A stretch of DNA of 64,000 nt from Erysipelotrichaceae bacterium (GCA_015058985.1 SVBH01000005.1:9496-73495), one strand, 5' to 3'. Positions 1 to 64,000 are shown, numbered from the stretch's first letter. Notes: generated from the letters alone by a model not told the origin. Translations and numbers: made by a program.

Positions 1-2
1 TT

Positions 3-254
3 TGGGTTCATAATCACACAGCAAGTGAGATATCAGAAGTAATTAAACCGTATTTTACTTCTATTAAAGACGATGATTTAGTAACAGTAGTACAAAGATA
101 TAAAAATGCAGATGTTTGGGCATTAAATCCAGTTTTTAATAAAGAAGGTTATCAAAAACTTTTAGATATTTTAGAAATGGCCGGACAATTGGAAAATGAA
201 GTGCCATTTGAAATTCTTGTAAATAATAAATATGCTGAAAAATCTATAGGATAA
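3..254 (+). CDS. 3' end of an ABC transporter substrate-binding protein (NMT1/THI5, NitT/TauT-like), truncated by window start
   Basis: Open frame WVHNHTASEISEVIKPYF...YQKLLDILEMAGQL...VNNKYAEKSIG*, stop TAA 252-254; the tail resembles NMT1/SsuA-type binding proteins. Confidence 0.6.
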   Translation, partial: WVHNHTASEISEVIKPYFTSIKDDDLVTVVQRYKNADVWALNPVFNKEGYQKLLDILEMAGQLENEVPFEILVNNKYAEKSIG

Positions 255-260
255 TAGCAG

Positions 261-269
261 TGTGGATAA
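261..269 (-). promoter_or_regulatory. Perfect DnaA box (TTATCCACA)
   Basis: TGTGGATAA on + strand, intergenic, 10 nt upstream of a TTGACA. Confidence 0.45.
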
Positions 270-279
270 GTAAAGTTAT

Positions 280-310
280 TTGACAATTCTAAGTTGATAT
301 TTGGTATAAT
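280..310 (+). promoter_or_regulatory. Putative sigma70/SigA promoter
   Basis: TTGACA 280-285 and TG-G-TATAAT 302-310 (spacer 19 nt, extended -10); GGAGG at 320-324. Confidence 0.55.
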
Positions 311-333
311 AATATCACTGGAGGATGAGTCTA

Positions 334-1065
334 ATGGCCGCTAGAAACAGAGAAGAACTACTAAACGTAATAAGGGAATTGAAAAGTGAAAAATTTAAAG
401 TTACTTTTGCTGATGCAATATCTGGAAAATATAAAACAAAATTTAATTTATTGATTCGAGGATTAAAAACTTTGATGGAAAAAAATATCCTAAATAGTAA
501 GCATATTGATGATATTATGAAAGGAATTGGAGACGTTGATCAATACGAAAAGAAAATCAGTGATGAAATCAAAATTAAGTTATTTGAAAATATAGATTTA
601 TTGCCTGTTAATATTTTAAAATATCGTACAAATGCTAGAACGATCGCAGATACAGAAATAGATAGGATTTCTAGTGTTATTAGAAATAAGACATTAAAAC
701 TAATTGATTCATTCTATTATTCAAAGGCAGAAAGTATCATTAAAGAATGTAATAATAGTAGGGAAATTATTGATTCTTTAAAATCATTATTAGAAATAGA
801 AAGCGACTTTGAAAATATCTTAAATAACCAAAAAGCAATGTTGTTCATTGTTACTTACCAAAATCCTGTAATAGAGTTTAATAAAAAATTCCAAAATCAA
901 ATGAATCTAGGGCATATTAGTTCAGAAATGCTTGATGATATAGATGACTTTTTAGGACATGGGCTTAGAATTGCTGGAGATCTAGAGACTAGAGAAAGAG
1001 ATCTAAAAGAACTCCAAGAAAAAATAGGAGAATTCACAATAAAAAAAGGAGATGTTAAAAAATAG
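334..1065 (+). CDS. Hypothetical helical protein
   Basis: ORF track 325..1065; GGAGG is 9 nt before ATG 334; no recognisable motif. Confidence 0.75.
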   Translation: MAARNREELLNVIRELKSEKFKVTFADAISGKYKTKFNLLIRGLKTLMEKNILNSKHIDDIMKGIGDVDQYEKKISDEIKIKLFENIDLLPVNILKYRTNARTIADTEIDRISSVIRNKTLKLIDSFYYSKAESIIKECNNSREIIDSLKSLLEIESDFENILNNQKAMLFIVTYQNPVIEFNKKFQNQMNLGHISSEMLDDIDDFLGHGLRIAGDLETRERDLKELQEKIGEFTIKKGDVKK

Positions 1066-1088
1066 AGATTATATAATCTCTATTTTTT
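1057..1088. terminator. Bidirectional intrinsic terminator overlapping both stop codons
   Basis: AAAAAATAGAGATT-ATAT-AATCTCTATTTTTT, perfect 14-bp inverted repeat between convergent genes. Confidence 0.8.
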
Positions 1089-1725
1089 TTAATCTTTCAA
1101 TATCCTTTATAGAAAATTTGTTTAATTCCTTTTGTAATTGATGTTTTGATAATTTCTTTAATAAATGTTTATTTTCAATGATTGCATCCAGGTCTTTTTT
1201 GTTAATTGTAAAACCTAATTTAAAAGAAAATCTGAAAGCTCTTAAAATTCTTGTAGGATCCTCTTTATAACTATCAAAAGGGTCTTTTATAGTTTTAATG
1301 GTTTTATTTTTAAGATCAAGCTGTCCTTGATAAGGATCAATAATTCCTATGAAAGGAGAATAAGCAATTGCATTAATTGTAAAATCCCTTCTCTTTAAAT
1401 CCTCATAAATATCATTAGTATATTTTAATTTTGTAGGATATCCTGCCTTCTTATAAGGTCCTTCAATTCTTAAATTAGTAAGTTCTATTAAGCAACCCAT
1501 GTAATCAATTTTTGCTGAAAAAAATTCATCGTTTAATTTAAGAACTTTACAATTTGGAATTAACTTTTCAATTTCTTTTAAAGGCAAGGTAGAAGCAATA
1601 TCGTAGTCAGTAGAGATTATCCCTAATAAGCAATCTCTAATATAACCTCCAACTAGGAAAGATTCATATCCTGCTTTTTTAGATTCTTCAAGGAAAGACA
1701 ACAAAGTTTTATTAATGTCTATCAT
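1069..1725 (-). CDS. cca: Class II CCA tRNA nucleotidyltransferase, short form (218 aa)
   Basis: GGYIRD, DYD, DLKRRDFTINA and EDPTRILRAFRF motifs. Confidence 0.85.
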   Translation of the reverse strand: MIDINKTLLSFLEESKKAGYESFLVGGYIRDCLLGIISTDYDIASTLPLKEIEKLIPNCKVLKLNDEFFSAKIDYMGCLIELTNLRIEGPYKKAGYPTKLKYTNDIYEDLKRRDFTINAIAYSPFIGIIDPYQGQLDLKNKTIKTIKDPFDSYKEDPTRILRAFRFSFKLGFTINKKDLDAIIENKHLLKKLSKHQLQKELNKFSIKDIERLKKIEII

Positions 1726-2294
1726 TAAAATACTCCAATTAAAAAGAAAACTGAAAATAAGATAGCTGATATAGATAGTATGATATTAAATATCCTTGAT
1801 AACCAAGGGGTTTTTCTTTTTTCTATTTTTTTATTTATTTGAGCTTCAAAATATTTTTTGTCTTCGCCACTTAACATATTCTTGGGAATAATAAAAGTAG
1901 TATTTTTCTCAGGAAATAAGAAATAGTATTCTTTATTTTCATCAAAGAAAAGAAAATCTTTTAAATCTTTTTTGAATGTGGTAACTAATCTGTTATTTTC
2001 ATTCTTTCTTCTTATTTCATATATGCCTTTATCCATACGTAAATCATAAGGCTTATTTTCATAAGATTTTGATAGTTTGAAAATGGTAAAAATATAGATA
2101 ATTGCTACAAAAAAAGTTATTAAGTAGCAAGCATTCAAAAAATCAAAACCAATATAAATTGTTCGATAAATAAAAGCTATCACCACCATAATAAGTAGTA
2201 AAGGTAAAGAGATTAAACTCCAATTTCTTATATGCCTAAAAACAAAGTATTTTTGAAAATCTTTTTTCTTTAAATCAATATTTTTTAGTTCCAT
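1725..2294 (-). CDS. Membrane protein, YcxB-like
   Basis: Two N-terminal TM helices, 'YYFLF...FIIPK' YcxB-type C domain, terminal TM helix; TAATG coupling to cca. Confidence 0.6.
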   Translation of the reverse strand: MELKNIDLKKKDFQKYFVFRHIRNWSLISLPLLLIMVVIAFIYRTIYIGFDFLNACYLITFFVAIIYIFTIFKLSKSYENKPYDLRMDKGIYEIRRKNENNRLVTTFKKDLKDFLFFDENKEYYFLFPEKNTTFIIPKNMLSGEDKKYFEAQINKKIEKRKTPWLSRIFNIILSISAILFSVFFLIGVF

Positions 2295-2365
2295 AATTTC
2301 ACTTCCTATAGAAAGTATAACTTATAATTTTATATTTTCAAATAAAAAGGTGGATAACAGCAACA

Positions 2366-2387
2366 ATATACGTGCGTGCGCGTGTAT
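2366..2387. other. 22-nt alternating purine/pyrimidine tract (ATATACGTGCGTGCGCGTGTAT)
   Basis: Read directly; GC-rich island in an AT-rich divergent intergenic region. Confidence 0.8.
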
Positions 2388-2491
2388 TATATTTTATTAT
2401 ATATAAGTAACAATAGTATATTAACAATTCCAAGAAAAAATGTTAAAATAATGCTATGTAAATATAGTTTCTATGATGGGGAGGAAACAAT

Positions 2492-5400
2492 ATGAGAAAA
2501 AGATGGGGAAAAAACATATTTTTAAGTTTATCAATTTTATTTGGAGCTTTTATTCTTTTAAATATAAATGCTTCAAAAATTAATGCTGCTAATCAAGAAA
2601 TGATTAGTACTATAGAAGAAGGAGAATGGTCAAATAAAAATGCTTCTTTAGTTTTTACCATGAATAGCGAATGGGAAGAAGAATTTAATAATGTGTACAT
2701 AAATTATCTTCAAGGATATTTAAATACAGAAGAAATTATAAAATGTGAAGCATCCACTACTTGCAAAACAGTGTCATTTGTTAAAAGTGCAAACAATCAA
2801 TACACGCTTAAAATGACTAATGTAACATCCAATAAAAGAGTTTATTATTATGTTTATGTTGATACTGATGAATCGAAAACAAATGGCTTTTATGGATATT
2901 TTGATATTTCAAGAATAGATACTAGCGCTCCAACTTTAATTTCTCCTACCCCTAATACAAAAGGAGTTGTCAAAGGAACTTCATTTAACTCATTTGCAAT
3001 TTCCCATTCATACTATAAAGAAGGAGACACTCATATAGATTTAGAGGCCCCAATTAAATCTATAACATTTACTGGTTCAGATGGCACTCCAAGAGAATAT
3101 GATGTAAATCTTTTAGAATATTCTTATTCAGCTGGAACTAGCAAATTTGTTTCTTTACATTTAGATGAACCAATTAGTGAATTAGGAACTCTATCAATTG
3201 TTGATATGGCTAATAATAAATCAGATTATATACTCGTAACTGATCAACAAGGCCCTCAATACTCTATGAAGATGGCTGATATTAATAATTTAAATATTTT
3301 CGTTGTAGATTTAGAAAAGTCAAAGTTTGATCCAAATAAGAGTTCTATAACTTTATATTATGTTCAAAAGATATATGGTGATGGAAATAGTTACTCAGAA
3401 CATGTTGAAATTAATTATTTTTTCTCTGATTTAAGTTATAAAGAAGGTCTTGATGAAAATGAAAATAAAAGATTAATTTATACACTTCCAGTTTATAAAG
3501 ATACAGAATATGAAATGGATTTATTTTTAGTAGACGAATATGAAAATATATCTGTATATGAAGGTGTTGTTTTTGATACTTATGGTCCTACAAAATCTTC
3601 TGATTCTCCAGAGGATGGAGGATATTATTCAAACTTAGCAGGTAAAGAATTAGCACCAGCAGATGCATCGATAAATTATACTATCTATTATAGTGAATAT
3701 TATACTAGCACAAGCACTTGGGGAAATTATAATACGTTTTCTGGAAATATAGATAGTTTATCTCCAAACTACAAGTATAAATGGTATATACAAAATGATG
3801 ATACGGGACATGTTAGCCCTGAATATTTCTTTGTCTATGACACTACAGCTGCTAGCGTTGTCGGTAAAGAAATTAATTATAGTTCTACAGGAAAGTGTAC
3901 TACTGATTCTAATGGGAATCCTGTTTGCTCAGGAAAACTGACAATTACTTTCCCTGATGTTGTAGATTCTCAAAGTGGAATGAAAAGTCAAAGGTATACA
4001 GTATACCTAAATGATGCTTTGTATTTAGAGGGTTTCATTGATGAAACTTTAACTATAAGTTCTACTGTATCTGGTAGTTTAGTAATTACAGCAACTTATA
4101 TTAATAACGTTGGATTAACAAGTGTACTATCTTTAAATGTAAATATAGATAATACAAAACCAGAAGTAGTTCAATCGAAAGTGTTAGTTAATGTTACTGA
4201 GGGAGCAACTTTTAGTTTTAATAAAGAAGTTACATCGCTTACGTATATAACAAAAACTATTGATGGTAGTAACATTACAACTAGTGGTTCTTCTACAATT
4301 TCTGATTTCAAATCAACATCACTTAATATCAAAAATATTCTAACTTTACAATCTGATATATGGTATGTTGTTACATTCTCTGATGTGCTAGGAAATGAAT
4401 CAGAGACAGTTAGCTTTTACTGTTATAATAATCAAGATAGCTTTTTCTCAGAGTTTAATATGAGTGAAGGAATTAGTTGTAATAGTAGTAATAAGTGCAC
4501 TGTTATAGATGAAACTTACAATTATGTATCAATAGTTTGGAATACTAAATTTAATTATGGATTAAATGAAATTGGTATAACTAACTTTGATTTGTATTAT
4601 CTATGGACAGAAGATCAAAGTAATTTACCAAGTAGCAATTTTTTGAATGTATATTACAGTGCCCCTAGTGTAACAATTGGTTTATTTGATGGAATTACTC
4701 CACAATCAAATATTTACTATTATTGGAATTTATCAATCATAATTGGAGAAGAAAGATATGATTGTACATATGAAAATCGTTTTTCTAAAACAAGTTCTAC
4801 TTTACAATCTCTTGATTTTTCTGATCGCCTGTTTAGAGGGGGTTATTACCTCTCTAATACTGTAATAAGTAAAAGCAATATTGATAATTTACCTTCTGGT
4901 GCGACTACTTATCTAAAATTTGTATATCAAAATACTGCTTTATCTCAATCTGAGTTTACGTCAAGTGATTTAAATAGTGTTACATTTACTAGTGATTATG
5001 ATGCACCATATTTACATGTTTTAGTCAAATATGAAGGAGATACTTTCTATTATATTTCTCCATATAAGTATTATGTTGCTGCACTATCTTCTTTCTCTAT
5101 TCAAGGATTAGATGTAAATGGAAAAGGGGTTTCTGCAAAGCATATAAGTGTTAATTCTTCTAATGTCGTAGTTAGTGATACTAGATTTTATGTAGATCTT
5201 GTCTATCAAAAAAGTTCAGTAATAGAGGATTATAGTGGAGAGGTGTGCGTTTTTATCCAAGGCTCTGCTGTTACATGTCAAAGCTTTTATATTCTATCTG
5301 AACAAAGTGGAGTAGGAATAATTAGCTTACCTGCCTTTAGTTTGAAATCAAAGGTATACACAGTTGGCACGGAATTGGAAATTTATGTTCGTGATTCAAG

Positions 5401-8400
5401 CGAAAATACAATTTCATTCTTAAGTGGTGCAACATACACAAGTACAATACAAGTAACTAATGGAATGAATAATTCTTCATCAATATTATTCAAAAACGAT
5501 TCCAGCAGTAGTGCTTCTGATTATGATGAAACTATTTGGCATAGTGAAGGATTTGATATTTATGCTGGTTTCTCATCATCTTTATCTATCTTATCTGTTC
5601 AATATGTAATTGTTGATACAAGTTTATTAAAAATAGCAACTGGTAACAGCAGTTCTACAATTAATAATTTTGATGAAGCGGTTGCTATCAATTATTTGGT
5701 AAATAATGGATATATGATTAACGCTTCTTATGGAATGAGAGAATCATATATGTATTGGTCTCAAATTTCTATTAATTTAGCTGATGGTAAATATTTGTTA
5801 TTTGTGAAAGTTACTACATCTAGTTACATTGATTACATTGCATACAAAAAAGTACTAATAGATAATAAAGCTCCAACAATAAATATTAATTCAATAACTG
5901 GTGTTAAAGAAAATAATCATGTTGAGAAAAATGCACAAGAAAAGTATGTAGTAACTATCAATTACAGTGTCTCTGAATCTACAAATGGCAGTGGAATGAG
6001 TGATTCATTAACTTGTAAAATAAGTGATATTCTTTATGACTGTGTAGTAACTTCTACGACAGTAACTATTACTTATTTAGGAACTAAGAGTAGTGAATTG
6101 AACGTTGAATTGATTGCAAATGATAATGCGGGTAATTCTAATTCTGTTTCAAAATCATTCTATCTGGATTTAAATGCTCCAACAGTTTCTAGTGTTGAAT
6201 CAAAAGTTGACACAGATAGTGCAAATTTAATAAGTGTTTCTTTCTCTGTAAATGATGATATGTCTGATTTTGATGTTTATTATCGTAAAGGAAAAAGTGA
6301 AACAACTAGTGATTTTAATAATATTCTATCTTGTTCAACAAATTGTAACTTTAAAATAGCAAATAGTGAACATGATACATATTCTATTTATGTCGTTGAT
6401 GCGGATGGAAATGGTGGCTTTTACCATATAAATTTAAATACACCAAGTAAAGTAGTTGCTACTATAGTAGAAGATGGAACAAATATTATTAAAGGAATAA
6501 ATAATTATTATTACACAAAAGGAATTTTAAAAGTTAAATTTGAAAATACCAGTGAATATGAAGGACTAACCTATTATTTCAGTCAAAATCTAGTAAATTG
6601 GGATAAACTAACTAATCTAGTTGGTGCTGATACTTACAGATTTGAATTTAATCCTACATTATCATCAGACGGAGCAAAAACGTGGTATATCAAAGTTGTT
6701 ACTCAAGCAGGTCTAGAAGCGATTATTTACTTATACAATGTCTATGTGGATACTTCAGGACCTAATTCTTCAATTTCTTACGAAGGAAAGAAAACTAATG
6801 ACGAAGCATATCAATTAGTAGATGAAGAAGAAAAGAAATTCCGCTGTGATTCTAATATAAATACCTGCTATTTTAATTATTTATTGTTAAGATATAACCT
6901 TGCATTAAGTGATGTAAAAGATGAAGGAGTAGGAACTAATATTAACCATGACTCCTCAAGGATAATATTATCTCAAGGAAAAAGTACTGTATCTACTATT
7001 TACACTAAGGATGTAGAAGAATTAATTACCCAACCAATTAAACTTGATGCTGATTTAGTAACAGCAGAGAATCAATATACATTAACTTTGATTTTATATG
7101 ATTTATTAGGAAATTATTCTGAAAACAAAATTACAATTATAGTAGACAGACAGGCAGATGAAGTTGATAGTTTTGTTTATTTAAGAGAATGGACAAAAGG
7201 ACCTTTAGAAGTATTAATTAGTCTAAAAACTTATTCAATTCAAAGTCCAATTTCAAGTGTTAAATATTGGCTTTGCGGAGCTAATACAAGTTGCGATAAG
7301 AGTACTGCAACGGATGTTTATGACGCAGAAAAAATAGAAGGACGTTTTATTACTTTGAAGTCTATTTCTAGTAACGGATATTGGAATATTGAACTTACGG
7401 ATAAAGCAGGAAATATTACAAAAGCAAATTTGGAAATTACTAACGTAGACAACAAAGCACCTGTATTATGTCAATTAGGCAGTTGTGATGAAAGTGGGGA
7501 TAACGACTATATTTCATATCAAGTTAGTGCAGAAGGATGGTCTAAAGAAAATATCCTAATTACATTTGTTGAAAAGATTATAACTTTTGAAAGTCCAAAT
7601 ATGGTTCTATGGCAAAGAGAAGGAGATGCAGGATGGCGTATTGCTTCTGACTGGAAAGCTTTATTTGCAGAAGAAGGAGTATTTACTATTAATTTAAAAG
7701 CTGCTGATATTGCAGGTAATGAATCTAATAAAATTCAAATTACAATCAAAATTGATAAGACTGCACCTGAACTTGGTGAAATAATTGATTACGAAAGAGA
7801 TAAATGGGTGAATGAAGATGTTGAATTAACTGTTGGATATGCTAAAGATGTATATCCTGAAGGTGTTATTAACGTCAGTGAAGTAGCTGCTTCGTTCTAT
7901 TCAGTTGATGGAAAACAAACATGGAATTTATATACTAAAGACAATTTACCAAAACTTTCTTATACTTGTGAGGAAGGAAAGGTTTGTGTTGCTGAAATCT
8001 ACTTAAAATCTATTGATGAAGCAGGAAATGTTACAGAGAGTGAAGAACCAATTTATGTAAAAATAGATAAAGAAGCACCAGAAGTAGGAAATTTTGAAGT
8101 TTTAAAAGAAGATGGAACACAGTTTGATAGTGATGAATGGGTAAAAGAAAAATTATCAATTCGATTCTATGTAGGAACAGATGGAGATTGCGATGACAAA
8201 TTAAAATGCAGCGGTGTATATCAAAATCAATTTACATTAGATGGTGAAAAATGGGAAACATATGTGCTAGAAGAAGGCGCAAGTTACTATGAATTAGTAA
8301 TTAACACCACAGTTAATTATAAGATCAGTGTTAAAATTATAGACATTGCAGGAAATGAAACGGTTTCTGAAAAAATTATCACTGTAAAAGTAGATATGGA

Positions 8401-11400
8401 TGGACCAAAGGTTGATGTTACATATCAAGTTGAAGAAGATGATACTTTTGTTGATTTAGTTGAAGAATTTAATACTGAAAAATGGTATAACAAGAGAATT
8501 CAAATTACTTTAAATATTGAAGATAACGAATCCGGATTAAATAAATCAAAAATGACTATTTATTATGATGGTATGTCTAGTTGTGTTTGGTCATTAGAAG
8601 ACACTACTGGATGCCCTGATTATGCAACGTTGGTAGAAAAAACAGAAAACAAAATTGTAATAAAGTTTATTTTTGAAAAAGATGGTTCATATAGTTTAAC
8701 TTATTCAAATGAAGATAAACTCGCTAATTTATCTGAAGGAAGTAAACCTTTATTGATAGACAGAAATGAAAATGCAGATGGTTTTACAACAGGATTAGTA
8801 ACAGTTAATCCAGAAATTAGTTCTGATTGGATTAATGATCTAACTGCTATTTCTGGAGCATCTTATAAAGTTAATACTAATGGTATAGCAGATAATTATA
8901 GTGGAGTAGAAAAAATTGAATATACTGTAGATGGAATAGAATTTAAAGAAATATCATTGAATACAAGTAAAAATGGTGGATTAAAGACAGAAGACGGAGA
9001 ATATTCAATCTATATTAAGATTACCGACAAAGCAGGAAATATCAGTTACTCTAATAAAATAACTTATAAAATTGATACAACTAAACCTACTATCAAAGAG
9101 GAAAGCTTATATCAAACAGGAGCATATTGCCAAAATTGTAAAATTGGAAATGTTGATAGTAAAGCAGTATATGTAAAAGTGGGAGATGACTTTAAAGTAA
9201 CAGTCCCAGTTAATGTAGTTAATATTGAGGATAATTTAAGTGGTGTTGATAAAATTCAATATCGCTTAGCAGATGATGATAATTGGTTTGATTTAAGTGA
9301 ATCTAACAAAATTGAATTAAGTGAAGCTGGAGCTTACTCTATAGCCATTCGTGCAATAGATAAAGCAGGAAATATTAGCAATATATCTAATAGTAAGCAA
9401 GAATTTTCAATTATTACAAGCACTCCAAAAGTACCAGACATCAAAGTAAACGGCACAAAAGTTTCATCCAATAATGAATTTATGTGGTTATCAAAGAGTG
9501 ATAATTACAGAGTTGAAATTGTTTTAACTATTATTGGTATGAGTGCTAAATATCAATATCAAGAAGTAAAAGAGGGATCAACTTATCAAGAATCTGCATG
9601 GGTTGAAAAAAATGGAAATTCATTTAACTTAGCAGTAGAAAATAAGAAAATAACTTTATATGTTCGAGGTGTTGGTTATTACGGAACTGGTGCTGATGAT
9701 TATGTAAATGGTGAAATAGGAATATTCAATTTAGGTATTGATCTAGGAATCACTGAGGATGATATCACTTTTGATTATGATGACAGTACGACTAATCAAG
9801 AAGTAATAATAAGTGGAACAATAGCAAATAGTTTTAGTCATATAAAATCTGTTAAAGCTGTTTTAACTGGCGACATATTAGATTTTGAAAATGCTGATGA
9901 ATTGTTAAATGGTGAAGATAGATTTGAATATGCTGTGTCTAATAGTGGAACATACACTTTCAAAGTTGAAGATAATGCTGGAAACGTTATCTATAAGGAA
10001 TTAGAGATTTCTAACATTGATAAAGATAATCCTTTAGTTCAAATAAATATTTCTCAAGAAGAATTATATTTACAAAGACACAGTGTCAGTGTAAGTATTG
10101 AAGACCAATGTACTTTAGATTTTACATGTAAAATTAAATATTATATTAGTACAGGAAACGAGTATGATGAAGCTGAATTTGGTGATGTATTCTATTCAGA
10201 ATTTGAAGATAATTTAGTATATGAGAATACAGGGATTTATTATTTACATATCTATGTTATTGACGCAGCAGGAAATGATAATTATGTCATTTCTGGTGAA
10301 ATAAAGATTGATAAAACAAATCCTACAATAGGAAATGTTGAAGGAATAGTTAACAATAAATGGTACAATCAAGATGTAACTATCACTTTTACAGAAGGAA
10401 CTGACGCTGAGAGTCAATTTAGTCATTATGAATATTCAATTGATGGAGAAGATTGGATTAAATATACTGGAAATTTAGTCATTGAAACTTCTAAGCAATA
10501 TCAATTTTCTTATAAAGGTTGCGATTTTGCTGGGAATTGTAGTAATGGCCCTAGTATTACCTTTGGAATAGATAAAGAGGATATTACAGTAGATGTTCAA
10601 ACAACAATTGATACAACCATCATCGTTAAAGGCACTACTATAAAATATCAAGTTGTAATAGGCCCTTCTTTAAGTGGAATAAAAGAAATTAAATATTTAA
10701 AAGTACTAGAAGAAAGCAATCTAACATATGAAGATTTTGAGAATGCTAATCACATTTCATTAGAAACAAAAGAGTTTGAATTAAATAAATCTGGAAAATA
10801 TGTTATCATGGTGAGTAACATAGCAGGTTCATATGTAACCAAATATTTTGATGTAAATTGCTTTGATAATAAAGCTCCGACAATTAATTTTGCTGGAATT
10901 TATCCAGAATGGAAGAATACTTATGATAACATTACTGTAACAATTGAGGATGAAGTTGACCAAGATAATGTAAGTAGTGGTTTAGCAAATGATGAAGTTT
11001 ATTATTTTATCAGTGAGGAATATAAAGCTGTTGAAACTTTAGATCAAACAGATTTTGCTACTGCGAAAAAAGGAAGTTCAAATTTCACAATTACTGATAT
11101 TACTGAAACAGGAATTTATTACATTTATGTATTAGCAAAAGATGAAGTTGGAAATGTTCAAATCTCAGTTTCAGATTCTATTAAACTTGATAAGACTACA
11201 AGTGATAATTTATTAACTCCAATTATTCAATTTAAAGTCAATGGAGAAATAGTAAGCATTGATGATCAAACTTGGGTTAAAGGACCTATTAGTGTTTATT
11301 TGTTCAATCCAGAATTAGAATATAGCCCAGTTAGTTTGGGCAAAGTTCGTGCTTACAAAGTAGAAACTACAAGTGAATATTTTGATTATATAGTTGATGA

Positions 11401-14400
11401 TAATTCTATCGGGTACTTAGTTGGTGAAATAAATTCAACAGGAAAACATATTATAGAAGCTTATCTTATCAACGAAGCAGGAACAGAAAGCCGAGTTGTT
11501 AGACGTGAAATATGGATTGATGTAAGTAAACCAATGTTGGGTGATTATTTAGTCAATGAAGAAAGTTATAATTCTGATTTGTTCTGGTATGATAATTTCA
11601 CTTTCCAATTAAATGCAGGAACTGATGGAGCAGAAGAATCAGGATACTCTCATTCATATTATGTTTGGTATATTTATGATTATCAAAATCAAGAATATAA
11701 AATTCATCAAGAAGGAATATATAATTCTGATATTGAAATAGTCGAAAACGGATTACATAAATTAGAAGTTTATGCTGTAGATAATGTTGGAAATAAATCA
11801 GATACTGCAACAATTGAATTTGGTATGGACGCAGAGATAGATGCAATTAAATTTGAATATGACAAAAATCCAACTAATAGAGATTTACAAATTCAAATTG
11901 TATATGAAAATGTTATAAGCCAAATAAAAGCATTATCTTATATTATTAGTAATGAATCTATAACATTAGAAAATTATAATATGAGTTCAAGTGTAGACAT
12001 CTTAAGCACTAAGAAAGTAACTTTAACTGATAACTATGTTTTAAATGTTTACATTGAAGATGAAAGTGGTAACAAGATGGTATGGTCAGAGGCTGTTACT
12101 AACATAGATAAAATACCACCTTCATATACAATTAGTGTCGATGATGATGTTTATAAGAAAGAACACGTTGTAACTATTAATTATGGTGATGATTGCAACG
12201 ATATCAAATTTGTTAAATATTACATAGATAAAAATGCAACAAATCCTAACGCTAAGAATTTTGAAAATCTAGAAGAAAAATCAAAATTGAATAATGTTAA
12301 TTTTTCACAAGAAACTGGAAATTGGTATACACATATCTTAGTTCAAGATTTTGCAGGTAACGCAACGATTAGAACATCTTCTGTTCTTAACTTTGATACA
12401 ACTGCTCCTACAAATGGAGTAGCAAATATCAAAGATGGAAGCTGGTATCAATCTGTGGAAATTACAATTACAGATGGAAATGATTCTCATAGTGAATTTG
12501 ATCATAATAAATATCTATTAGAGAAACAAATTTCTGGAATTTATATGCCAATTGGTGAATGGTCTATTTACACAGAAAAAATTGTAGTCGACACAGAAGG
12601 TACATATCGCCTAACTTATTACAGTGTCGATAAAGCAGGAAACGAAGCAATCGAAAAGAAAATTGTGAATTTTGGAATTGATACAACTGCTCCTACTATT
12701 AAAGAATTTATAGTGAGTGAGGATTTCGTAAAAGGAAATTCTGTTGTCAAAGTTTATGTTGAAGATTTGCAAAGTGGAATTTTAGAAGTTAAGTATAAAG
12801 TAAATAAGGATAATGTAAAATTTGAAAATGCATCTGTCGCAACACTAAAAGATACTTTCTATGAAATTTCAATTAACGCGAATGGAAGTTATGCTATTGA
12901 AGTTAGCGATGTGGCAGGAAATAAAGCAAATGGAACCTTCAATGTAACCAATATTGATATTAATAAACCAAGTATAACAATTGACGTTAATAGTGAGGAA
13001 TGGCAATTAGTTACTAATGTTTCTGTTTCCATTAGTTCAAATGACCCTTCTGGAAATAATAGTGCCATAAGTAAAGTCAAAACAGTCAAATACTGTTGGT
13101 CAACAGAGAATATCACGATGGATGAAAATTCATTCTATGAAAAATGTACTGATTATAAGACTATTAGTAATGAAACTAATGAAATAGGTTTCGAAATTAA
13201 TTTAACTGATATTCCTGAAATTAGTGGATCATATTATGTTTATGCAATGGCAACTGATGGCGCTGGTAATACAAATGTAGGTAAATCTTCTATCATTAGA
13301 ATAGATAACACAACTCCTGAAAATCCTTCTATTGTTGCTTTATATTTGAACAATGAAATAAAGAATAATACAGCAGTAGCAGGGAAAGTATACGTCAATA
13401 TTTATGCCAATGAAAATGATGGAACTAGCGGTATAAATCACTATGAATGTTCTATAAATGGAACAGCAGTTACTACTGGTTGTTCTTCATTCTCAATAGA
13501 AAATGAAGGAACTTATGTAATTGCTGCGAAAACAGTTGATAATGTGGGATTGTCTAGTGAAATAGTCGAATTTACATTCAAGATAGATACGACTAAACCT
13601 ACAATTGGACCTTTAAATGCTACTACAATAAGTGGAACTATTTATCAAGAAAATACTTGGGTAAATGAAAATGTTAATGTTATATTACCAACAGGTGATG
13701 ATAATGATACGATTGCTTTATCTCAATATCGTTTAAATAAAGGTGAATGGACTACTTATAATGTTAGTAATATTCTTATTTCAAACTCAGGAATAAACGT
13801 GCTAGAGGTTAAAGTAAAAGATAGTGCGGGTAATGAGTCTGAAATTAGTCAATATCAAATTAAAATAGATAAAGATGCTCCAAGTGTTGGAAGAATTACT
13901 CTAATACCTTCTAATAGATGGTTAACTGAAGCACCTAAGATATCTACAACGATTGGTATTGATGAATTATCTGGATTTAAGGGATATCAATATCTAATTA
14001 GTAAAGATGGAAGTTTATTCCAAGATTATACTGATTTAGCAGAAAATACAGTATTACCTTCTGAACTTGGAACTTATACTATTACAATTAGAGCTATTGA
14101 TAATTCAGGTAACGTTAGTACCTCTACTAAGACTGTTCAATATGTAATTGTTGAAGAAAGTTTAATTTTAGAATTAGAAATTGCTCCTGAAACATTTACT
14201 AATGAAAGCGTAGATGTAAATGTAATTCTGAATAATTCCACTATCGCATATTTAGAAGGAAAAGAATATAAATTGGAATATGTTAAAGTATCATCAATGA
14301 CTGATTTATCATTAGATGGATATGATAAGTTATATGGTGATGTTGCTACTGAATTTGAAAACTTATCTTTCTCTGTAAGTGAAAATGGTAATTATGTAGT

Positions 14401-17400
14401 AGTTTTAAAAATTCTAAATAATGGGGACTACAAACCTACGATGATTCAAGGAATAACAATTTCTAATATAGACAAGGAAAAACCTTCAATTAATATTAAT
14501 GTTCCTTCATTTGATTGGTTATTCAAATCAGATGATCTTACTGTTATCTTTAGAGAAAATGGTTTCAGTGGATTAGCTCAATTAAAATATTATTGGTCAA
14601 CTTCTTCAGCAGAAGAAGATATTGGATTAACTGATATTGATTTTAATGAAGATGAAATTTTCTATAAAGTAGCTAAAGTAGCAGCTCCAACCATTTCAGG
14701 AATTCATTATTTACATGTATATGCTATAGACGTTGCTGGTAATAGTTTCCACGCTGTTAGTATTCCAGTTAATATTGATAGAGAAGCTCCAGCAAATGGA
14801 ACTGTTAGCATTACTCCTTCTGGTAAGGAATGGCACAATAGTTATTATGAATTGATGGTGAGTTCCACAGAAGATTATGGAAGTGGATTTAGTCATTACA
14901 ATTATCGAATTTTAAAATATATCAATGATGAATGGAAGAATGTTTCTTTCAATGTTACAAGTGCTGAATATCTTGAAACAGGAGATTATTGGATGACACT
15001 TGATAGTTCTTTAAGAATCTATGCAATTGAAGGTAGATATAAAGTTCAATTTGTCGCAGTAGATAAAATTGGTAATGTTCAACCAGTTCCATTAGAAACG
15101 GAAGAAATTAAAATTGATGTTAAGAAACCTACTGTAAGCGTAAAGTGTAATGATAATGAATGTTTATCATCATGGTATACGGGAGCCGTTAATTTAACAT
15201 TTGAAGGCCAAGATGCTTTAAGTGGTATTGATTATTTCCAATATAGTATTGTAAATGGCCAATGGATCAATGCTAATAATGCGCTTATTGAAGCAGAAGG
15301 ACAAACTTCTGTTCAAGTAAGATCAGTTGATAAGTCAGGTAACTATAGTGATGTTGTTACAGTAGTAATTAAGATTGATTCACAAGAAGATAATATTTCT
15401 ATTGATGTAGGTGGAGTTTTATGGACTAATCAAGCTACTAATGTCCACATTGGAATTAGTGGTAACAGAAGTCCAATGAAACGATTAGATGTTACATTCA
15501 ATGAAAATAAAGTTCTTGTTACTGAAAATAAATTTGTAGTAGAAAATAATGGAAATATTCATGTTGAATATGAAGATGAAGCAGGAAATATTACTACTCT
15601 TGATTATGAGGTTTCTATTTTTGATAAATTAAAACCTATCATTTCAATTGATAAATTAAATGGTCCTTATAGTCAAAGTCATAATATTGCTCTTAATGCA
15701 CAAGATAAAGACAGTTCTATCCAAATGATTACTTATACATGGAATAATGGAACAAAAGACGTTACTGAAAATATCATTTCATGTAATGGGGTTAAGGATT
15801 GTAATGTTACTATTCCTAGTCCAAGGGAAAGTGGTACATGGTCTTTAAAAATTAATATTATTGATAGAGCGGGTAATGAAACTCAAGAAATTTTCCAAGA
15901 TTATTTAATTGATGTAGATAAACCTACTTCTCCAAGTGCTATATGGAGTGAAGAAAAGATGATAACAGATAGTTATGAAGGATCTTTCACTTTTGTTGCA
16001 GGAGAGGATGAACATAGTGGTGTCGAATTTAATCAATATCAATTATGGAAAGCAGATAATTTAGTTGTTGATTGGACAAACTGTGAAAACGGAATAATTA
16101 TTGATTTACCAAATGAAGATGGATTATATAAATTAGTAATTAAAACAATAGATAGTGTTGGTTTAGAAAGCAGTAATCAATATTTTGTTACCCTTGATAC
16201 TATTGCAGATGAAATTATCTTAACTAAAGATGTTTCAAATTGGACTAAGAAGGATGTAACAATTACTATTAGTGTTAATAGTACGTCAGATATTGTCATA
16301 TATGGCGTTTTACCAGGAGAAAAAACAATAACTGATTTTGCAGGTGAATTTACTGTAATTAGTAATAAATGGAAATGTGCTTTAAATGGAACATATACTA
16401 TTTATGCTAAAGATGAAGCAGGAAATGAAAGTGTAAAAACAATTACAATTGATAATATTGATAAAGAAGAAGCTACTATTGATAATGTTGTTGATGATGA
16501 GGTTAGAACATCGTTTGAATTTGATGTAATCATTAAAGATACTGGTGGTTCTAAAATTAAGTCAATTACTTATAATTGGATTAAAGCAGGAAAAGAAACT
16601 AATCCAGTAACAATAGGTGATGTTAATGATGAAGAATATACTTTACACGTTGCTGCCCCAAGTGAGTCAGGAAGTTGGACCTTGAAAATAACAGTAATAG
16701 ACTATGCTTTAAACGAAAAAGTAGAAAGCTTTATTGGATATAAAGTGGATTTAACAGGTCCGGTTGTATCTAACATTTACGATAGTCAAAGTAGAGATAT
16801 CACGAATAATTCATGGCATAATGAAAATGTTACTATTACTTCCATTCTATGCGAGGATATGTTCCTTACTGAGGGCAATGTTGTATATTACAGATTGAAT
16901 GAAAACGATCAATGGACTCTTTATGAGGAAGAACCAATTTTATTTGAACAAGAAGGTGAATTTGTAATCTACTTCCAAGCAATAGATGCTTTAGAAAACG
17001 TTAGTGAAATTTATGCATTTAAATTCTTCATTGATAAGACAACTCCTGTGCTTGAAGCAGAAGACTTTGTTATAGACTTTGAAGGAACATATGAGCATGT
17101 TTATCAAGTAACAGATAATATGGACGCAGATATTGCTAAAAAAGTGAAAATTACTGATAATGTTAATGTTAACAAAGCTGGTGAATATAACATCACTTAT
17201 GAAGCAACTGACAATGCTGGAAACGTTGGATTTAAGACAATAAAAGTTATTGTTAGAAGTGAAGTTGTACCTATCATTGAACTTGATACATCTGAAGTAA
17301 TTGTTGAGGTTAATACAGGATATGAATTACCATTTGCAATTATTAGAGATGCTGGTAATGAATATAAAATTTCTGGTATTTCAACCCCATCCTTCGATAC

Positions 17401-17839
17401 AACAAAACTAGGGACTTACACGGTAGTTTATAGTTATACAAATATCGCAGGTCAAAACGTTAAAGCTACTAAAGTAATTATAGTTAAGGATACCACTGCT
17501 CCAATGTTCAATTTCAATAAACTTAATAAAGAATTGATTGTAGGAAGTGATTTCTCATTTGAGGCAGTTGAAGTAACTGATAACTATGATGAAAATGTTT
17601 CTTATACAGTATCAGGAGATGTAAATACTTCTAAAAAAGGTTCATATGAATTGACTTTTGTTGCTAAAGATTCTTCAAACAATGAAAGAATTGAAAAGGT
17701 AGTAATTAAAGTCGTTGAGGAGAAAAAAGAGTTTGATGCTGTTCTGTTTGTTGAGGTAACAGTCATCACTATGCTAACAGGAGTGTTAGGTTCATTTGGA
17801 ATTAGAAAAATAAGAAGAAAGAAAAAACTTGCAGATTAA
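2492..17839 (+). CDS. Giant (5115 aa) Ig-like repeat surface protein with Sec signal and C-terminal membrane anchor
   Basis: Signal peptide MRKRWGK...KINA; recurring D-x-A-G-N...I-D-x-T-x-P units about every 90-100 aa; three DUF5011-like C-terminal domains; TM helix plus RKIRRKKK; GGGAGG RBS. Confidence 0.85.
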   Translation: MRKRWGKNIFLSLSILFGAFILLNINASKINAANQEMISTIEEGEWSNKNASLVFTMNSEWEEEFNNVYINYLQGYLNTEEIIKCEASTTCKTVSFVKSANNQYTLKMTNVTSNKRVYYYVYVDTDESKTNGFYGYFDISRIDTSAPTLISPTPNTKGVVKGTSFNSFAISHSYYKEGDTHIDLEAPIKSITFTGSDGTPREYDVNLLEYSYSAGTSKFVSLHLDEPISELGTLSIVDMANNKSDYILVTDQQGPQYSMKMADINNLNIFVVDLEKSKFDPNKSSITLYYVQKIYGDGNSYSEHVEINYFFSDLSYKEGLDENENKRLIYTLPVYKDTEYEMDLFLVDEYENISVYEGVVFDTYGPTKSSDSPEDGGYYSNLAGKELAPADASINYTIYYSEYYTSTSTWGNYNTFSGNIDSLSPNYKYKWYIQNDDTGHVSPEYFFVYDTTAASVVGKEINYSSTGKCTTDSNGNPVCSGKLTITFPDVVDSQSGMKSQRYTVYLNDALYLEGFIDETLTISSTVSGSLVITATYINNVGLTSVLSLNVNIDNTKPEVVQSKVLVNVTEGATFSFNKEVTSLTYITKTIDGSNITTSGSSTISDFKSTSLNIKNILTLQSDIWYVVTFSDVLGNESETVSFYCYNNQDSFFSEFNMSEGISCNSSNKCTVIDETYNYVSIVWNTKFNYGLNEIGITNFDLYYLWTEDQSNLPSSNFLNVYYSAPSVTIGLFDGITPQSNIYYYWNLSIIIGEERYDCTYENRFSKTSSTLQSLDFSDRLFRGGYYLSNTVISKSNIDNLPSGATTYLKFVYQNTALSQSEFTSSDLNSVTFTSDYDAPYLHVLVKYEGDTFYYISPYKYYVAALSSFSIQGLDVNGKGVSAKHISVNSSNVVVSDTRFYVDLVYQKSSVIEDYSGEVCVFIQGSAVTCQSFYILSEQSGVGIISLPAFSLKSKVYTVGTELEIYVRDSSENTISFLSGATYTSTIQVTNGMNNSSSILFKNDSSSSASDYDETIWHSEGFDIYAGFSSSLSILSVQYVIVDTSLLKIATGNSSSTINNFDEAVAINYLVNNGYMINASYGMRESYMYWSQISINLADGKYLLFVKVTTSSYIDYIAYKKVLIDNKAPTININSITGVKENNHVEKNAQEKYVVTINYSVSESTNGSGMSDSLTCKISDILYDCVVTSTTVTITYLGTKSSELNVELIANDNAGNSNSVSKSFYLDLNAPTVSSVESKVDTDSANLISVSFSVNDDMSDFDVYYRKGKSETTSDFNNILSCSTNCNFKIANSEHDTYSIYVVDADGNGGFYHINLNTPSKVVATIVEDGTNIIKGINNYYYTKGILKVKFENTSEYEGLTYYFSQNLVNWDKLTNLVGADTYRFEFNPTLSSDGAKTWYIKVVTQAGLEAIIYLYNVYVDTSGPNSSISYEGKKTNDEAYQLVDEEEKKFRCDSNINTCYFNYLLLRYNLALSDVKDEGVGTNINHDSSRIILSQGKSTVSTIYTKDVEELITQPIKLDADLVTAENQYTLTLILYDLLGNYSENKITIIVDRQADEVDSFVYLREWTKGPLEVLISLKTYSIQSPISSVKYWLCGANTSCDKSTATDVYDAEKIEGRFITLKSISSNGYWNIELTDKAGNITKANLEITNVDNKAPVLCQLGSCDESGDNDYISYQVSAEGWSKENILITFVEKIITFESPNMVLWQREGDAGWRIASDWKALFAEEGVFTINLKAADIAGNESNKIQITIKIDKTAPELGEIIDYERDKWVNEDVELTVGYAKDVYPEGVINVSEVAASFYSVDGKQTWNLYTKDNLPKLSYTCEEGKVCVAEIYLKSIDEAGNVTESEEPIYVKIDKEAPEVGNFEVLKEDGTQFDSDEWVKEKLSIRFYVGTDGDCDDKLKCSGVYQNQFTLDGEKWETYVLEEGASYYELVINTTVNYKISVKIIDIAGNETVSEKIITVKVDMDGPKVDVTYQVEEDDTFVDLVEEFNTEKWYNKRIQITLNIEDNESGLNKSKMTIYYDGMSSCVWSLEDTTGCPDYATLVEKTENKIVIKFIFEKDGSYSLTYSNEDKLANLSEGSKPLLIDRNENADGFTTGLVTVNPEISSDWINDLTAISGASYKVNTNGIADNYSGVEKIEYTVDGIEFKEISLNTSKNGGLKTEDGEYSIYIKITDKAGNISYSNKITYKIDTTKPTIKEESLYQTGAYCQNCKIGNVDSKAVYVKVGDDFKVTVPVNVVNIEDNLSGVDKIQYRLADDDNWFDLSESNKIELSEAGAYSIAIRAIDKAGNISNISNSKQEFSIITSTPKVPDIKVNGTKVSSNNEFMWLSKSDNYRVEIVLTIIGMSAKYQYQEVKEGSTYQESAWVEKNGNSFNLAVENKKITLYVRGVGYYGTGADDYVNGEIGIFNLGIDLGITEDDITFDYDDSTTNQEVIISGTIANSFSHIKSVKAVLTGDILDFENADELLNGEDRFEYAVSNSGTYTFKVEDNAGNVIYKELEISNIDKDNPLVQINISQEELYLQRHSVSVSIEDQCTLDFTCKIKYYISTGNEYDEAEFGDVFYSEFEDNLVYENTGIYYLHIYVIDAAGNDNYVISGEIKIDKTNPTIGNVEGIVNNKWYNQDVTITFTEGTDAESQFSHYEYSIDGEDWIKYTGNLVIETSKQYQFSYKGCDFAGNCSNGPSITFGIDKEDITVDVQTTIDTTIIVKGTTIKYQVVIGPSLSGIKEIKYLKVLEESNLTYEDFENANHISLETKEFELNKSGKYVIMVSNIAGSYVTKYFDVNCFDNKAPTINFAGIYPEWKNTYDNITVTIEDEVDQDNVSSGLANDEVYYFISEEYKAVETLDQTDFATAKKGSSNFTITDITETGIYYIYVLAKDEVGNVQISVSDSIKLDKTTSDNLLTPIIQFKVNGEIVSIDDQTWVKGPISVYLFNPELEYSPVSLGKVRAYKVETTSEYFDYIVDDNSIGYLVGEINSTGKHIIEAYLINEAGTESRVVRREIWIDVSKPMLGDYLVNEESYNSDLFWYDNFTFQLNAGTDGAEESGYSHSYYVWYIYDYQNQEYKIHQEGIYNSDIEIVENGLHKLEVYAVDNVGNKSDTATIEFGMDAEIDAIKFEYDKNPTNRDLQIQIVYENVISQIKALSYIISNESITLENYNMSSSVDILSTKKVTLTDNYVLNVYIEDESGNKMVWSEAVTNIDKIPPSYTISVDDDVYKKEHVVTINYGDDCNDIKFVKYYIDKNATNPNAKNFENLEEKSKLNNVNFSQETGNWYTHILVQDFAGNATIRTSSVLNFDTTAPTNGVANIKDGSWYQSVEITITDGNDSHSEFDHNKYLLEKQISGIYMPIGEWSIYTEKIVVDTEGTYRLTYYSVDKAGNEAIEKKIVNFGIDTTAPTIKEFIVSEDFVKGNSVVKVYVEDLQSGILEVKYKVNKDNVKFENASVATLKDTFYEISINANGSYAIEVSDVAGNKANGTFNVTNIDINKPSITIDVNSEEWQLVTNVSVSISSNDPSGNNSAISKVKTVKYCWSTENITMDENSFYEKCTDYKTISNETNEIGFEINLTDIPEISGSYYVYAMATDGAGNTNVGKSSIIRIDNTTPENPSIVALYLNNEIKNNTAVAGKVYVNIYANENDGTSGINHYECSINGTAVTTGCSSFSIENEGTYVIAAKTVDNVGLSSEIVEFTFKIDTTKPTIGPLNATTISGTIYQENTWVNENVNVILPTGDDNDTIALSQYRLNKGEWTTYNVSNILISNSGINVLEVKVKDSAGNESEISQYQIKIDKDAPSVGRITLIPSNRWLTEAPKISTTIGIDELSGFKGYQYLISKDGSLFQDYTDLAENTVLPSELGTYTITIRAIDNSGNVSTSTKTVQYVIVEESLILELEIAPETFTNESVDVNVILNNSTIAYLEGKEYKLEYVKVSSMTDLSLDGYDKLYGDVATEFENLSFSVSENGNYVVVLKILNNGDYKPTMIQGITISNIDKEKPSININVPSFDWLFKSDDLTVIFRENGFSGLAQLKYYWSTSSAEEDIGLTDIDFNEDEIFYKVAKVAAPTISGIHYLHVYAIDVAGNSFHAVSIPVNIDREAPANGTVSITPSGKEWHNSYYELMVSSTEDYGSGFSHYNYRILKYINDEWKNVSFNVTSAEYLETGDYWMTLDSSLRIYAIEGRYKVQFVAVDKIGNVQPVPLETEEIKIDVKKPTVSVKCNDNECLSSWYTGAVNLTFEGQDALSGIDYFQYSIVNGQWINANNALIEAEGQTSVQVRSVDKSGNYSDVVTVVIKIDSQEDNISIDVGGVLWTNQATNVHIGISGNRSPMKRLDVTFNENKVLVTENKFVVENNGNIHVEYEDEAGNITTLDYEVSIFDKLKPIISIDKLNGPYSQSHNIALNAQDKDSSIQMITYTWNNGTKDVTENIISCNGVKDCNVTIPSPRESGTWSLKINIIDRAGNETQEIFQDYLIDVDKPTSPSAIWSEEKMITDSYEGSFTFVAGEDEHSGVEFNQYQLWKADNLVVDWTNCENGIIIDLPNEDGLYKLVIKTIDSVGLESSNQYFVTLDTIADEIILTKDVSNWTKKDVTITISVNSTSDIVIYGVLPGEKTITDFAGEFTVISNKWKCALNGTYTIYAKDEAGNESVKTITIDNIDKEEATIDNVVDDEVRTSFEFDVIIKDTGGSKIKSITYNWIKAGKETNPVTIGDVNDEEYTLHVAAPSESGSWTLKITVIDYALNEKVESFIGYKVDLTGPVVSNIYDSQSRDITNNSWHNENVTITSILCEDMFLTEGNVVYYRLNENDQWTLYEEEPILFEQEGEFVIYFQAIDALENVSEIYAFKFFIDKTTPVLEAEDFVIDFEGTYEHVYQVTDNMDADIAKKVKITDNVNVNKAGEYNITYEATDNAGNVGFKTIKVIVRSEVVPIIELDTSEVIVEVNTGYELPFAIIRDAGNEYKISGISTPSFDTTKLGTYTVVYSYTNIAGQNVKATKVIIVKDTTAPMFNFNKLNKELIVGSDFSFEAVEVTDNYDENVSYTVSGDVNTSKKGSYELTFVAKDSSNNERIEKVVIKVVEEKKEFDAVLFVEVTVITMLTGVLGSFGIRKIRRKKKLAD

Positions 17840-17852
17840 ACTGCAAGTTTTT
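17823..17852. terminator. Bidirectional terminator embedded in both coding ends
   Basis: AAAAACTTGCAG-ATTAAA-CTGCAAGTTTTT; both TAA stop codons lie in the loop. Confidence 0.8.
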
Positions 17853-20010
17853 CTTTTACAAGAGTTAAAGCAACTCTATTCTTTTCTTTTTGAATTTCTA
17901 AAACATATACTTTGACTATATCACCTACACTGACAACATCAAGTGGGTGATTTATTTTTTTATTAGACATTTTAGATTTATGAATCATTCCATCATTTTT
18001 AAGACCAATATCTACAAATGCTCCAAAGTCGACAACACTTCTAACAGTTCCTTCTAGTTCCATACCTTCTTTTAAGTCTTCTAAGTGTAAAACATCACTT
18101 TTTAAAGTTGGAATAGGATAAGAGTCTCTAACGTCTCTTAATGGCTTTAAAAGTTCGTTTTTTATGTCTTCTAGAGTTAATTCTCCAATGTCATATTTAC
18201 TAGAAGCTTCCTTAATATCAAGATTAGATAAAACCTCTTCATATTTTTCGCTTCCAATAGTTTCGTTTTGTAATCCTAAATCATTAATCATTGTTATAAC
18301 TTTTTTATAATTTTCAGGGTGAATAAATGTTTTATCTAAAGGATTATCGCTTTCTAATATTTTTAAGAAACCAATTGCTTGTTCAAATGATTTAGCACCA
18401 ATTCCTTTTACTTTTGAAATTTCTTTTCTATCTTTAATAAATCCATTTTCTTGTCTATAAGCAATAATAGAATTAGCAGTTTTCTTATTTAAACCAGAAA
18501 CATAACTTAATAATTCTGCAGAGGCACTGTTTACATTAACACCAACACTGTTAACCACTTTTGAAACTGTAAACTCTAATGAATCAGATAATTTAGTTTG
18601 GTTTACATCATGTTGATATTGACCTACTCCAATAGATTTAGGATCAATTTTAATAAGTTCCGCTAAAGGGTCAATAACACGTCTAGCAATAGAAATAGCA
18701 CTTCTTTCTTCAACTACTAAATCAGGGAATTCTTTTTTAGCAAGTTCACTAGCAGAATAGACAGAAGCACCTGCTTCACTAACGATAATATATTTAACAT
18801 CTAAATTATTTTCTTTAATGGTTTCTGCAACAAATTCTTCTGTTTCTCTAGAAGCTGTTCCATTTCCAATAGCAATAAGCTCAACATTATACTTTTTAAT
18901 TAAAGTTAACATTTTAATCTTAGCTTCTTGTCTTCTAGCAGGACTAACAACTTCTCCTTTGAATTTCTCATTAGGGTAAATAACATCTTTAGTAATGAAG
19001 TCTCCACTTTTATTAATAACAGCCATTTTAATACCTGTTCTAAAAGCAGGGTCAAGACCTAACATCATTTTACCTTTTAAAGGTGGAGTTAATAATAATT
19101 GTTCTAAGTTTTTAGAGAACAAATCAATAGCTTGTTCATGAGCTTTATCAGTTAATTCTGTTCTAATTTCTCTTTCAATGGAAGGATATAATAATCTTTT
19201 ATAAGAATCGGCGATGGCTTCTTTAATATAACTAGAAGAAGGACATTCTTTCTTGACCATTTTAGCATTGATATTATTGATAAACTCTTGATCATCAACT
19301 TCTAGTTTTACTTTAATAATCTCTTCTTTTTCTGCACGATTAATAGCTAAGATTCTATGAGATGGAATCCATTTAACAGGTTCACTGTGTTCATAATATA
19401 ACTCATAAGTTTTAAATTCATCGACAGCATCTTTTTTGATTGAAGTAACTACTTTACCCATGCGTGTAATAAATCCTCTTAGGGAACCTCTGATATCTGC
19501 ATCATCAGAAACTCTTTCTGCGATGATATCTTTAGCACCATTTAAAGCATCCTCTGTTGTAGTAACTTCTTCAGTTAAAAACTCTTTTGCTTTTTCAACA
19601 GGATCGATATTAGATAAAGTTAAAAGAAAATCTGCAAGAGGTTCAAGTCCTTTAGCAATAGCAGCAGTAGCTCTTGTTTTCTTTTTCTCTTTATAAGGTA
19701 AATATAAATCCTCGACTTCTGTTAGAGTTTTAGCAGCCATAATAGTTTGTTCTAACTCAGGAGTCATCTTATCTTTTTCTGTAATTAATCTAATAACTTC
19801 TTCTTTTCTTTGTAATAATTTATTTTCATATTCATAAGTAACAGAAATAGTTCTTATTTGTTCTTCATCTAAGCCCCCGGTTTGTTCCTTACGATATCTA
19901 GCAATGAAAGGGATAGTTGCTCCTTCTTGTAGCATTGAGATAACGGCTTCAGTTTGAGAAACTTTGATATTTAGTTTTTCACTTGTAAGAATAATAATTT
20001 CTTGATTCAT
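17836..20010 (-). CDS. tex: Tex/YhgF-family RNA-binding transcription accessory protein
   Basis: ATIPFIARYRKE, DPAFRTG, IGNGTASRETE, IGVGQYQHD, C-terminal S1 domain; GAGGTG RBS favours ATG at 20010. Confidence 0.95.
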   Translation of the reverse strand: MNQEIIILTSEKLNIKVSQTEAVISMLQEGATIPFIARYRKEQTGGLDEEQIRTISVTYEYENKLLQRKEEVIRLITEKDKMTPELEQTIMAAKTLTEVEDLYLPYKEKKKTRATAAIAKGLEPLADFLLTLSNIDPVEKAKEFLTEEVTTTEDALNGAKDIIAERVSDDADIRGSLRGFITRMGKVVTSIKKDAVDEFKTYELYYEHSEPVKWIPSHRILAINRAEKEEIIKVKLEVDDQEFINNINAKMVKKECPSSSYIKEAIADSYKRLLYPSIEREIRTELTDKAHEQAIDLFSKNLEQLLLTPPLKGKMMLGLDPAFRTGIKMAVINKSGDFITKDVIYPNEKFKGEVVSPARRQEAKIKMLTLIKKYNVELIAIGNGTASRETEEFVAETIKENNLDVKYIIVSEAGASVYSASELAKKEFPDLVVEERSAISIARRVIDPLAELIKIDPKSIGVGQYQHDVNQTKLSDSLEFTVSKVVNSVGVNVNSASAELLSYVSGLNKKTANSIIAYRQENGFIKDRKEISKVKGIGAKSFEQAIGFLKILESDNPLDKTFIHPENYKKVITMINDLGLQNETIGSEKYEEVLSNLDIKEASSKYDIGELTLEDIKNELLKPLRDVRDSYPIPTLKSDVLHLEDLKEGMELEGTVRSVVDFGAFVDIGLKNDGMIHKSKMSNKKINHPLDVVSVGDIVKVYVLEIQKEKNRVALTLVKEKLAV

Positions 20011-20124
20011 TTTAATAAACACCTCGGGAGATATTATACCAAAAAAAGATAAAAGAAAGTAGAAAAACCTTCTTTACTAATTAAATAATATTTCCTATAA
20101 TTTTAAGTGCTAGAGGTGTAAGTC

Positions 20125-20997
20125 ATGAAGATTATAACAACAGTTCGTTCTAATAATATTGAAACCTACATGAATATGGATGTAGATGCTTTAATGTTAG
20201 GGCTTAAAAATTATACAACATATTTAGATTATTCTTTTGATATAAATGCAATTAGAATTATTACAAGTCATAAAGGAAATAAAGAAATATATGTTTTAGT
20301 TAATAGAATTATTGAAAATACTGAAATAGAAGAAACTAGAAAAACATTAAAAGAATTAGCATCTTTAAATATTGATGGTATTGTTATTTTAGATATGGGA
20401 TTGTTACAAATTGCTAAAGAGGAACATATGTTAAATAAAATTGTTTTCTCACCTTCAACCTATATTACTAATAAAGATACTGCTGCTTATTTTTCTTCAT
20501 ATGGTATTAAAAGATTAAGTCCTTCAAGAGAGATAAGTTTGAATAATATTTTAGAGATTAAAAACAATATTCATTGTGAAATGGAAGTTATGGTATATGG
20601 ACATCGTAATATCTTTTATTCTAAAAGACATTTATTAGATTTATATAATGAAAACTATAATACTGATGTTAAGGTTTCTTATCTAAAAGAAGAAAAAAGA
20701 GAATCGTTATTTCCTATTAAACAAAATGAACAAGGAACGTTTGTTTATAGTGAGAAACCTTTAAACTTAATCAAATATCTAGATAAGTTTATCGAAAATA
20801 ATATTGATTATATTAATTTAGAAAGTAATTTTATTAATGAAAAAGAATTAAGTAAGGTTGCTACTGAATTTAGAAATGCAATTAATATTTATTATGATAA
20901 GGAAGCATTTTATAAATATATCAATAGTTTAAACATTGATGATAGTGATGATGGTTTTATCAATAGAGATAGTGTTTATATGCAGGAGGAATACTAA
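20125..20997 (+). CDS. trhP1: Peptidase U32 family, YrrN/TrhP1-like (tRNA ho5U34 hydroxylation)
   Basis: U32 TIM-barrel pattern (SREISL, VYGH), coupled by TAATG to a YrrO-like gene. Confidence 0.75.
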   Translation: MKIITTVRSNNIETYMNMDVDALMLGLKNYTTYLDYSFDINAIRIITSHKGNKEIYVLVNRIIENTEIEETRKTLKELASLNIDGIVILDMGLLQIAKEEHMLNKIVFSPSTYITNKDTAAYFSSYGIKRLSPSREISLNNILEIKNNIHCEMEVMVYGHRNIFYSKRHLLDLYNENYNTDVKVSYLKEEKRESLFPIKQNEQGTFVYSEKPLNLIKYLDKFIENNIDYINLESNFINEKELSKVATEFRNAINIYYDKEAFYKYINSLNIDDSDDGFINRDSVYMQEEY

Positions 20998-22187
20998 TGG
21001 AAAGAATTGAACTTTTAGCTCCTGCGGGAGATTTAGAGAGAGCAAAGATTGCTATTTTATATGGAGCAGATGCTGTTTATGTTGGAGGAAAGAAATTTTC
21101 TTTAAGAGCAAGAGCTTCTAATTTTGAACTTAGTGATTTAGAAGAATTAGTCAAGTTTGCTAAAGAACATAATTCTAAAGTATATGTTACTACTAATATC
21201 ATTGCTCATAACAAAGATTTAGATGGCTATGAAGATTATGTTTTAGAGTTAGAAAGAATTGGTGTTAATGCTATTATTACAGCGGATATTGGTCTAATGA
21301 GTAGAGCTTTAAAGGTCTTAACAAAAATGGAAGTTCATGCTTCTACTCAATTATCAATTTCAAATATTGAAGCTATTAAGTTTTTTGCTAATATGGGTTG
21401 TCCTAGAGTGGTTTTAGCAAGGGAATGTGATATGAATCAAATATATGATTTATGTAAAGATTCTCCAGTAGAAATAGAGGCATTTATTCATGGAGCAATG
21501 TGTAGTTCTTATTCAGGTAAATGTGTTTTAAGTAACTACATGACAAATCGTGATGCTAACCGTGGAGGGTGTGCTCAGTCATGTAGATGGTTATATCGAG
21601 TTTATGATCAAAATCAAGAAAAGATAAACGATAATGTTTTTACTTTTAGTTCGAAGGATTTACAAGGTTTAAGATATTTGCCTGATATGATCAAAGCTGG
21701 TGTTGCTAGTTTAAAAGTTGAAGGTAGAATGAAAACTGCTCATTACTTGGCTACTGTTATAGGAACATATCGTAGAGCAATAGATGAGTATTATAAAACA
21801 GGAAAAATTAATTTTGAAAAATATGAAGAAGAATTAACTAAATGTGAAAATAGAAAAGCTTCCATTGGGTTCTTTAAAGGCAATGTAAGTTTAAAAGAAC
21901 AAATCTTTGATTTTGAAAATGATAAGGCTACTCAAGAATATGTAGCTACTGTTCTAGATTATGATCCTGTTAGCAAGATTGCCAAGATAGAACAAAGAAA
22001 TTATTTTAAAGAAAATGACCTGTTAGAAGTATATGGTTATGACATAGATAATTTCACTTTTACTGTTTCTGATATGGTTGATGAAGAAGGAGAAAAAGTC
22101 GAAATAGCTAATAACCCTAAAAGGATTCTATTTTTCAAAATAGATAAACCAGTTAAGAAAGACTATTTCTTGAGAAAAGTAAAATAA
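20997..22187 (+). CDS. trhP2: Peptidase U32 family, YrrO/TrhP2-like
   Basis: ELLAPAG, HGAMCSSYSGKC, NRGGCAQSCRW Fe-S cysteines, LKVEGRMK. Confidence 0.9.
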   Translation: MERIELLAPAGDLERAKIAILYGADAVYVGGKKFSLRARASNFELSDLEELVKFAKEHNSKVYVTTNIIAHNKDLDGYEDYVLELERIGVNAIITADIGLMSRALKVLTKMEVHASTQLSISNIEAIKFFANMGCPRVVLARECDMNQIYDLCKDSPVEIEAFIHGAMCSSYSGKCVLSNYMTNRDANRGGCAQSCRWLYRVYDQNQEKINDNVFTFSSKDLQGLRYLPDMIKAGVASLKVEGRMKTAHYLATVIGTYRRAIDEYYKTGKINFEKYEEELTKCENRKASIGFFKGNVSLKEQIFDFENDKATQEYVATVLDYDPVSKIAKIEQRNYFKENDLLEVYGYDIDNFTFTVSDMVDEEGEKVEIANNPKRILFFKIDKPVKKDYFLRKVK

Positions 22188-22246
22188 AAATTGTTATCGA
22201 ATTGTTATAATGTTAAAATAAAAAATAGTTAGAGAGGGAAATAAAA

Positions 22247-22705
22247 ATGCAAGAATTAAATTCATGGTCAGGAGTATGTAAAGAACTAGTAAGTAAGCTA
22301 TATCAATTAACTTTAAAGTTAGAACCTTTAGAGGAAAGAGGGAGAGAATATGGTTATACTTCTATGTCAGGTAGTAAATATAAAGAAGGATTTAAAGATA
22401 ATTTAGATTTATATGAACATACAATTGAAGTTGCTAATAAGTTATACACAGAAGAAGCAACACCAGAAGAAAAAATAGATGAAATTATAAGAGAAGTTAG
22501 AACTCTAGTTAGAAATGACTTGTCTGCAAAGATTACAGCAACATTCTTGAATAGTTGTTTAAGAGTTGCTGGTTTATCTACTAAATTCTTATTCTTTGTT
22601 GAAGAAGTAGAAGAAATTAAATTTGAAGATAAATATAGTGAAGAAAATAATGCCATCGTTGCTAATTGGATGAATGGTATTCTAGATAAAGTTTTAGCAA
22701 AATAA
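22247..22705 (+). CDS. Hypothetical protein, possibly a degenerate Fic/Doc fold
   Basis: RBS GAGGG; weak spacing resemblance to the Doc core, but no HPFxDGNxR motif. Confidence 0.6.
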   Translation: MQELNSWSGVCKELVSKLYQLTLKLEPLEERGREYGYTSMSGSKYKEGFKDNLDLYEHTIEVANKLYTEEATPEEKIDEIIREVRTLVRNDLSAKITATFLNSCLRVAGLSTKFLFFVEEVEEIKFEDKYSEENNAIVANWMNGILDKVLAK

Positions 22706-22729
22706 AAAAGGTGCTACAAGGCACCTTTT
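22706..22729. terminator. Bidirectional terminator
   Basis: AAAAGGTGC-TACAAG-GCACCTTTT between convergent genes. Confidence 0.8.
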
Positions 22730-23429
22730 AATAATTCTTTTTATTATTTAATATTTCTTGTTCTTCTTTTGATAATCTTTCAATTCCTAAATTGGACGTA
22801 ATTGCAAATCTTGCGTGAACGTTAAATTCCTCAGAAAGATTAATAATTGGGTAAATAAATGATTGAGTATAGTCATCTATATTCTTTTTAATAGCTTGAT
22901 GATTAACGTATAAACTAACTAAAATAGCTCCTAATTTATTCTTCTTGTTTATATCAACATTTTCTAATTTTTGACTGATATTTTTTTCCTTAATAGAATT
23001 TAAATCAATATTTAAATCTTCTAATAACTCTTTTAAAGTCAAAAGTGGTAAATCATATATTTTTTCATGAATAGTACTAATGGACTCATATCGAGTTACA
23101 TTGAAATCTTCTTTATAATAAGAACTAGCATATTCTTTTACTGTATTTTGAAGATAACTTATTTTATCTAAAGAAACAGATATTTTTTTTGCAGTATTTT
23201 CTATTCTTGATAGAAGGTCCCAATCTTCAAAACTTAAAACACCAGATAACTTTCCATCTGCTTTAGATTTAAAATTACATAAAGAATAAGATCCATCTAA
23301 CATTTTAGAACTTAGACTTTTAATGTTATCAGAGTATGTAGAAGTTTCATCATAAATCTCCTTCAATTTCAACCAATAGTAATCATTAGGTAGTCTTGGA
23401 TTTGTTATATCGTTATAATTATTTTTCAT
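22728..23429 (-). CDS. Hypothetical protein
   Basis: 233-aa ORF with GGTGA RBS; no motif recognised. Confidence 0.7.
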   Translation of the reverse strand: MKNNYNDITNPRLPNDYYWLKLKEIYDETSTYSDNIKSLSSKMLDGSYSLCNFKSKADGKLSGVLSFEDWDLLSRIENTAKKISVSLDKISYLQNTVKEYASSYYKEDFNVTRYESISTIHEKIYDLPLLTLKELLEDLNIDLNSIKEKNISQKLENVDINKKNKLGAILVSLYVNHQAIKKNIDDYTQSFIYPIINLSEEFNVHARFAITSNLGIERLSKEEQEILNNKKNY

Positions 23430-23553
23430 TTGCTATCACCTACAACAAGATAATACTTATTTAATTAATAAAAAGGAATTGAACATAGTAATTTTGTGGG
23501 TAACTCATTTTTGCTTGTAAAAATTATATTTTTATGTTATCATTTTTATCGAT

Positions 23554-23580
23554 GAGTAGGGGAAGCCCTACTCTTTGCTT
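23554..23580 (+). promoter_or_regulatory. rimP-nusA leader hairpin (putative attenuator)
   Basis: GAGTAGGG-GAAG-CCCTACTC followed by TTTGCTTT, just upstream of the rimP RBS. Confidence 0.6.
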
Positions 23581-23599
23581 TATTTAAAGGAGTGATTTA

Positions 23600-24046
23600 A
23601 TGAAAAAGAAGATAACAGCATTATTAGAAAAGACTATCAATGACTTAGGTTTTATCCTATATGAAGTTGAATATCAGAAAGAAGATGAAGACTGGATACT
23701 AAGAATAATGATAGATAATGATAATGGAAAAATTTCGTTAGATGATTGTGTAATGGTAAGTGAAGCAATTAATCCTATCTTAGATAAAGAAGATCCTATT
23801 GATAATGAATATATGTTAGAGGTGTGTTCTGCAGGAGCAGAAAAACCTTTAAGAAATAAAGAAGAATATAAAAAAGCTTTAAATGAATATGTTTATGTAA
23901 AGACAGCAACAGACGAATACACTGGATACTTAGAAGAAGTTACAGATAATGAGTTGGTTGTGAAAATCAATTTAAAGGGACGTATAAAAAATATTACCAT
24001 TGAATTTAAAGATATTGAAAGTGCTAGATTAGCCATTAAATTTTAG
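23600..24046 (+). CDS. rimP: Ribosome maturation factor RimP
   Basis: ISLDDC..VS, YMLEVCSAG.EKPL, ARLAIKF; operon context. Confidence 0.95.
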   Translation: MKKKITALLEKTINDLGFILYEVEYQKEDEDWILRIMIDNDNGKISLDDCVMVSEAINPILDKEDPIDNEYMLEVCSAGAEKPLRNKEEYKKALNEYVYVKTATDEYTGYLEEVTDNELVVKINLKGRIKNITIEFKDIESARLAIKF

Positions 24047-24063
24047 GAGGAAGTAAAACAAAA

Positions 24064-25530
24064 ATGAACACAAAAGAATTTTTAAAAGCTATTGATGCTT
24101 TAGTTGAACAAAAAGGAATCAAGAAAGAAACAATTTTAGAAGATTTAAAAGAAGCATTAGAAAAAGCATGGAAAAAAACTAATGATCCATATGCAGAAGT
24201 TCGTGTTGAAATTGATGAGAAAAAAGGAACTATCAGAATGTTTAGAATTAAACATATTGTTGAAGAAGTTGAAGATGATGCAATTGAGATGGAACTTGAA
24301 GATGCTTTAGAACTAGATAAGAAATACAAAATTGGTGATGAAGTTGTTGAAGAAATCGATCCTGAAGAATTAAATAGAATGGCTGCTAGACATGCTGCAC
24401 AAATCTTACGTCAAAAAATAAGAGAAGCAGAAAAATCTGTTTTATATGATTTATATGCTGACAAAGTTGGAGAAACTATGGCAGGAATCGTAGAAAGAGT
24501 TGAAGACAATTATCTGTTAGTTAATTTAGGTAAAGGAGCTGCTTTAATGCCTAAATCTCATATGATTCCTAATGAAAATTATTATGTAAATCAACCAATT
24601 AAAGTTTATTTAGTTGGAGTAGAAAAGACTAATCAAGGAGCTCAAATTATTGTTTCTAGAAGTGCTCCAGAATTCTTAAAGAGATTATTTGAACAAGAAA
24701 TCCATGAAATCTATGATGGAACAGTTGAAATTAAATCTATTTCAAGAGATCCAGGTTCCAGAGCAAAAGTTTCTGTTTTGAGTAGAAATCCTAGTGTTGA
24801 TCCTACAGGTGCTTGTATCGGTCAAAAAGGAATGAGAATTCAAAAGATTTCTAACCAAATCATGGGTGAAAAAATTGATGTAGTTAACTATAATGAAAAC
24901 CCTGTTTTATATATTGTTGAAGCTTTAAAACCAGCTGAAATATATGGAATTGATATTGATGAAGAAAATAAGAAAGCGTTAGCAGTTGTTATGGACACTG
25001 AACTTAGTTTAGCTATTGGTAAAAAAGGACAAAATGCTAGACTTGCTGCTAAATTAACAGGATATAAAATTGATGTTAAACCATTGAATGAAGTTAAAGC
25101 ACAAGGATTGAACTTTGTTACTATCTCATCTGTTATCGCAGAAATTAATGCTAAGAAAGTTGAAGAAGAAAAAGCAAAAGTTGTAGTTGAAACTAAGAAA
25201 CCTGTAAAAGAAGAAAAGAAAGAAGAAATCTATGTTTCTCCTTCAATTAACATTGAACCAGTTAGAGTTTCCCTATCTGATTTAGAAAGTAGTTTATCTT
25301 CTAAACCAGTAGAACAAAAACAAACTAAGAAAAAGGTTGAAAAGAAAGTTGAAGAAGAAAAAGATGATATCAAAGCAAGACTAAAAGAAGCAGAAGAAAA
25401 GAAAATGAATTATATGCCTGTTTATTCTGATGAAGAATTAGAAGAATTAGAAGATGAAGATGATTATAATAGCAGATATGATGAAGATATCGACTATGAA
25501 AGTTATGACAAATACTACGACGAAGACTAA
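24064..25530 (+). CDS. nusA: Transcription factor NusA with long K/E-rich and acidic C-terminal extension
   Basis: S1 and KH domains, RDPGSRAKV, SLAIGKKGQNARLAAKLTG. Confidence 0.97.
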   Translation: MNTKEFLKAIDALVEQKGIKKETILEDLKEALEKAWKKTNDPYAEVRVEIDEKKGTIRMFRIKHIVEEVEDDAIEMELEDALELDKKYKIGDEVVEEIDPEELNRMAARHAAQILRQKIREAEKSVLYDLYADKVGETMAGIVERVEDNYLLVNLGKGAALMPKSHMIPNENYYVNQPIKVYLVGVEKTNQGAQIIVSRSAPEFLKRLFEQEIHEIYDGTVEIKSISRDPGSRAKVSVLSRNPSVDPTGACIGQKGMRIQKISNQIMGEKIDVVNYNENPVLYIVEALKPAEIYGIDIDEENKKALAVVMDTELSLAIGKKGQNARLAAKLTGYKIDVKPLNEVKAQGLNFVTISSVIAEINAKKVEEEKAKVVVETKKPVKEEKKEEIYVSPSINIEPVRVSLSDLESSLSSKPVEQKQTKKKVEKKVEEEKDDIKARLKEAEEKKMNYMPVYSDEELEELEDEDDYNSRYDEDIDYESYDKYYDED

Positions 25531-25787
25531 TGAAAAAAATTCCTTTGAGAAAATGTGTTGCAACTAATGAGCAACTTGAAAAAAAAGATTTATTAAGAAT
25601 TGTTAAAGATAAAGAAGGAAATGTATTTGTTGATCTAACTGGAAAGAAAAATGGCAGAGGGGCTTATCTTAAAAAATCAAATGAAGCTTTAGAAATTGCC
25701 ATTAAAAGAAAATCTTTAGCAAGAGCCTTAGAATGTGAAATACCTTCGTCTATTTATGAAGAAATAAAAACTATCATAAATGGATAA
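25530..25787 (+). CDS. rnpM: YlxR/RnpM RNase P modulator
   Basis: PLRKCVA, GKKNGRGAYL. Confidence 0.9.
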   Translation: MKKIPLRKCVATNEQLEKKDLLRIVKDKEGNVFVDLTGKKNGRGAYLKKSNEALEIAIKRKSLARALECEIPSSIYEEIKTIING

Positions 25788-26097
25788 ATGGTTAAATAAC
25801 TTAGGCCTTGCTAAAAAAGCAGGCAAAATAGTTATTTCTATAAAATTAGAAGAAAGTATCAAAACAAAAAAAGTAGCATTAGTTATTATAGCAAGTGATG
25901 CTGCTAAAAACTCTTATAAAAAATGGATTGATAAATGTAATTTTTATAAGATTGAATATTTAATAAAAGGAACTAAAAAAGAATTAGCATATTCCATTGG
26001 TAAAGAACAAGTAAGTGCCATTGGCATAACTGATATAAATTTAGCCAAGTTAATAAGTTTAAAAATAAAGGAAGGTGAGAATGATGGCAAAGAGTAA
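25780..26097 (+). CDS. ylxQ: L7Ae-family RNA-binding protein YlxQ
   Basis: LGLAKKAGK, ASDAA, ELAYSIGK; operon position. Confidence 0.88.
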   Translation: MDKWLNNLGLAKKAGKIVISIKLEESIKTKKVALVIIASDAAKNSYKKWIDKCNFYKIEYLIKGTKKELAYSIGKEQVSAIGITDINLAKLISLKIKEGENDGKE

Positions 26098-27943
26098 TTT
26101 TAAAGCAAAGAAATCTTTTGATAAGAGCCGTATTTCTAATATCCCAACTTCTAAGCCGGAAAGAGTTAATAGTAAGAATGCAAGGATAGAAGATGGAACT
26201 TTTATTTTTAGCCAAGAAGTAACTTTAAGCGAACTTGCTGGAGCAATAGGAAGAACTCCTAGTGAGATTATTAAATTCCTATTTATGCAAGGAAAAATGG
26301 TTACTATTAATAGCACTTTAGATGAAGATACTGTTGGAACTATTTGTTTACAATACGATTTAGATTATCGTAAAGAAAAAGTGATTTTAGAACAACACTT
26401 TGAAGAAATAGATATTGTTGATGATCCAAAAGATTTAGTAGAAAGAGCACCTGTTGTTACTATTATGGGACACGTTGACCATGGTAAAACGACATTACTT
26501 GATGCAATTAGAGATTCGAGAGTAGTTGAAGGAGAATTTGGTGGAATCACTCAACAAATCGGTGCTTACCAAGTTGAAATAAATGGAAAGAAAATTACAT
26601 TTTTAGATACTCCAGGACATGCTGCATTTACCGCAATGCGTGCTAGAGGAGCTAAAATAACAGACTTGGTTGTTATCGTTGTTGCTGCTGATGATGGGGT
26701 AATGCCTCAAACAAAAGAAGCTATTGACCATGCTAAAGCGGCTAATGTGCCAATTATTGTAGCTATTAACAAAATAGATAAAGTCGGAGCAGATCCTGAT
26801 AAGATCATGTCTGCTATGACTGATTTAGGGTTATTACCTGAAGAATGGGGTGGAAATGTTATTTATAAACAAATTTCTGCCTTAAAGAAAATCGGTATTT
26901 CAGAACTTTTAGAGACTATTCTAGTTGTTGCTGAAATGCAAGAATTAAAAGCTAATCCAAAAAGACTTGCTTCTGGAAATGTTATTGAAGGAAGACTTGA
27001 TAAAAATAAAGGACCAATGGCAACATTACTTGTTGCTAATGGAACACTAAAAACTGGCGACACTATTGTTGCTGGTACAATGTTTGGTAGAGTAAGACAA
27101 ATGAGAAATGATTTAGGTCAACTTGTTAAAGAAGCTTTACCTGCTACTCCTGTTGAAATTATGGGACTTGAAGCAGTTCCTACTGCAGGAGACCCATTTA
27201 TGATTTTTGCTAGTGATAAACAAGCTAGAGAAATTGCAGATAAACGTTTGATTGAAAAAGTTCAAGCAGATAGGAGAGAAAATGCTAGTGTTACTATTGA
27301 TGATTTATATGACCAAATACAAGAGGGTAGCCTAAAAAATATTAACATCATTATCAAAACAGACACTCAAGGATCTGCTGAAGCAATTAAAGGATCTTTA
27401 CAAAAACTTCAAATGGAAGATGTTAGAGTTAATGTTATAAGAGCCACAGCAGGTGGAATTACTGAATCTGATGTATTGCTTGCAAGTGCTTCAAATGCTA
27501 TTATCTATGGATTTAATGTTAGACCTGATTCTAATGTGAGAAGGGCTGCAGATGAAAATAAAGTAGATATTAGATTGCATAATGTTATCTATGCAATTTT
27601 TGAAGAAATTGAACAAGCAATGAAAGGTATGTTAAAACCTATTTATAAAGAAGTTGTAACAGGTCAAGCAGAAGTCAGAAAATTATTTAAAGTTTCTAAA
27701 CTTGGAACTATTGCTGGTAGCTATATTACTGAAGGATCAATTAAAAGAGACTGTGGAGTAAGACTTATAAGAGATGGAATTGTCGTTTTTGAAGGAAAAT
27801 TATTATCTTTAAAAAGAGAGCAAAATGACGCCAAAGAAGTTAATAAAGGTTTTGAATGTGGAATGATGATAGAAAACTTCAATGATATTAAAGAAGGAGA
27901 TATCATTGAAGGATATGTCATGGAAGAAATTAAAAGAAAGTAG
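26081..27943 (+). CDS. infB: Translation initiation factor IF-2
   Basis: [26 protein letters not shown]. Confidence 0.98.
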
Positions 27944-27952
27944 GTAATTGAT

Positions 27953-28294
27953 ATGCCAAAAACTTATAAAGCTGATCGTATTTCTAATATGGTCCAAAAA
28001 TATGTTTCTGAAATCATACAATTTGAATTAAAAGATAAAGATATTGGGTTTGTAACAGTTACTAGAGCAAAGGTTACTAATGACTACTCTTATGCTTATA
28101 TCTATGTTTCTTATATTGATGAAGTAAGTAAACAAAAAGGTTTAGAAGCATTAGAAAAAGCTAAAGGATTTATCAGAAGTAGATTAGCAGATAAATTAAC
28201 TATCTATAAAACTCCTGAAATTATCTTTAAATTAGATACTTCATTTGATGAAGCTCAAGAAATTGAAGAAGTTTTAAAGAATTTAAAGAAATAA
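27953..28294 (+). CDS. rbfA: Ribosome-binding factor A
   Basis: VTVTRAKVTNDYSYA, KAKGFIRSRLA, TPEIIF. Confidence 0.95.
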   Translation: MPKTYKADRISNMVQKYVSEIIQFELKDKDIGFVTVTRAKVTNDYSYAYIYVSYIDEVSKQKGLEALEKAKGFIRSRLADKLTIYKTPEIIFKLDTSFDEAQEIEEVLKNLKK

Positions 28295-28300
28295 ATAATT

Positions 28301-28343
28301 AACGTTTCTCTTTAAGTTAATACTATAAGAGAGGCGTTTTTTT
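28301..28343 (+). terminator. Terminator of the rimP-rbfA operon
   Basis: AACGTTTCTCTT...AAGAGAGGCGTT followed by a T-run. Confidence 0.7.
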
Positions 28344-28349
28344 AATTAT

Positions 28350-28377
28350 TTGAATATCATATAAAATATGATATAAT
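28350..28377 (+). promoter_or_regulatory. Putative SigA promoter with overlapping inverted repeat
   Basis: TTGAAT-16-TATAAT with TG extension; ATCATAT-AAA-ATATGAT palindrome across the spacer. Confidence 0.55.
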
Positions 28378-28412
28378 CTAAATGCATTATAGAATTTGGA
28401 GTGAGATGTATT

Positions 28413-30581
28413 ATGGTTATAGTTAACTATTTATTATTAATAACTTTATCAGTTGCATTAACTTTTTTATTTAGTTTTTTGTTAAAAAAAGATCGTAGTA
28501 AATTTTTAAAAATAATATCATTAAGTTTAGCGTTAGTCTTTTTCTTTAGATTTGAATGGGATAAAGAGGCCATTGGAAGTGTAAGAGGACTTAATATGTA
28601 TTCTCCTTTGGACAGTATGTTTGGTACTGCCATTAGTGCAATACTCATTTGGTTTACTTATGCCGTTGTATTATTCTTTGTTCTGTATCCATTTTTTAAA
28701 GTAAATAACATTAAAACTTTTTTAAAATACTTTGCACCAATAATTTTAATTTTGGATATAGTGTTCTTTAAAGAATACTGTATTGGTATAATGGGGGCAA
28801 AAGCGTTTAGTGAAATAACTGTTTGGTTAATTTTAATAACAGTAGAGTTATCTATGATGATAGCTTATTTTGTCGTTGAGTTTGCAAATAAAGAATGGTT
28901 GCAAACTTCTAAAAAGGAAATAGGAATTCTTTTCTTAACTTTGATTCCAATTCTAATATCTGCTATGCCAGTTTGGGGACCACAAGTATTATTAGGATAT
29001 GGACCTAGTCACTTAATACTTCAAGATTTGACTGAAGAACATAGAATTTCCATGTATATATGTTTAATCATTCCAATTGTCATTTATAAGGTATTGAAAA
29101 ACAAAAACATGGAAGTTAAAAGATTTACATTATTATATCTAAGTTTAGCTACTATGTGTGCTTATTGCTATAAATTTAAATTTGATATTTATTTAGAACC
29201 AGTTTCTTGGCCATTGCATTTGTGTAATACAGCAATGTTTGTCTTGCCAATTTGCTTTATCTTCAAATTAGACAAATTATTCTACTTTACTGTTTTCATC
29301 AATGTATTCGGAGCTTTTATAGCTATGGCTATGCCAAACTATACAGTAGAGAATATTTATGATATATCAACCGTTACATTTATGCTTAACCATAGTATCG
29401 CTTTCTTTATGCCGGCCCTAGCGGTTATGTTAGGATTATATGATAGACCTAACTTTAAACTATTTAAATATTCGTTAGTGGCTTTTGCAGTATATTTTAG
29501 CATCATAGCATTTCTAAATGGGTTATTACAAAACTATGGAAATGTTGATTTCTTCTTCTTAAATAGTGATTTTGTTGTTAGTAAACTAGGGGATTGGGCA
29601 GAGAATCTAAGAAATTATACATGGACATGGCACATAAAAGATTTGACATTAGTGTTCTATCCTTTATATCACACTTTGTTCTTCTTGTGTTATGTATTAC
29701 TATCTTTAGGAATGTGGTTCCTTTATGAACAAATGTTTGCAATGCAAGACTATGGATATGAATTAGCTCATAAAAAAGAAAAAAGAAAAATGGAAAAAAT
29801 AATCCTAAAGGAAAGTTTAGCAGGAAGGAGTATTGAGGAACCTATGAATGAAAAAGGAAAAGATTGTTTTGAATTGATTAACTTCTCTAAAAAATATGGA
29901 CTTAGCAAAAGATATGCTGTTAAAGGAGTTAACTTGAAAGTTAATGCTGGTGAAATTTTTGGTTTCTTAGGACCTAATGGAGCAGGTAAATCCACTATTA
30001 TTAAAAGCTTAGTAGGAATTCAATCAATCACGGATGGTAGAATTGAAGTTTGTGGTTATGATTTGCAAAAACAAGCTGTACAAGCTAAAAAACAAATGGG
30101 GTATGTTCCTGATCACTATGCATTATATGAAAATTTAACAGGTAGAGAATATATTAACTATATTGCAGATTTATATGGTGTTAAAAAGACTGAAAGAGAT
30201 GAAAGAATTAAAAAGTATGTTGAAATTTTCCAACTTGAAGAAGCATTTGATAATCAAATGAAAACATACTCACATGGTATGAAACAAAAAATGACTATTA
30301 TGGCTGCTTTGGTTCATAATCCTAAAGTTTGGATTTTGGATGAACCTTTAACAGGATTAGATCCTACTAGTATTTTCCAAGTTAAGGAATGTATGAAAGC
30401 TCATGCTGCTGCAGGAAATATTGTTTTCTTCTCATCGCATATTATTGATGTTGTTGAAAAACTTTGTACTAGAATTGCTATCATTAAAAAGGGGAATATT
30501 TTATGTGATGAAAAAGTTTCTACTTTAAAGAAAAAGAAAATAGATTTAGAGCAATTCTATTTAGACCATATCAAAGATTAG
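28413..30581 (+). CDS. Fusion: polytopic membrane region with YwaF/TMEM164-like domain plus C-terminal ABC ATPase
   Basis: Many hydrophobic helices with WPLHLCN, FMLNHS, DFFFL and YPLY motifs; GPNGAGKST, YSHGMKQK, LDEPLTGLD, SSH; GGAGTGAG RBS before ATG 28413. Confidence 0.8.
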   Translation: MVIVNYLLLITLSVALTFLFSFLLKKDRSKFLKIISLSLALVFFFRFEWDKEAIGSVRGLNMYSPLDSMFGTAISAILIWFTYAVVLFFVLYPFFKVNNIKTFLKYFAPIILILDIVFFKEYCIGIMGAKAFSEITVWLILITVELSMMIAYFVVEFANKEWLQTSKKEIGILFLTLIPILISAMPVWGPQVLLGYGPSHLILQDLTEEHRISMYICLIIPIVIYKVLKNKNMEVKRFTLLYLSLATMCAYCYKFKFDIYLEPVSWPLHLCNTAMFVLPICFIFKLDKLFYFTVFINVFGAFIAMAMPNYTVENIYDISTVTFMLNHSIAFFMPALAVMLGLYDRPNFKLFKYSLVAFAVYFSIIAFLNGLLQNYGNVDFFFLNSDFVVSKLGDWAENLRNYTWTWHIKDLTLVFYPLYHTLFFLCYVLLSLGMWFLYEQMFAMQDYGYELAHKKEKRKMEKIILKESLAGRSIEEPMNEKGKDCFELINFSKKYGLSKRYAVKGVNLKVNAGEIFGFLGPNGAGKSTIIKSLVGIQSITDGRIEVCGYDLQKQAVQAKKQMGYVPDHYALYENLTGREYINYIADLYGVKKTERDERIKKYVEIFQLEEAFDNQMKTYSHGMKQKMTIMAALVHNPKVWILDEPLTGLDPTSIFQVKECMKAHAAAGNIVFFSSHIIDVVEKLCTRIAIIKKGNILCDEKVSTLKKKKIDLEQFYLDHIKD

Positions 30582-30599
30582 TTTTAAAGGAGTAAAAAT

Positions 30600-32252
30600 A
30601 TGAAAAGTTTATTTGTGCTTGCCACAATGCAATTAAAAGATAAATTAAACTTATCATTCTTAAAGAACAAAAAACAATTGTTGTTTAAGAGTATTTTTGC
30701 TATTGTAAAATTTGTTATTACAATTGCTTTATGCTTCTTAATTCTTAGCTTGTGTGCAAATATGAGTTTATTCTCCTTATTCCCAATAGTTCCTACCAGT
30801 GTCATTGCGATAGTTTTTGCAATTATGCTATTGTTATCTACAATTTTTACAACAATAGATTTAACAAAGAAACTATATTATTCATACGATAACAGAATAT
30901 TACTTACGCTTCCAGCGTCTCCGGCGATAGTATTTGGTTCAAAGTTGTTAGTTCTTTATTTCTATGAAATATTGAAAAACTTAACATTCATGATACCTAT
31001 GTTTATCGCTTATGGACTTGTTAGTGGTTTTGGAATATTGTATTATCCATGGATGTTATTCTGCTTTGTGTTTATTTCCATGATACCTGTTTTAATTGGT
31101 TCTTTATTATCACTTCCAATGATGTGGTTGTTTATGGTGTTTAGAAAACACAAGATATTAAAAATTGCAACCTTCGTTTTAATTGTTGCAGGAATTTCTT
31201 TTGGAATATTTGAGGCAGTTATTCATATTCCTTCTAATATTGATATTATAAGACAATGGGGAACCCTGTTTTGGGATATCCAAGATTTCCTAGGTGCTTT
31301 TACCAATAAATTCAGTTATATTTATCAAACTGTAGTGATGATGGTTGGAAGAACAAGAAATTTGATTCATGTTCAGTTTGATTCTAATACATTTTTCTAT
31401 TTTGGTAGATTGATTTTAGCTTTGATTATAATGTTAGTAGCTACTCTATTAATAAATAAACCTTTATTCTATAAAATGGCAAGTAAACCATTTGAATATA
31501 AAAAAGATGAATTTTTAGTTAGAAATAAAAATGAAATTAGAATTCCTGTTGAGTCTATCATCAAAAAAGATGAAAGACTAACACTTAGAAGTGCATCGAC
31601 AATGTTTAATAGTTTGTTTATAGTAATTGGACTTCCATTTGCAATCTTACTACTTAATAAATTATTTGCTGCTATGAATACAAGACTTTTAGGGGATAAT
31701 CTAAGTATGTTCTTCATTATTCTAATCGCTTTGTTAATCTCTCTTTCAAGTAACAGTTTGGTAGCTTCTATATATAGTAGGGAAGGAAAAGTTGCTTATT
31801 TAATAAAAGCGATGCCAACTAAACATTCACCTTTCTTATTTAGTAAATTATTCTTCAATATTCTTATTGGTTCTATTGCATTTTTTGCTTTAGGTGTAGT
31901 GCTATATTATACAAGTTCTATTGACTCATCAAATGCTATGAGTTTAACATTTACTTTATATTTTGTTTACTTAGCTCATATGCTATGGTCTGCTGAATTT
32001 GATATTATGAATCCTCAAAATGAAAAATATCTATCTGATAATGACTATATTAATAATCCTAATGAAAACAAATCAACGTTCTTAGCATTCTTGATGGCCT
32101 TTGTCTTTTCTGCTTTTGCCTTGTTCTTATTTATAGAAGATGTTGCAGCAAGCTGGAATAAACTATTATGGATTAGTATTATTTTACTAATTTATAAGGC
32201 TTACACTTATTTAACTAAAGTAAAATACTTTTATAGGGAGAGATGTGAATGA
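30600..32252 (+). CDS. Putative ABC exporter permease (about 12-14 TM helices)
   Basis: Highly hydrophobic; 'ILLTLP', 'SKL' and 'SREG...LIKAMP' patterns typical of permeases paired with YSHGM-type ATPases. Confidence 0.75.
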   Translation: MKSLFVLATMQLKDKLNLSFLKNKKQLLFKSIFAIVKFVITIALCFLILSLCANMSLFSLFPIVPTSVIAIVFAIMLLLSTIFTTIDLTKKLYYSYDNRILLTLPASPAIVFGSKLLVLYFYEILKNLTFMIPMFIAYGLVSGFGILYYPWMLFCFVFISMIPVLIGSLLSLPMMWLFMVFRKHKILKIATFVLIVAGISFGIFEAVIHIPSNIDIIRQWGTLFWDIQDFLGAFTNKFSYIYQTVVMMVGRTRNLIHVQFDSNTFFYFGRLILALIIMLVATLLINKPLFYKMASKPFEYKKDEFLVRNKNEIRIPVESIIKKDERLTLRSASTMFNSLFIVIGLPFAILLLNKLFAAMNTRLLGDNLSMFFIILIALLISLSSNSLVASIYSREGKVAYLIKAMPTKHSPFLFSKLFFNILIGSIAFFALGVVLYYTSSIDSSNAMSLTFTLYFVYLAHMLWSAEFDIMNPQNEKYLSDNDYINNPNENKSTFLAFLMAFVFSAFALFLFIEDVAASWNKLLWISIILLIYKAYTYLTKVKYFYRERCE

Positions 32253-32653
32253 AAAAGTCAGTGTTATTATTAATTGGGATTATTTATATATTAGCAATTG
32301 CTACAGTCAGTTTTTTTGGATTAAAAGTCCAAATTGTAGGTGAAGTAGTTTACATCAATAGAATTGAATGTATTAATGAAGAAGTGAAAGTGTTCAATGA
32401 TGAAAAATATATAATAGTAGATTACTATGATGATCCGGATAATCCTCTTGTAGTTCAACTTGAATGGAGAATTTATCCAGATAATGCCACTAAGAAACTT
32501 GTGAATTTTGTTTATGATGAAACATCCACTGTTGCTACTGTAAATAAGTTAGGGACTGTTATTTTTAAAGAAAGTGGTCCTATCACTGTTTATATTACAG
32601 CAGCAGATGGCTCTAGTAACGTCATAGAGACCGTAAAGATTATTGCAAAATAA
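32249..32653 (+). CDS. Small N-anchored protein with one Big_2-like Ig domain
   Basis: N-terminal TM helix; 'IYPDNATKK.V.F...S.VATVNKLGTV' Big_2 pattern; ATGA overlap with the permease. Confidence 0.7.
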   Translation: MKKSVLLLIGIIYILAIATVSFFGLKVQIVGEVVYINRIECINEEVKVFNDEKYIIVDYYDDPDNPLVVQLEWRIYPDNATKKLVNFVYDETSTVATVNKLGTVIFKESGPITVYITAADGSSNVIETVKIIAK

Positions 32654-32694
32654 GATAAAATGTGTAAAATATAATAAACGTGGAGGAAGTAAAT

Positions 32695-34875
32695 ATGAAA
32701 AAAATATTAAGACTATTTTTAGTTTTAGTAACTATGGTAACTTTGACTGCATGTGGTGATAAAAAGATAGAATCTTTAGTTTTAAAAAACGGATTAGAAA
32801 AAACATCATATGAAATCAATGAGACTATAGATACAAGTGGTATCGTCGTAATTGTTAAATACAATGATGATACTAAAAAAGAAGTAGGGGCTGAGGATCT
32901 ACAATTTAGTGGGATTTCAACTGAAACAGCAGGAGAAAAAACTTTAGTTATTACCTACAAAAAGAAAACACTTGAAATCAAGTATACTGTTTTAGCTGGT
33001 ATTGATGGAGGAAATGGTGAAGGCGAACAACAACAACCTTCTGCTACTATTATCGGAGTAGAAGCACCTAGATTCGTTACTCTATATAACAACAATATTA
33101 AAGAAAACGAAAATAATGAAGAAGCTGAGTTCTTTGTTAGAACAAATGGGTATAAAGTTGGAGATGACAATGAATTCAAATTTTTACCAAACATTACTGC
33201 TTTAGATGGTGAAGGAAACCCTGTTGAAGTAAATAAATATAAAAGTGTTTCAACTATCTCAATTAAAGAAAATGATACTTATCAAGTTATTACAGGACTT
33301 GATAGAAAGAAATATGTAGAAGTAGATGAAGAAGCTTCAACATATGACTTTACAGAAGAAGCAATTGGAAAAACTTTCAAACTATCAGTTTATCCTGCTA
33401 GTTTAACAAGTTCTCAAATGGGTCAAATTGCTAAGTATACTCAAACATTTGAGTTTACTGTAGTTGATGGATACAATGTGTATTCAGTTGCTGAATTAAG
33501 TATTTTAAATAACGAAGAACCAGAAATCTGGGAATCATATAAATCAGTTCATAACATCACGACTGATAAAGTTGCAGGAGTTATTTTACATGATAACTTG
33601 CAATTAAAAACTTCAGATTTCCCAAGTTATTATTTCTATCAATCAACTGATGATGGAGTAGTAACTCATGCTTCATTAGGTGCTACTGAAAAAGAAAGAC
33701 AAGAACAATATCAAAACAAAGCAGTTGTAGGAACTATGAAAGATAATGAAACTTTCTATTATTACAATTTAGCTAAAGATGAATCATTCAATATTTATGG
33801 TAACTATTTTACAATTGATGCATCTACGTTACCTGTAGTATCTGACTATGGTTTTGATGGAAGTAACTCTCAATTATTCAAATTTGTTTCTCCTGAAGGA
33901 AATACAAATGTTAATATCACTGATTTAAATCTTTTAGGAAATTCATTGAACTATATAGGAACAGGAAGTGAAAGAGAATTAGCTCCTAATAATATGGGAG
34001 GATTAATTGGATTTAAATTATCATCTGAAAAACATAATGTTACTGATACTAATGCATCAAGAGTAGCAGCATATACAGTTGACAATGTAATTGCTAAAGG
34101 ATTCTTTATGAACTTTATGCCTGAGAGACAAAAAACTCAATTTAAGTTTAAAAATGTTAAATCATTTGACACATATGGAAATAGTTTATTCTTAGACAGA
34201 CAAACTAAAGTAGCTTTAGAAAACTGTCAATTTACTAGATCTGGAGGTCCATTAATTATAACTCAATACACATGGACAGAAGGATACACAACAGAAGATG
34301 ATTATATTAGTTTAGACATTGATAGCGCTACTATTGAAAATGGAACAGAATCATGGTTATATGGATTAGAATCATGGTTTGAATCTTATGGATATGCAGA
34401 TGACTTTGCAAGTATTGTTGCATTAAACGCAGTATTAAATGGATATGGAATTAAAGGATATGTAGTAAATGATGGTGCAAAAGGAGATAAGATTAATGTT
34501 CTTGCAGCTATGACTTACTACAGATACGAGAGCAGTGATACTACTACATTTGGTAAAGTAATTCTTAAAATCGATGGTCATACTGTTATAGATACTGTTA
34601 ATACTGATTCTGCAGTTAATCCATTGTATGCTCAAATCATGACATCTTATAATGCTCCTGGAGACCAAAAACCACCATTGTTTGTTAACTCTGAAGGTGA
34701 TTATGCATTCTTAGTCACTACTGATGGTGTAAACTTTAGATTAACAAGAGATTTAGTTACATTCGAATCAATTTCAGCTACTGATAATTTCTTCAAACAA
34801 GGTGAATATATAACACTATATCAAAATGGAATGGCATTCGTGTTAGGATACGATACAACTCCAATTGCAGCATAA
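32695..34875 (+). CDS. Large lipoprotein: Big_3-like Ig domain plus a probable beta-helix region
   Basis: Lipobox LTAC; 'KTSYEINETIDTSG..V.Y.D' Big_3 pattern; repetitive beta-strand/Asn pattern in the second half; GGAGG RBS. Confidence 0.75.
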   Translation: MKKILRLFLVLVTMVTLTACGDKKIESLVLKNGLEKTSYEINETIDTSGIVVIVKYNDDTKKEVGAEDLQFSGISTETAGEKTLVITYKKKTLEIKYTVLAGIDGGNGEGEQQQPSATIIGVEAPRFVTLYNNNIKENENNEEAEFFVRTNGYKVGDDNEFKFLPNITALDGEGNPVEVNKYKSVSTISIKENDTYQVITGLDRKKYVEVDEEASTYDFTEEAIGKTFKLSVYPASLTSSQMGQIAKYTQTFEFTVVDGYNVYSVAELSILNNEEPEIWESYKSVHNITTDKVAGVILHDNLQLKTSDFPSYYFYQSTDDGVVTHASLGATEKERQEQYQNKAVVGTMKDNETFYYYNLAKDESFNIYGNYFTIDASTLPVVSDYGFDGSNSQLFKFVSPEGNTNVNITDLNLLGNSLNYIGTGSERELAPNNMGGLIGFKLSSEKHNVTDTNASRVAAYTVDNVIAKGFFMNFMPERQKTQFKFKNVKSFDTYGNSLFLDRQTKVALENCQFTRSGGPLIITQYTWTEGYTTEDDYISLDIDSATIENGTESWLYGLESWFESYGYADDFASIVALNAVLNGYGIKGYVVNDGAKGDKINVLAAMTYYRYESSDTTTFGKVILKIDGHTVIDTVNTDSAVNPLYAQIMTSYNAPGDQKPPLFVNSEGDYAFLVTTDGVNFRLTRDLVTFESISATDNFFKQGEYITLYQNGMAFVLGYDTTPIAA

Positions 34876-34877
34876 AA

Positions 34878-34907
34878 TAAAAACTGTTAGTTCGCTAACA
34901 GTTTTTT
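34878..34907. terminator. Bidirectional terminator
   Basis: AAAAAACTGTTAG-TTCG-CTAACAGTTTTTT. Confidence 0.85.
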
Positions 34908-35650
34908 TATTCTTCTTCATTTTTTATAGGATGCCATAAGTCAAATTTAGAATCATTATGTAACATCAGTAAGAAATTATCTTTAGCAGAAGGATATTTA
35001 CGATACAAATCCTTTAACATTTTTTTCATTTCTTCTCTTTGTGTATGTTTATCATTAGGACAAGTTGAAACTACAACAGGAATCTCTAATTTTTTAGCAG
35101 CCATAGAAATCCAATTTTCTCTTGCATATACTAATGGTCTGATAAAATCTATATCGATATTATCTAAATGCATTCTTGGCGAAAAAGTCGCAACTCTACC
35201 ACCATAGATAGCATTCATAAGTAAAGTTTCAATTGCATCTTCTGCGTGGTGAGCAAAAGCAACTTTATTACAGTTTAAGGATTTAGCAGCTTGATTAACA
35301 GCTGCTTTTTTCATTCTAGAACAAATAGAGCAAGGCAATTGACCTTTACTAGTAGGATGTTGTTTTAAAATAGAATAGATATCATTATCAAATACTTCTA
35401 GTCTCATGTCTTTATTTTTAAAATATTCTACAACAGGACTCAAATCCATATTTGGAAATCCCATCTTAACATGGATTCCTATTACCTCAAACTTTTTGCC
35501 TGCAAATCTTTTGTAAATATTTAAAGCTTCTAGTAAAACTAAGGAATCTTTACCTCCGCTGATGCCAACCCCAATTATGTCATTTTCTTCTATTAAATTA
35601 TAATCTCTGTCAGCTTTTTTGATACAACCTAAAACTCTTTTCATTGACAT
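34907..35650 (-). CDS. ttcA: tRNA 2-thiocytidine(32) synthetase, TtcA family
   Basis: SGGKDS PP-loop, PCSICSRMKK, HHAEDAIETLLMN, IRPL, TCP; AAAGGTGG RBS favours ATG 35650. Confidence 0.85.
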   Translation of the reverse strand: MSMKRVLGCIKKADRDYNLIEENDIIGVGISGGKDSLVLLEALNIYKRFAGKKFEVIGIHVKMGFPNMDLSPVVEYFKNKDMRLEVFDNDIYSILKQHPTSKGQLPCSICSRMKKAAVNQAAKSLNCNKVAFAHHAEDAIETLLMNAIYGGRVATFSPRMHLDNIDIDFIRPLVYARENWISMAAKKLEIPVVVSTCPNDKHTQREEMKKMLKDLYRKYPSAKDNFLLMLHNDSKFDLWHPIKNEEE

Positions 35651-35675
35651 AATTAGTTCCACCTTTCTGCGTTTT

Positions 35676-35687
35676 ATATTATAATAT
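35676..35687. promoter_or_regulatory. Palindromic bidirectional -10 element (ATATTATAATAT)
   Basis: TATAAT on both strands between the back-to-back RBSs of ttcA and truB. Confidence 0.45.
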
Positions 35688-35717
35688 GAAAGATAAGAAA
35701 TTTAAAGGTGTGATTAT

Positions 35718-36569
35718 ATGGATGGAGTATTGCTTGTTAATAAACCAAGAGGAATTGGAAGTTCTTCAGTGGTTTACAAACTTAGAAGAATATTAGGAAC
35801 GAAAGATATAGGACATTGTGGCACTTTAGATCCTTTAGCAGAAGGTCTTTTAGTTATCGTCATAGGGAAAGCATTAAAGATATCTAGATTCTTAACGGAA
35901 GATCGAAAAGAATATATTGCTACTTTAAAACTAGGAGAAACAACTCCAACTTTAGATTCTGAGAGTGAAATAAGTGAAACAAGAGAAGTTCCTAATTTTA
36001 CTAAAGAAGATATAGAAAAAGCTCTAGCATCTTTTAAAGGAAAAAGCAATCAAACTCCTCCTATGTATTCTGCTATTTCTGTAAATGGTAAGAAACTATA
36101 TGAATATGCTAGAAGCAACCAAACTGTGGAAATAAAAAGTAGAGAAATAGAAATATATGACATTGAACTCTTAGAATATCAAAATAATGAAATTAAATTC
36201 AGAGTAGATTGTTCAAAAGGCACTTATATCAGATCTTTATGTTTAGACATCGCTAAAGGATTAAATAACATCGGATATATGACTTCTTTAATTAGAACAA
36301 AAGCAGGCGAATACAGCATCAATAACTCATTTACCTTAGAGGAAATAGAAAAGAACGAGTTTTCTCTTATTTCGGTCGAAAATGCATTAAAATCAACATT
36401 TAGTATCAAAGTTGCAGATGAATATGAACTGAAAGAGATAGAACATGGTCATTACATCAATAAAGTTACTGAAGGAAAAACGCTTTACTTAGATAAAGAT
36501 AGAAACCCTTTAGGAATGTATGAATATGACAATGAAAAGAAAATAACCAAATGTATAAGATTATTTTAA
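35718..36569 (+). CDS. truB: tRNA pseudouridine(55) synthase TruB
   Basis: GHCGTLDP, PPMYSA, CSKGTYIRSL. Confidence 0.97.
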   Translation: MDGVLLVNKPRGIGSSSVVYKLRRILGTKDIGHCGTLDPLAEGLLVIVIGKALKISRFLTEDRKEYIATLKLGETTPTLDSESEISETREVPNFTKEDIEKALASFKGKSNQTPPMYSAISVNGKKLYEYARSNQTVEIKSREIEIYDIELLEYQNNEIKFRVDCSKGTYIRSLCLDIAKGLNNIGYMTSLIRTKAGEYSINNSFTLEEIEKNEFSLISVENALKSTFSIKVADEYELKEIEHGHYINKVTEGKTLYLDKDRNPLGMYEYDNEKKITKCIRLF

Positions 36570-36690
36570 AGCAATCTTTTTATTTTTCTGTAATTTTGAT
36601 GGTTGGATTATAAAATTTTTATATATTTTTAACAAATTTTAGTTTTTTATGTTACAATATAAACGTTATTAGACCATCTTATTTTATGGA

Positions 36691-37503
36691 ATGGAGGATA
36701 TTATGAATTATTGGACAGAATTAAGTGTTAATTATGCGAATCAAAGAGATTATTTGGATTCACTTTTTAGAGTATATCCAATGTCTCCTAATATCAGAAG
36801 AACAATAAGTGAAGAAAAGTGGAATATTATAGAAAATTCTTTCAATGAACAAAACAATGAAATTCTTGTTAAAGAATTATTGAAATTGGATTTATTTCCA
36901 ATAAAAGACTCTTATGTTGCATATTTAAAAAGAGATCCTTCTTCTATTACAAGAAATCCTAATACAATTAATCGTCTTGCTGGAAATTTATATCAAATGG
37001 GCTTAAATGAAATATATAATAAATGTACAGAACCAAAAGAAACAAATAGACAAATAGGACCTTTATTTAAAAGATGGATTGATACGGGAACTATAGGTGC
37101 TCCTGTATTTCATAATATTAACGAATTTTTAAATAGTAATGGAAATGCGATTTTAAACATTTCTGATACTGAAATGAAGAATTTTGCTAAACAATATTTA
37201 GGATATGACCATGAAAAAGGATTAGATTTTATCGCAAGATTCAACAATAAGTATATTATTGGCGAAGCTAAATTTCTTACAGATTTTGGAGGACATCAAG
37301 ATGCTCAATTTGCAGATGCAATATCTACAATAACTTCAACATTATTGCCTAATATCTTAAATGTGGAAGTTATAAAAATTGCTATTTGCGACGGAGTTTT
37401 ATATATCAGAGGGAACAATAAAATGCATAGGCACCTAGAAAATCATGATGAAGAAATAGTGGTATCAAGTTTACTATTGAGAGAATTTTTATATTCAGTT
37501 TAA
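36691..37503 (+). CDS. Type II restriction endonuclease, Tsp45I-like (GTSAC family, inferred)
   Basis: ANQRDYLDSLFRVYP N-terminus; KGLDF...IGEAKFLTDFGGHQ PD-(D/E)xK motif; adjacent methyltransferase. Confidence 0.7.
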   Translation: MEDIMNYWTELSVNYANQRDYLDSLFRVYPMSPNIRRTISEEKWNIIENSFNEQNNEILVKELLKLDLFPIKDSYVAYLKRDPSSITRNPNTINRLAGNLYQMGLNEIYNKCTEPKETNRQIGPLFKRWIDTGTIGAPVFHNINEFLNSNGNAILNISDTEMKNFAKQYLGYDHEKGLDFIARFNNKYIIGEAKFLTDFGGHQDAQFADAISTITSTLLPNILNVEVIKIAICDGVLYIRGNNKMHRHLENHDEEIVVSSLLLREFLYSV

Positions 37504-37512
37504 GGGGTTTTT

Positions 37513-38595
37513 ATGAAATTAGAATATATAGATAAAACTAATACTGAGAATATTATTTCAGATGCACTGAAATTTAATTGTTTTGATAATATTTCAATGC
37601 AGTCATGTTTAATATATGGTGATAATTTTAAGGCGTTGTCCTCATTGCTTAAATCGCATAAAGGAAAAATAGATTTAATATATATAGACCCTCCATTTAA
37701 TACAAATCAAGTGTTTGGGATTACCCAAAATCGTAAAAACGCAATTAGTCGTTCTAAAAACTCTATAATTGCATACTCAGATGAAATGACAAGAGTGGAA
37801 TTTTTAGAATTCATTCGAAAAAGGCTGATTATCTTAAAAGAATTATTGTCTGAAGAAGGAAGCATTTATTTGCATATTGATACGAAAGTTGGTCATTACA
37901 TTAAAATTATTATGGATGAGATTTTTGGCGAAGAAAACTTTAAAAATGATATAACTAGGGTCAAATCTAATCCTAAAAACTTTTCAAGAACCGCTTATGG
38001 TAATGAAAAAGATGTAATTTATTTTTATGCAAAAAACCACAAAAAAAATATTTGGAATGAAATAAAACAACCAATGGAAAAAAGTGATATTGAAAAGAGA
38101 TTCCCTAAAATAGATAAAAATGGTAGAAGATACACAACTATTCCTTTACATGCACCAGGAGAAACAAATGGTGTTACAGGACAAGCATGGAGAGGAATGA
38201 ATCCTCCAGAAGGAAGACATTGGAGGACCAATCCAACTGAATTTGACAAACTGGATTCCTTAGGGCTAATTGAATGGTCTTCTACAGGAAATCCACGAAT
38301 TATTAAATTTGCAGATGAACATAAAGGAAAGAAAATTCAAGATATTTGGTATTTTAAAGATCCTCAAAATCCAATATACCCAACAGAAAAAAATATTGAT
38401 ATGTTAAAGTTAATCGTTCAACAATCTTCAAGAGAGGGATCATTTGTTTTGGATTGTTTCTGTGGTAGTGGTACAACTTTACTGGCAGCGGAAGAATTGG
38501 GGAGAAAATGGATTGGTATCGATTCTTCTGAGGTAGCAATAAGTACTATAAAAAACAGGAAACAATTAAAAAATTTCCAATATTTTACATGTTAA
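37513..38595 (+). CDS. Beta-class amino (N6-A/N4-C) DNA methyltransferase
   Basis: Motif IV DPPF precedes YPTEK and motif I DCFCGSGTT. Confidence 0.92.
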   Translation: MKLEYIDKTNTENIISDALKFNCFDNISMQSCLIYGDNFKALSSLLKSHKGKIDLIYIDPPFNTNQVFGITQNRKNAISRSKNSIIAYSDEMTRVEFLEFIRKRLIILKELLSEEGSIYLHIDTKVGHYIKIIMDEIFGEENFKNDITRVKSNPKNFSRTAYGNEKDVIYFYAKNHKKNIWNEIKQPMEKSDIEKRFPKIDKNGRRYTTIPLHAPGETNGVTGQAWRGMNPPEGRHWRTNPTEFDKLDSLGLIEWSSTGNPRIIKFADEHKGKKIQDIWYFKDPQNPIYPTEKNIDMLKLIVQQSSREGSFVLDCFCGSGTTLLAAEELGRKWIGIDSSEVAISTIKNRKQLKNFQYFTC

Positions 38596-38597
38596 GA

Positions 38598-38634
38598 AAA
38601 AAATACTTTATCAAATTTTGATAAAGTATTTTTT
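38598..38634. terminator. Bidirectional terminator
   Basis: AAAAAATACTTTATCA-AATTT-TGATAAAGTATTTTTT. Confidence 0.75.
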
Positions 38635-38679
38635 ATTACACTTTTTCCGCTTTGTTAAACTTTAAGTCCAAGTATTTGT

Positions 38680-41286
38680 TTAGTAATAATATTCGTCTGC
38701 ATCAACAATTTTGTAAACTTTTACTAAATAGTTGATAATCCATTCTTTTATCTTTTTATATGCAGATCCATATATTTTTAATAGGATATAAGAAGTTTCA
38801 ATTAATAAGCATAACAATATAATACTAGGTGTATCTAATGATACAAAATCAAAAATTATTTTTCCTAGGAAAGCAGTACAAAGAATGAATAGAGTAAACA
38901 TTGAGAAGAATAATAAACCTCTTAAGAAATTAAATGGTTTACATACTCTAAATAATACCATCATACATGTAACTGTTGTAGATAAAACGATAATTGTAGA
39001 TACTGCTTCATTTGTTAAATTAAGTTTTCCTGCGAAACCATAAACTATAAGAATGTTAGTGATTACTACAAGTGCTCCTGGTAAAGCATCTTTAAAGACA
39101 TTAATTAAGAATTTTCCTTTTATAACACTATTATTAGGTTCAATAGCTAATATAAATGAAGGAATACCTATTACCAAGAAATCAACTAAGAATAATTGAA
39201 TTGTTTGAATTGGGTAAGGTTTCTTTAATAAAATAACTAGTAAAGATAAGACAAACGAGAAAATAGTTTTAGTTAAGAATAAAGTTGCTACTCTTTCGAC
39301 ATTATTGATGACACGTCTTCCTTCTCTAACTACTTTTGGCATTGATGAGAAATTAGAATCTAATAAAACTAGTTGAGAAACGTTTCTAGTAGCTTCCGAT
39401 CCACTAGCCATAGCTATAGAACAATCAGCTTCTTTTAATGCTAGAATGTCATTTACTCCATCACCTGTCATGGCTACAGTACCACCATTTTCTTTTAATG
39501 TTTTTACAAGTAATTGTTTTTGACGAGGATTAACTCTACCAAAGACAGTATACTTAGTAGCAGCTTCTTTAACTTGCTCGTCAGTTAGTCCATCTAAACT
39601 GATGTATTCATCAGCATGAGAAATTCCTGCTCTTAAAGCAACTTTTGAAACTGTTAGAGGATTATCTCCAGAAATAACTTTTACTTCAACTCCACTGTTT
39701 TTAAAATAAGTAATAGTTTGAACTGCATCTTTTCTAATAGTATCTTCAATAATAATTAAAGCTACTGGAGTCATATCTTTTTTATCGCTATCTGTTCTAG
39801 CAAGTAATAAGACTCTATAACCTAAAGCGGCTTGTTTTTCTACTTGTTCTGAAACTAATGAATATTTATCTTTTAAAATGAATTCAGGAGCTCCAATGTA
39901 ATAAGTTCCAATTTTTTCAAATTTAACAACACTATATTTTCTTGCACTTGAGAAAGGAGTGATATCCGCTACAGGATATTTCTTTGCTTTACCATACTTT
40001 GCTATTAAAGCTTGTCCTGTTTGGTTATTTTCTTTTAAAGCGTAGTTCATAGTAGATATTATATTTTTAATATCAGGAGTTTTACTATCCAAAAGAATGT
40101 CATTTTTAACAGTCATACTTCCGTCTGTAATCGTTCCTGTTTTATCAAGGCAAAGAACATTGATTCTTGCTAACATTTCAATACAATACAATTCTTGGAC
40201 TAAAGTTTTATTTTTTGCTAGGTTAATAACTCCAACCGCTAAAGCTATACTAGTAGTTAAGAATAAACCAGAAGGAATCATACCGATGACCCCACCTGCT
40301 GTTGCGATAACAGCTTCAGCATAAGTACTATTTGTTCCCATGTATGTATTAATAAACAAGATAACACCAATAGGAATAATAAGAATTGAAATTGTTCTAA
40401 TAATTAAATTCAAAGATCTTAATAAATCAGATTTAGGTTTAGAATATTTTTTAGCTTGAGCAGATAATGTTTCAATATAATTATCTTTACCAACTTTTTC
40501 TACTCTTGCTTTACATTCACCTGAAATGATAAAACTTCCAGAAAGGAGAATGTCTCCTTCTTTTTTAACAATTGCATCAGATTCTCCAGTTAATAGAGAT
40601 TCATTGACTTCAACGGTGCCTTCTTTTACGACCGAGTCGGCACAAATTTGTTTCCCAGCGTTAAATATCAAAATATCATCAATAACGATATCTGTAATAG
40701 CGATTTCTTGTTGTTCACCATCTCTTAATACAGTCGCTACAGGACTTGATAGTAAAGATAAACTATCAATGGTCTTTTTAGCTCTTATTTCTTGTACTAT
40801 ACCAATAATAGTATTCATTGAAACAACTGCCATAAAGCTGATGATGTTTTTCCACGAACCAACTGAAATCAACCAGACAGCAATTAATATCATAATCATA
40901 TTAAAGAAAGTAACGACATTTGAGAAAATGATTTTTCTAATAGTTTTTGTACTACCTGAGTGAGTTTTATTTACATATCCTCTGACAGTTCTTTCTTCTA
41001 CTGCTTTAGAACTCAATCCCTTGCTCAAATCAACTTTGGATTTTTTTCCTATATTAATAGGAGCATATTCAACTTTTTCTTTTTTCTTGAACAAAGAAAA
41101 TTTCTTCTTCTCTTTTACTTGGACAGGATCAGATTCAATCCTTTTCATTTGCTTAGTATCCTTAAGAACTTTCATTTGTTTAGTATCTTTTGGAGTCTCT
41201 ATTTTTTTCATCTGCTTAGTGTCCTTACTAACGATGTTTTGTTGTTTAATATTTTTATTATTGTTGACAGATGCTTTTTTAGCCAT
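38680..41286 (-). CDS. Cation-translocating P-type ATPase (CtpE-like) with N-terminal low-complexity extension
   Basis: TGES, DKTGT, SGDN, MTGDGVND, MIPSGL. Confidence 0.93.
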   Translation of the reverse strand: MAKKASVNNNKNIKQQNIVSKDTKQMKKIETPKDTKQMKVLKDTKQMKRIESDPVQVKEKKKFSLFKKKEKVEYAPINIGKKSKVDLSKGLSSKAVEERTVRGYVNKTHSGSTKTIRKIIFSNVVTFFNMIMILIAVWLISVGSWKNIISFMAVVSMNTIIGIVQEIRAKKTIDSLSLLSSPVATVLRDGEQQEIAITDIVIDDILIFNAGKQICADSVVKEGTVEVNESLLTGESDAIVKKEGDILLSGSFIISGECKARVEKVGKDNYIETLSAQAKKYSKPKSDLLRSLNLIIRTISILIIPIGVILFINTYMGTNSTYAEAVIATAGGVIGMIPSGLFLTTSIALAVGVINLAKNKTLVQELYCIEMLARINVLCLDKTGTITDGSMTVKNDILLDSKTPDIKNIISTMNYALKENNQTGQALIAKYGKAKKYPVADITPFSSARKYSVVKFEKIGTYYIGAPEFILKDKYSLVSEQVEKQAALGYRVLLLARTDSDKKDMTPVALIIIEDTIRKDAVQTITYFKNSGVEVKVISGDNPLTVSKVALRAGISHADEYISLDGLTDEQVKEAATKYTVFGRVNPRQKQLLVKTLKENGGTVAMTGDGVNDILALKEADCSIAMASGSEATRNVSQLVLLDSNFSSMPKVVREGRRVINNVERVATLFLTKTIFSFVLSLLVILLKKPYPIQTIQLFLVDFLVIGIPSFILAIEPNNSVIKGKFLINVFKDALPGALVVITNILIVYGFAGKLNLTNEAVSTIIVLSTTVTCMMVLFRVCKPFNFLRGLLFFSMFTLFILCTAFLGKIIFDFVSLDTPSIILLCLLIETSYILLKIYGSAYKKIKEWIINYLVKVYKIVDADEYYY
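41143..41226 (-). repeat. Three degenerate 21-bp repeats encoding KDTKQMK
   Basis: Units at 41143-41163, 41170-41190 and 41206-41226, with synonymous differences. Confidence 0.85.
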
Positions 41287-41386
41287 TTTATCACCACTTA
41301 TCTTAAAGATAATATTATCATTTATATAATAAAATTACAAAAAATATTTTAACTTTTATAATTTTTATGTAGTATGATTAATATAT

Positions 41387-41462
41387 GCTGGTTTAGCTCA
41401 ATCGGTAGAGCAACTGAATCGTAATCAGTAGGTTGGGGGTTCAAGTCCTCTAACCAGCACCA
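41387..41462 (+). tRNA. trnT: tRNA-Thr (CGT), CCA encoded
   Basis: Cloverleaf: GCTGGTT/AACCAGC acceptor stem, ACTGA-ATCGTAA-TCAGT anticodon arm, GTTCAAGT T-loop. Confidence 0.93.
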
Positions 41463-41523
41463 TTTTAAATAGTATTATAAATTTTATTAATTTGTCTAAA
41501 ATAGTGGTTAGGAGGTATTGAAA

Positions 41524-43047
41524 ATGCATAAATTAAAAATATTTTTTAATAGATTTGTCATTATCAGTTTAATGATACTATTAGAACTCTATATTTTAGT
41601 GTTGACCCTTACATATTTTAATACCTATTACAACTGGGTTAGAATTTTAGGAGTTATTTTAAGCATTGCAGTTTTTTTCCATATCATAAATAGAAAACAA
41701 ATACCAGAATTCAAATTGCCATGGTTGTTTTTAATGATAGTTTTTCCTTTGTTAGGAACTATTTTGTATGTTATGTTTAGCAGTAACAGAATGACTAAAA
41801 AGCAAAATGCTTGTTTTGGAGAAATTGAAGAAGAATTTAAAAAGTTAGCTAATATTTCCAACCAAAATATTGAAAAAGAATTAAAAGAATATCGAGGTAT
41901 TGACCAATACTTAAAAAATACTGCTCACACACAAGGACACTTGTACAATAAAAGTAAGTTCTATCGTGTAGGAGAAGAATATTATGAAGATTTACTAATA
42001 GAACTAAAAAAAGCACAAAAATTTATTTTCATGGAATATTTTATTGTCGAGGAAGGAAAAATGTGGAATCAAATCTATCAAATTCTAGTCGATAAAGTCC
42101 AAGAAGGAGTAGAAGTGAGATTTCTATATGATGATCTAGGATGTATAGGAAAACTCAAAGGAAAATTCTATAAGAAGATGAGAGAAAAAGGAATAAACTG
42201 TTGTCGATTCAATCCTTTTAAACCTATTTTATCTGGAATTCACAACAATAGAGACCATCGTAAGATTACTGTAATTGATGGTAAAGTAGCTTTTACTGGA
42301 GGAATTAATCTTGCAGATGAATATATCAATGAAAAAGAACTATACGGACATTGGAAAGATACAGGTTTAAAAATAGAAGGATCTGCAGTAACTAATTTTA
42401 CTATGATGTTTCTTCAAATGTTTGACGTAAACAGATTAGTGAAATCAGATTACAAAAAATATCTAGATGTTAAAACTCCTAAGTTTGAAAATGAATCAGG
42501 ATGTGTTCATCCATTTGGATGTGGGCCTGCTTTTTTCTATAAAGAGCAAGTAGGGGAAAATAACTATTTAAACATCATAAATAATGCAAAAAAATATTTA
42601 TACATAACTACGCCATATTTAATTATTGACTACAACATCTCAATTGCTTTAAAGAATGCAGCATATCGAGGGGTAGACGTTAGAATAGTAACTCCTTCAG
42701 TTCCTGATAAAAAAATAATTTTTAATATGACTAGATCAAACTATAAACATTTACTAGAAGCAGGAGTTAAAATCTATGAATATCAACCAGGATTTATCCA
42801 TGCAAAACAACTTATTTGTGATGATAATCTTGCTTTTGTTGGAACTATAAACTTAGACTACCGAAGCTTAGTTCACCATTATGAATGTGGAGTAATGCTA
42901 TACAACACTAATTCTATCAAAGAAATTAAGGATGACTTTAATTTCTTATTTAGAACTTCACATTTAAAAACAGAAGAAAATTTCAAGATGGGAAGATTTG
43001 CTCAATTTATAAATAATATTCTATCGTTATTTTCATCGATGTTTTAG
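41524..43047 (+). CDS. cls: Cardiolipin synthase
   Basis: Two HKD motifs (HRKITVID, HAKQLICD); N-terminal TM helices/PLDc_N; GGAGG RBS. Confidence 0.93.
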   Translation: MHKLKIFFNRFVIISLMILLELYILVLTLTYFNTYYNWVRILGVILSIAVFFHIINRKQIPEFKLPWLFLMIVFPLLGTILYVMFSSNRMTKKQNACFGEIEEEFKKLANISNQNIEKELKEYRGIDQYLKNTAHTQGHLYNKSKFYRVGEEYYEDLLIELKKAQKFIFMEYFIVEEGKMWNQIYQILVDKVQEGVEVRFLYDDLGCIGKLKGKFYKKMREKGINCCRFNPFKPILSGIHNNRDHRKITVIDGKVAFTGGINLADEYINEKELYGHWKDTGLKIEGSAVTNFTMMFLQMFDVNRLVKSDYKKYLDVKTPKFENESGCVHPFGCGPAFFYKEQVGENNYLNIINNAKKYLYITTPYLIIDYNISIALKNAAYRGVDVRIVTPSVPDKKIIFNMTRSNYKHLLEAGVKIYEYQPGFIHAKQLICDDNLAFVGTINLDYRSLVHHYECGVMLYNTNSIKEIKDDFNFLFRTSHLKTEENFKMGRFAQFINNILSLFSSMF

Positions 43048-43068
43048 AACTCTATGAGTTCTTTTTTT
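43046..43068 (+). terminator. cls terminator
   Basis: AGAACTC-TAT-GAGTTCT-TTTTTT overlapping the stop codon. Confidence 0.7.
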
Positions 43069-43169
43069 ATTCAACGAGTAAAAAAATAAAGCAATCAATT
43101 AGTAACAAATCAGTTGAAACAAATGGAGAAATTGCTTTACAATATAGTAGGAAACCAAGTAAATATAAT

Positions 43170-43808
43170 GTGAATTTAAAGGGAATTCCAACTAAAGTGA
43201 ATGGGCAGGATATAAGCAAATCTGAATATGATAGAATTGCTTCTTATGTGCAAGAACAATTATATAATAAACATAAAAAATCTAATATTTTAGAGAATGT
43301 TCTATTGTATGTTCCTAGAAGTAATGATTTGATTTTTGTTAAAAATAGTTATTATGATTCGGAAAACAATCTGATTAACAATTCTAATTTGGAATATATA
43401 AAGGTTGAAGAATTTGCTAAATTATATGGTATGGATAGCTTATCAGCAGAAAATATTATGAATTCAATAAAGGAGATGGTGGAAAATGACAACCAAAGAG
43501 GTTACAATACAAGGGCTTCAAATATTAGAAAATATAGACAATTGGCTAGAAAAAAGGAACTTCAACACTTGGGAATCCAATCTAGCCCCAATGCAAGTTC
43601 AAGGAAAGAAACTTTGGGAAGAAATTCAAAAGAATCCACAAATGACCGAAAAGGAATTCTTGAAAATAGTAGAAAAACTGAAGAAGGAAAAATAAAATAT
43701 TCTGTTAAAAAGTCGCAAATAACAGGATTAGAGAGTTATTCCGAAGAAATAGTAGATATAATCTTTAATGGTAGCAGAACTAAAGGGGCTGTTTTCTTTG
43801 TTTATTAA
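43170..43808 (+). other. Remnant module resembling a phage/ICE large polyvalent protein (frame also open upstream of 43170)
   Basis: No good RBS at GTG 43170; the frame continues upstream (KIKQSISNKSVETNGEIALQYSRK); QYSRK and KYSVK linker-like motifs; 3' end overlaps glmU. Confidence 0.5.
43486..43695 (+). CDS. Small 69-aa protein nested in the +1 frame
   Basis: AAGGAGATGGTGG RBS immediately upstream; amphipathic helical sequence (LWEEIQKNPQMTEKEFLKIVEKL). Confidence 0.55.
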   Translation: MTTKEVTIQGLQILENIDNWLEKRNFNTWESNLAPMQVQGKKLWEEIQKNPQMTEKEFLKIVEKLKKEK

Positions 43809-45015
43809 TTTGTTTAGTTCTTGCGATTGCCAGTGTCGAAGGAGAAACGTTATCAGTAATTATAGATCCTGCTGCTATTAAAGCATTTTTGTCTATAATA
43901 AGAGGAGCAATTAAAGTACTATTACACCCAATGAAAGCTTGATCCTTTATAATCGTTTTGTGTTTTTGCAATCCATCATAATTGGCTGTTATAGTTCCTG
44001 CTCCAATGTTAACATAAGATCCAATTTCACAATCATTTAATAAACATTGGTGTTTAATTTTTGTTTTTGAACCAACGTTGGTATTTTTCATTTCTACGAA
44101 ATTACCAATGTGAACCTTTTCTTGGATATGACAATTATCTCTTAGATGAGAAAAAGGTCCTATATGAACATCATTCTCAATTGTAGAATTTTCAATAATT
44201 GAATTATCAATAATGCAATTGCTTTTTATAATGCTTTTTCCTCGAACGGAAGCGTTTGTTAGAGTGGTGTTAGAATTTATTATGCTAGTAAAATCAATTT
44301 GACAATTGCCTGATAATATAACATTTTCTTTTATTAATTTATCTTGTATATAACGTTGAATATGATTGATAGTGTTTTGGTATTCTGATTTGGTATTACA
44401 GCTATAATAATGATTAATCTCTTTATACTCATAAAGAGATTTTTTATCAATGTAATCAAAAATCTTAGTAATATAATATTCACCATTTATCAAAGGAATT
44501 TTATGCATTATTTTTTTAGACTCTTTTGTATCAAATAGATAATATCCAGAGTTCTTTAAAAGATGGTTTTTATTGGCTTCGTCAATATAAAAACTATTTC
44601 TTTTTTTTATAATAGCACTTGCATCAGTATGTGTAGAAACTGCTAAAAGAGAAGCTAAAGAATTGTTAGCAACATAATTTAATAAAAACTTTGGGATAAA
44701 ATCTTCTAACATTAAGGTATCAGCATTACAAACAAGTGCTATACCATCTTTTTTTATTTGATTTAAAGCGCAATTATAAGCGTCTGCAGTTCCCTTAGGT
44801 TCGGATTGAATTACAAAAATAACGTCTTTTAATACTTTCGAGAATTCTTCTTTCTGATTTTCTCCAATAACAACATAAATATCGTCAGTATATTTTTTTA
44901 ATAAATCAACATTATATTTGATAATTTCTTTACCCCACATTGGATATAAAGACTTATGTTTATTTCCATTGAATCTTGATGATTTACCGCCTGCTAAAAT
45001 AATTCCATATAACAA
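43780..45015 (-). CDS. glmU: Bifunctional GlmU-like UDP-GlcNAc pyrophosphorylase/acetyltransferase (diverged N-domain)
   Basis: ILAGGKSSRF; hexapeptide repeats with GPFSHLR, GNFVEMK, NIGAGTITANYDG; TTG start with GAGGTG RBS. Confidence 0.88.
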   Translation of the reverse strand: MLYGIILAGGKSSRFNGNKHKSLYPMWGKEIIKYNVDLLKKYTDDIYVVIGENQKEEFSKVLKDVIFVIQSEPKGTADAYNCALNQIKKDGIALVCNADTLMLEDFIPKFLLNYVANNSLASLLAVSTHTDASAIIKKRNSFYIDEANKNHLLKNSGYYLFDTKESKKIMHKIPLINGEYYITKIFDYIDKKSLYEYKEINHYYSCNTKSEYQNTINHIQRYIQDKLIKENVILSGNCQIDFTSIINSNTTLTNASVRGKSIIKSNCIIDNSIIENSTIENDVHIGPFSHLRDNCHIQEKVHIGNFVEMKNTNVGSKTKIKHQCLLNDCEIGSYVNIGAGTITANYDGLQKHKTIIKDQAFIGCNSTLIAPLIIDKNALIAAGSIITDNVSPSTLAIARTKQINKQRKQPL

Positions 45016-45061
45016 TTAAAAACACCTCACATTAATATATGTAAGGTGTCATTTTTCAAGA

Positions 45062-46075
45062 CTATAATTCAATAATTCCAATTGCTTTTCTAATTCTTTT
45101 TAAAGTTTCTTTAGCGTTTTCTCTAGCAGCTAAACATCCTTTTCTATAAATTTCTTTTACTTCATCTAAATGATCTTCATAATATTTTCTTTTTTGTCTA
45201 ATTGGTTCTAGAAGTTCTTCTAAAACTTGGTATAAATATTTTTTACAAGCTACATCACCAAGACCACCACGTTCATAATGTTCTTTCATTTCTTGAAATT
45301 TTTCTCTATCTTTACATAAAGCATCTAAGTAAATAAAAACAGGGTTATTTTTAGTATCTCCTGGATCTTCTACACGGATATGATTAGGATCTGTATACAT
45401 AGACATAACTTTTTTTCTGACTGTTTCAGAATCATCAGATAGATAAATACAGTTATTTAAAGACTTAGACATTTTGTTATGACCATCTGTACCTGGTAAT
45501 CTTTTTGCTGCTTCATTTTCAGGTAGAATCATTTTTGGCATAACAAGTGTTTCTCCATAGATTCTATTGAAATCTTCAACAACTTCTCTTGCTTGTTCAA
45601 TTAAAGGAGCTTGATCTTCTCCAACAGGAATATATTTAGCGTTGAAAGCTGTAATATCAGCTGCTTGTGAAACAGGATACATTAAAAATCCAGCAGGAAT
45701 GCTATTTTGGAAATTTCTTAATTTAATTTCTTCTTTAATTGTAGGATTTCTTTGAAGTCTAGAAACTGTAACTAAATTAGCATAGTACATAGTAATTTCA
45801 GTTAATTCAGGTATTTGTGATTGAATAAACAAAGTTGTTTTTGTAGGATCAATACCACAAGATAAGTAATCAATGGCAACTTCTAAAACAGAGTTAGATA
45901 CTTTAACAGGATTTTTAGCGTTGTCTGTTAAAGCTTGCATGTCAGCAATGAATAAATAAAGTTGTTTTGAAGTATCTTCCTGAATCTTTAAAAATCTAGG
46001 CATAACTCCTACATAATGGCCAATGTGTAATTTTCCTGTAGGGCGCATACCAGTTAAAACTATTTCTTTTTCCAT
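45062..46075 (-). CDS. trpS: Tryptophan--tRNA ligase
   Basis: HIGH, KMSKS, PVGEDQ, GFLMYPVSQAADI. Confidence 0.97.
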   Translation of the reverse strand: MEKEIVLTGMRPTGKLHIGHYVGVMPRFLKIQEDTSKQLYLFIADMQALTDNAKNPVKVSNSVLEVAIDYLSCGIDPTKTTLFIQSQIPELTEITMYYANLVTVSRLQRNPTIKEEIKLRNFQNSIPAGFLMYPVSQAADITAFNAKYIPVGEDQAPLIEQAREVVEDFNRIYGETLVMPKMILPENEAAKRLPGTDGHNKMSKSLNNCIYLSDDSETVRKKVMSMYTDPNHIRVEDPGDTKNNPVFIYLDALCKDREKFQEMKEHYERGGLGDVACKKYLYQVLEELLEPIRQKRKYYEDHLDEVKEIYRKGCLAARENAKETLKRIRKAIGIIEL

Positions 46076-46084
46076 ATTTTCACC

Positions 46085-46603
46085 TTATTTCCTTTTTCCA
46101 AAATAACCATTTAAAACATATTTATTTTCATTAGCAGTTACAAATGCAGATGAATCAAACTTGTTAGTTATTTCTACAATTTCTTTATATTTCTTCGAAT
46201 CTGCTACAATATATAGCATGTTTTTTTCATTCTTCATGCCATAGCAATCAAAGACAGTAACAGCATATTCTTTCTCTCTCAATGCTTCGATTAATTTACT
46301 ATTAGTAGAAGATGTTATTATCTGAATATCAATTTTATCATTAATTAAAATATTTGACAAATAAGTTCCTAAGAAAGTTCCTGCTCCAAAACCTAAAGCA
46401 TATCCACATACAATTAGAACAGAATTGCTATCAGTACTTAAAGCTTCTTGGACAGCGACAAACCAAATAGCAGCTTCTACAACTCCAATTACAGAAGCTA
46501 ATATCATTTTCTTTTTAACAGTCATTATAACTCTAAAAGATGCTAAAGACATATCTACAGTACGAGCTAAAAAAATACATAATGCCAAAACTAACTCAGT
46601 CAT
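46085..46603 (-). CDS. UPF0316 (DUF5698/DUF2179) membrane protein
   Basis: IFLARTVDMSLASFR, YALGFGAGTFLG, FDSSAFVT. Confidence 0.85.
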   Translation of the reverse strand: MTELVLALCIFLARTVDMSLASFRVIMTVKKKMILASVIGVVEAAIWFVAVQEALSTDSNSVLIVCGYALGFGAGTFLGTYLSNILINDKIDIQIITSSTNSKLIEALREKEYAVTVFDCYGMKNEKNMLYIVADSKKYKEIVEITNKFDSSAFVTANENKYVLNGYFGKRK

Positions 46604-46732
46604 TTCATTTTCCTCCCATTTAATTGCTATTTACTTTTATGATTATATTATTTTATTGAGATGATATCAATTCTATTTGTAGAAATTAGTAATCTTTGAT
46701 ATAATCAAATATGATGAATCGAGGGGATAATT

Positions 46733-48244
46733 ATGAAAATGAAAGTTATTTTAGTTAATTTTCAAAATGAATATCTTTCAAAAAAAGGAAAATGGTTTAC
46801 TAAAAACAAAATAAGTAAATTTATAACTGGTAGATTTATTCCTTTTTGTGAACGTCATAAATTACCTGTATATCAAATAAAAAGTGATTATTCTGCTCCT
46901 AATAATTTGAACAAAAAAGGATGTGTACCTGGAACTTATGGATTCAAATCTTTAGTTTCAAAAGCAAAATTAGCAGGACCTTCATTTGTAAAAGCAGACA
47001 ATTCACCTAACTTTATAAGAAAAGAAGCGAACCAAATGCCAATTGAAAAACCAGAAGAATTCAAACATTGGTTAGATGAAAGCATTGGAGATCCAAGCCA
47101 AATCGCTTACGTTTTAATTTTAGGAATGGGATTAGAATCATCAATAACTAACATTGGTCATGAAATGGCAAAATATGGTTATAAAGTAAAAATACTAAAA
47201 GAGGGAACAGCTTCTATTAATAAAAAATATACTGACTTTATGTTAGATAAATTCCCATTAGTGGAATGGGGCAGCGTGATAACATTCGTTAATTTTGTAA
47301 AAGAACTTAAAAAATATTCAAAAATACCTGCTGTTGAAAGTAGTTGGAGACCATCAATTTATCCACCACAATCAGAGCCAACAGATGATTTATTAGAACC
47401 ATCTTTTGAAGAACCACAAGTAGAAGAAACTTTCGAACCTGAAACAAAACCAGCATTAAAAGAAAGTGAAAAGAGACCAATCAACATTATGACTACAGAT
47501 CCTAATGATGCTTTATCAAAATCTGATACAATTGCTAGAATGAAAAGTCAAATGAAAGCTCAATACCTAGAAAAAGAAGAAGCAGATATTGATGAAGTAG
47601 TTGAAATAGAACCAAAGGAAGTCGAAGAAATTAAAACTGTTGTTCCGGTAGAAAAAGGTAATCAAGCAGATCAAGCAAGAAGAAGGGTTGAAGAATACTA
47701 CAAAAAGATGTTTGGTGATGAAACAGAAGAACCTGTTTCTACACCAGAACCAGTTGCTAAACCAGAACCAGAACCAGTTGTTCAACCTCAACCAGTTGTT
47801 CAACCAGAACCAGTTGTTCAGCCTCAACCAGTTGTTCAACCTCAACCACAAGTAACACAAATAATTACTCCTGTTCAACCAGAGCCAAGAGTAATTGTGC
47901 AAACCCAACCAATTATGCAAGAACCTAGACCTAAAGTTAAATCAGGTCCAAGTAAGGAAAAATATGCATATGTTTTTGATTCAATGATTTATGTTGAAAA
48001 TCAAATGTATAAAGATAGGCCAAAAGAAACAACTCCTGCAAATTTTGTTAAATCTAATATAATAAATGGAAATGTAGGTACTAAGAAAAATGTTAAACCT
48101 AAAGTACAAAATATTAATAAAATTACAATTCATGAAAAATACATGTTAGAAGCACAAAAGAAAAGACGTGATGACGCTATAAAAGGTATTAAATATAAAC
48201 CAAGTAATGGTAAGGCTGATTCAAGTAAAACCGGCAAAAAATAA
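46733..48244 (+). CDS. Degenerate isochorismatase-fold domain plus acidic Pro-rich region and basic tail
   Basis: VNFQNEY, GCVPGTYG, FVK, ILGMGLESSI and GYKVKILKEGTAS align to cysteine-hydrolase motifs; P/E/Q/V-rich middle. Confidence 0.7.
   Translation: MKMKVILVNFQNEYLSKKGKWFTKNKISKFITGRFIPFCERHKLPVYQIKSDYSAPNNLNKKGCVPGTYGFKSLVSKAKLAGPSFVKADNSPNFIRKEANQMPIEKPEEFKHWLDESIGDPSQIAYVLILGMGLESSITNIGHEMAKYGYKVKILKEGTASINKKYTDFMLDKFPLVEWGSVITFVNFVKELKKYSKIPAVESSWRPSIYPPQSEPTDDLLEPSFEEPQVEETFEPETKPALKESEKRPINIMTTDPNDALSKSDTIARMKSQMKAQYLEKEEADIDEVVEIEPKEVEEIKTVVPVEKGNQADQARRRVEEYYKKMFGDETEEPVSTPEPVAKPEPEPVVQPQPVVQPEPVVQPQPVVQPQPQVTQIITPVQPEPRVIVQTQPIMQEPRPKVKSGPSKEKYAYVFDSMIYVENQMYKDRPKETTPANFVKSNIINGNVGTKKNVKPKVQNINKITIHEKYMLEAQKKRRDDAIKGIKYKPSNGKADSSKTGKK
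47774..47845 (+). repeat. 4 x 18-bp tandem repeat (PVVQPQ/PVVQPE)
   Basis: CCAGTTGTTCAACCTCAA-type units at 47774, 47792, 47810 and 47828. Confidence 0.9.
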
Positions 48245-48270
48245 AAGACACATTGTGTGTCTTTTTTTTT
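48243..48270. terminator. Bidirectional terminator
   Basis: AAAAGACACA-TTG-TGTGTCTTTT followed by a T-run. Confidence 0.75.
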
Positions 48271-49279
48271 AATAGTTATTATCGTATAAATTTTCTCGCA
48301 ACATTAATTTTGCAATAGCATCTTTAGGATTTTTATTTTCATATATTACAGAATAAATGCCCTCTGCAATAGGCATTTCAATACCTCTTTCCTTTGCTAA
48401 CTTATTCAAAACTTTTAAGGTTTGTAATCCTTCAATTGTAGCTCCTACTAATTTAATAGCTTCTTCAACGGTTTTCCCTTCACCAATATATCTTCCAAAA
48501 GTAAAGTTTCTGCTATGATTAGAATAAGCAGTTACAACTAAATCTCCTAAACCAGCTAAACCAAATAAAGCAGTTTCATTGTTAGTGTAACTTTTGGTAA
48601 ATCTAATCATTTCAACTAAGCCTCTTGCAACTAAAGCTGCTTTACTATTATCACCAAGTCCCATTCCTGCGGCTATACCAGATCCAATAGCGAAGACATT
48701 TTTTAAAGCAGCAGCAAGCTCAATATCCTTTTGTTGAGTTGAAACATAAAGTTTAAAATAATTATTAGAAAATAAACTACGAACCTTTTTAGCGATTTCA
48801 ATTTCTTTACACGAAACAGTAACAGCAGTAGCCATTCTTTGGCTAACTTCTTCAGCATGACTTGGTCCACTTAAAGTAACATTACCTTCTAAATAATTTT
48901 TATCTAATATATCTTCTAGAACTTCACTTATTGTCATACCAGTACTAATTTCAATTCCTTTTGAACCATTTATAAAAACTTTAGGTTCAGTAAGTTTCAA
49001 TCCTGTCAGTACTTTTCTTATAATTTGAGTAGGTAAAGTTACAATAATATATTTTGCAAAATTAACTGCTTCTTCTAATGAAGTAGTAGCTTTAATGTTA
49101 TCATTAAATTTTATATTAAATCCTTTTAAATATTTTTCTATCTTATGTTCTTCGTTTATTTCTTTTACAGCTTCTTCATCTATGGTCCATAGCAAAACCT
49201 CATGTCCATTATCCATAAGGGTATGTGCTAATGCAAGGCCCCAAGCGCCAGCTCCTAAAACGGATATTTTTTCTTTCAT
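48269..49279 (-). CDS. gpsA: NAD(P)H-dependent glycerol-3-phosphate dehydrogenase
   Basis: GAGAWG, LSGPSHAEEV, ALKNVFAI, GLAGLGDL, SRN; GGAGG RBS before ATG 49279. Confidence 0.96.
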   Translation of the reverse strand: MKEKISVLGAGAWGLALAHTLMDNGHEVLLWTIDEEAVKEINEEHKIEKYLKGFNIKFNDNIKATTSLEEAVNFAKYIIVTLPTQIIRKVLTGLKLTEPKVFINGSKGIEISTGMTISEVLEDILDKNYLEGNVTLSGPSHAEEVSQRMATAVTVSCKEIEIAKKVRSLFSNNYFKLYVSTQQKDIELAAALKNVFAIGSGIAAGMGLGDNSKAALVARGLVEMIRFTKSYTNNETALFGLAGLGDLVVTAYSNHSRNFTFGRYIGEGKTVEEAIKLVGATIEGLQTLKVLNKLAKERGIEMPIAEGIYSVIYENKNPKDAIAKLMLRENLYDNNY

Positions 49280-49370
49280 AATATTCCTCCAAACACATAC
49301 ATTATAACATAACAATTACTTCATATAAATATAAAAATTTAACCAACCGAAGCTGTTGAAAGGGGTAAAA

Positions 49371-49673
49371 ATGGATAATGATGAATTTCAAAAATTTATA
49401 AATCATATAAGTTCTTTTTCGGATTATCTTTTTCATTTATCTCCTTTTCAATTTACAATGCTAGGAATAGTTCTTGGTATAATTTCTTGTGAAGCATTGA
49501 CCACAAATCAACAAAATTCTTTAGGTAATTTTTTAGAAGAAGTTGGACAAATTTTATTAACGTACAACGCTCATGCTCAAACAACAAATGCTTTTCAATA
49601 TGGTACTATGCAAGATCAACTCAATATTCTGCGTACTCAATTAAATCAAATCATTCAAAATATGAAAAAATAA
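49371..49673 (+). CDS. Small conserved hypothetical protein (DUF6774-like)
   Basis: LTTNQQNSLGNFLEEVGQILLT pattern. Confidence 0.6.
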   Translation: MDNDEFQKFINHISSFSDYLFHLSPFQFTMLGIVLGIISCEALTTNQQNSLGNFLEEVGQILLTYNAHAQTTNAFQYGTMQDQLNILRTQLNQIIQNMKK

Positions 49674-49726
49674 TTTAATATAATGTTATCTTTATGATAA
49701 GATAGTATTAGTGGAGCGTGAATAAG

Positions 49727-51379
49727 ATGAAGCCAGATATAGAAATAGCAAGAGAAACCACGATGTTTCCTATAAAAAGAATAATAACTAAAAATGAAAT
49801 TGATGAAAAATACGTAGATTACATAGGAAAATATAAAGCAAAAATAAGTTTAGATTACTTTAAAGAATTGAAAAGCAAGAGAGATGGAAAGTTAGTTTTA
49901 GTAACTGCCATTAATCCTACTTCTGCAGGAGAAGGTAAAACTACGATGTCGATTGCTTTGGCACAAGGTTTATCTAAAATAAATGAAAAAGTAATCTTGG
50001 CGTTAAGAGAACCTTCAATGGGACCTGTCTTTGGAATAAAAGGAGGAGCTACTGGTGGAGGGTATTCACAAGTATTACCTATGGAGGATATCAATCTTCA
50101 TTTCACTGGAGATATGCATGCAATTACATCTTGTAATAATTTGATATCCGCTGTTATTGATAATCATATTTTTCAAGGAAATCAATTGAACATTGATCCA
50201 AACAAAGTAGTTTGGAAAAGATGTTTGGATGTTAATGATAGAGCATTAAGAGAAGTAGAAATTGTTATAAATAAAAATATTAAAAGAAAAGAAAGTTTTA
50301 ATATTACTGTAGCAAGTGAAGTTATGGCCATTATGTGTTTATCAACTTCTTTAAAAGATTTCAAAGAAAGAATTGGAAAATGCATTGTTGCTTATACTTA
50401 TGAAGGAAAAGCAATAACTATAAATGAATTAGGAATTGCTGGAAGTTGTGCTTCTTTAATGGCAGAAGCATTAAAACCTAACTTAGTACAAACAATTGAA
50501 CACGTACCAGCACTAATACATGGAGGTCCTTTTGCTAATATTGCTCATGGTTGCAGTTCTTTAATAGGAACAAAAATGGCATTAAAATTGGCTGATTGGG
50601 TTGTAACTGAAGCTGGTTTCGGGGCGGACTTAGGAGCAGAAAAATTCTTAGATATTAAGTGTCAAATAGGAAATCTAAAACCAAGTGCAGTTGTTATTGT
50701 GGCTACTACTAGAGCATTAAAACTTCATGGAGGAGCTACTAACTGTAAAGAAAAGAATATAGAAGCACTAGTAAAAGGATTTGCTAATTTAGAAAGGCAT
50801 GTTCAAAATATTCAAAAATATAAATTACCTTTTGTTATTTGTATTAATCACTTTGAAAATGATTATGATGAGGAAGTAGAAATATTATCTGCATGGTGTA
50901 AACAACATAATTATCCTGTTTCTTTCTGCGATGGTTTCTTAAAAGGTGGAAAAGGTTCAATTGATTTAGCAAATAAAGTAAAAGAAATTGCAGATTCAAA
51001 GAATGATTTTACTCCAATTTATGAAAAAGAAGATTTAGTAGAAGCAAAAATTCTAAGAGTTTGTAAAGAAATATATGGAGCAAAAAGAGTTGTATATTCA
51101 GAAAAAGCAAAACAAGACTTAGACCTAGTTTATAAATTAGGTTTAGAAAAAAGTATGGTTTGTATAGCAAAAACCCAATATTCTTTCTCTGATGATCAAA
51201 AATTACTAAATGCACCAACAGATTTTAATATCAATATCAAAGAAATAAGAATAGCTTCTGGCGCAGGATTTATTGTTGTTATCACAGGATCAATTTTAAC
51301 TATGCCTGGACTTCCTAAAGAACCTGCAGCATTATCAATTGATATTAATGAAGAAGGAACAATCACAGGATTATTTTAA
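49727..51379 (+). CDS. fhs: Formate--tetrahydrofolate ligase
   Basis: TSAGEGKTT, KGGATGGGYSQV, HGGPFANIAHG, TEAGFGADLG, MPGLPK. Confidence 0.98.
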   Translation: MKPDIEIARETTMFPIKRIITKNEIDEKYVDYIGKYKAKISLDYFKELKSKRDGKLVLVTAINPTSAGEGKTTMSIALAQGLSKINEKVILALREPSMGPVFGIKGGATGGGYSQVLPMEDINLHFTGDMHAITSCNNLISAVIDNHIFQGNQLNIDPNKVVWKRCLDVNDRALREVEIVINKNIKRKESFNITVASEVMAIMCLSTSLKDFKERIGKCIVAYTYEGKAITINELGIAGSCASLMAEALKPNLVQTIEHVPALIHGGPFANIAHGCSSLIGTKMALKLADWVVTEAGFGADLGAEKFLDIKCQIGNLKPSAVVIVATTRALKLHGGATNCKEKNIEALVKGFANLERHVQNIQKYKLPFVICINHFENDYDEEVEILSAWCKQHNYPVSFCDGFLKGGKGSIDLANKVKEIADSKNDFTPIYEKEDLVEAKILRVCKEIYGAKRVVYSEKAKQDLDLVYKLGLEKSMVCIAKTQYSFSDDQKLLNAPTDFNINIKEIRIASGAGFIVVITGSILTMPGLPKEPAALSIDINEEGTITGLF

Positions 51380-51385
51380 AAAAGA

Positions 51386-51416
51386 AAAAGCAATAGATTA
51401 CAATTCTATTGCTTTT
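51386..51416. terminator. Bidirectional terminator overlapping the nrdG end
   Basis: AAAAGCAATAGA-TTACAAT-TCTATTGCTTTT; nrdG stop lies in the loop. Confidence 0.75.
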
Positions 51417-51895
51417 ATTTCATTTGTTTGTAAATAATGAGGGACATCAATTATTCTTTGATTTTGACTTCCTCTAAATTGTAAAGTTAAGTCTCTTAAT
51501 TTAAGAATAAAGGGTCCATCAACAAGATAATCAAGATAATTCAATATTTCTTTATAAGAAGGATTGTCTTTAGCCATTTCAATAATTCTTTCAAAGGTAA
51601 AACCAGTATATAACATCACATTTAATCCTAGTTTTTTGACCTCTTTAGCTAGTTTTAATGATTCTTCCACTTGGAACATAGGATCTCCGCCTGAAAGTGT
51701 CACGCCATCTAAAAGAGGGTTTTTTTTGATTTCTGAAATGATATCTTCGACACTCATTTCGTACCCACCATTGAAATCATGAGTACCAGGATTATGACAT
51801 CCAGGACATTTATGTTTACAGCCCTGCGTAAAAACTGTAAATCTAAGTCCTGGGCCATCTACGATTGAGTCGTTAACTAAACCACTTATTCGCAT
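51398..51895 (-). CDS. nrdG: Anaerobic RNR activating radical SAM protein
   Basis: DSIVDGPG, CKHKCPGC, SGGDP, FRGSQNQR. Confidence 0.97.
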   Translation of the reverse strand: MRISGLVNDSIVDGPGLRFTVFTQGCKHKCPGCHNPGTHDFNGGYEMSVEDIISEIKKNPLLDGVTLSGGDPMFQVEESLKLAKEVKKLGLNVMLYTGFTFERIIEMAKDNPSYKEILNYLDYLVDGPFILKLRDLTLQFRGSQNQRIIDVPHYLQTNEIKAIEL

Positions 51896-54222
51896 TATTT
51901 ATCAGTAGTAGAATCGCCACAGCCATGTTTGACTCTAGCTTTTTCTTCTGCCTTTTTACCATTATTGAAACGATCTAAAGTACCAACTAAATAACCAGTA
52001 ATTCTTCTAATTCTTTCAAATTTAACATCATCTTCATGTCTTCCACATCCAGGACAAACATTATCTATGATACCATTGAAACCACATACAGGGTCTCTAT
52101 CAACAGGATGGTTAACTGCTCCATAACCAATTCCGTTTTCTTTCATAGCTCTAATTACTTTTTCAAAAGCAGATAAGTTCTTAGCAGCATCTCCATCAAA
52201 TTCAATATAAGAAATATGACCAGCATTTGTGAATGCATGATATGGAGCTTCTTTTTTGATTTTTTCAAAAGCAGAAATCTTATGATATACAGGTATATGG
52301 AAAGAGTTAGTATAGAAATCTCTGTCAGTTACACCAGGAATTTCTCCAAACAGTTTCTTATCAATTCTTACGAATCTACCAGATAATCCTTCAGCAGGAG
52401 TAGCAAGTAGAGAGAAATTTAATTGATATTTATTAGCAGCTTCATCAAGAAGTTCTCTCATTCTTCCAATAATCTTAATACCTAATTGTTGACTTTCTTC
52501 ACTTTCTCCATGATGCTTACCAGTTAATACTTTTAAAGTTTCAGCTAAACCAATAAAGCCAACAGACAAAGTACCATGTTTGATAACTTCTCTAATACTA
52601 TCATTCCATTTTAATTTATCAGAACCAATCCAAACGCCTTGACCCATTAAGAATGGGAAGTTATAAACTTTTCTTTGTGATTGAATTTCTAATCTATCTA
52701 GTAGTTGTTCAATTACCATTTCAACAGTTTTTTCTAATTCTTTAAAGAATAAATCAATATTCTTTGTTTTCAAAGCAAGTCTAGGTAAGTTTACAGAAGT
52801 AAAACTCAAATTACCTCTACCATAAGTTTGTTCTTTCGTTTTGTCGTAAGTGTTACCCATAACTCTTGTACGACACCCCATATAAGCTACTTCAGTGTTA
52901 GGATCGCCTTCCTTATAATATTGTAAATTAAATGGAGCATCCATAAATGAGAAGTTAGGGAACAATCTTTTAGCAGAAACCTTGATTGATTTTTTGAATA
53001 AATCATAGTTAGGATCTCCAGGATTATAGTTGATACCTTCTTTTACTTTGAAAATTTGAATAGGGAAAATAGGAGTTTCTCCTCTACCTAATCCATCTTC
53101 AGTAGTATCTAATAAACAATCAACAACCATTCTTCCTTCTGGAGAAGTGTCAGTTCCATAGTTCAAAGAACTAAATGGTACTTGAGCACCAGCACGAGAA
53201 TGCATAGTGTTTAAATTGTGAACTAAAGCTTCCATCGCTTGGAAAGTAGCTTTTCTTGTTTCTTTATAAGCATTTTTAAGAGCTTTAGAAGCAACTCTTT
53301 CTGCTTTTTCTTTATCAAAATATTTAGTCAATAATTTGACGAGTTCAACAGCAATGTTAGTTACATTAGAAATTTTATATAAATCTTCGACAGTACCTAA
53401 AGCAAGTACTTCTTCTTTCAATTTGTCTTCGTCAATATTGTCGTCTAATAAAGAAGATAATTCGACAATTTGCTTAGCGATAGTCTTTCTATATGTTTTT
53501 CTAACACCTGGCGCCATAGCGTAATCAAAGTTAGGGATAGCTTGTCCACCATGCATATCATTTTGGTTAGCTTGGATAGCAATACAAGCTAAAGCAGCAT
53601 AACTTCTAATATCATTAGGTTCTCTTAAAAAACCATGTCCAGTAGCAAATCCTCCCTTGAATAAAGTCAAAGGATCAATTTGGCAACAAGTTAAGGTTAA
53701 AGCATAGAAATCTAAATCGTGAATGTGAATATCTCCACTTTTATGTGCTTCAGCAAATTTTGGCTTTAACAAGTGAGAAAGATAATAAGCTTTTGAAGAT
53801 TCACTACCATATTTAAGCATAGTACCCATTGGAGTATCAGCATCAATATTTGCATTTTCTCTTTTGTCGTCATTATTCTTAGAGTCTTGGAAAGTTAAAT
53901 CTGCCATGGTTTGCATAAGTTTAGATTTAGTTTCACGTACTTCAGTTCTTTTAGCACGATAGACAATGTATGCTTTTGCAATTTCACCATATCCTTTTTC
54001 TATTAAAGTCATTTCGATGATGTCTTGGATATTTTCAACAGTAGGAATATTCTTGTTAGAATATTCGTTGTTTACTTTTTCTAAAACTGTTTCCACAACA
54101 TCATCAATGTTAGTTTCTAGTTTTAAATTACAAGAATCTGCAGCTTTAGAAATAGCTTCATAAATTTTGGATGAGTTAAAAATTTCTTTTCTACCATCCC
54201 TTTTGATAATTTTATTAACCAT
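51895..54222 (-). CDS. nrdD: Class III anaerobic ribonucleoside-triphosphate reductase with ATP cone
   Basis: IIKRDGR ATP-cone, HIHDLD, MGCRT, YTNSFH, CPVC/CPGC, RRITGYL; GGGGAGG RBS before ATG 54222. Confidence 0.97.
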   Translation of the reverse strand: MVNKIIKRDGRKEIFNSSKIYEAISKAADSCNLKLETNIDDVVETVLEKVNNEYSNKNIPTVENIQDIIEMTLIEKGYGEIAKAYIVYRAKRTEVRETKSKLMQTMADLTFQDSKNNDDKRENANIDADTPMGTMLKYGSESSKAYYLSHLLKPKFAEAHKSGDIHIHDLDFYALTLTCCQIDPLTLFKGGFATGHGFLREPNDIRSYAALACIAIQANQNDMHGGQAIPNFDYAMAPGVRKTYRKTIAKQIVELSSLLDDNIDEDKLKEEVLALGTVEDLYKISNVTNIAVELVKLLTKYFDKEKAERVASKALKNAYKETRKATFQAMEALVHNLNTMHSRAGAQVPFSSLNYGTDTSPEGRMVVDCLLDTTEDGLGRGETPIFPIQIFKVKEGINYNPGDPNYDLFKKSIKVSAKRLFPNFSFMDAPFNLQYYKEGDPNTEVAYMGCRTRVMGNTYDKTKEQTYGRGNLSFTSVNLPRLALKTKNIDLFFKELEKTVEMVIEQLLDRLEIQSQRKVYNFPFLMGQGVWIGSDKLKWNDSIREVIKHGTLSVGFIGLAETLKVLTGKHHGESEESQQLGIKIIGRMRELLDEAANKYQLNFSLLATPAEGLSGRFVRIDKKLFGEIPGVTDRDFYTNSFHIPVYHKISAFEKIKKEAPYHAFTNAGHISYIEFDGDAAKNLSAFEKVIRAMKENGIGYGAVNHPVDRDPVCGFNGIIDNVCPGCGRHEDDVKFERIRRITGYLVGTLDRFNNGKKAEEKARVKHGCGDSTTDK

Positions 54223-54551
54223 AATGTTACCTCCCCAAATAATAAAATAGTTAATTTTAGTTTTTCTATGTACCACCATTTTAGACTTAAAAAAAGATAC
54301 TTTCAAGAGGTAAAAATTTTATGAAATTTTAAAAAACGTAATAAAGTCAAGTGGCATATGAATTAATAGCAAAAAAAATTTTTTTTAAGAAAATTTTGAA
54401 CTTGAAATTAGTTTTTTATTATGTAATAATATGTACCCCTTTTGTCGAAAAAAGACAAATATAAAATTACGTCTAAAAAATTAACGCTATTGATACTAGT
54501 TTTTTTAAACTAAATTGTTTATAATTACTAAGATGTACAGGAGTGGATGCA

Positions 54552-55481
54552 ATGAACTTATTAAAAAAGACTTTTAAATTGTATCAAAAAGACTTTACAG
54601 GAGTATTGTCTATAGCTCTAGTTTGGTGTGCTATTTTATTTTTGAGCATCGCTTTGTCTCAAATAATAGGGCTAGGACCATTATTTTATATTTTTCTAGT
54701 AATACCTGCTACAATATCGCTAAGATTTGTATACTTTACATATTCTATGGGAAAGCCGATTAATTATAATTCCTTTAAAATTGGATTCCTAACATTAATA
54801 AGCAGTATTAAATTGTACTTTAGAATGATTAAGGAAGCTCTTATAGCAGCTCTAATTACATTAATCGCAGGAATTTTCATGATTTCTTTATGCATTAGTG
54901 TTTTCAATAACAAAGAATTTACACTAATTCAAGAAATGATGAATAATAATACTTTCACCAATTTTGGACAAATAATAGATTTAATACCATGGATACAATA
55001 CGCGATCGTAGGGCTAATAATAGTATGTGTAATAATTTATTTCTTATTTAAATTCAGATATAACTTTCTTCCATATATCGCATTCCAATCTCCAATAGAT
55101 GCTAAAAGTGCTAAAAATATGGGAGAGATGATGGTAAAAAAGACTTATATAAAATATGTTCTTATTAATGCATCAGTAGTAATATTTTTTATTCCATTAA
55201 CTATAGTTGGATATTATGTATATAAACTATTGCTTACTAATGGAATATTCACTGAACCAGGCAGCATCCTATTAGGAATTGGTACGGGTTGTATATTATA
55301 TGCTCCAATTCTAGGGTTCTATGGCCTTATGAATGCTATTTTCTATAACATTAGTAGCATTCCATTCCAAACTCAAATTAATAAAGCTTTGGATAAATTA
55401 TTGAAAGAATTAAAGAGTTTAGAAGAATCAAATATTCCATGTGATGAAAACAAAAAAGATGAAAATAAAAAAGATGAATAG
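54552..55481 (+). CDS. Integral membrane protein (DUF975-like)
   Basis: About 6 hydrophobic helices; GGAG RBS before ATG 54552. Confidence 0.65.
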   Translation: MNLLKKTFKLYQKDFTGVLSIALVWCAILFLSIALSQIIGLGPLFYIFLVIPATISLRFVYFTYSMGKPINYNSFKIGFLTLISSIKLYFRMIKEALIAALITLIAGIFMISLCISVFNNKEFTLIQEMMNNNTFTNFGQIIDLIPWIQYAIVGLIIVCVIIYFLFKFRYNFLPYIAFQSPIDAKSAKNMGEMMVKKTYIKYVLINASVVIFFIPLTIVGYYVYKLLLTNGIFTEPGSILLGIGTGCILYAPILGFYGLMNAIFYNISSIPFQTQINKALDKLLKELKSLEESNIPCDENKKDENKKDE

Positions 55482-55538
55482 TTAGTACTTGTTAAAAAAA
55501 AATAAATATGTTATTATAATCGAGCAGCAGCAAGTACT

Positions 55539-55629
55539 GGAGTAGTACTCAAGTTGGTGAAGAGGTATCCCTGCTAAGGATATAGACTGGGTAACTGGTG
55601 CGAGGGTTCGAGTCCCTCCTACTCCGCCA
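55539..55629 (+). tRNA. trnS: tRNA-Ser (GCT), CCA encoded
   Basis: GGAGTAG/CTACTCC acceptor stem, TATCC-CTGCTAA-GGATA anticodon arm, long variable arm, G73. Confidence 0.95.
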
Positions 55630-55640
55630 TTATAAAAATT

Positions 55641-55660
55641 AGTCCTTCGAGGACTTTTTT
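55641..55660 (+). terminator. tRNA-Ser terminator
   Basis: AGTCCT-TCG-AGGACT followed by a T-run. Confidence 0.75.
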
Positions 55661-55700
55661 ATTACCAAAAAAATAAAAAATAAAAAATTAAATTTATCTA

Positions 55701-55729
55701 TTGAAATCAAAAATCTTATATGTTATAAT
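55701..55729 (+). promoter_or_regulatory. Strong SigA promoter for tRNA-Gly
   Basis: TTGAAA-17-TATAAT with TG extension. Confidence 0.8.
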
Positions 55730-55767
55730 TTCCTTCGTCAACCACGAAAGTGATTGTTTATATACAC

Positions 55768-55841
55768 GCAAGTGTAGTTCAATGGTAGAACTTCAGCCTT
55801 CCAAGCTGACTACGCGGGTTCGATTCCCGTCACTTGCTCCA
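55768..55841 (+). tRNA. trnG: tRNA-Gly (TCC), CCA encoded
   Basis: GCAAGTG/CACTTGC acceptor stem, TCAGC-CTTCCAA-GCTGA anticodon arm, T73. Confidence 0.95.
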
Positions 55842-55852
55842 TTATAAAATAT

Positions 55853-55873
55853 AAAGCCCTTTGGGGCTTTTTT
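55853..55873 (+). terminator. tRNA-Gly terminator
   Basis: AAAGCCCT-TT-GGGGCTTT followed by TTT. Confidence 0.7.
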
Positions 55874-55922
55874 ATTGTAAAGTAAAAAAAACTATGCTAA
55901 CCTTTTAAAAAGAGGTGTTGGT

Positions 55923-56273
55923 ATGGATGGAGCATCATTAGGAGTAGTAATTACTGTAGGTTTTATTTTGTTTATTATAATAGTTTTTGTTTTTGCTGGA
56001 TCCACAAAGGATATTACTAATCTAAACATAAAGGGGTTATATCTAGGAAGTAATTTATTATATTTAAGAATTAAAATGAATTTGACTGCTGAGGAAGTTA
56101 GCATCAATACGGGAATAAAGTTAGAACTAATCAAAAATATGGAAAATGAAATCTATATGCCTACATTAAGTGAGTTAGACAAATTGGCTTCTTATTTTAA
56201 TTTAAAAAGAGAAGAATTGGTTTATAGGGATTTGAAGTTTGAAAATAAGGATTGGTATATTACAAAAAAATAA
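55923..56273 (+). CDS. XRE-family HTH protein with N-terminal TM helix
   Basis: Hydrophobic residues 6-25; LGSNLLYLR...ENEIYMPTLSELDKLASYF. Confidence 0.75.
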   Translation: MDGASLGVVITVGFILFIIIVFVFAGSTKDITNLNIKGLYLGSNLLYLRIKMNLTAEEVSINTGIKLELIKNMENEIYMPTLSELDKLASYFNLKREELVYRDLKFENKDWYITKK

Positions 56274-56303
56274 AAGATTCGTATCGTTAGATATGAATCT
56301 TTT
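56272..56303. terminator. Bidirectional terminator
   Basis: AAAAGATTCGTATC-GTTA-GATATGAATCTTTT (one G.T pair). Confidence 0.75.
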
Positions 56304-56896
56304 TAATTTCTTTTTCTTTTTTGAAAAACTTTAACTATTAATCCAATGAAAATGTAAAATATTTGTAAACAAAAGGAAATCACAAATAAATACCAAAAAT
56401 TGTATGATAAATACCCCAGGAAGAAACATAAAGCTAATGACCAAGTAAGAAGTGATGTGGAAACCAAAATTGCTTTATAGTCATAAAAAATAGCATTTAG
56501 TATCAGTACTACAGTAAAGAAACATGGTAAAGCAAAAACAAATGATAACCATGCTCTATCAACATTTGCAATATAGTTTAAAAAAAAGAAAACTAAGTTA
56601 GCAAGGAAAATTACTAGAAACAAAGAACCCCAAATAATGGTATTTATTTTTTTGTATTTACCATATGAAACTGTGCCATTTGAATTTATTAAGTCATTAA
56701 CCGTTAATGAAAAATAATTAGCTACAAAATCTAAAGTAACAACATCAGGCAAGACATCTCCTTTTTCCCATTTAGAAATTGATTTATCAGAATATCCTAG
56801 TGCATTACCTAATTCTTGTTGAGTCATATTCTTTTTTTCTCTTAACTCTTTTATATTATTAGCAAAATTAGTTTTGATTTCTTCATTTCTCATCAT
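56303..56896 (-). CDS. XRE-family HTH regulator with four C-terminal TM helices
   Basis: NIKELREKKNMTQQELG..LGYSDKSISKWEKG; AGGAGG RBS; TTGACT-17-TAAAAT upstream. Confidence 0.85.
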   Translation of the reverse strand: MMRNEEIKTNFANNIKELREKKNMTQQELGNALGYSDKSISKWEKGDVLPDVVTLDFVANYFSLTVNDLINSNGTVSYGKYKKINTIIWGSLFLVIFLANLVFFFLNYIANVDRAWLSFVFALPCFFTVVLILNAIFYDYKAILVSTSLLTWSLALCFFLGYLSYNFWYLFVISFCLQIFYIFIGLIVKVFQKRKRN

Positions 56897-56944
56897 TAAA
56901 TCACCTCCTTAATTTTAATTAATATAAAGTGGTAAGTCAAACAT

Positions 56945-56976
56945 AAAAAAAGGCAACTCTCTTGTCGTGAGAGTTG
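56945..56976 (-). terminator. Orphan minus-strand terminator-like hairpin in a divergent intergenic region
   Basis: Minus strand CAACTCTC-ACGACAA-GAGAGTTG-CC-TTTTTTT. Confidence 0.55.
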
Positions 56977-57069
56977 TAAGAAATCAGATTAGAAACAAAA
57001 TTAAAATCAATAGATAATGTTTTTTAAAATAATATGATAACCTTTTTGTTGTGAGCAGGAGGCGTTACT

Positions 57070-57909
57070 ATGAAATTTAAAATTATTGCAGATAGCAGTT
57101 GTGATTTAGATAAAAATTATTTAGAAGGAAAAGGTATAGGTTTTAGTGTTGCACCTCTATCAATAAATTTAGATGGAGAAGAATATATTGATAATGAGGA
57201 ATTAAACATTGAAAACTTTATGAACAAAGTGAATACTTACACAAGAAAAGGTACGACATCTTGTCCTTCATGTGGAAATTATTTAAAAGAAATGGAAGGG
57301 GCAGACTATTATTTTGTAGTAACTCTTTCTTCAAAATTAAGTGGAAGTTATAATTCTGCTTTAGCGGCGAAAAATATGCACAAAAATCCTGATAATATTT
57401 GTGTTATTGATTCTAAGTCAACTACAGGAGCTATGATTATCATAATAGATAAATTAGTAGAGTTAATAAATGAAGGAAAGAGTTATGAAGAAATTAGTAA
57501 ATTTATAACTAAATATGTTGAAGAAAATGTAGGATTACATTTTATTTTAAATAAGTTTGATAATTTAATAAAAAATGGAAGAATGAGTCCTACAAAGGCC
57601 AAGTTCGCTAGTGCTTTAGCTATTAAACCAATTTGCGAAGCTAGAGAAGGAGTAATTGAATTATCAAAGAAAACTATTGGTTTTTCCTCAGCAATCAAAA
57701 CTTTAGTAGAAGAAGTTGTTAAGAAGGTTAAAAATAGTTTAGGTAGACAATGTGTTATCTCTCATTGTCTAAATTCCAAAGCAGCATTGAGGATAAAAAG
57801 TTTGATTAGTGAAAAGCTACCTAGCATAAAAGTGAGGATTATTCCTATGAAAGGGTTATGTTCTTATTATGCCTTAGAGAAAGGTGTAATAGTTTGTTAC
57901 GAGCATTAA
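57070..57909 (+). CDS. degV: DegV family fatty acid-binding protein
   Basis: IADSSCDL, TSCPS, LSSKLSGSYNSA, IDSKS, GRM. Confidence 0.92.
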   Translation: MKFKIIADSSCDLDKNYLEGKGIGFSVAPLSINLDGEEYIDNEELNIENFMNKVNTYTRKGTTSCPSCGNYLKEMEGADYYFVVTLSSKLSGSYNSALAAKNMHKNPDNICVIDSKSTTGAMIIIIDKLVELINEGKSYEEISKFITKYVEENVGLHFILNKFDNLIKNGRMSPTKAKFASALAIKPICEAREGVIELSKKTIGFSSAIKTLVEEVVKKVKNSLGRQCVISHCLNSKAALRIKSLISEKLPSIKVRIIPMKGLCSYYALEKGVIVCYEH

Positions 57910-58032
57910 AGAAGGCAAAAAGTCTTCTTTTTTTCTTACAAAAAAAGTAAAAATTTGGTAAATTATAAGAGTAGATAGTCAACGTGCAGCTGTCATTTTA
58001 AGCATAAGTCCAGTTGATAGAGGAGGATATTT

Positions 58033-58533
58033 ATGTTTAAAATAGGAGATGTCGTGGTATATAAAAACTCTGTAATATGTAAAATAAATGGTATAGAGAA
58101 AATTTCTTTAGGAAAAGAAGAAAAAGAATACTTCGTTTTAAATTATTTATATAGAAATGTTCCTACTAGAATAATGTTACCAGTAGATAATTGTCTTCAA
58201 ATAAGACCAATTATGAGTAAAAAAGACGCTATTTCATTAATTGAATTGATGACTAAATCAAAAAATATTTGGGTAAACGATAATAAAGTGAGAAAAGAGA
58301 AATTTCTAAAAATTATTAGTGATAATAACAAAGAACAACTTTGCTCTCTTTTGCATACTTTATATATTAAAAAGAAGGAACTTGAGCAAAATAAGAAGAA
58401 TTTAAATTTGACTGATAAATCAATATTTGAGGCAGCTGAAGAAATTATTTTTGGAGAAATAGCGGCAAGTTTAAATATAGATATCAAGGATGTTTTAACT
58501 TATATTGATAATTATCTAAATAAAAAGTCTTAG
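58033..58533 (+). CDS. carD: CarD-family transcriptional regulator
   Basis: MFKIGDVVVY, I.GIE, IMLPVD, W..D.K.R, E.II.GEIA.SL. Confidence 0.88.
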   Translation: MFKIGDVVVYKNSVICKINGIEKISLGKEEKEYFVLNYLYRNVPTRIMLPVDNCLQIRPIMSKKDAISLIELMTKSKNIWVNDNKVRKEKFLKIISDNNKEQLCSLLHTLYIKKKELEQNKKNLNLTDKSIFEAAEEIIFGEIAASLNIDIKDVLTYIDNYLNKKS

Positions 58534-58549
58534 GATTAAACTAAGACTT
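58525..58549. terminator. Hairpin whose arms each encode Lys-Ser-stop of the two convergent genes
   Basis: AAGTCTTAG-GATTAAA-CTAAGACTT. Confidence 0.65.
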
Positions 58550-60490
58550 ATTTATATTTTTTATATTTGTAATAAAAGTTTGGTAATAAGAATCTTTAGA
58601 GAAGAAATCGTGATAGAAGATTTTATCAATAGCTTCCAGTTTCTTTAATAATGTTTTTGCCTTAGATTCAATAGAAATTAAATCATCATTGGTCAAGGTG
58701 CTTTTTTGGAATAACATTTTATTAATACTATGGAAATAAACTTTTTCATTTAGAAAAATGTTGTATGCTCTAGAATAAAGAATACTAGAAGTTTCATGAA
58801 ATATTGATTGACCAAAATAAAGATTTGAATAGAATTTAATTCCTAATAGATCTAATAGAGTAGGAACGATGTCGGTTGTAGTAGTAAATTTATCAATAAC
58901 TTGATGTTCCAATTCGGGAACTCTAATCAAACAAGGAACTCGATATAAATTTGTATAGTTATCGTTTTTATAATTATATATATCTTTTACGTAATTACTT
59001 AACCCTTGGTAATAAGTATTATGATCACTAAATAGAGTAATTATTGTGTTATCTAAAAGATTCTTAGAGGTTAAGTCCTCAATAATTAAACCTAAAGCAT
59101 GATCAAACTCCATGACTGCAGCTACGTAATTTCTAAAGTTGTTATGATTTTCATCTTTGCTTTCTGGGATAGCATCAATACTATCGATTTTTTCATACCA
59201 AGTTTTTAAATTTTCTCTTTCATAATACATTCCATGCATAGTGATGGAGATGATATAAGTATTGAATCTAGAATTTGTTGGGAACATCTCATCTTTAGCA
59301 GCTTCAATCATTTCAGAATCTAAATTACGATGACCTTTACTAGCCCAATTAGTCATACCCATCTTATATAGATCTTCAGCTCCTGTGAATGAATCAAATC
59401 CTAACGATTTGTGTTCTTTGCTACGATTATAGTAATTCTTGAATCCATTATGGTAAGATGTAGAAACAATATCTTCGTCAAAAACTTTTAAAATATTAGG
59501 TAAAGAGAAAGGAATTTCATTATTAGGAAAATCGTAATTGATATATGCATTTGTAGGGTAACTACCAATAATTGAAAGATTTTCTGAAATATCAGTTTTT
59601 TCTCTTGCATGGAAATTATTTAAAACAATAGAGTCATTATAAAAACTTCTTAAATTAGGGAAAAGGTAGTCTAATTGATCCTCTGTTAATCCATTATGAC
59701 CATTTGGATATAATGACCCATCTTGAACAAAAGAAAACCATTCTAATGATTCTACTAAAATAGTTACAACATTATTTCCTTCAGATATTCCAAAGTTAGA
59801 AGTAGGATTAGAGGCATCGCTATAAAGAAAACTTTGGAGTTCATCAACATCGCCAAGTTCAACTTCATTAAAGAATAAACCACGATATAATTCATTTACA
59901 AAATTAGCGGTCATTCCTAAACTTTTATAATTACCCTCCGCATCAGCATATAATTTTGTTGTATAGTCAGAATTAGAACTTTTTCTATTATTGATAGTAA
60001 CCGTGGTAACATTCAAACACATAAACACTACCAACAAGACACTAGGAATATAAAAATGCTTTCTTGATTTAATAGGTCTATCTATTTTACTTAAGAATCT
60101 TTTTCCAAAAATCCAGAAGAGAATAAAAATAGTTAAATAAGTGAAGATAAATCCAAAGTTTAAAGGAATAGACTCAAGAATTCCCATTGCATCATTTCTT
60201 AAATTGAACATTCCAAAATCAAATAAAGTACCAGTCATTTCATATAGCACAATACAGAAAATGCAGCAAATACCTTGTATCAAAAGAAAGGAAGATGCAG
60301 TATAAAACCTAGCGATGTTGTTTTTAATTAAAAACAAAATTGAAGTGCCAATACCAATTAAAGTAAATAATAACCAAGGACGATTTATTCCAAGACCAAA
60401 TCCTATTGCTAAATTTCCCAATAATTCTGTAAAAAGAGAAATTATAACATAACATATAATTGGATAATTATTAGTTAAAAATTTTTTCAT
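58541..60490 (-). CDS. LTA synthase family (LtaS-like phosphoglycerol transferase/sulfatase fold)
   Basis: 5 N-terminal TM helices; VESLE, KTDISE, TMHG and FSDH catalytic/metal motifs. Confidence 0.85.
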   Translation of the reverse strand: MKKFLTNNYPIICYVIISLFTELLGNLAIGFGLGINRPWLLFTLIGIGTSILFLIKNNIARFYTASSFLLIQGICCIFCIVLYEMTGTLFDFGMFNLRNDAMGILESIPLNFGFIFTYLTIFILFWIFGKRFLSKIDRPIKSRKHFYIPSVLLVVFMCLNVTTVTINNRKSSNSDYTTKLYADAEGNYKSLGMTANFVNELYRGLFFNEVELGDVDELQSFLYSDASNPTSNFGISEGNNVVTILVESLEWFSFVQDGSLYPNGHNGLTEDQLDYLFPNLRSFYNDSIVLNNFHAREKTDISENLSIIGSYPTNAYINYDFPNNEIPFSLPNILKVFDEDIVSTSYHNGFKNYYNRSKEHKSLGFDSFTGAEDLYKMGMTNWASKGHRNLDSEMIEAAKDEMFPTNSRFNTYIISITMHGMYYERENLKTWYEKIDSIDAIPESKDENHNNFRNYVAAVMEFDHALGLIIEDLTSKNLLDNTIITLFSDHNTYYQGLSNYVKDIYNYKNDNYTNLYRVPCLIRVPELEHQVIDKFTTTTDIVPTLLDLLGIKFYSNLYFGQSIFHETSSILYSRAYNIFLNEKVYFHSINKMLFQKSTLTNDDLISIESKAKTLLKKLEAIDKIFYHDFFSKDSYYQTFITNIKNINKS

Positions 60491-60500
60491 TTTTTCACCT

Positions 60501-61175
60501 CTATACTAAATAAATGAGTACCATCAATATGAATGCTTTACTATATGTTTTCTTGGAAAATATATACTGATAAAACATTGCAAAGATAATTAATAGATAT
60601 GTTATAGGCAAATAGTGAACTTGTAATATTAGTTCGTAAAGGCCAAAGGTTAGTAAAGAGCCAATTGCACCATAAGGAATATATTTGTACTTAGGAAACA
60701 AGTTTTCCCCTGCTTCTTGAGAACTCCTTATAATCATATAAACAGGCATTAACATAAACACTTTACTTAATAGATTAACAACTTGTGATAAAAGATTAAG
60801 ACCAGTGAAATAGGTGCCTAAATCGTAAATTGGTTTGAAATTCCAACCAATTAAACCACTTACTAATAAAATAGGTAAAATAGTTAAAAGAGTTAAAATT
60901 AGCATATTAGGGATTGGTAAATATTCTTTTTCTTTTTTATCAATCAAAGGAGAAAAACCTAGTTTTTTCTTTGAAAAATGGCAAACTAATAAAGCAGAAA
61001 CACCCCAGATTATAGCTTGTATAACATAGTTAAACATATCGGTTAATGTGCCATAATAAATTTTTTTATATAAAAAATCTCCTAGATGAGAAATTTGTCC
61101 AAGAGGTATAATCAAAAAAGATATAAAGGCTACTAATAGTAATTTTAGAGAATACTTTGATTTATTTTTATCCAT
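60501..61175 (-). CDS. Hypothetical integral membrane protein
   Basis: About 7 TM helices; GGAGG RBS before ATG 61175; 10-nt gap to the LtaS-like gene. Confidence 0.7.
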   Translation of the reverse strand: MDKNKSKYSLKLLLVAFISFLIIPLGQISHLGDFLYKKIYYGTLTDMFNYVIQAIIWGVSALLVCHFSKKKLGFSPLIDKKEKEYLPIPNMLILTLLTILPILLVSGLIGWNFKPIYDLGTYFTGLNLLSQVVNLLSKVFMLMPVYMIIRSSQEAGENLFPKYKYIPYGAIGSLLTFGLYELILQVHYLPITYLLIIFAMFYQYIFSKKTYSKAFILMVLIYLV

Positions 61176-61255
61176 ACTATTTCCTCCAACACACAAATAA
61201 TTATAGCAAAGATATTAACAATAATAAATTAAAATAAAAACAAAAAAAGGGCAAA

Positions 61256-61264
61256 TTATCCACA
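61256..61264 (+). promoter_or_regulatory. Perfect DnaA box inside the loop of AAAAAAGGG/CCCTTTTTT
   Basis: TTATCCACA read directly in a divergent intergenic region. Confidence 0.45.
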
Positions 61265-61337
61265 TTCTCCCTTTTTTGTGATGTATCAAAATGATAAAAC
61301 ATTTAGAATAATTTGCGTGAGACTAGGAGGAGATAAT

Positions 61338-63569
61338 ATGATTAGAAATCGCAAGTTTGGTATAGTATCATTTTTTCTTGTCATTTTTAGTGCCTTTTTA
61401 ATAATGGTTTTGGAAGGAAAAACTTCCAATGCTATGGATAGTAGTAAACTTATAACATCAAAGGTAAATGTATCAGTTCAAGTAAACGATGGGAATCGTT
61501 ATTTTGTTGATCCATATAAAATTAAAGTTGAAGTAGATGCTTCAGCAAATAGTGATGTTAATATGTTCTCTGTTGTAATTTGTAGTAATGATACAGGTGT
61601 TTGTAGTCCATTAGATGCTAAATATCGTTATACAGATTTAGAAAACGGGAAATATACTTTAACAGCAAGTTTAGAATGGATAAAGGATACTAGTAAGAAT
61701 TTTGTTATTGAAGAAGGAAGTTATTCTATTAAAGTTAAACCCGAAAAACAAAGTTGTTTCATTATTTGTAGTCCAATTTTTGATATCATAGAAGAAAAAG
61801 ATGAGAGTTTAAGATATATTGAAACTGTTGTTGATTATATTCCTTTAAATTCAAGCGATTTGGAAATTAAATACAATAATGTACCTTTAAGTAATGAGCA
61901 AACAACTACTCTTAGTAAAACTGTATTTGATGTTCAAGTTAATAGATTTGATCAAGTATATGGTGAGACAGTCAAATCATTATATTATAAATATTGTCTA
62001 GCTAACAATGAATGGTCTACATCATGGACTGATTCTTCTGTAAATTGTAAAAATGGAAATTTAACATTAGAAGAAGGAATTGCTCCAATTGATTTACAAA
62101 AAGACAAATTAGAAGGTAATTATATATTAACTGTAATAGCAGAAACTACATTTGGTCGTCAATTCTCAAAATCAATAAGATTTACATTTGATGATACAGC
62201 TCCTAGAGTAACTATTAGTAAAGCTGATGAAGTTATAACAAAAACAAAAACATTCACATTCACTGCAATTGATAATAGCACCACTAAAACTAAGTTTTTA
62301 GTGAAAGATGCACTAGCAGATGCTCCTGTTGAAACTGATTTTAAAGAATTTGCAACTGCTAATACTGTCGAAATTAAAGATTTATCAGGAGAATACATCC
62401 TTTGGTTATGCACAACTGATGACTCAGGAAACAGCACTATCGTTTCATCTGAAAAATTCCAAATGGATAACAGCGCTCCAATTATTGAAAATTTAGATTG
62501 CTATGTAGATTTCTATAACAAAAAATTAGTTATTCAAATATCAAAGGTAAGTGATCAAATAAAAGAGAACATTACATATTTTGCAAGTACAGATGGAATT
62601 AATTATACAGAATACACTTCTAATCTTATTAAAGTGGATATTTCAGAATTGATAGGATCAGAAATAAAAGTCTATTTATATGCAAAAGATAGTTTAGGCA
62701 ACTTTGACCAAGAAAAAGCAAAACAAATAGTTCCTATTATTGAAGAATCTGACATTGAAATAAGAATTGATAATGCAACAGAAAATAATTATTACAATGA
62801 AGAAGTTAGTTTTACTGTTATGGGATCTGATGTAATAAGTATAAAAGTTAATTCATTTGAATACATTAACAATAGATTCTTCTGCTCTCCAATAATGGAA
62901 GAAGGAGAACAAAACAAAATTTTAGGATATACTTGTAAGTTCTCTACAGATGGTGTTCATAATGTTATAGTTACAAATGCTTCAGAAAGTACAAACTCAA
63001 TCAATTTCATTATAGATAAAGATGGAATTTGGAACATTGATGGCGATGATAAAAATGTTGAAGAAATGTTTATCGTTAAAGTTGTCGCAGAAGGCGATAA
63101 ATTCTATGGTTCTTTACCTCTAAGCGTATATGATTTAAAGAAAGATATAAAATTAGTTTATTTAAATAAACAAAATAAATACCAATATGTAACTTTATTA
63201 GAAGGAAAAGAAACAGTACCGTTAAATGAAATAGAAGGACCAGGTAAGTTTTTATTACCTATCGATTTAATGGCTTATCAAAATGCAAATGAATTAAGCG
63301 GAACAGGAGAAGTTTACTTCCTAGCTTACTCAGTTATCGTAGATAGAGTTGATAATAACGTAGTAGTAGAAACACCAGAAGAACCTAAGGAAGAACTACC
63401 TAACCAAAATGAATCTCATCCAGTTGGAAATATTACTGAAACAGATGATGGATTCTCAATAAAAGATATCTTCACTTTTAAAAATGTCTTAATGGTATCT
63501 ATTATTGTAATCACTATCATTTATGTAATAAGATTCTTTGTTTACAAAAAGAATATTCAAACAGTATAA
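61338..63569 (+). CDS. Ig-like domain surface protein with signal peptide and C-terminal TM anchor
   Basis: MIRNRKF...TSNA signal; FTFDDTAP, DDSGN and MDNSAP units like the giant protein; C-terminal TM plus KK; AGGAGG RBS. Confidence 0.8.
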   Translation: MIRNRKFGIVSFFLVIFSAFLIMVLEGKTSNAMDSSKLITSKVNVSVQVNDGNRYFVDPYKIKVEVDASANSDVNMFSVVICSNDTGVCSPLDAKYRYTDLENGKYTLTASLEWIKDTSKNFVIEEGSYSIKVKPEKQSCFIICSPIFDIIEEKDESLRYIETVVDYIPLNSSDLEIKYNNVPLSNEQTTTLSKTVFDVQVNRFDQVYGETVKSLYYKYCLANNEWSTSWTDSSVNCKNGNLTLEEGIAPIDLQKDKLEGNYILTVIAETTFGRQFSKSIRFTFDDTAPRVTISKADEVITKTKTFTFTAIDNSTTKTKFLVKDALADAPVETDFKEFATANTVEIKDLSGEYILWLCTTDDSGNSTIVSSEKFQMDNSAPIIENLDCYVDFYNKKLVIQISKVSDQIKENITYFASTDGINYTEYTSNLIKVDISELIGSEIKVYLYAKDSLGNFDQEKAKQIVPIIEESDIEIRIDNATENNYYNEEVSFTVMGSDVISIKVNSFEYINNRFFCSPIMEEGEQNKILGYTCKFSTDGVHNVIVTNASESTNSINFIIDKDGIWNIDGDDKNVEEMFIVKVVAEGDKFYGSLPLSVYDLKKDIKLVYLNKQNKYQYVTLLEGKETVPLNEIEGPGKFLLPIDLMAYQNANELSGTGEVYFLAYSVIVDRVDNNVVVETPEEPKEELPNQNESHPVGNITETDDGFSIKDIFTFKNVLMVSIIVITIIYVIRFFVYKKNIQTV

Positions 63570-63599
63570 AATAAGAAGTTAGGAAACTAACTTTTTATT
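63570..63599 (+). terminator. Intrinsic terminator
   Basis: AATAAGAAGTTAG-GAAA-CTAACTTTTTATT followed by a T-run. Confidence 0.8.
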
Positions 63600-63650
63600 T
63601 TTTTACTAATAAAAATAATATATAATATACAAAAGAAAAAGGTGATGAAT

Positions 63651-64000
63651 ATGATTAAAGAACTAGTAGCAGAAACAAGAGTTACAATTCAACTATTAAT
63701 AACTGCTGTTGCTAAAGGCATAACTAATAAAGGAGCTTCTTATTTGAGTTTAACTTTGCAAGATGCAAGTGGTCAAATCGAAGGAAAAAAATGGGACGCT
63801 ACTGAAAATGATATGAAAACGTTAGTGGAAGGAAAGGTATTTGAATTCCAAGCTGATGTTTTAGAATATAAGGGAAATAATCAATTAAAAATTGTTTCTA
63901 TTACAGAAATAGATCAAGATAAGATAGATTCCAGTCTATTTGTTCCTGCTGCCCCTATATCAAGAAAAATGATGCAAGATAAATTGTTTGCTTACATTAA
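63651..64000 (+). CDS. yhaM: 3'-5' exoribonuclease YhaM (N-terminal OB fold), truncated by window end
   Basis: TNKGASYLSLTLQDASGQIEGKKWD...YKGNNQLKI; not in the ORF track because it lacks a stop codon. Confidence 0.85.
   Translation, partial: MIKELVAETRVTIQLLITAVAKGITNKGASYLSLTLQDASGQIEGKKWDATENDMKTLVEGKVFEFQADVLEYKGNNQLKIVSITEIDQDKIDSSLFVPAAPISRKMMQDKLFAYI

Follow-up and report, generated by a model that had tools for sequence, protein, structure and literature searches.

The described proteins closest to the one at the centre of this report belong to the ATGY superfamily (AIG1/ADTRP, TMEM164, GPC1, YwaF and YpjA), in which no bacterial member has a known substrate. TMEM164 is a dimer (human cryo-EM entry 9LW1) whose Cys/His dyad consists of C123, which forms an acyl-thioester, and H181, with phospholipid as the acyl donor. 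In another described system, EcsAB-RasP, an ABC ATPase likewise associates physically with an enzyme of the hydrolase type embedded in the membrane. The substrates of RasP, a metalloprotease, are peptides and not lipids, however, and the system's likeness to the present locus is confined to a generic nucleotide-binding domain (NBD). PCAT exporters are ABC transporters with a fused peptidase, LplT-Aas, MprF and Lnt together with LolCDE are enzyme/flippase pairs, and Lnt, like TMEM164, proceeds through an acyl-Cys intermediate drawn from phospholipid. The logic common to these four systems is a transporter combined with an enzyme that modifies its cargo, or a lipid that is flipped and then (re)acylated, and none of them is known to carry an ATGY-fold domain.

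The locus described here lies in a window of 64,000 nucleotides, the whole stretch of Erysipelotrichaceae DNA that was analysed (GCA_015058985.1 SVBH01000005.1:9496-73495), and consists of four genes, g1 to g4 (Table 1). An earlier sequence-only reading had proposed that these are tightly spaced between one promoter and one terminator; the ORF coordinates agree (gaps of 18, -4 and 41 nt, with the start of g3 overlapping the stop of g2 by 4 nt), and a single terminator hairpin does follow g4. The promoter fared less well, since the site is present where it had been placed, but matches of this type are no commoner than chance in AT-rich DNA (46 found versus 52 expected), making it plausible and not proven. 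The 5' boundary of the cassette is marked by the intrinsic terminator of rbfA, whose hairpin none of 200 shuffles could equal. The g1 ORF is open from 28401, the position from which its residues are numbered throughout, and the RBS-backed ATG at 28413 gives 722 aa, a length equal to that of the database protein P0001; the g4 ORF is open from 32680 and its RBS-backed ATG is the start listed.

Table 1. Features of the four-gene cassette, in positions of the window
Feature	Position	Strand	Evidence
Terminator of upstream infB-rbfA unit	28301..28345	+	12-bp stem, then T-run; -16.2 kcal/mol, z = -5.2
Promoter-like site TTGAAT-16-TATAAT, TG extension	28350..28377	+	10/12 consensus match
g1, 13-TM YwaF/TMEM164-type + ABC ATPase fusion	28413..30581	+	Pfam PF14808 + PF00005
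g1 N-terminal 6-TM module (aa 1-211)	28401..29033	+	pLDDT 90-96, family-less
g1 7-TM YwaF/TMEM164 core (aa 212-445)	29034..29735	+	Invariant columns; DSSP helices; positive-inside topology
g1 cytoplasmic stalk helix + ABC NBD	29736..30578	+	Walker A G524-S531, YSHGMKQK, Walker B ILDEP with E648, H680
g2, PF16949 (ABC_tran_2) polytopic permease	30600..32252	+	Profile match
g3, single-pass Ig anchor	32249..32653	+	N-terminal TM helix + Big_2-type domain
g4, lipoprotein	32695..34875	+	Lipobox LTAC, Cys codon 32752-32754
Bidirectional terminator hairpin, g4 / convergent gene	34879..34906	.	12-bp stem, T-runs on both strands, z = -6.5

That the fusion might be an artefact of a single assembly, a concern raised at the outset, is answered by its presence in at least 594 species genomes falling into ~53 clusters at 50% identity, with at least 629 homologues sharing the g1 architecture. 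The gene order, which the sequence-only reading had wanted surveyed by neighbourhood, is kept in essentially every locus, g2 directly following g1 in 78 of 80, and no further neighbour recurs beside the cassette. In natural split variants each of the five parts (13-TM protein, ATPase, permease, anchor, lipoprotein) has a gene to itself, and P-x-Q-L-C-N is retained together with the His (E/Q-H at the equivalent place); there are also orphan 13-TM YwaF-like proteins, lacking both an ABC partner and a lipoprotein neighbour, which keep the Cys and the His and whose existence argues that the enzyme does not intrinsically require ATP. This is thus a real and widely conserved four-gene membrane system of small-genome gut Firmicutes, a new arrangement assembled from known parts, and I found no paper describing it.

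The AF2 model of g1 (mean pLDDT 85.4) contains 13 TM helices plus the NBD, and seven of these helices fall within aa 212-445 according to DSSP. The proposed kinship of this region with TMEM164/YwaF is supported by PF14808 (TMEM164), which matches aa 218-406 over profile positions 10-201 of 217 with an E-value of 7.9e-18 and 65.2 bits against a cut-off of 25 bits (70.2 bits in the genome scan), and the motifs read from the sequence are indeed present, WPLHLCN at 29208-29228 (aa 270-276, with the Cys275 codon at 29223-29225) and His331 at 29391-29393. Both Cys275 and His331 are invariant in sets of 38 and of 24 homologues, as the sequence-only reading required of orthologues, and conservation extends to H214, R215, H273 and the outside loop 380-420, in lineages that share only 45-55% identity. 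Judged by its residues, the g1 core is a catalytically intact YwaF/TMEM164-type domain with predicted activity; it has the nucleophile Cys at a helix start and, two helices on, the invariant His (C123 and H181 in TMEM164), and by analogy an acyl-Cys intermediate and a phospholipid donor would be expected. The two proteins also differ, since g1 adds a conserved 6-TM N-terminal module and a covalent ABC ATPase, its P-L-H-L-C-N has a His two residues ahead of the Cys where TMEM164 has C123-H124, and no equivalent of TMEM164 E106 was identified in g1. The 6-TM module has no Pfam match, is neither a duplicate of the 7-TM core nor permease-like, and has only one match of stand-alone size; it is novel. 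Whole-chain Foldseek matches of g1 were dominated by the NBD, and the g1 sequence profile reached no PDB entry.

As to the ATPase, the Walker A GPNGAGKS beginning at 29970, the YSHGMKQK signature and DEPLTGLD are all there, as first read, and ABC_tran (PF00005) matches aa 508-650 (E 7.8e-30, 104.7 bits). With G524-S531, Q558 (Q-loop), S624-Q629 (signature), D647/E648 (Walker B and catalytic Glu) and H680 (H-loop) all invariant, the NBD is by sequence a competent ABC ATPase. None of the NCBIfam subfamily cut-offs compared was reached, whether for TIGR01188 (DrrA; 223.8 versus 312), TIGR03522 (GldA; 204.9 versus 402.6) or TIGR03740 (lantibiotic protection; 153.6 versus 309.75).

The permease g2 scores 34.4 bits against PF16949 (cut-off 25.7), as do 19 of 26 orthologues above that cut-off, and probably consists of two ABC-2-like halves, an internal duplication that is weakly supported given the weak half-to-half motif alignment; no EcsB-family match was found for it in Pfam. 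Plain PF16949 systems combine the same permease family with a DrrA/ABC-2-like ATPase like that of g1, and contig 4 of this genome carries one such pair, a paralogous one, with no YwaF region, Ig anchor or lipoprotein, its permease being only 23% identical to g2. This pair implies that the 13-TM region of g1 has been added to a transporter that already has a membrane domain of its own. An ordinary ABC membrane domain was tried as the identity of aa 1-445 and rejected, the hhalign probability against the g2 family being <1%, and no ABC membrane family in Pfam matched the region, so that the suggestion that the fused region need not be the usual transporter domain is upheld.

Since an NBD has to lie in the cytoplasm, and since the g1 loop charges follow the positive-inside rule (17.1 K+R in ~66 inside residues versus 9.6 in ~170 outside residues), the Cys/His dyad and loop 380-420 would sit in the half of the membrane that faces outward, the depth of Cys275 and His331 and the distance between them being deduced from helix order only; acyl-CoA and acyl-ACP should not be available on that side. 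I lean, by a modest degree, towards reading the cassette as one membrane machine that couples ABC-driven lipid movement to YwaF acyl chemistry, and the coupling is probably one between ATP-driven lipid movement and acyl transfer on the outer membrane face. Two g1 NBDs would drive the tandem ABC-2-type permease g2, which would move its substrate, a lipid or something anchored by one, into or out of the outer leaflet. The tethered YwaF domain would transfer acyl groups independently of CoA, forming an acyl-Cys275 intermediate on the way in the manner of TMEM164, or would alternatively act by hydrolysis in the manner of AIG1. In this arrangement g3 and g4 may be extracytoplasmic acceptors, substrates or capture partners, and the two foremost candidate substrates are the diacylglyceryl anchor of g4 and exogenous or own phospholipids and lysolipids.

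A narrower version of this machine, tentative and itself on the unlikely side, is one that harvests and remodels exogenous lipids for fatty-acid-auxotrophic gut Firmicutes. Here foreign phospholipid or lysolipid would be captured at the surface by g4 and the Ig anchor g3; YwaF, facing outward, would strip an acyl chain onto Cys275 at no cost in CoA or ATP and hand it on either to a lipoprotein or to lysolipid of the cell itself, and the ABC-2 module would flip acceptor or product between leaflets. The fatty-acid synthase KS, whose distribution speaks for the broader machine too, is absent from 42 of 44 carrier genomes, against a class-wide background in which it is present in 130 of 200 (35% without), although only 2 of the ~70 KS-negative genomes of the class sample carry the cassette, and both phylogeny and genome reduction are confounders of the association. 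If true, harvesting would give a bacterial ATGY enzyme its first function and would be a new route by which a membrane can be assembled when no fatty acids are synthesised.

An ATP-gated enzyme, or the scavenging or remodelling of lipids by fatty-acid auxotrophs, fits at least as well as the lipoprotein acylation and export with which the sequence-only reading began. That reading makes g4 itself the target of YwaF, which would N-acylate it from a phospholipid as Lnt does, remodel its anchor or deacylate it so that it is shed, while the ABC module extracts or presents the anchor as Lol does; I consider it unlikely, though worth serious thought. The co-encoded lipoprotein and Ig anchor on which it builds are both genuine features: g3 has one outward-facing Big_2-type Ig domain behind its TM helix, conserved in 63 loci, and the LTAC lipobox Cys of g4 is invariant (30 orthologues). 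The genome encodes LspA; its assembly, 87% complete, has no Lgt, but 39 of 41 relatives carry one. By lipobox and processing enzymes g4 qualifies as a predicted bacterial lipoprotein. It is always present and keeps its lipobox Cys, split variants included, lipoprotein anchors and the predicted g1 active site share the outer leaflet, and the Cys acyl-enzyme logic is that of Lnt. Nevertheless, there is no conservation after the lipobox Cys, and with 23-35% identity between loci and lengths of 390-1751 aa g4 looks less like a dedicated substrate than like a variable surface protein; orphan 13-TM YwaF proteins do without any lipoprotein neighbour, and the hosts are monoderm Firmicutes with no outer membrane as a lipoprotein destination. 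No Lnt or LolCDE family matched g1 to g4 in Pfam at E up to 0.1, so the resemblance is one of functional analogy only. Unlike PCAT, LplT-Aas, MprF and Lnt with LolCDE, to which it shows no homology, the g1 enzyme is polytopic and joined to the NBD rather than to a TMD.

Nothing need be transported at all if ATP hydrolysis instead drives a conformational change that turns YwaF or g3/g4 on and off, as in the pairing of FtsEX and its hydrolases or that of EcsAB and RasP, an intramembrane protease. In the AF2 model the last TM of the enzyme runs on into the NBD through one unbroken helix (aa 421-472), the best structural matches of the NBD by Foldseek are EcsA and TM0544-type NBDs (TM 0.85-0.91), led by EcsA in the EcsA-RasP integrative model (9a6w_B, TM 0.91), and the orphan enzymes suggest that the ABC part could be a regulatory add-on. 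Such mechanical gating still seems quite unlikely to me, as the NBD is 27-36% identical to many ABC ATPases and its similarity therefore generic, the plain two-gene transporter of this genome has a permease of the g2 family, and g2 lacks a large domain outside the cytoplasm such as MacB/FtsX proteins have.

An immunity or detoxification role, in which an ABC-2 exporter and a surface lipoprotein act in the style of LanFEG and LanI and YwaF deacylates a lipopeptide or lipid toxin, is highly improbable. It would draw on the NBD scores against TIGR03740 and TIGR01188, on a patchy distribution with variable copy number (14 of 41 relatives, with four copies in one genome) and on the variability of g4 at the surface, but both scores fall well under their cut-offs and no bacteriocin, regulator or sensor gene recurs beside the cassette. 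Moreover, LanI-type lipoproteins are far smaller than g4, for which no relative could be recognised, its AF2 model (pLDDT 81, pTM 0.79), with N-terminal Ig-like domains (Big_3) and a conserved beta-rich C-terminal body of no recognised fold family, matching only tandem Ig domains in Foldseek. Finally, the notion that the YwaF region has no catalytic relevance and only anchors the ATPase in the membrane or helps it to dimerise, as it could by pairing two NBDs in the way that TMEM164 pairs with itself, is barely credible when Cys275, His331, H214, R215, H273 and the outside loop are held invariant at such divergence and the split and orphan forms keep both Cys and His.

The family also has plainer members. 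B. subtilis-type stand-alone YwaF (TIGR02206 / former PF09529) belongs to it, PF14808 matching the B. subtilis control genome; these proteins have ~7 TM helices, no ATPase and another genomic context, and are ~24% identical to g1 in the dyad region only. One of them, 284 aa long and carrying P-F-Q-F-C and L-L-H, is encoded in the same genome as the cassette.

The protein at the head of the cassette (g1, a YwaF/TMEM164-type membrane domain fused to an ABC ATPase) could in principle have been a read-through artefact of one assembly, and this is ruled out by its distribution, since the PF14808 plus PF00005 architecture is found in more than 600 proteins and full-length relatives are encoded in at least 594 species-representative genomes. 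The carriers are nearly all MAGs from the gut, with the labels Christensenellales, Clostridia, Eubacteriales or Bacilli. The family is small, with 613 clusters at E ≤ 0.001 and 135 at E ≤ 1e-30 in a profile search over 1.84 billion cluster representatives; of the 149 best clusters, 53 have the fusion (with Walker A in all 53), and 48 are 13-TM proteins of full length (440-530 aa), 45 of these 48 without the nucleotide-binding domain (NBD). Databases name the fusion only as a "YwaF family protein", and a literature search returned TMEM164 papers only, none describing the bacterial fusion.

Furthermore, the gene-neighbourhood survey suggested by the sequence-only reading found that g1 is followed by the permease (g2), the Ig anchor protein (g3) and the lipoprotein (g4), in that order and on a single strand, in 80 fetched loci wherever the contig was long enough. 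When all flanking ORFs were clustered, the only recurring families were g1, g2, g3 and g4 themselves (in 80, 78, 63 and 61 loci), and no other neighbour recurred in more than four of the 80. The genes that flank the unit in the window (infB, rbfA, a convergent gene and truB) are not kept at other loci; the GC content of the cassette is the same as that of its flanks, giving no compositional sign of recent horizontal transfer.

Within the window, ORF analysis recovers the four genes in one direction with gaps of 18, -4 and 41 nt, and every g1 motif listed by the sequence-only reading is present in the DNA at its coordinates. That reading also described one promoter and one terminator, of which the terminator stands as a 12-bp hairpin; a promoter-like site does occur, yet such matches number 46 in the DNA and 52 in shuffles, that is, they are not enriched in this AT-rich sequence, and we therefore regard the promoter as plausible. 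The convergent gene (34907-35662, minus strand) shares the bidirectional terminator with the cassette; its 251-aa product contains the PP-loop motif SGGKDS and looks TtcA/TilS-like by eye.

Features of the cassette, of g1 (residues counted from the ORF start at 28401) and of related loci
Feature	Position	Strand	Remarks
Strong hairpin and T-run 3' of rbfA	~28301-28345	+	-16.2 kcal/mol, z = -5.2
Extended -10 promoter-like site	28350-28377		downstream of rbfA hairpin
g1 start	ATG 28413	+	RBS-backed; 722 aa, equal in length to database protein P0001
g4 start	ATG 32695	+	RBS-backed
12-bp bidirectional hairpin closing the unit	34879-34906		z = -6.5
g1, N-terminal 6-helix bundle	aa 2-187		pLDDT 90-96
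g1, YwaF core, seven TM helices	aa 212-445		AF2 model
g1, single long helix, last TM of core into NBD	aa 421-472		AF2 model
g1, NBD	aa 489-726		AF2 model
Stand-alone second YwaF-family protein	L082:1462-2316 (contig 5 of the window's genome)	-	284 aa; PF14808, 55 bits
Plain two-gene ABC system	L083:7438-9754 (contig 4 of the window's genome)	-	241-aa ATPase and 532-aa PF16949 permease
Orphan 13-TM YwaF-like gene	L085:2580-4046	+	no ABC neighbour
Orphan 13-TM YwaF-like gene	L087:6357-7808	+	no ABC neighbour
Orphan 13-TM YwaF-like gene	L088:8026-9459	-	no ABC neighbour

In g1 itself, Pfam places PF14808 (TMEM164) on residues 218-406 (65 bits where the cut-off is 25; E 7.9e-18) and ABC_tran on residues 508-650, and the AF2 model, built on 38 homologues, contains 13 TM helices at a mean pLDDT of 85.4. 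Could the membrane part simply be a transporter domain? Profile similarity of either the N-terminal module or the YwaF core to the permease family has a probability below 1%, which rules out an ABC TMD and upholds the earlier suspicion that the fused region differs from an ordinary one. The idea that the N-terminal six-helix module arose as a degraded copy of the YwaF core is likewise ruled out (hhalign probability 0.4%); used as the sole query, this module returned only one match of stand-alone size. The membrane-region profile matched no PDB sequence even at E = 10, and the top 50 whole-chain Foldseek matches in the PDB, including EcsA (9a6w_B, TM 0.91), TM0544, LptB and ABCA1/4/7, were all driven by the NBD, none reporting on the membrane part. 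Many homologues in the 80 loci exceed the window protein by 30-130 aa and reach up to 877 aa, most of the addition lying C-terminal to the NBD.

The residues expected to matter most for catalysis are also those that do not vary: across 38 full-length and 24 membrane-domain homologues, with identities of only 35-55%, neither Cys275 (in P-L-H-L-C-N) nor His331 ever changes, and the Cys and downstream His singled out by the sequence-only reading are thus indeed kept in orthologues. H214, R215, H273 and many outside-loop residues are invariant as well. In TMEM164, C123 forms the acyl-thioester and works with H181, the acyl group being drawn from a phospholipid, and the equivalents of both residues in g1 are thus, to judge from the alignments, under strong constraint; profile and predicted catalytic residues together assign g1 to the PF14808/YwaF family. 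With the NBD necessarily in the cytoplasm, the parity of the helices in the model would put the conserved loop 380-420, H214/R215, the His331 helix and the point where the Cys275 helix begins all in the extracytoplasmic half, and loop charges provide an independent check that agrees with this outward-facing dyad (across the 38 homologues, 17.1 K+R in about 66 inside residues and 9.6 in about 170 outside residues). The motor is also preserved, with invariant Walker A, Q-loop, signature, Walker B/E648 and H-loop; it resembles the DrrA, GldA, NodI and lantibiotic-protection subfamilies, scores below every subfamily cut-off, and is best classed from its sequence as a generic ABC-2-type NBD, the equivalog of no named subfamily.

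Nature has also provided versions in which these parts are separated. Two related genomes carry split cassettes (L084, L086), where a 13-TM YwaF-like protein of 492 or 634 aa, retaining P-x-Q-L-C-N and the His, has beside it an unfused ATPase that shares 52-58% identity with the g1 NBD; a g2-like permease, a protein anchored by a TM segment and a lipoprotein with a lipobox come next. The genome of the window additionally encodes, on another contig, a plain ABC pair, paralogous to the cassette ATPase and permease (the permease being 23% identical to g2), which has ymdB/rny on one side and a MiaB-like radical SAM gene on the other and has no YwaF, Ig or lipoprotein parts; a PF16949 permease therefore needs no more than an NBD to form a complete transporter, and the pair is a useful natural control. 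Conversely, the three orphan YwaF-like proteins (477-488 aa, motif P-L-Q-L-C-N) have no ABC partner, so the enzyme family is self-standing and its ABC-linked form a specialised branch. One orphan gene (L085) lies downstream of a 584-aa radical-SAM-like gene, and the start of another (L087) is overlapped by the gene for a 246-aa polytopic protein. The 284-aa YwaF protein of the window's genome has the nucleophile motif P-F-Q-F-C plus L-L-H; two paralogous genes of ~200 aa, with no function assigned, flank it, and a sigma-factor-like gene is nearby.

As to the partners, g2 is a PF16949 (ABC_tran_2) permease (34 bits against a cut-off of 25.7), a family matched by 19 of 26 g2 orthologues, and its profile finds no PDB sequence even at E = 10. 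Its two halves align with each other at an hhalign E of 0.04 and have the motif Y-S-x-(D/E)-(N/G)...L...P...S-K-L at equivalent positions, a weak hint that g2 may be a tandem. The g3 protein has one N-terminal TM helix and a Big_2-type Ig domain with the signature R-V-x-P-D-N-A-T-N-K-x-V. The lipoprotein g4 (lipobox L-T-A-C, Big_3 domain at the N-terminus) is the most variable member of the cassette, at 23-35% identity and 390-1751 aa, and its conserved body of about 470 aa has no Pfam or PDB sequence relative; a word-filtered homology search with that body gave only 13 matches, none named. Asn/Gly-rich invariant columns had led us to guess at a pectate-lyase-type beta-helix in the C-terminal body, a guess we dropped because Foldseek with a usable AF2 model (pLDDT 81, pTM 0.79) gave only tandem Ig-like domains (the S-layer proteins Sap, EA1 and SbsC; LigA) and the sequence profile only the N-terminal Ig.

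The cassette is thus real, conserved and assembled from known families, and its functional role is what we infer. The same five modules are inherited together, whether fused or split: an intact ATGY-type Cys/His domain (ATGY being the superfamily that includes TMEM164, YwaF and AIG1), a competent NBD, a permease encoded by its own gene, and two membrane-anchored proteins that face outwards. If the modelled topology holds, the active site would lie in the outer leaflet, where the only acyl donors are lipid-borne, which would fit the CoA-independent ping-pong chemistry of TMEM164. In the likeliest reading, two g1 NBDs would power g2, which would move a lipid or lipid-anchored molecule, while the tethered YwaF enzyme would add (by transfer) or remove an acyl chain on the outer face, with g3 and g4 acting as acceptor, substrate or capture partners; the target could be the lipid anchor of g4, as the sequence-only reading proposed, or the process could be phospholipid/lysolipid remodelling or scavenging. 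Functional analogues are the PCAT exporters with their fused peptidase, LplT-Aas, MprF, Lnt with LolCDE, and EcsAB with RasP; to our knowledge, the enzyme part of g1 is homologous to none of these, and we know of no bacterial ATGY member with a known substrate. With enzyme, motor, permease and two surface partners conserved together, the cassette offers a defined, portable context for finding such a substrate. No polytopic lipid acyl-enzyme is known to us that is likewise built into one chain with an ABC motor, so this would be the first, and the fusion suggests how acyl chemistry could be run under ATP control on the outer side of the membrane, where energy is scarce.

The host's own lipid metabolism supplies the setting. 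Its 837-kb assembly (8 contigs, 87% complete) contains LspA and no detectable Lgt (PF01790), most likely an assembly gap because Lgt occurs in 39 of 41 relatives; a role of the cassette as a substitute for absent Lgt is ruled out, since the cassette is patchy among the same relatives (present in 14 of the 41 genomes and in 7 of the 11 that belong to the same family, with four copies in one genome). Ketoacyl synthase (KS, PF00109), the marker of fatty-acid synthesis (FASII), is missing in 39 of the 41 genomes that represent the host's order (the host and 40 relatives, ~0.9-2.4 Mb), and the whole lineage therefore appears fatty-acid auxotrophic; inside the order KS loss is uninformative as a discriminator, being the rule with or without the cassette. 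Carriers of other lineages (0.7-2.3 Mb, median 1.35 Mb) lack KS in 42 of 44 cases, whereas KS is present in 130 of 200 genomes sampled evenly from the class to which a Christensenellales carrier belongs, and the cassette in only two of the 200, both KS-negative and ~1 Mb. The association (Fisher p ~1.5e-14) is confounded by common ancestry and genome reduction, and we treat it as context, not proof. These gut lineages with small genomes, Christensenellales-like Clostridia and reduced Bacilli, are abundant but uncultured, and fatty-acid synthesis is missing from almost all of them; the cassette may therefore be relevant to the ways in which they acquire or edit membrane lipids and display surface proteins, and perhaps to their reliance on the host, the diet or neighbouring organisms. 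The few KS-positive relatives and carriers (G022:C12, G023:C1, G057:C24 and G058:C20) have two PF00109 matches in single frames of ~805-840 aa, unlike the usual FabF of ~410 aa, and these may encode a fused or PKS-like enzyme.
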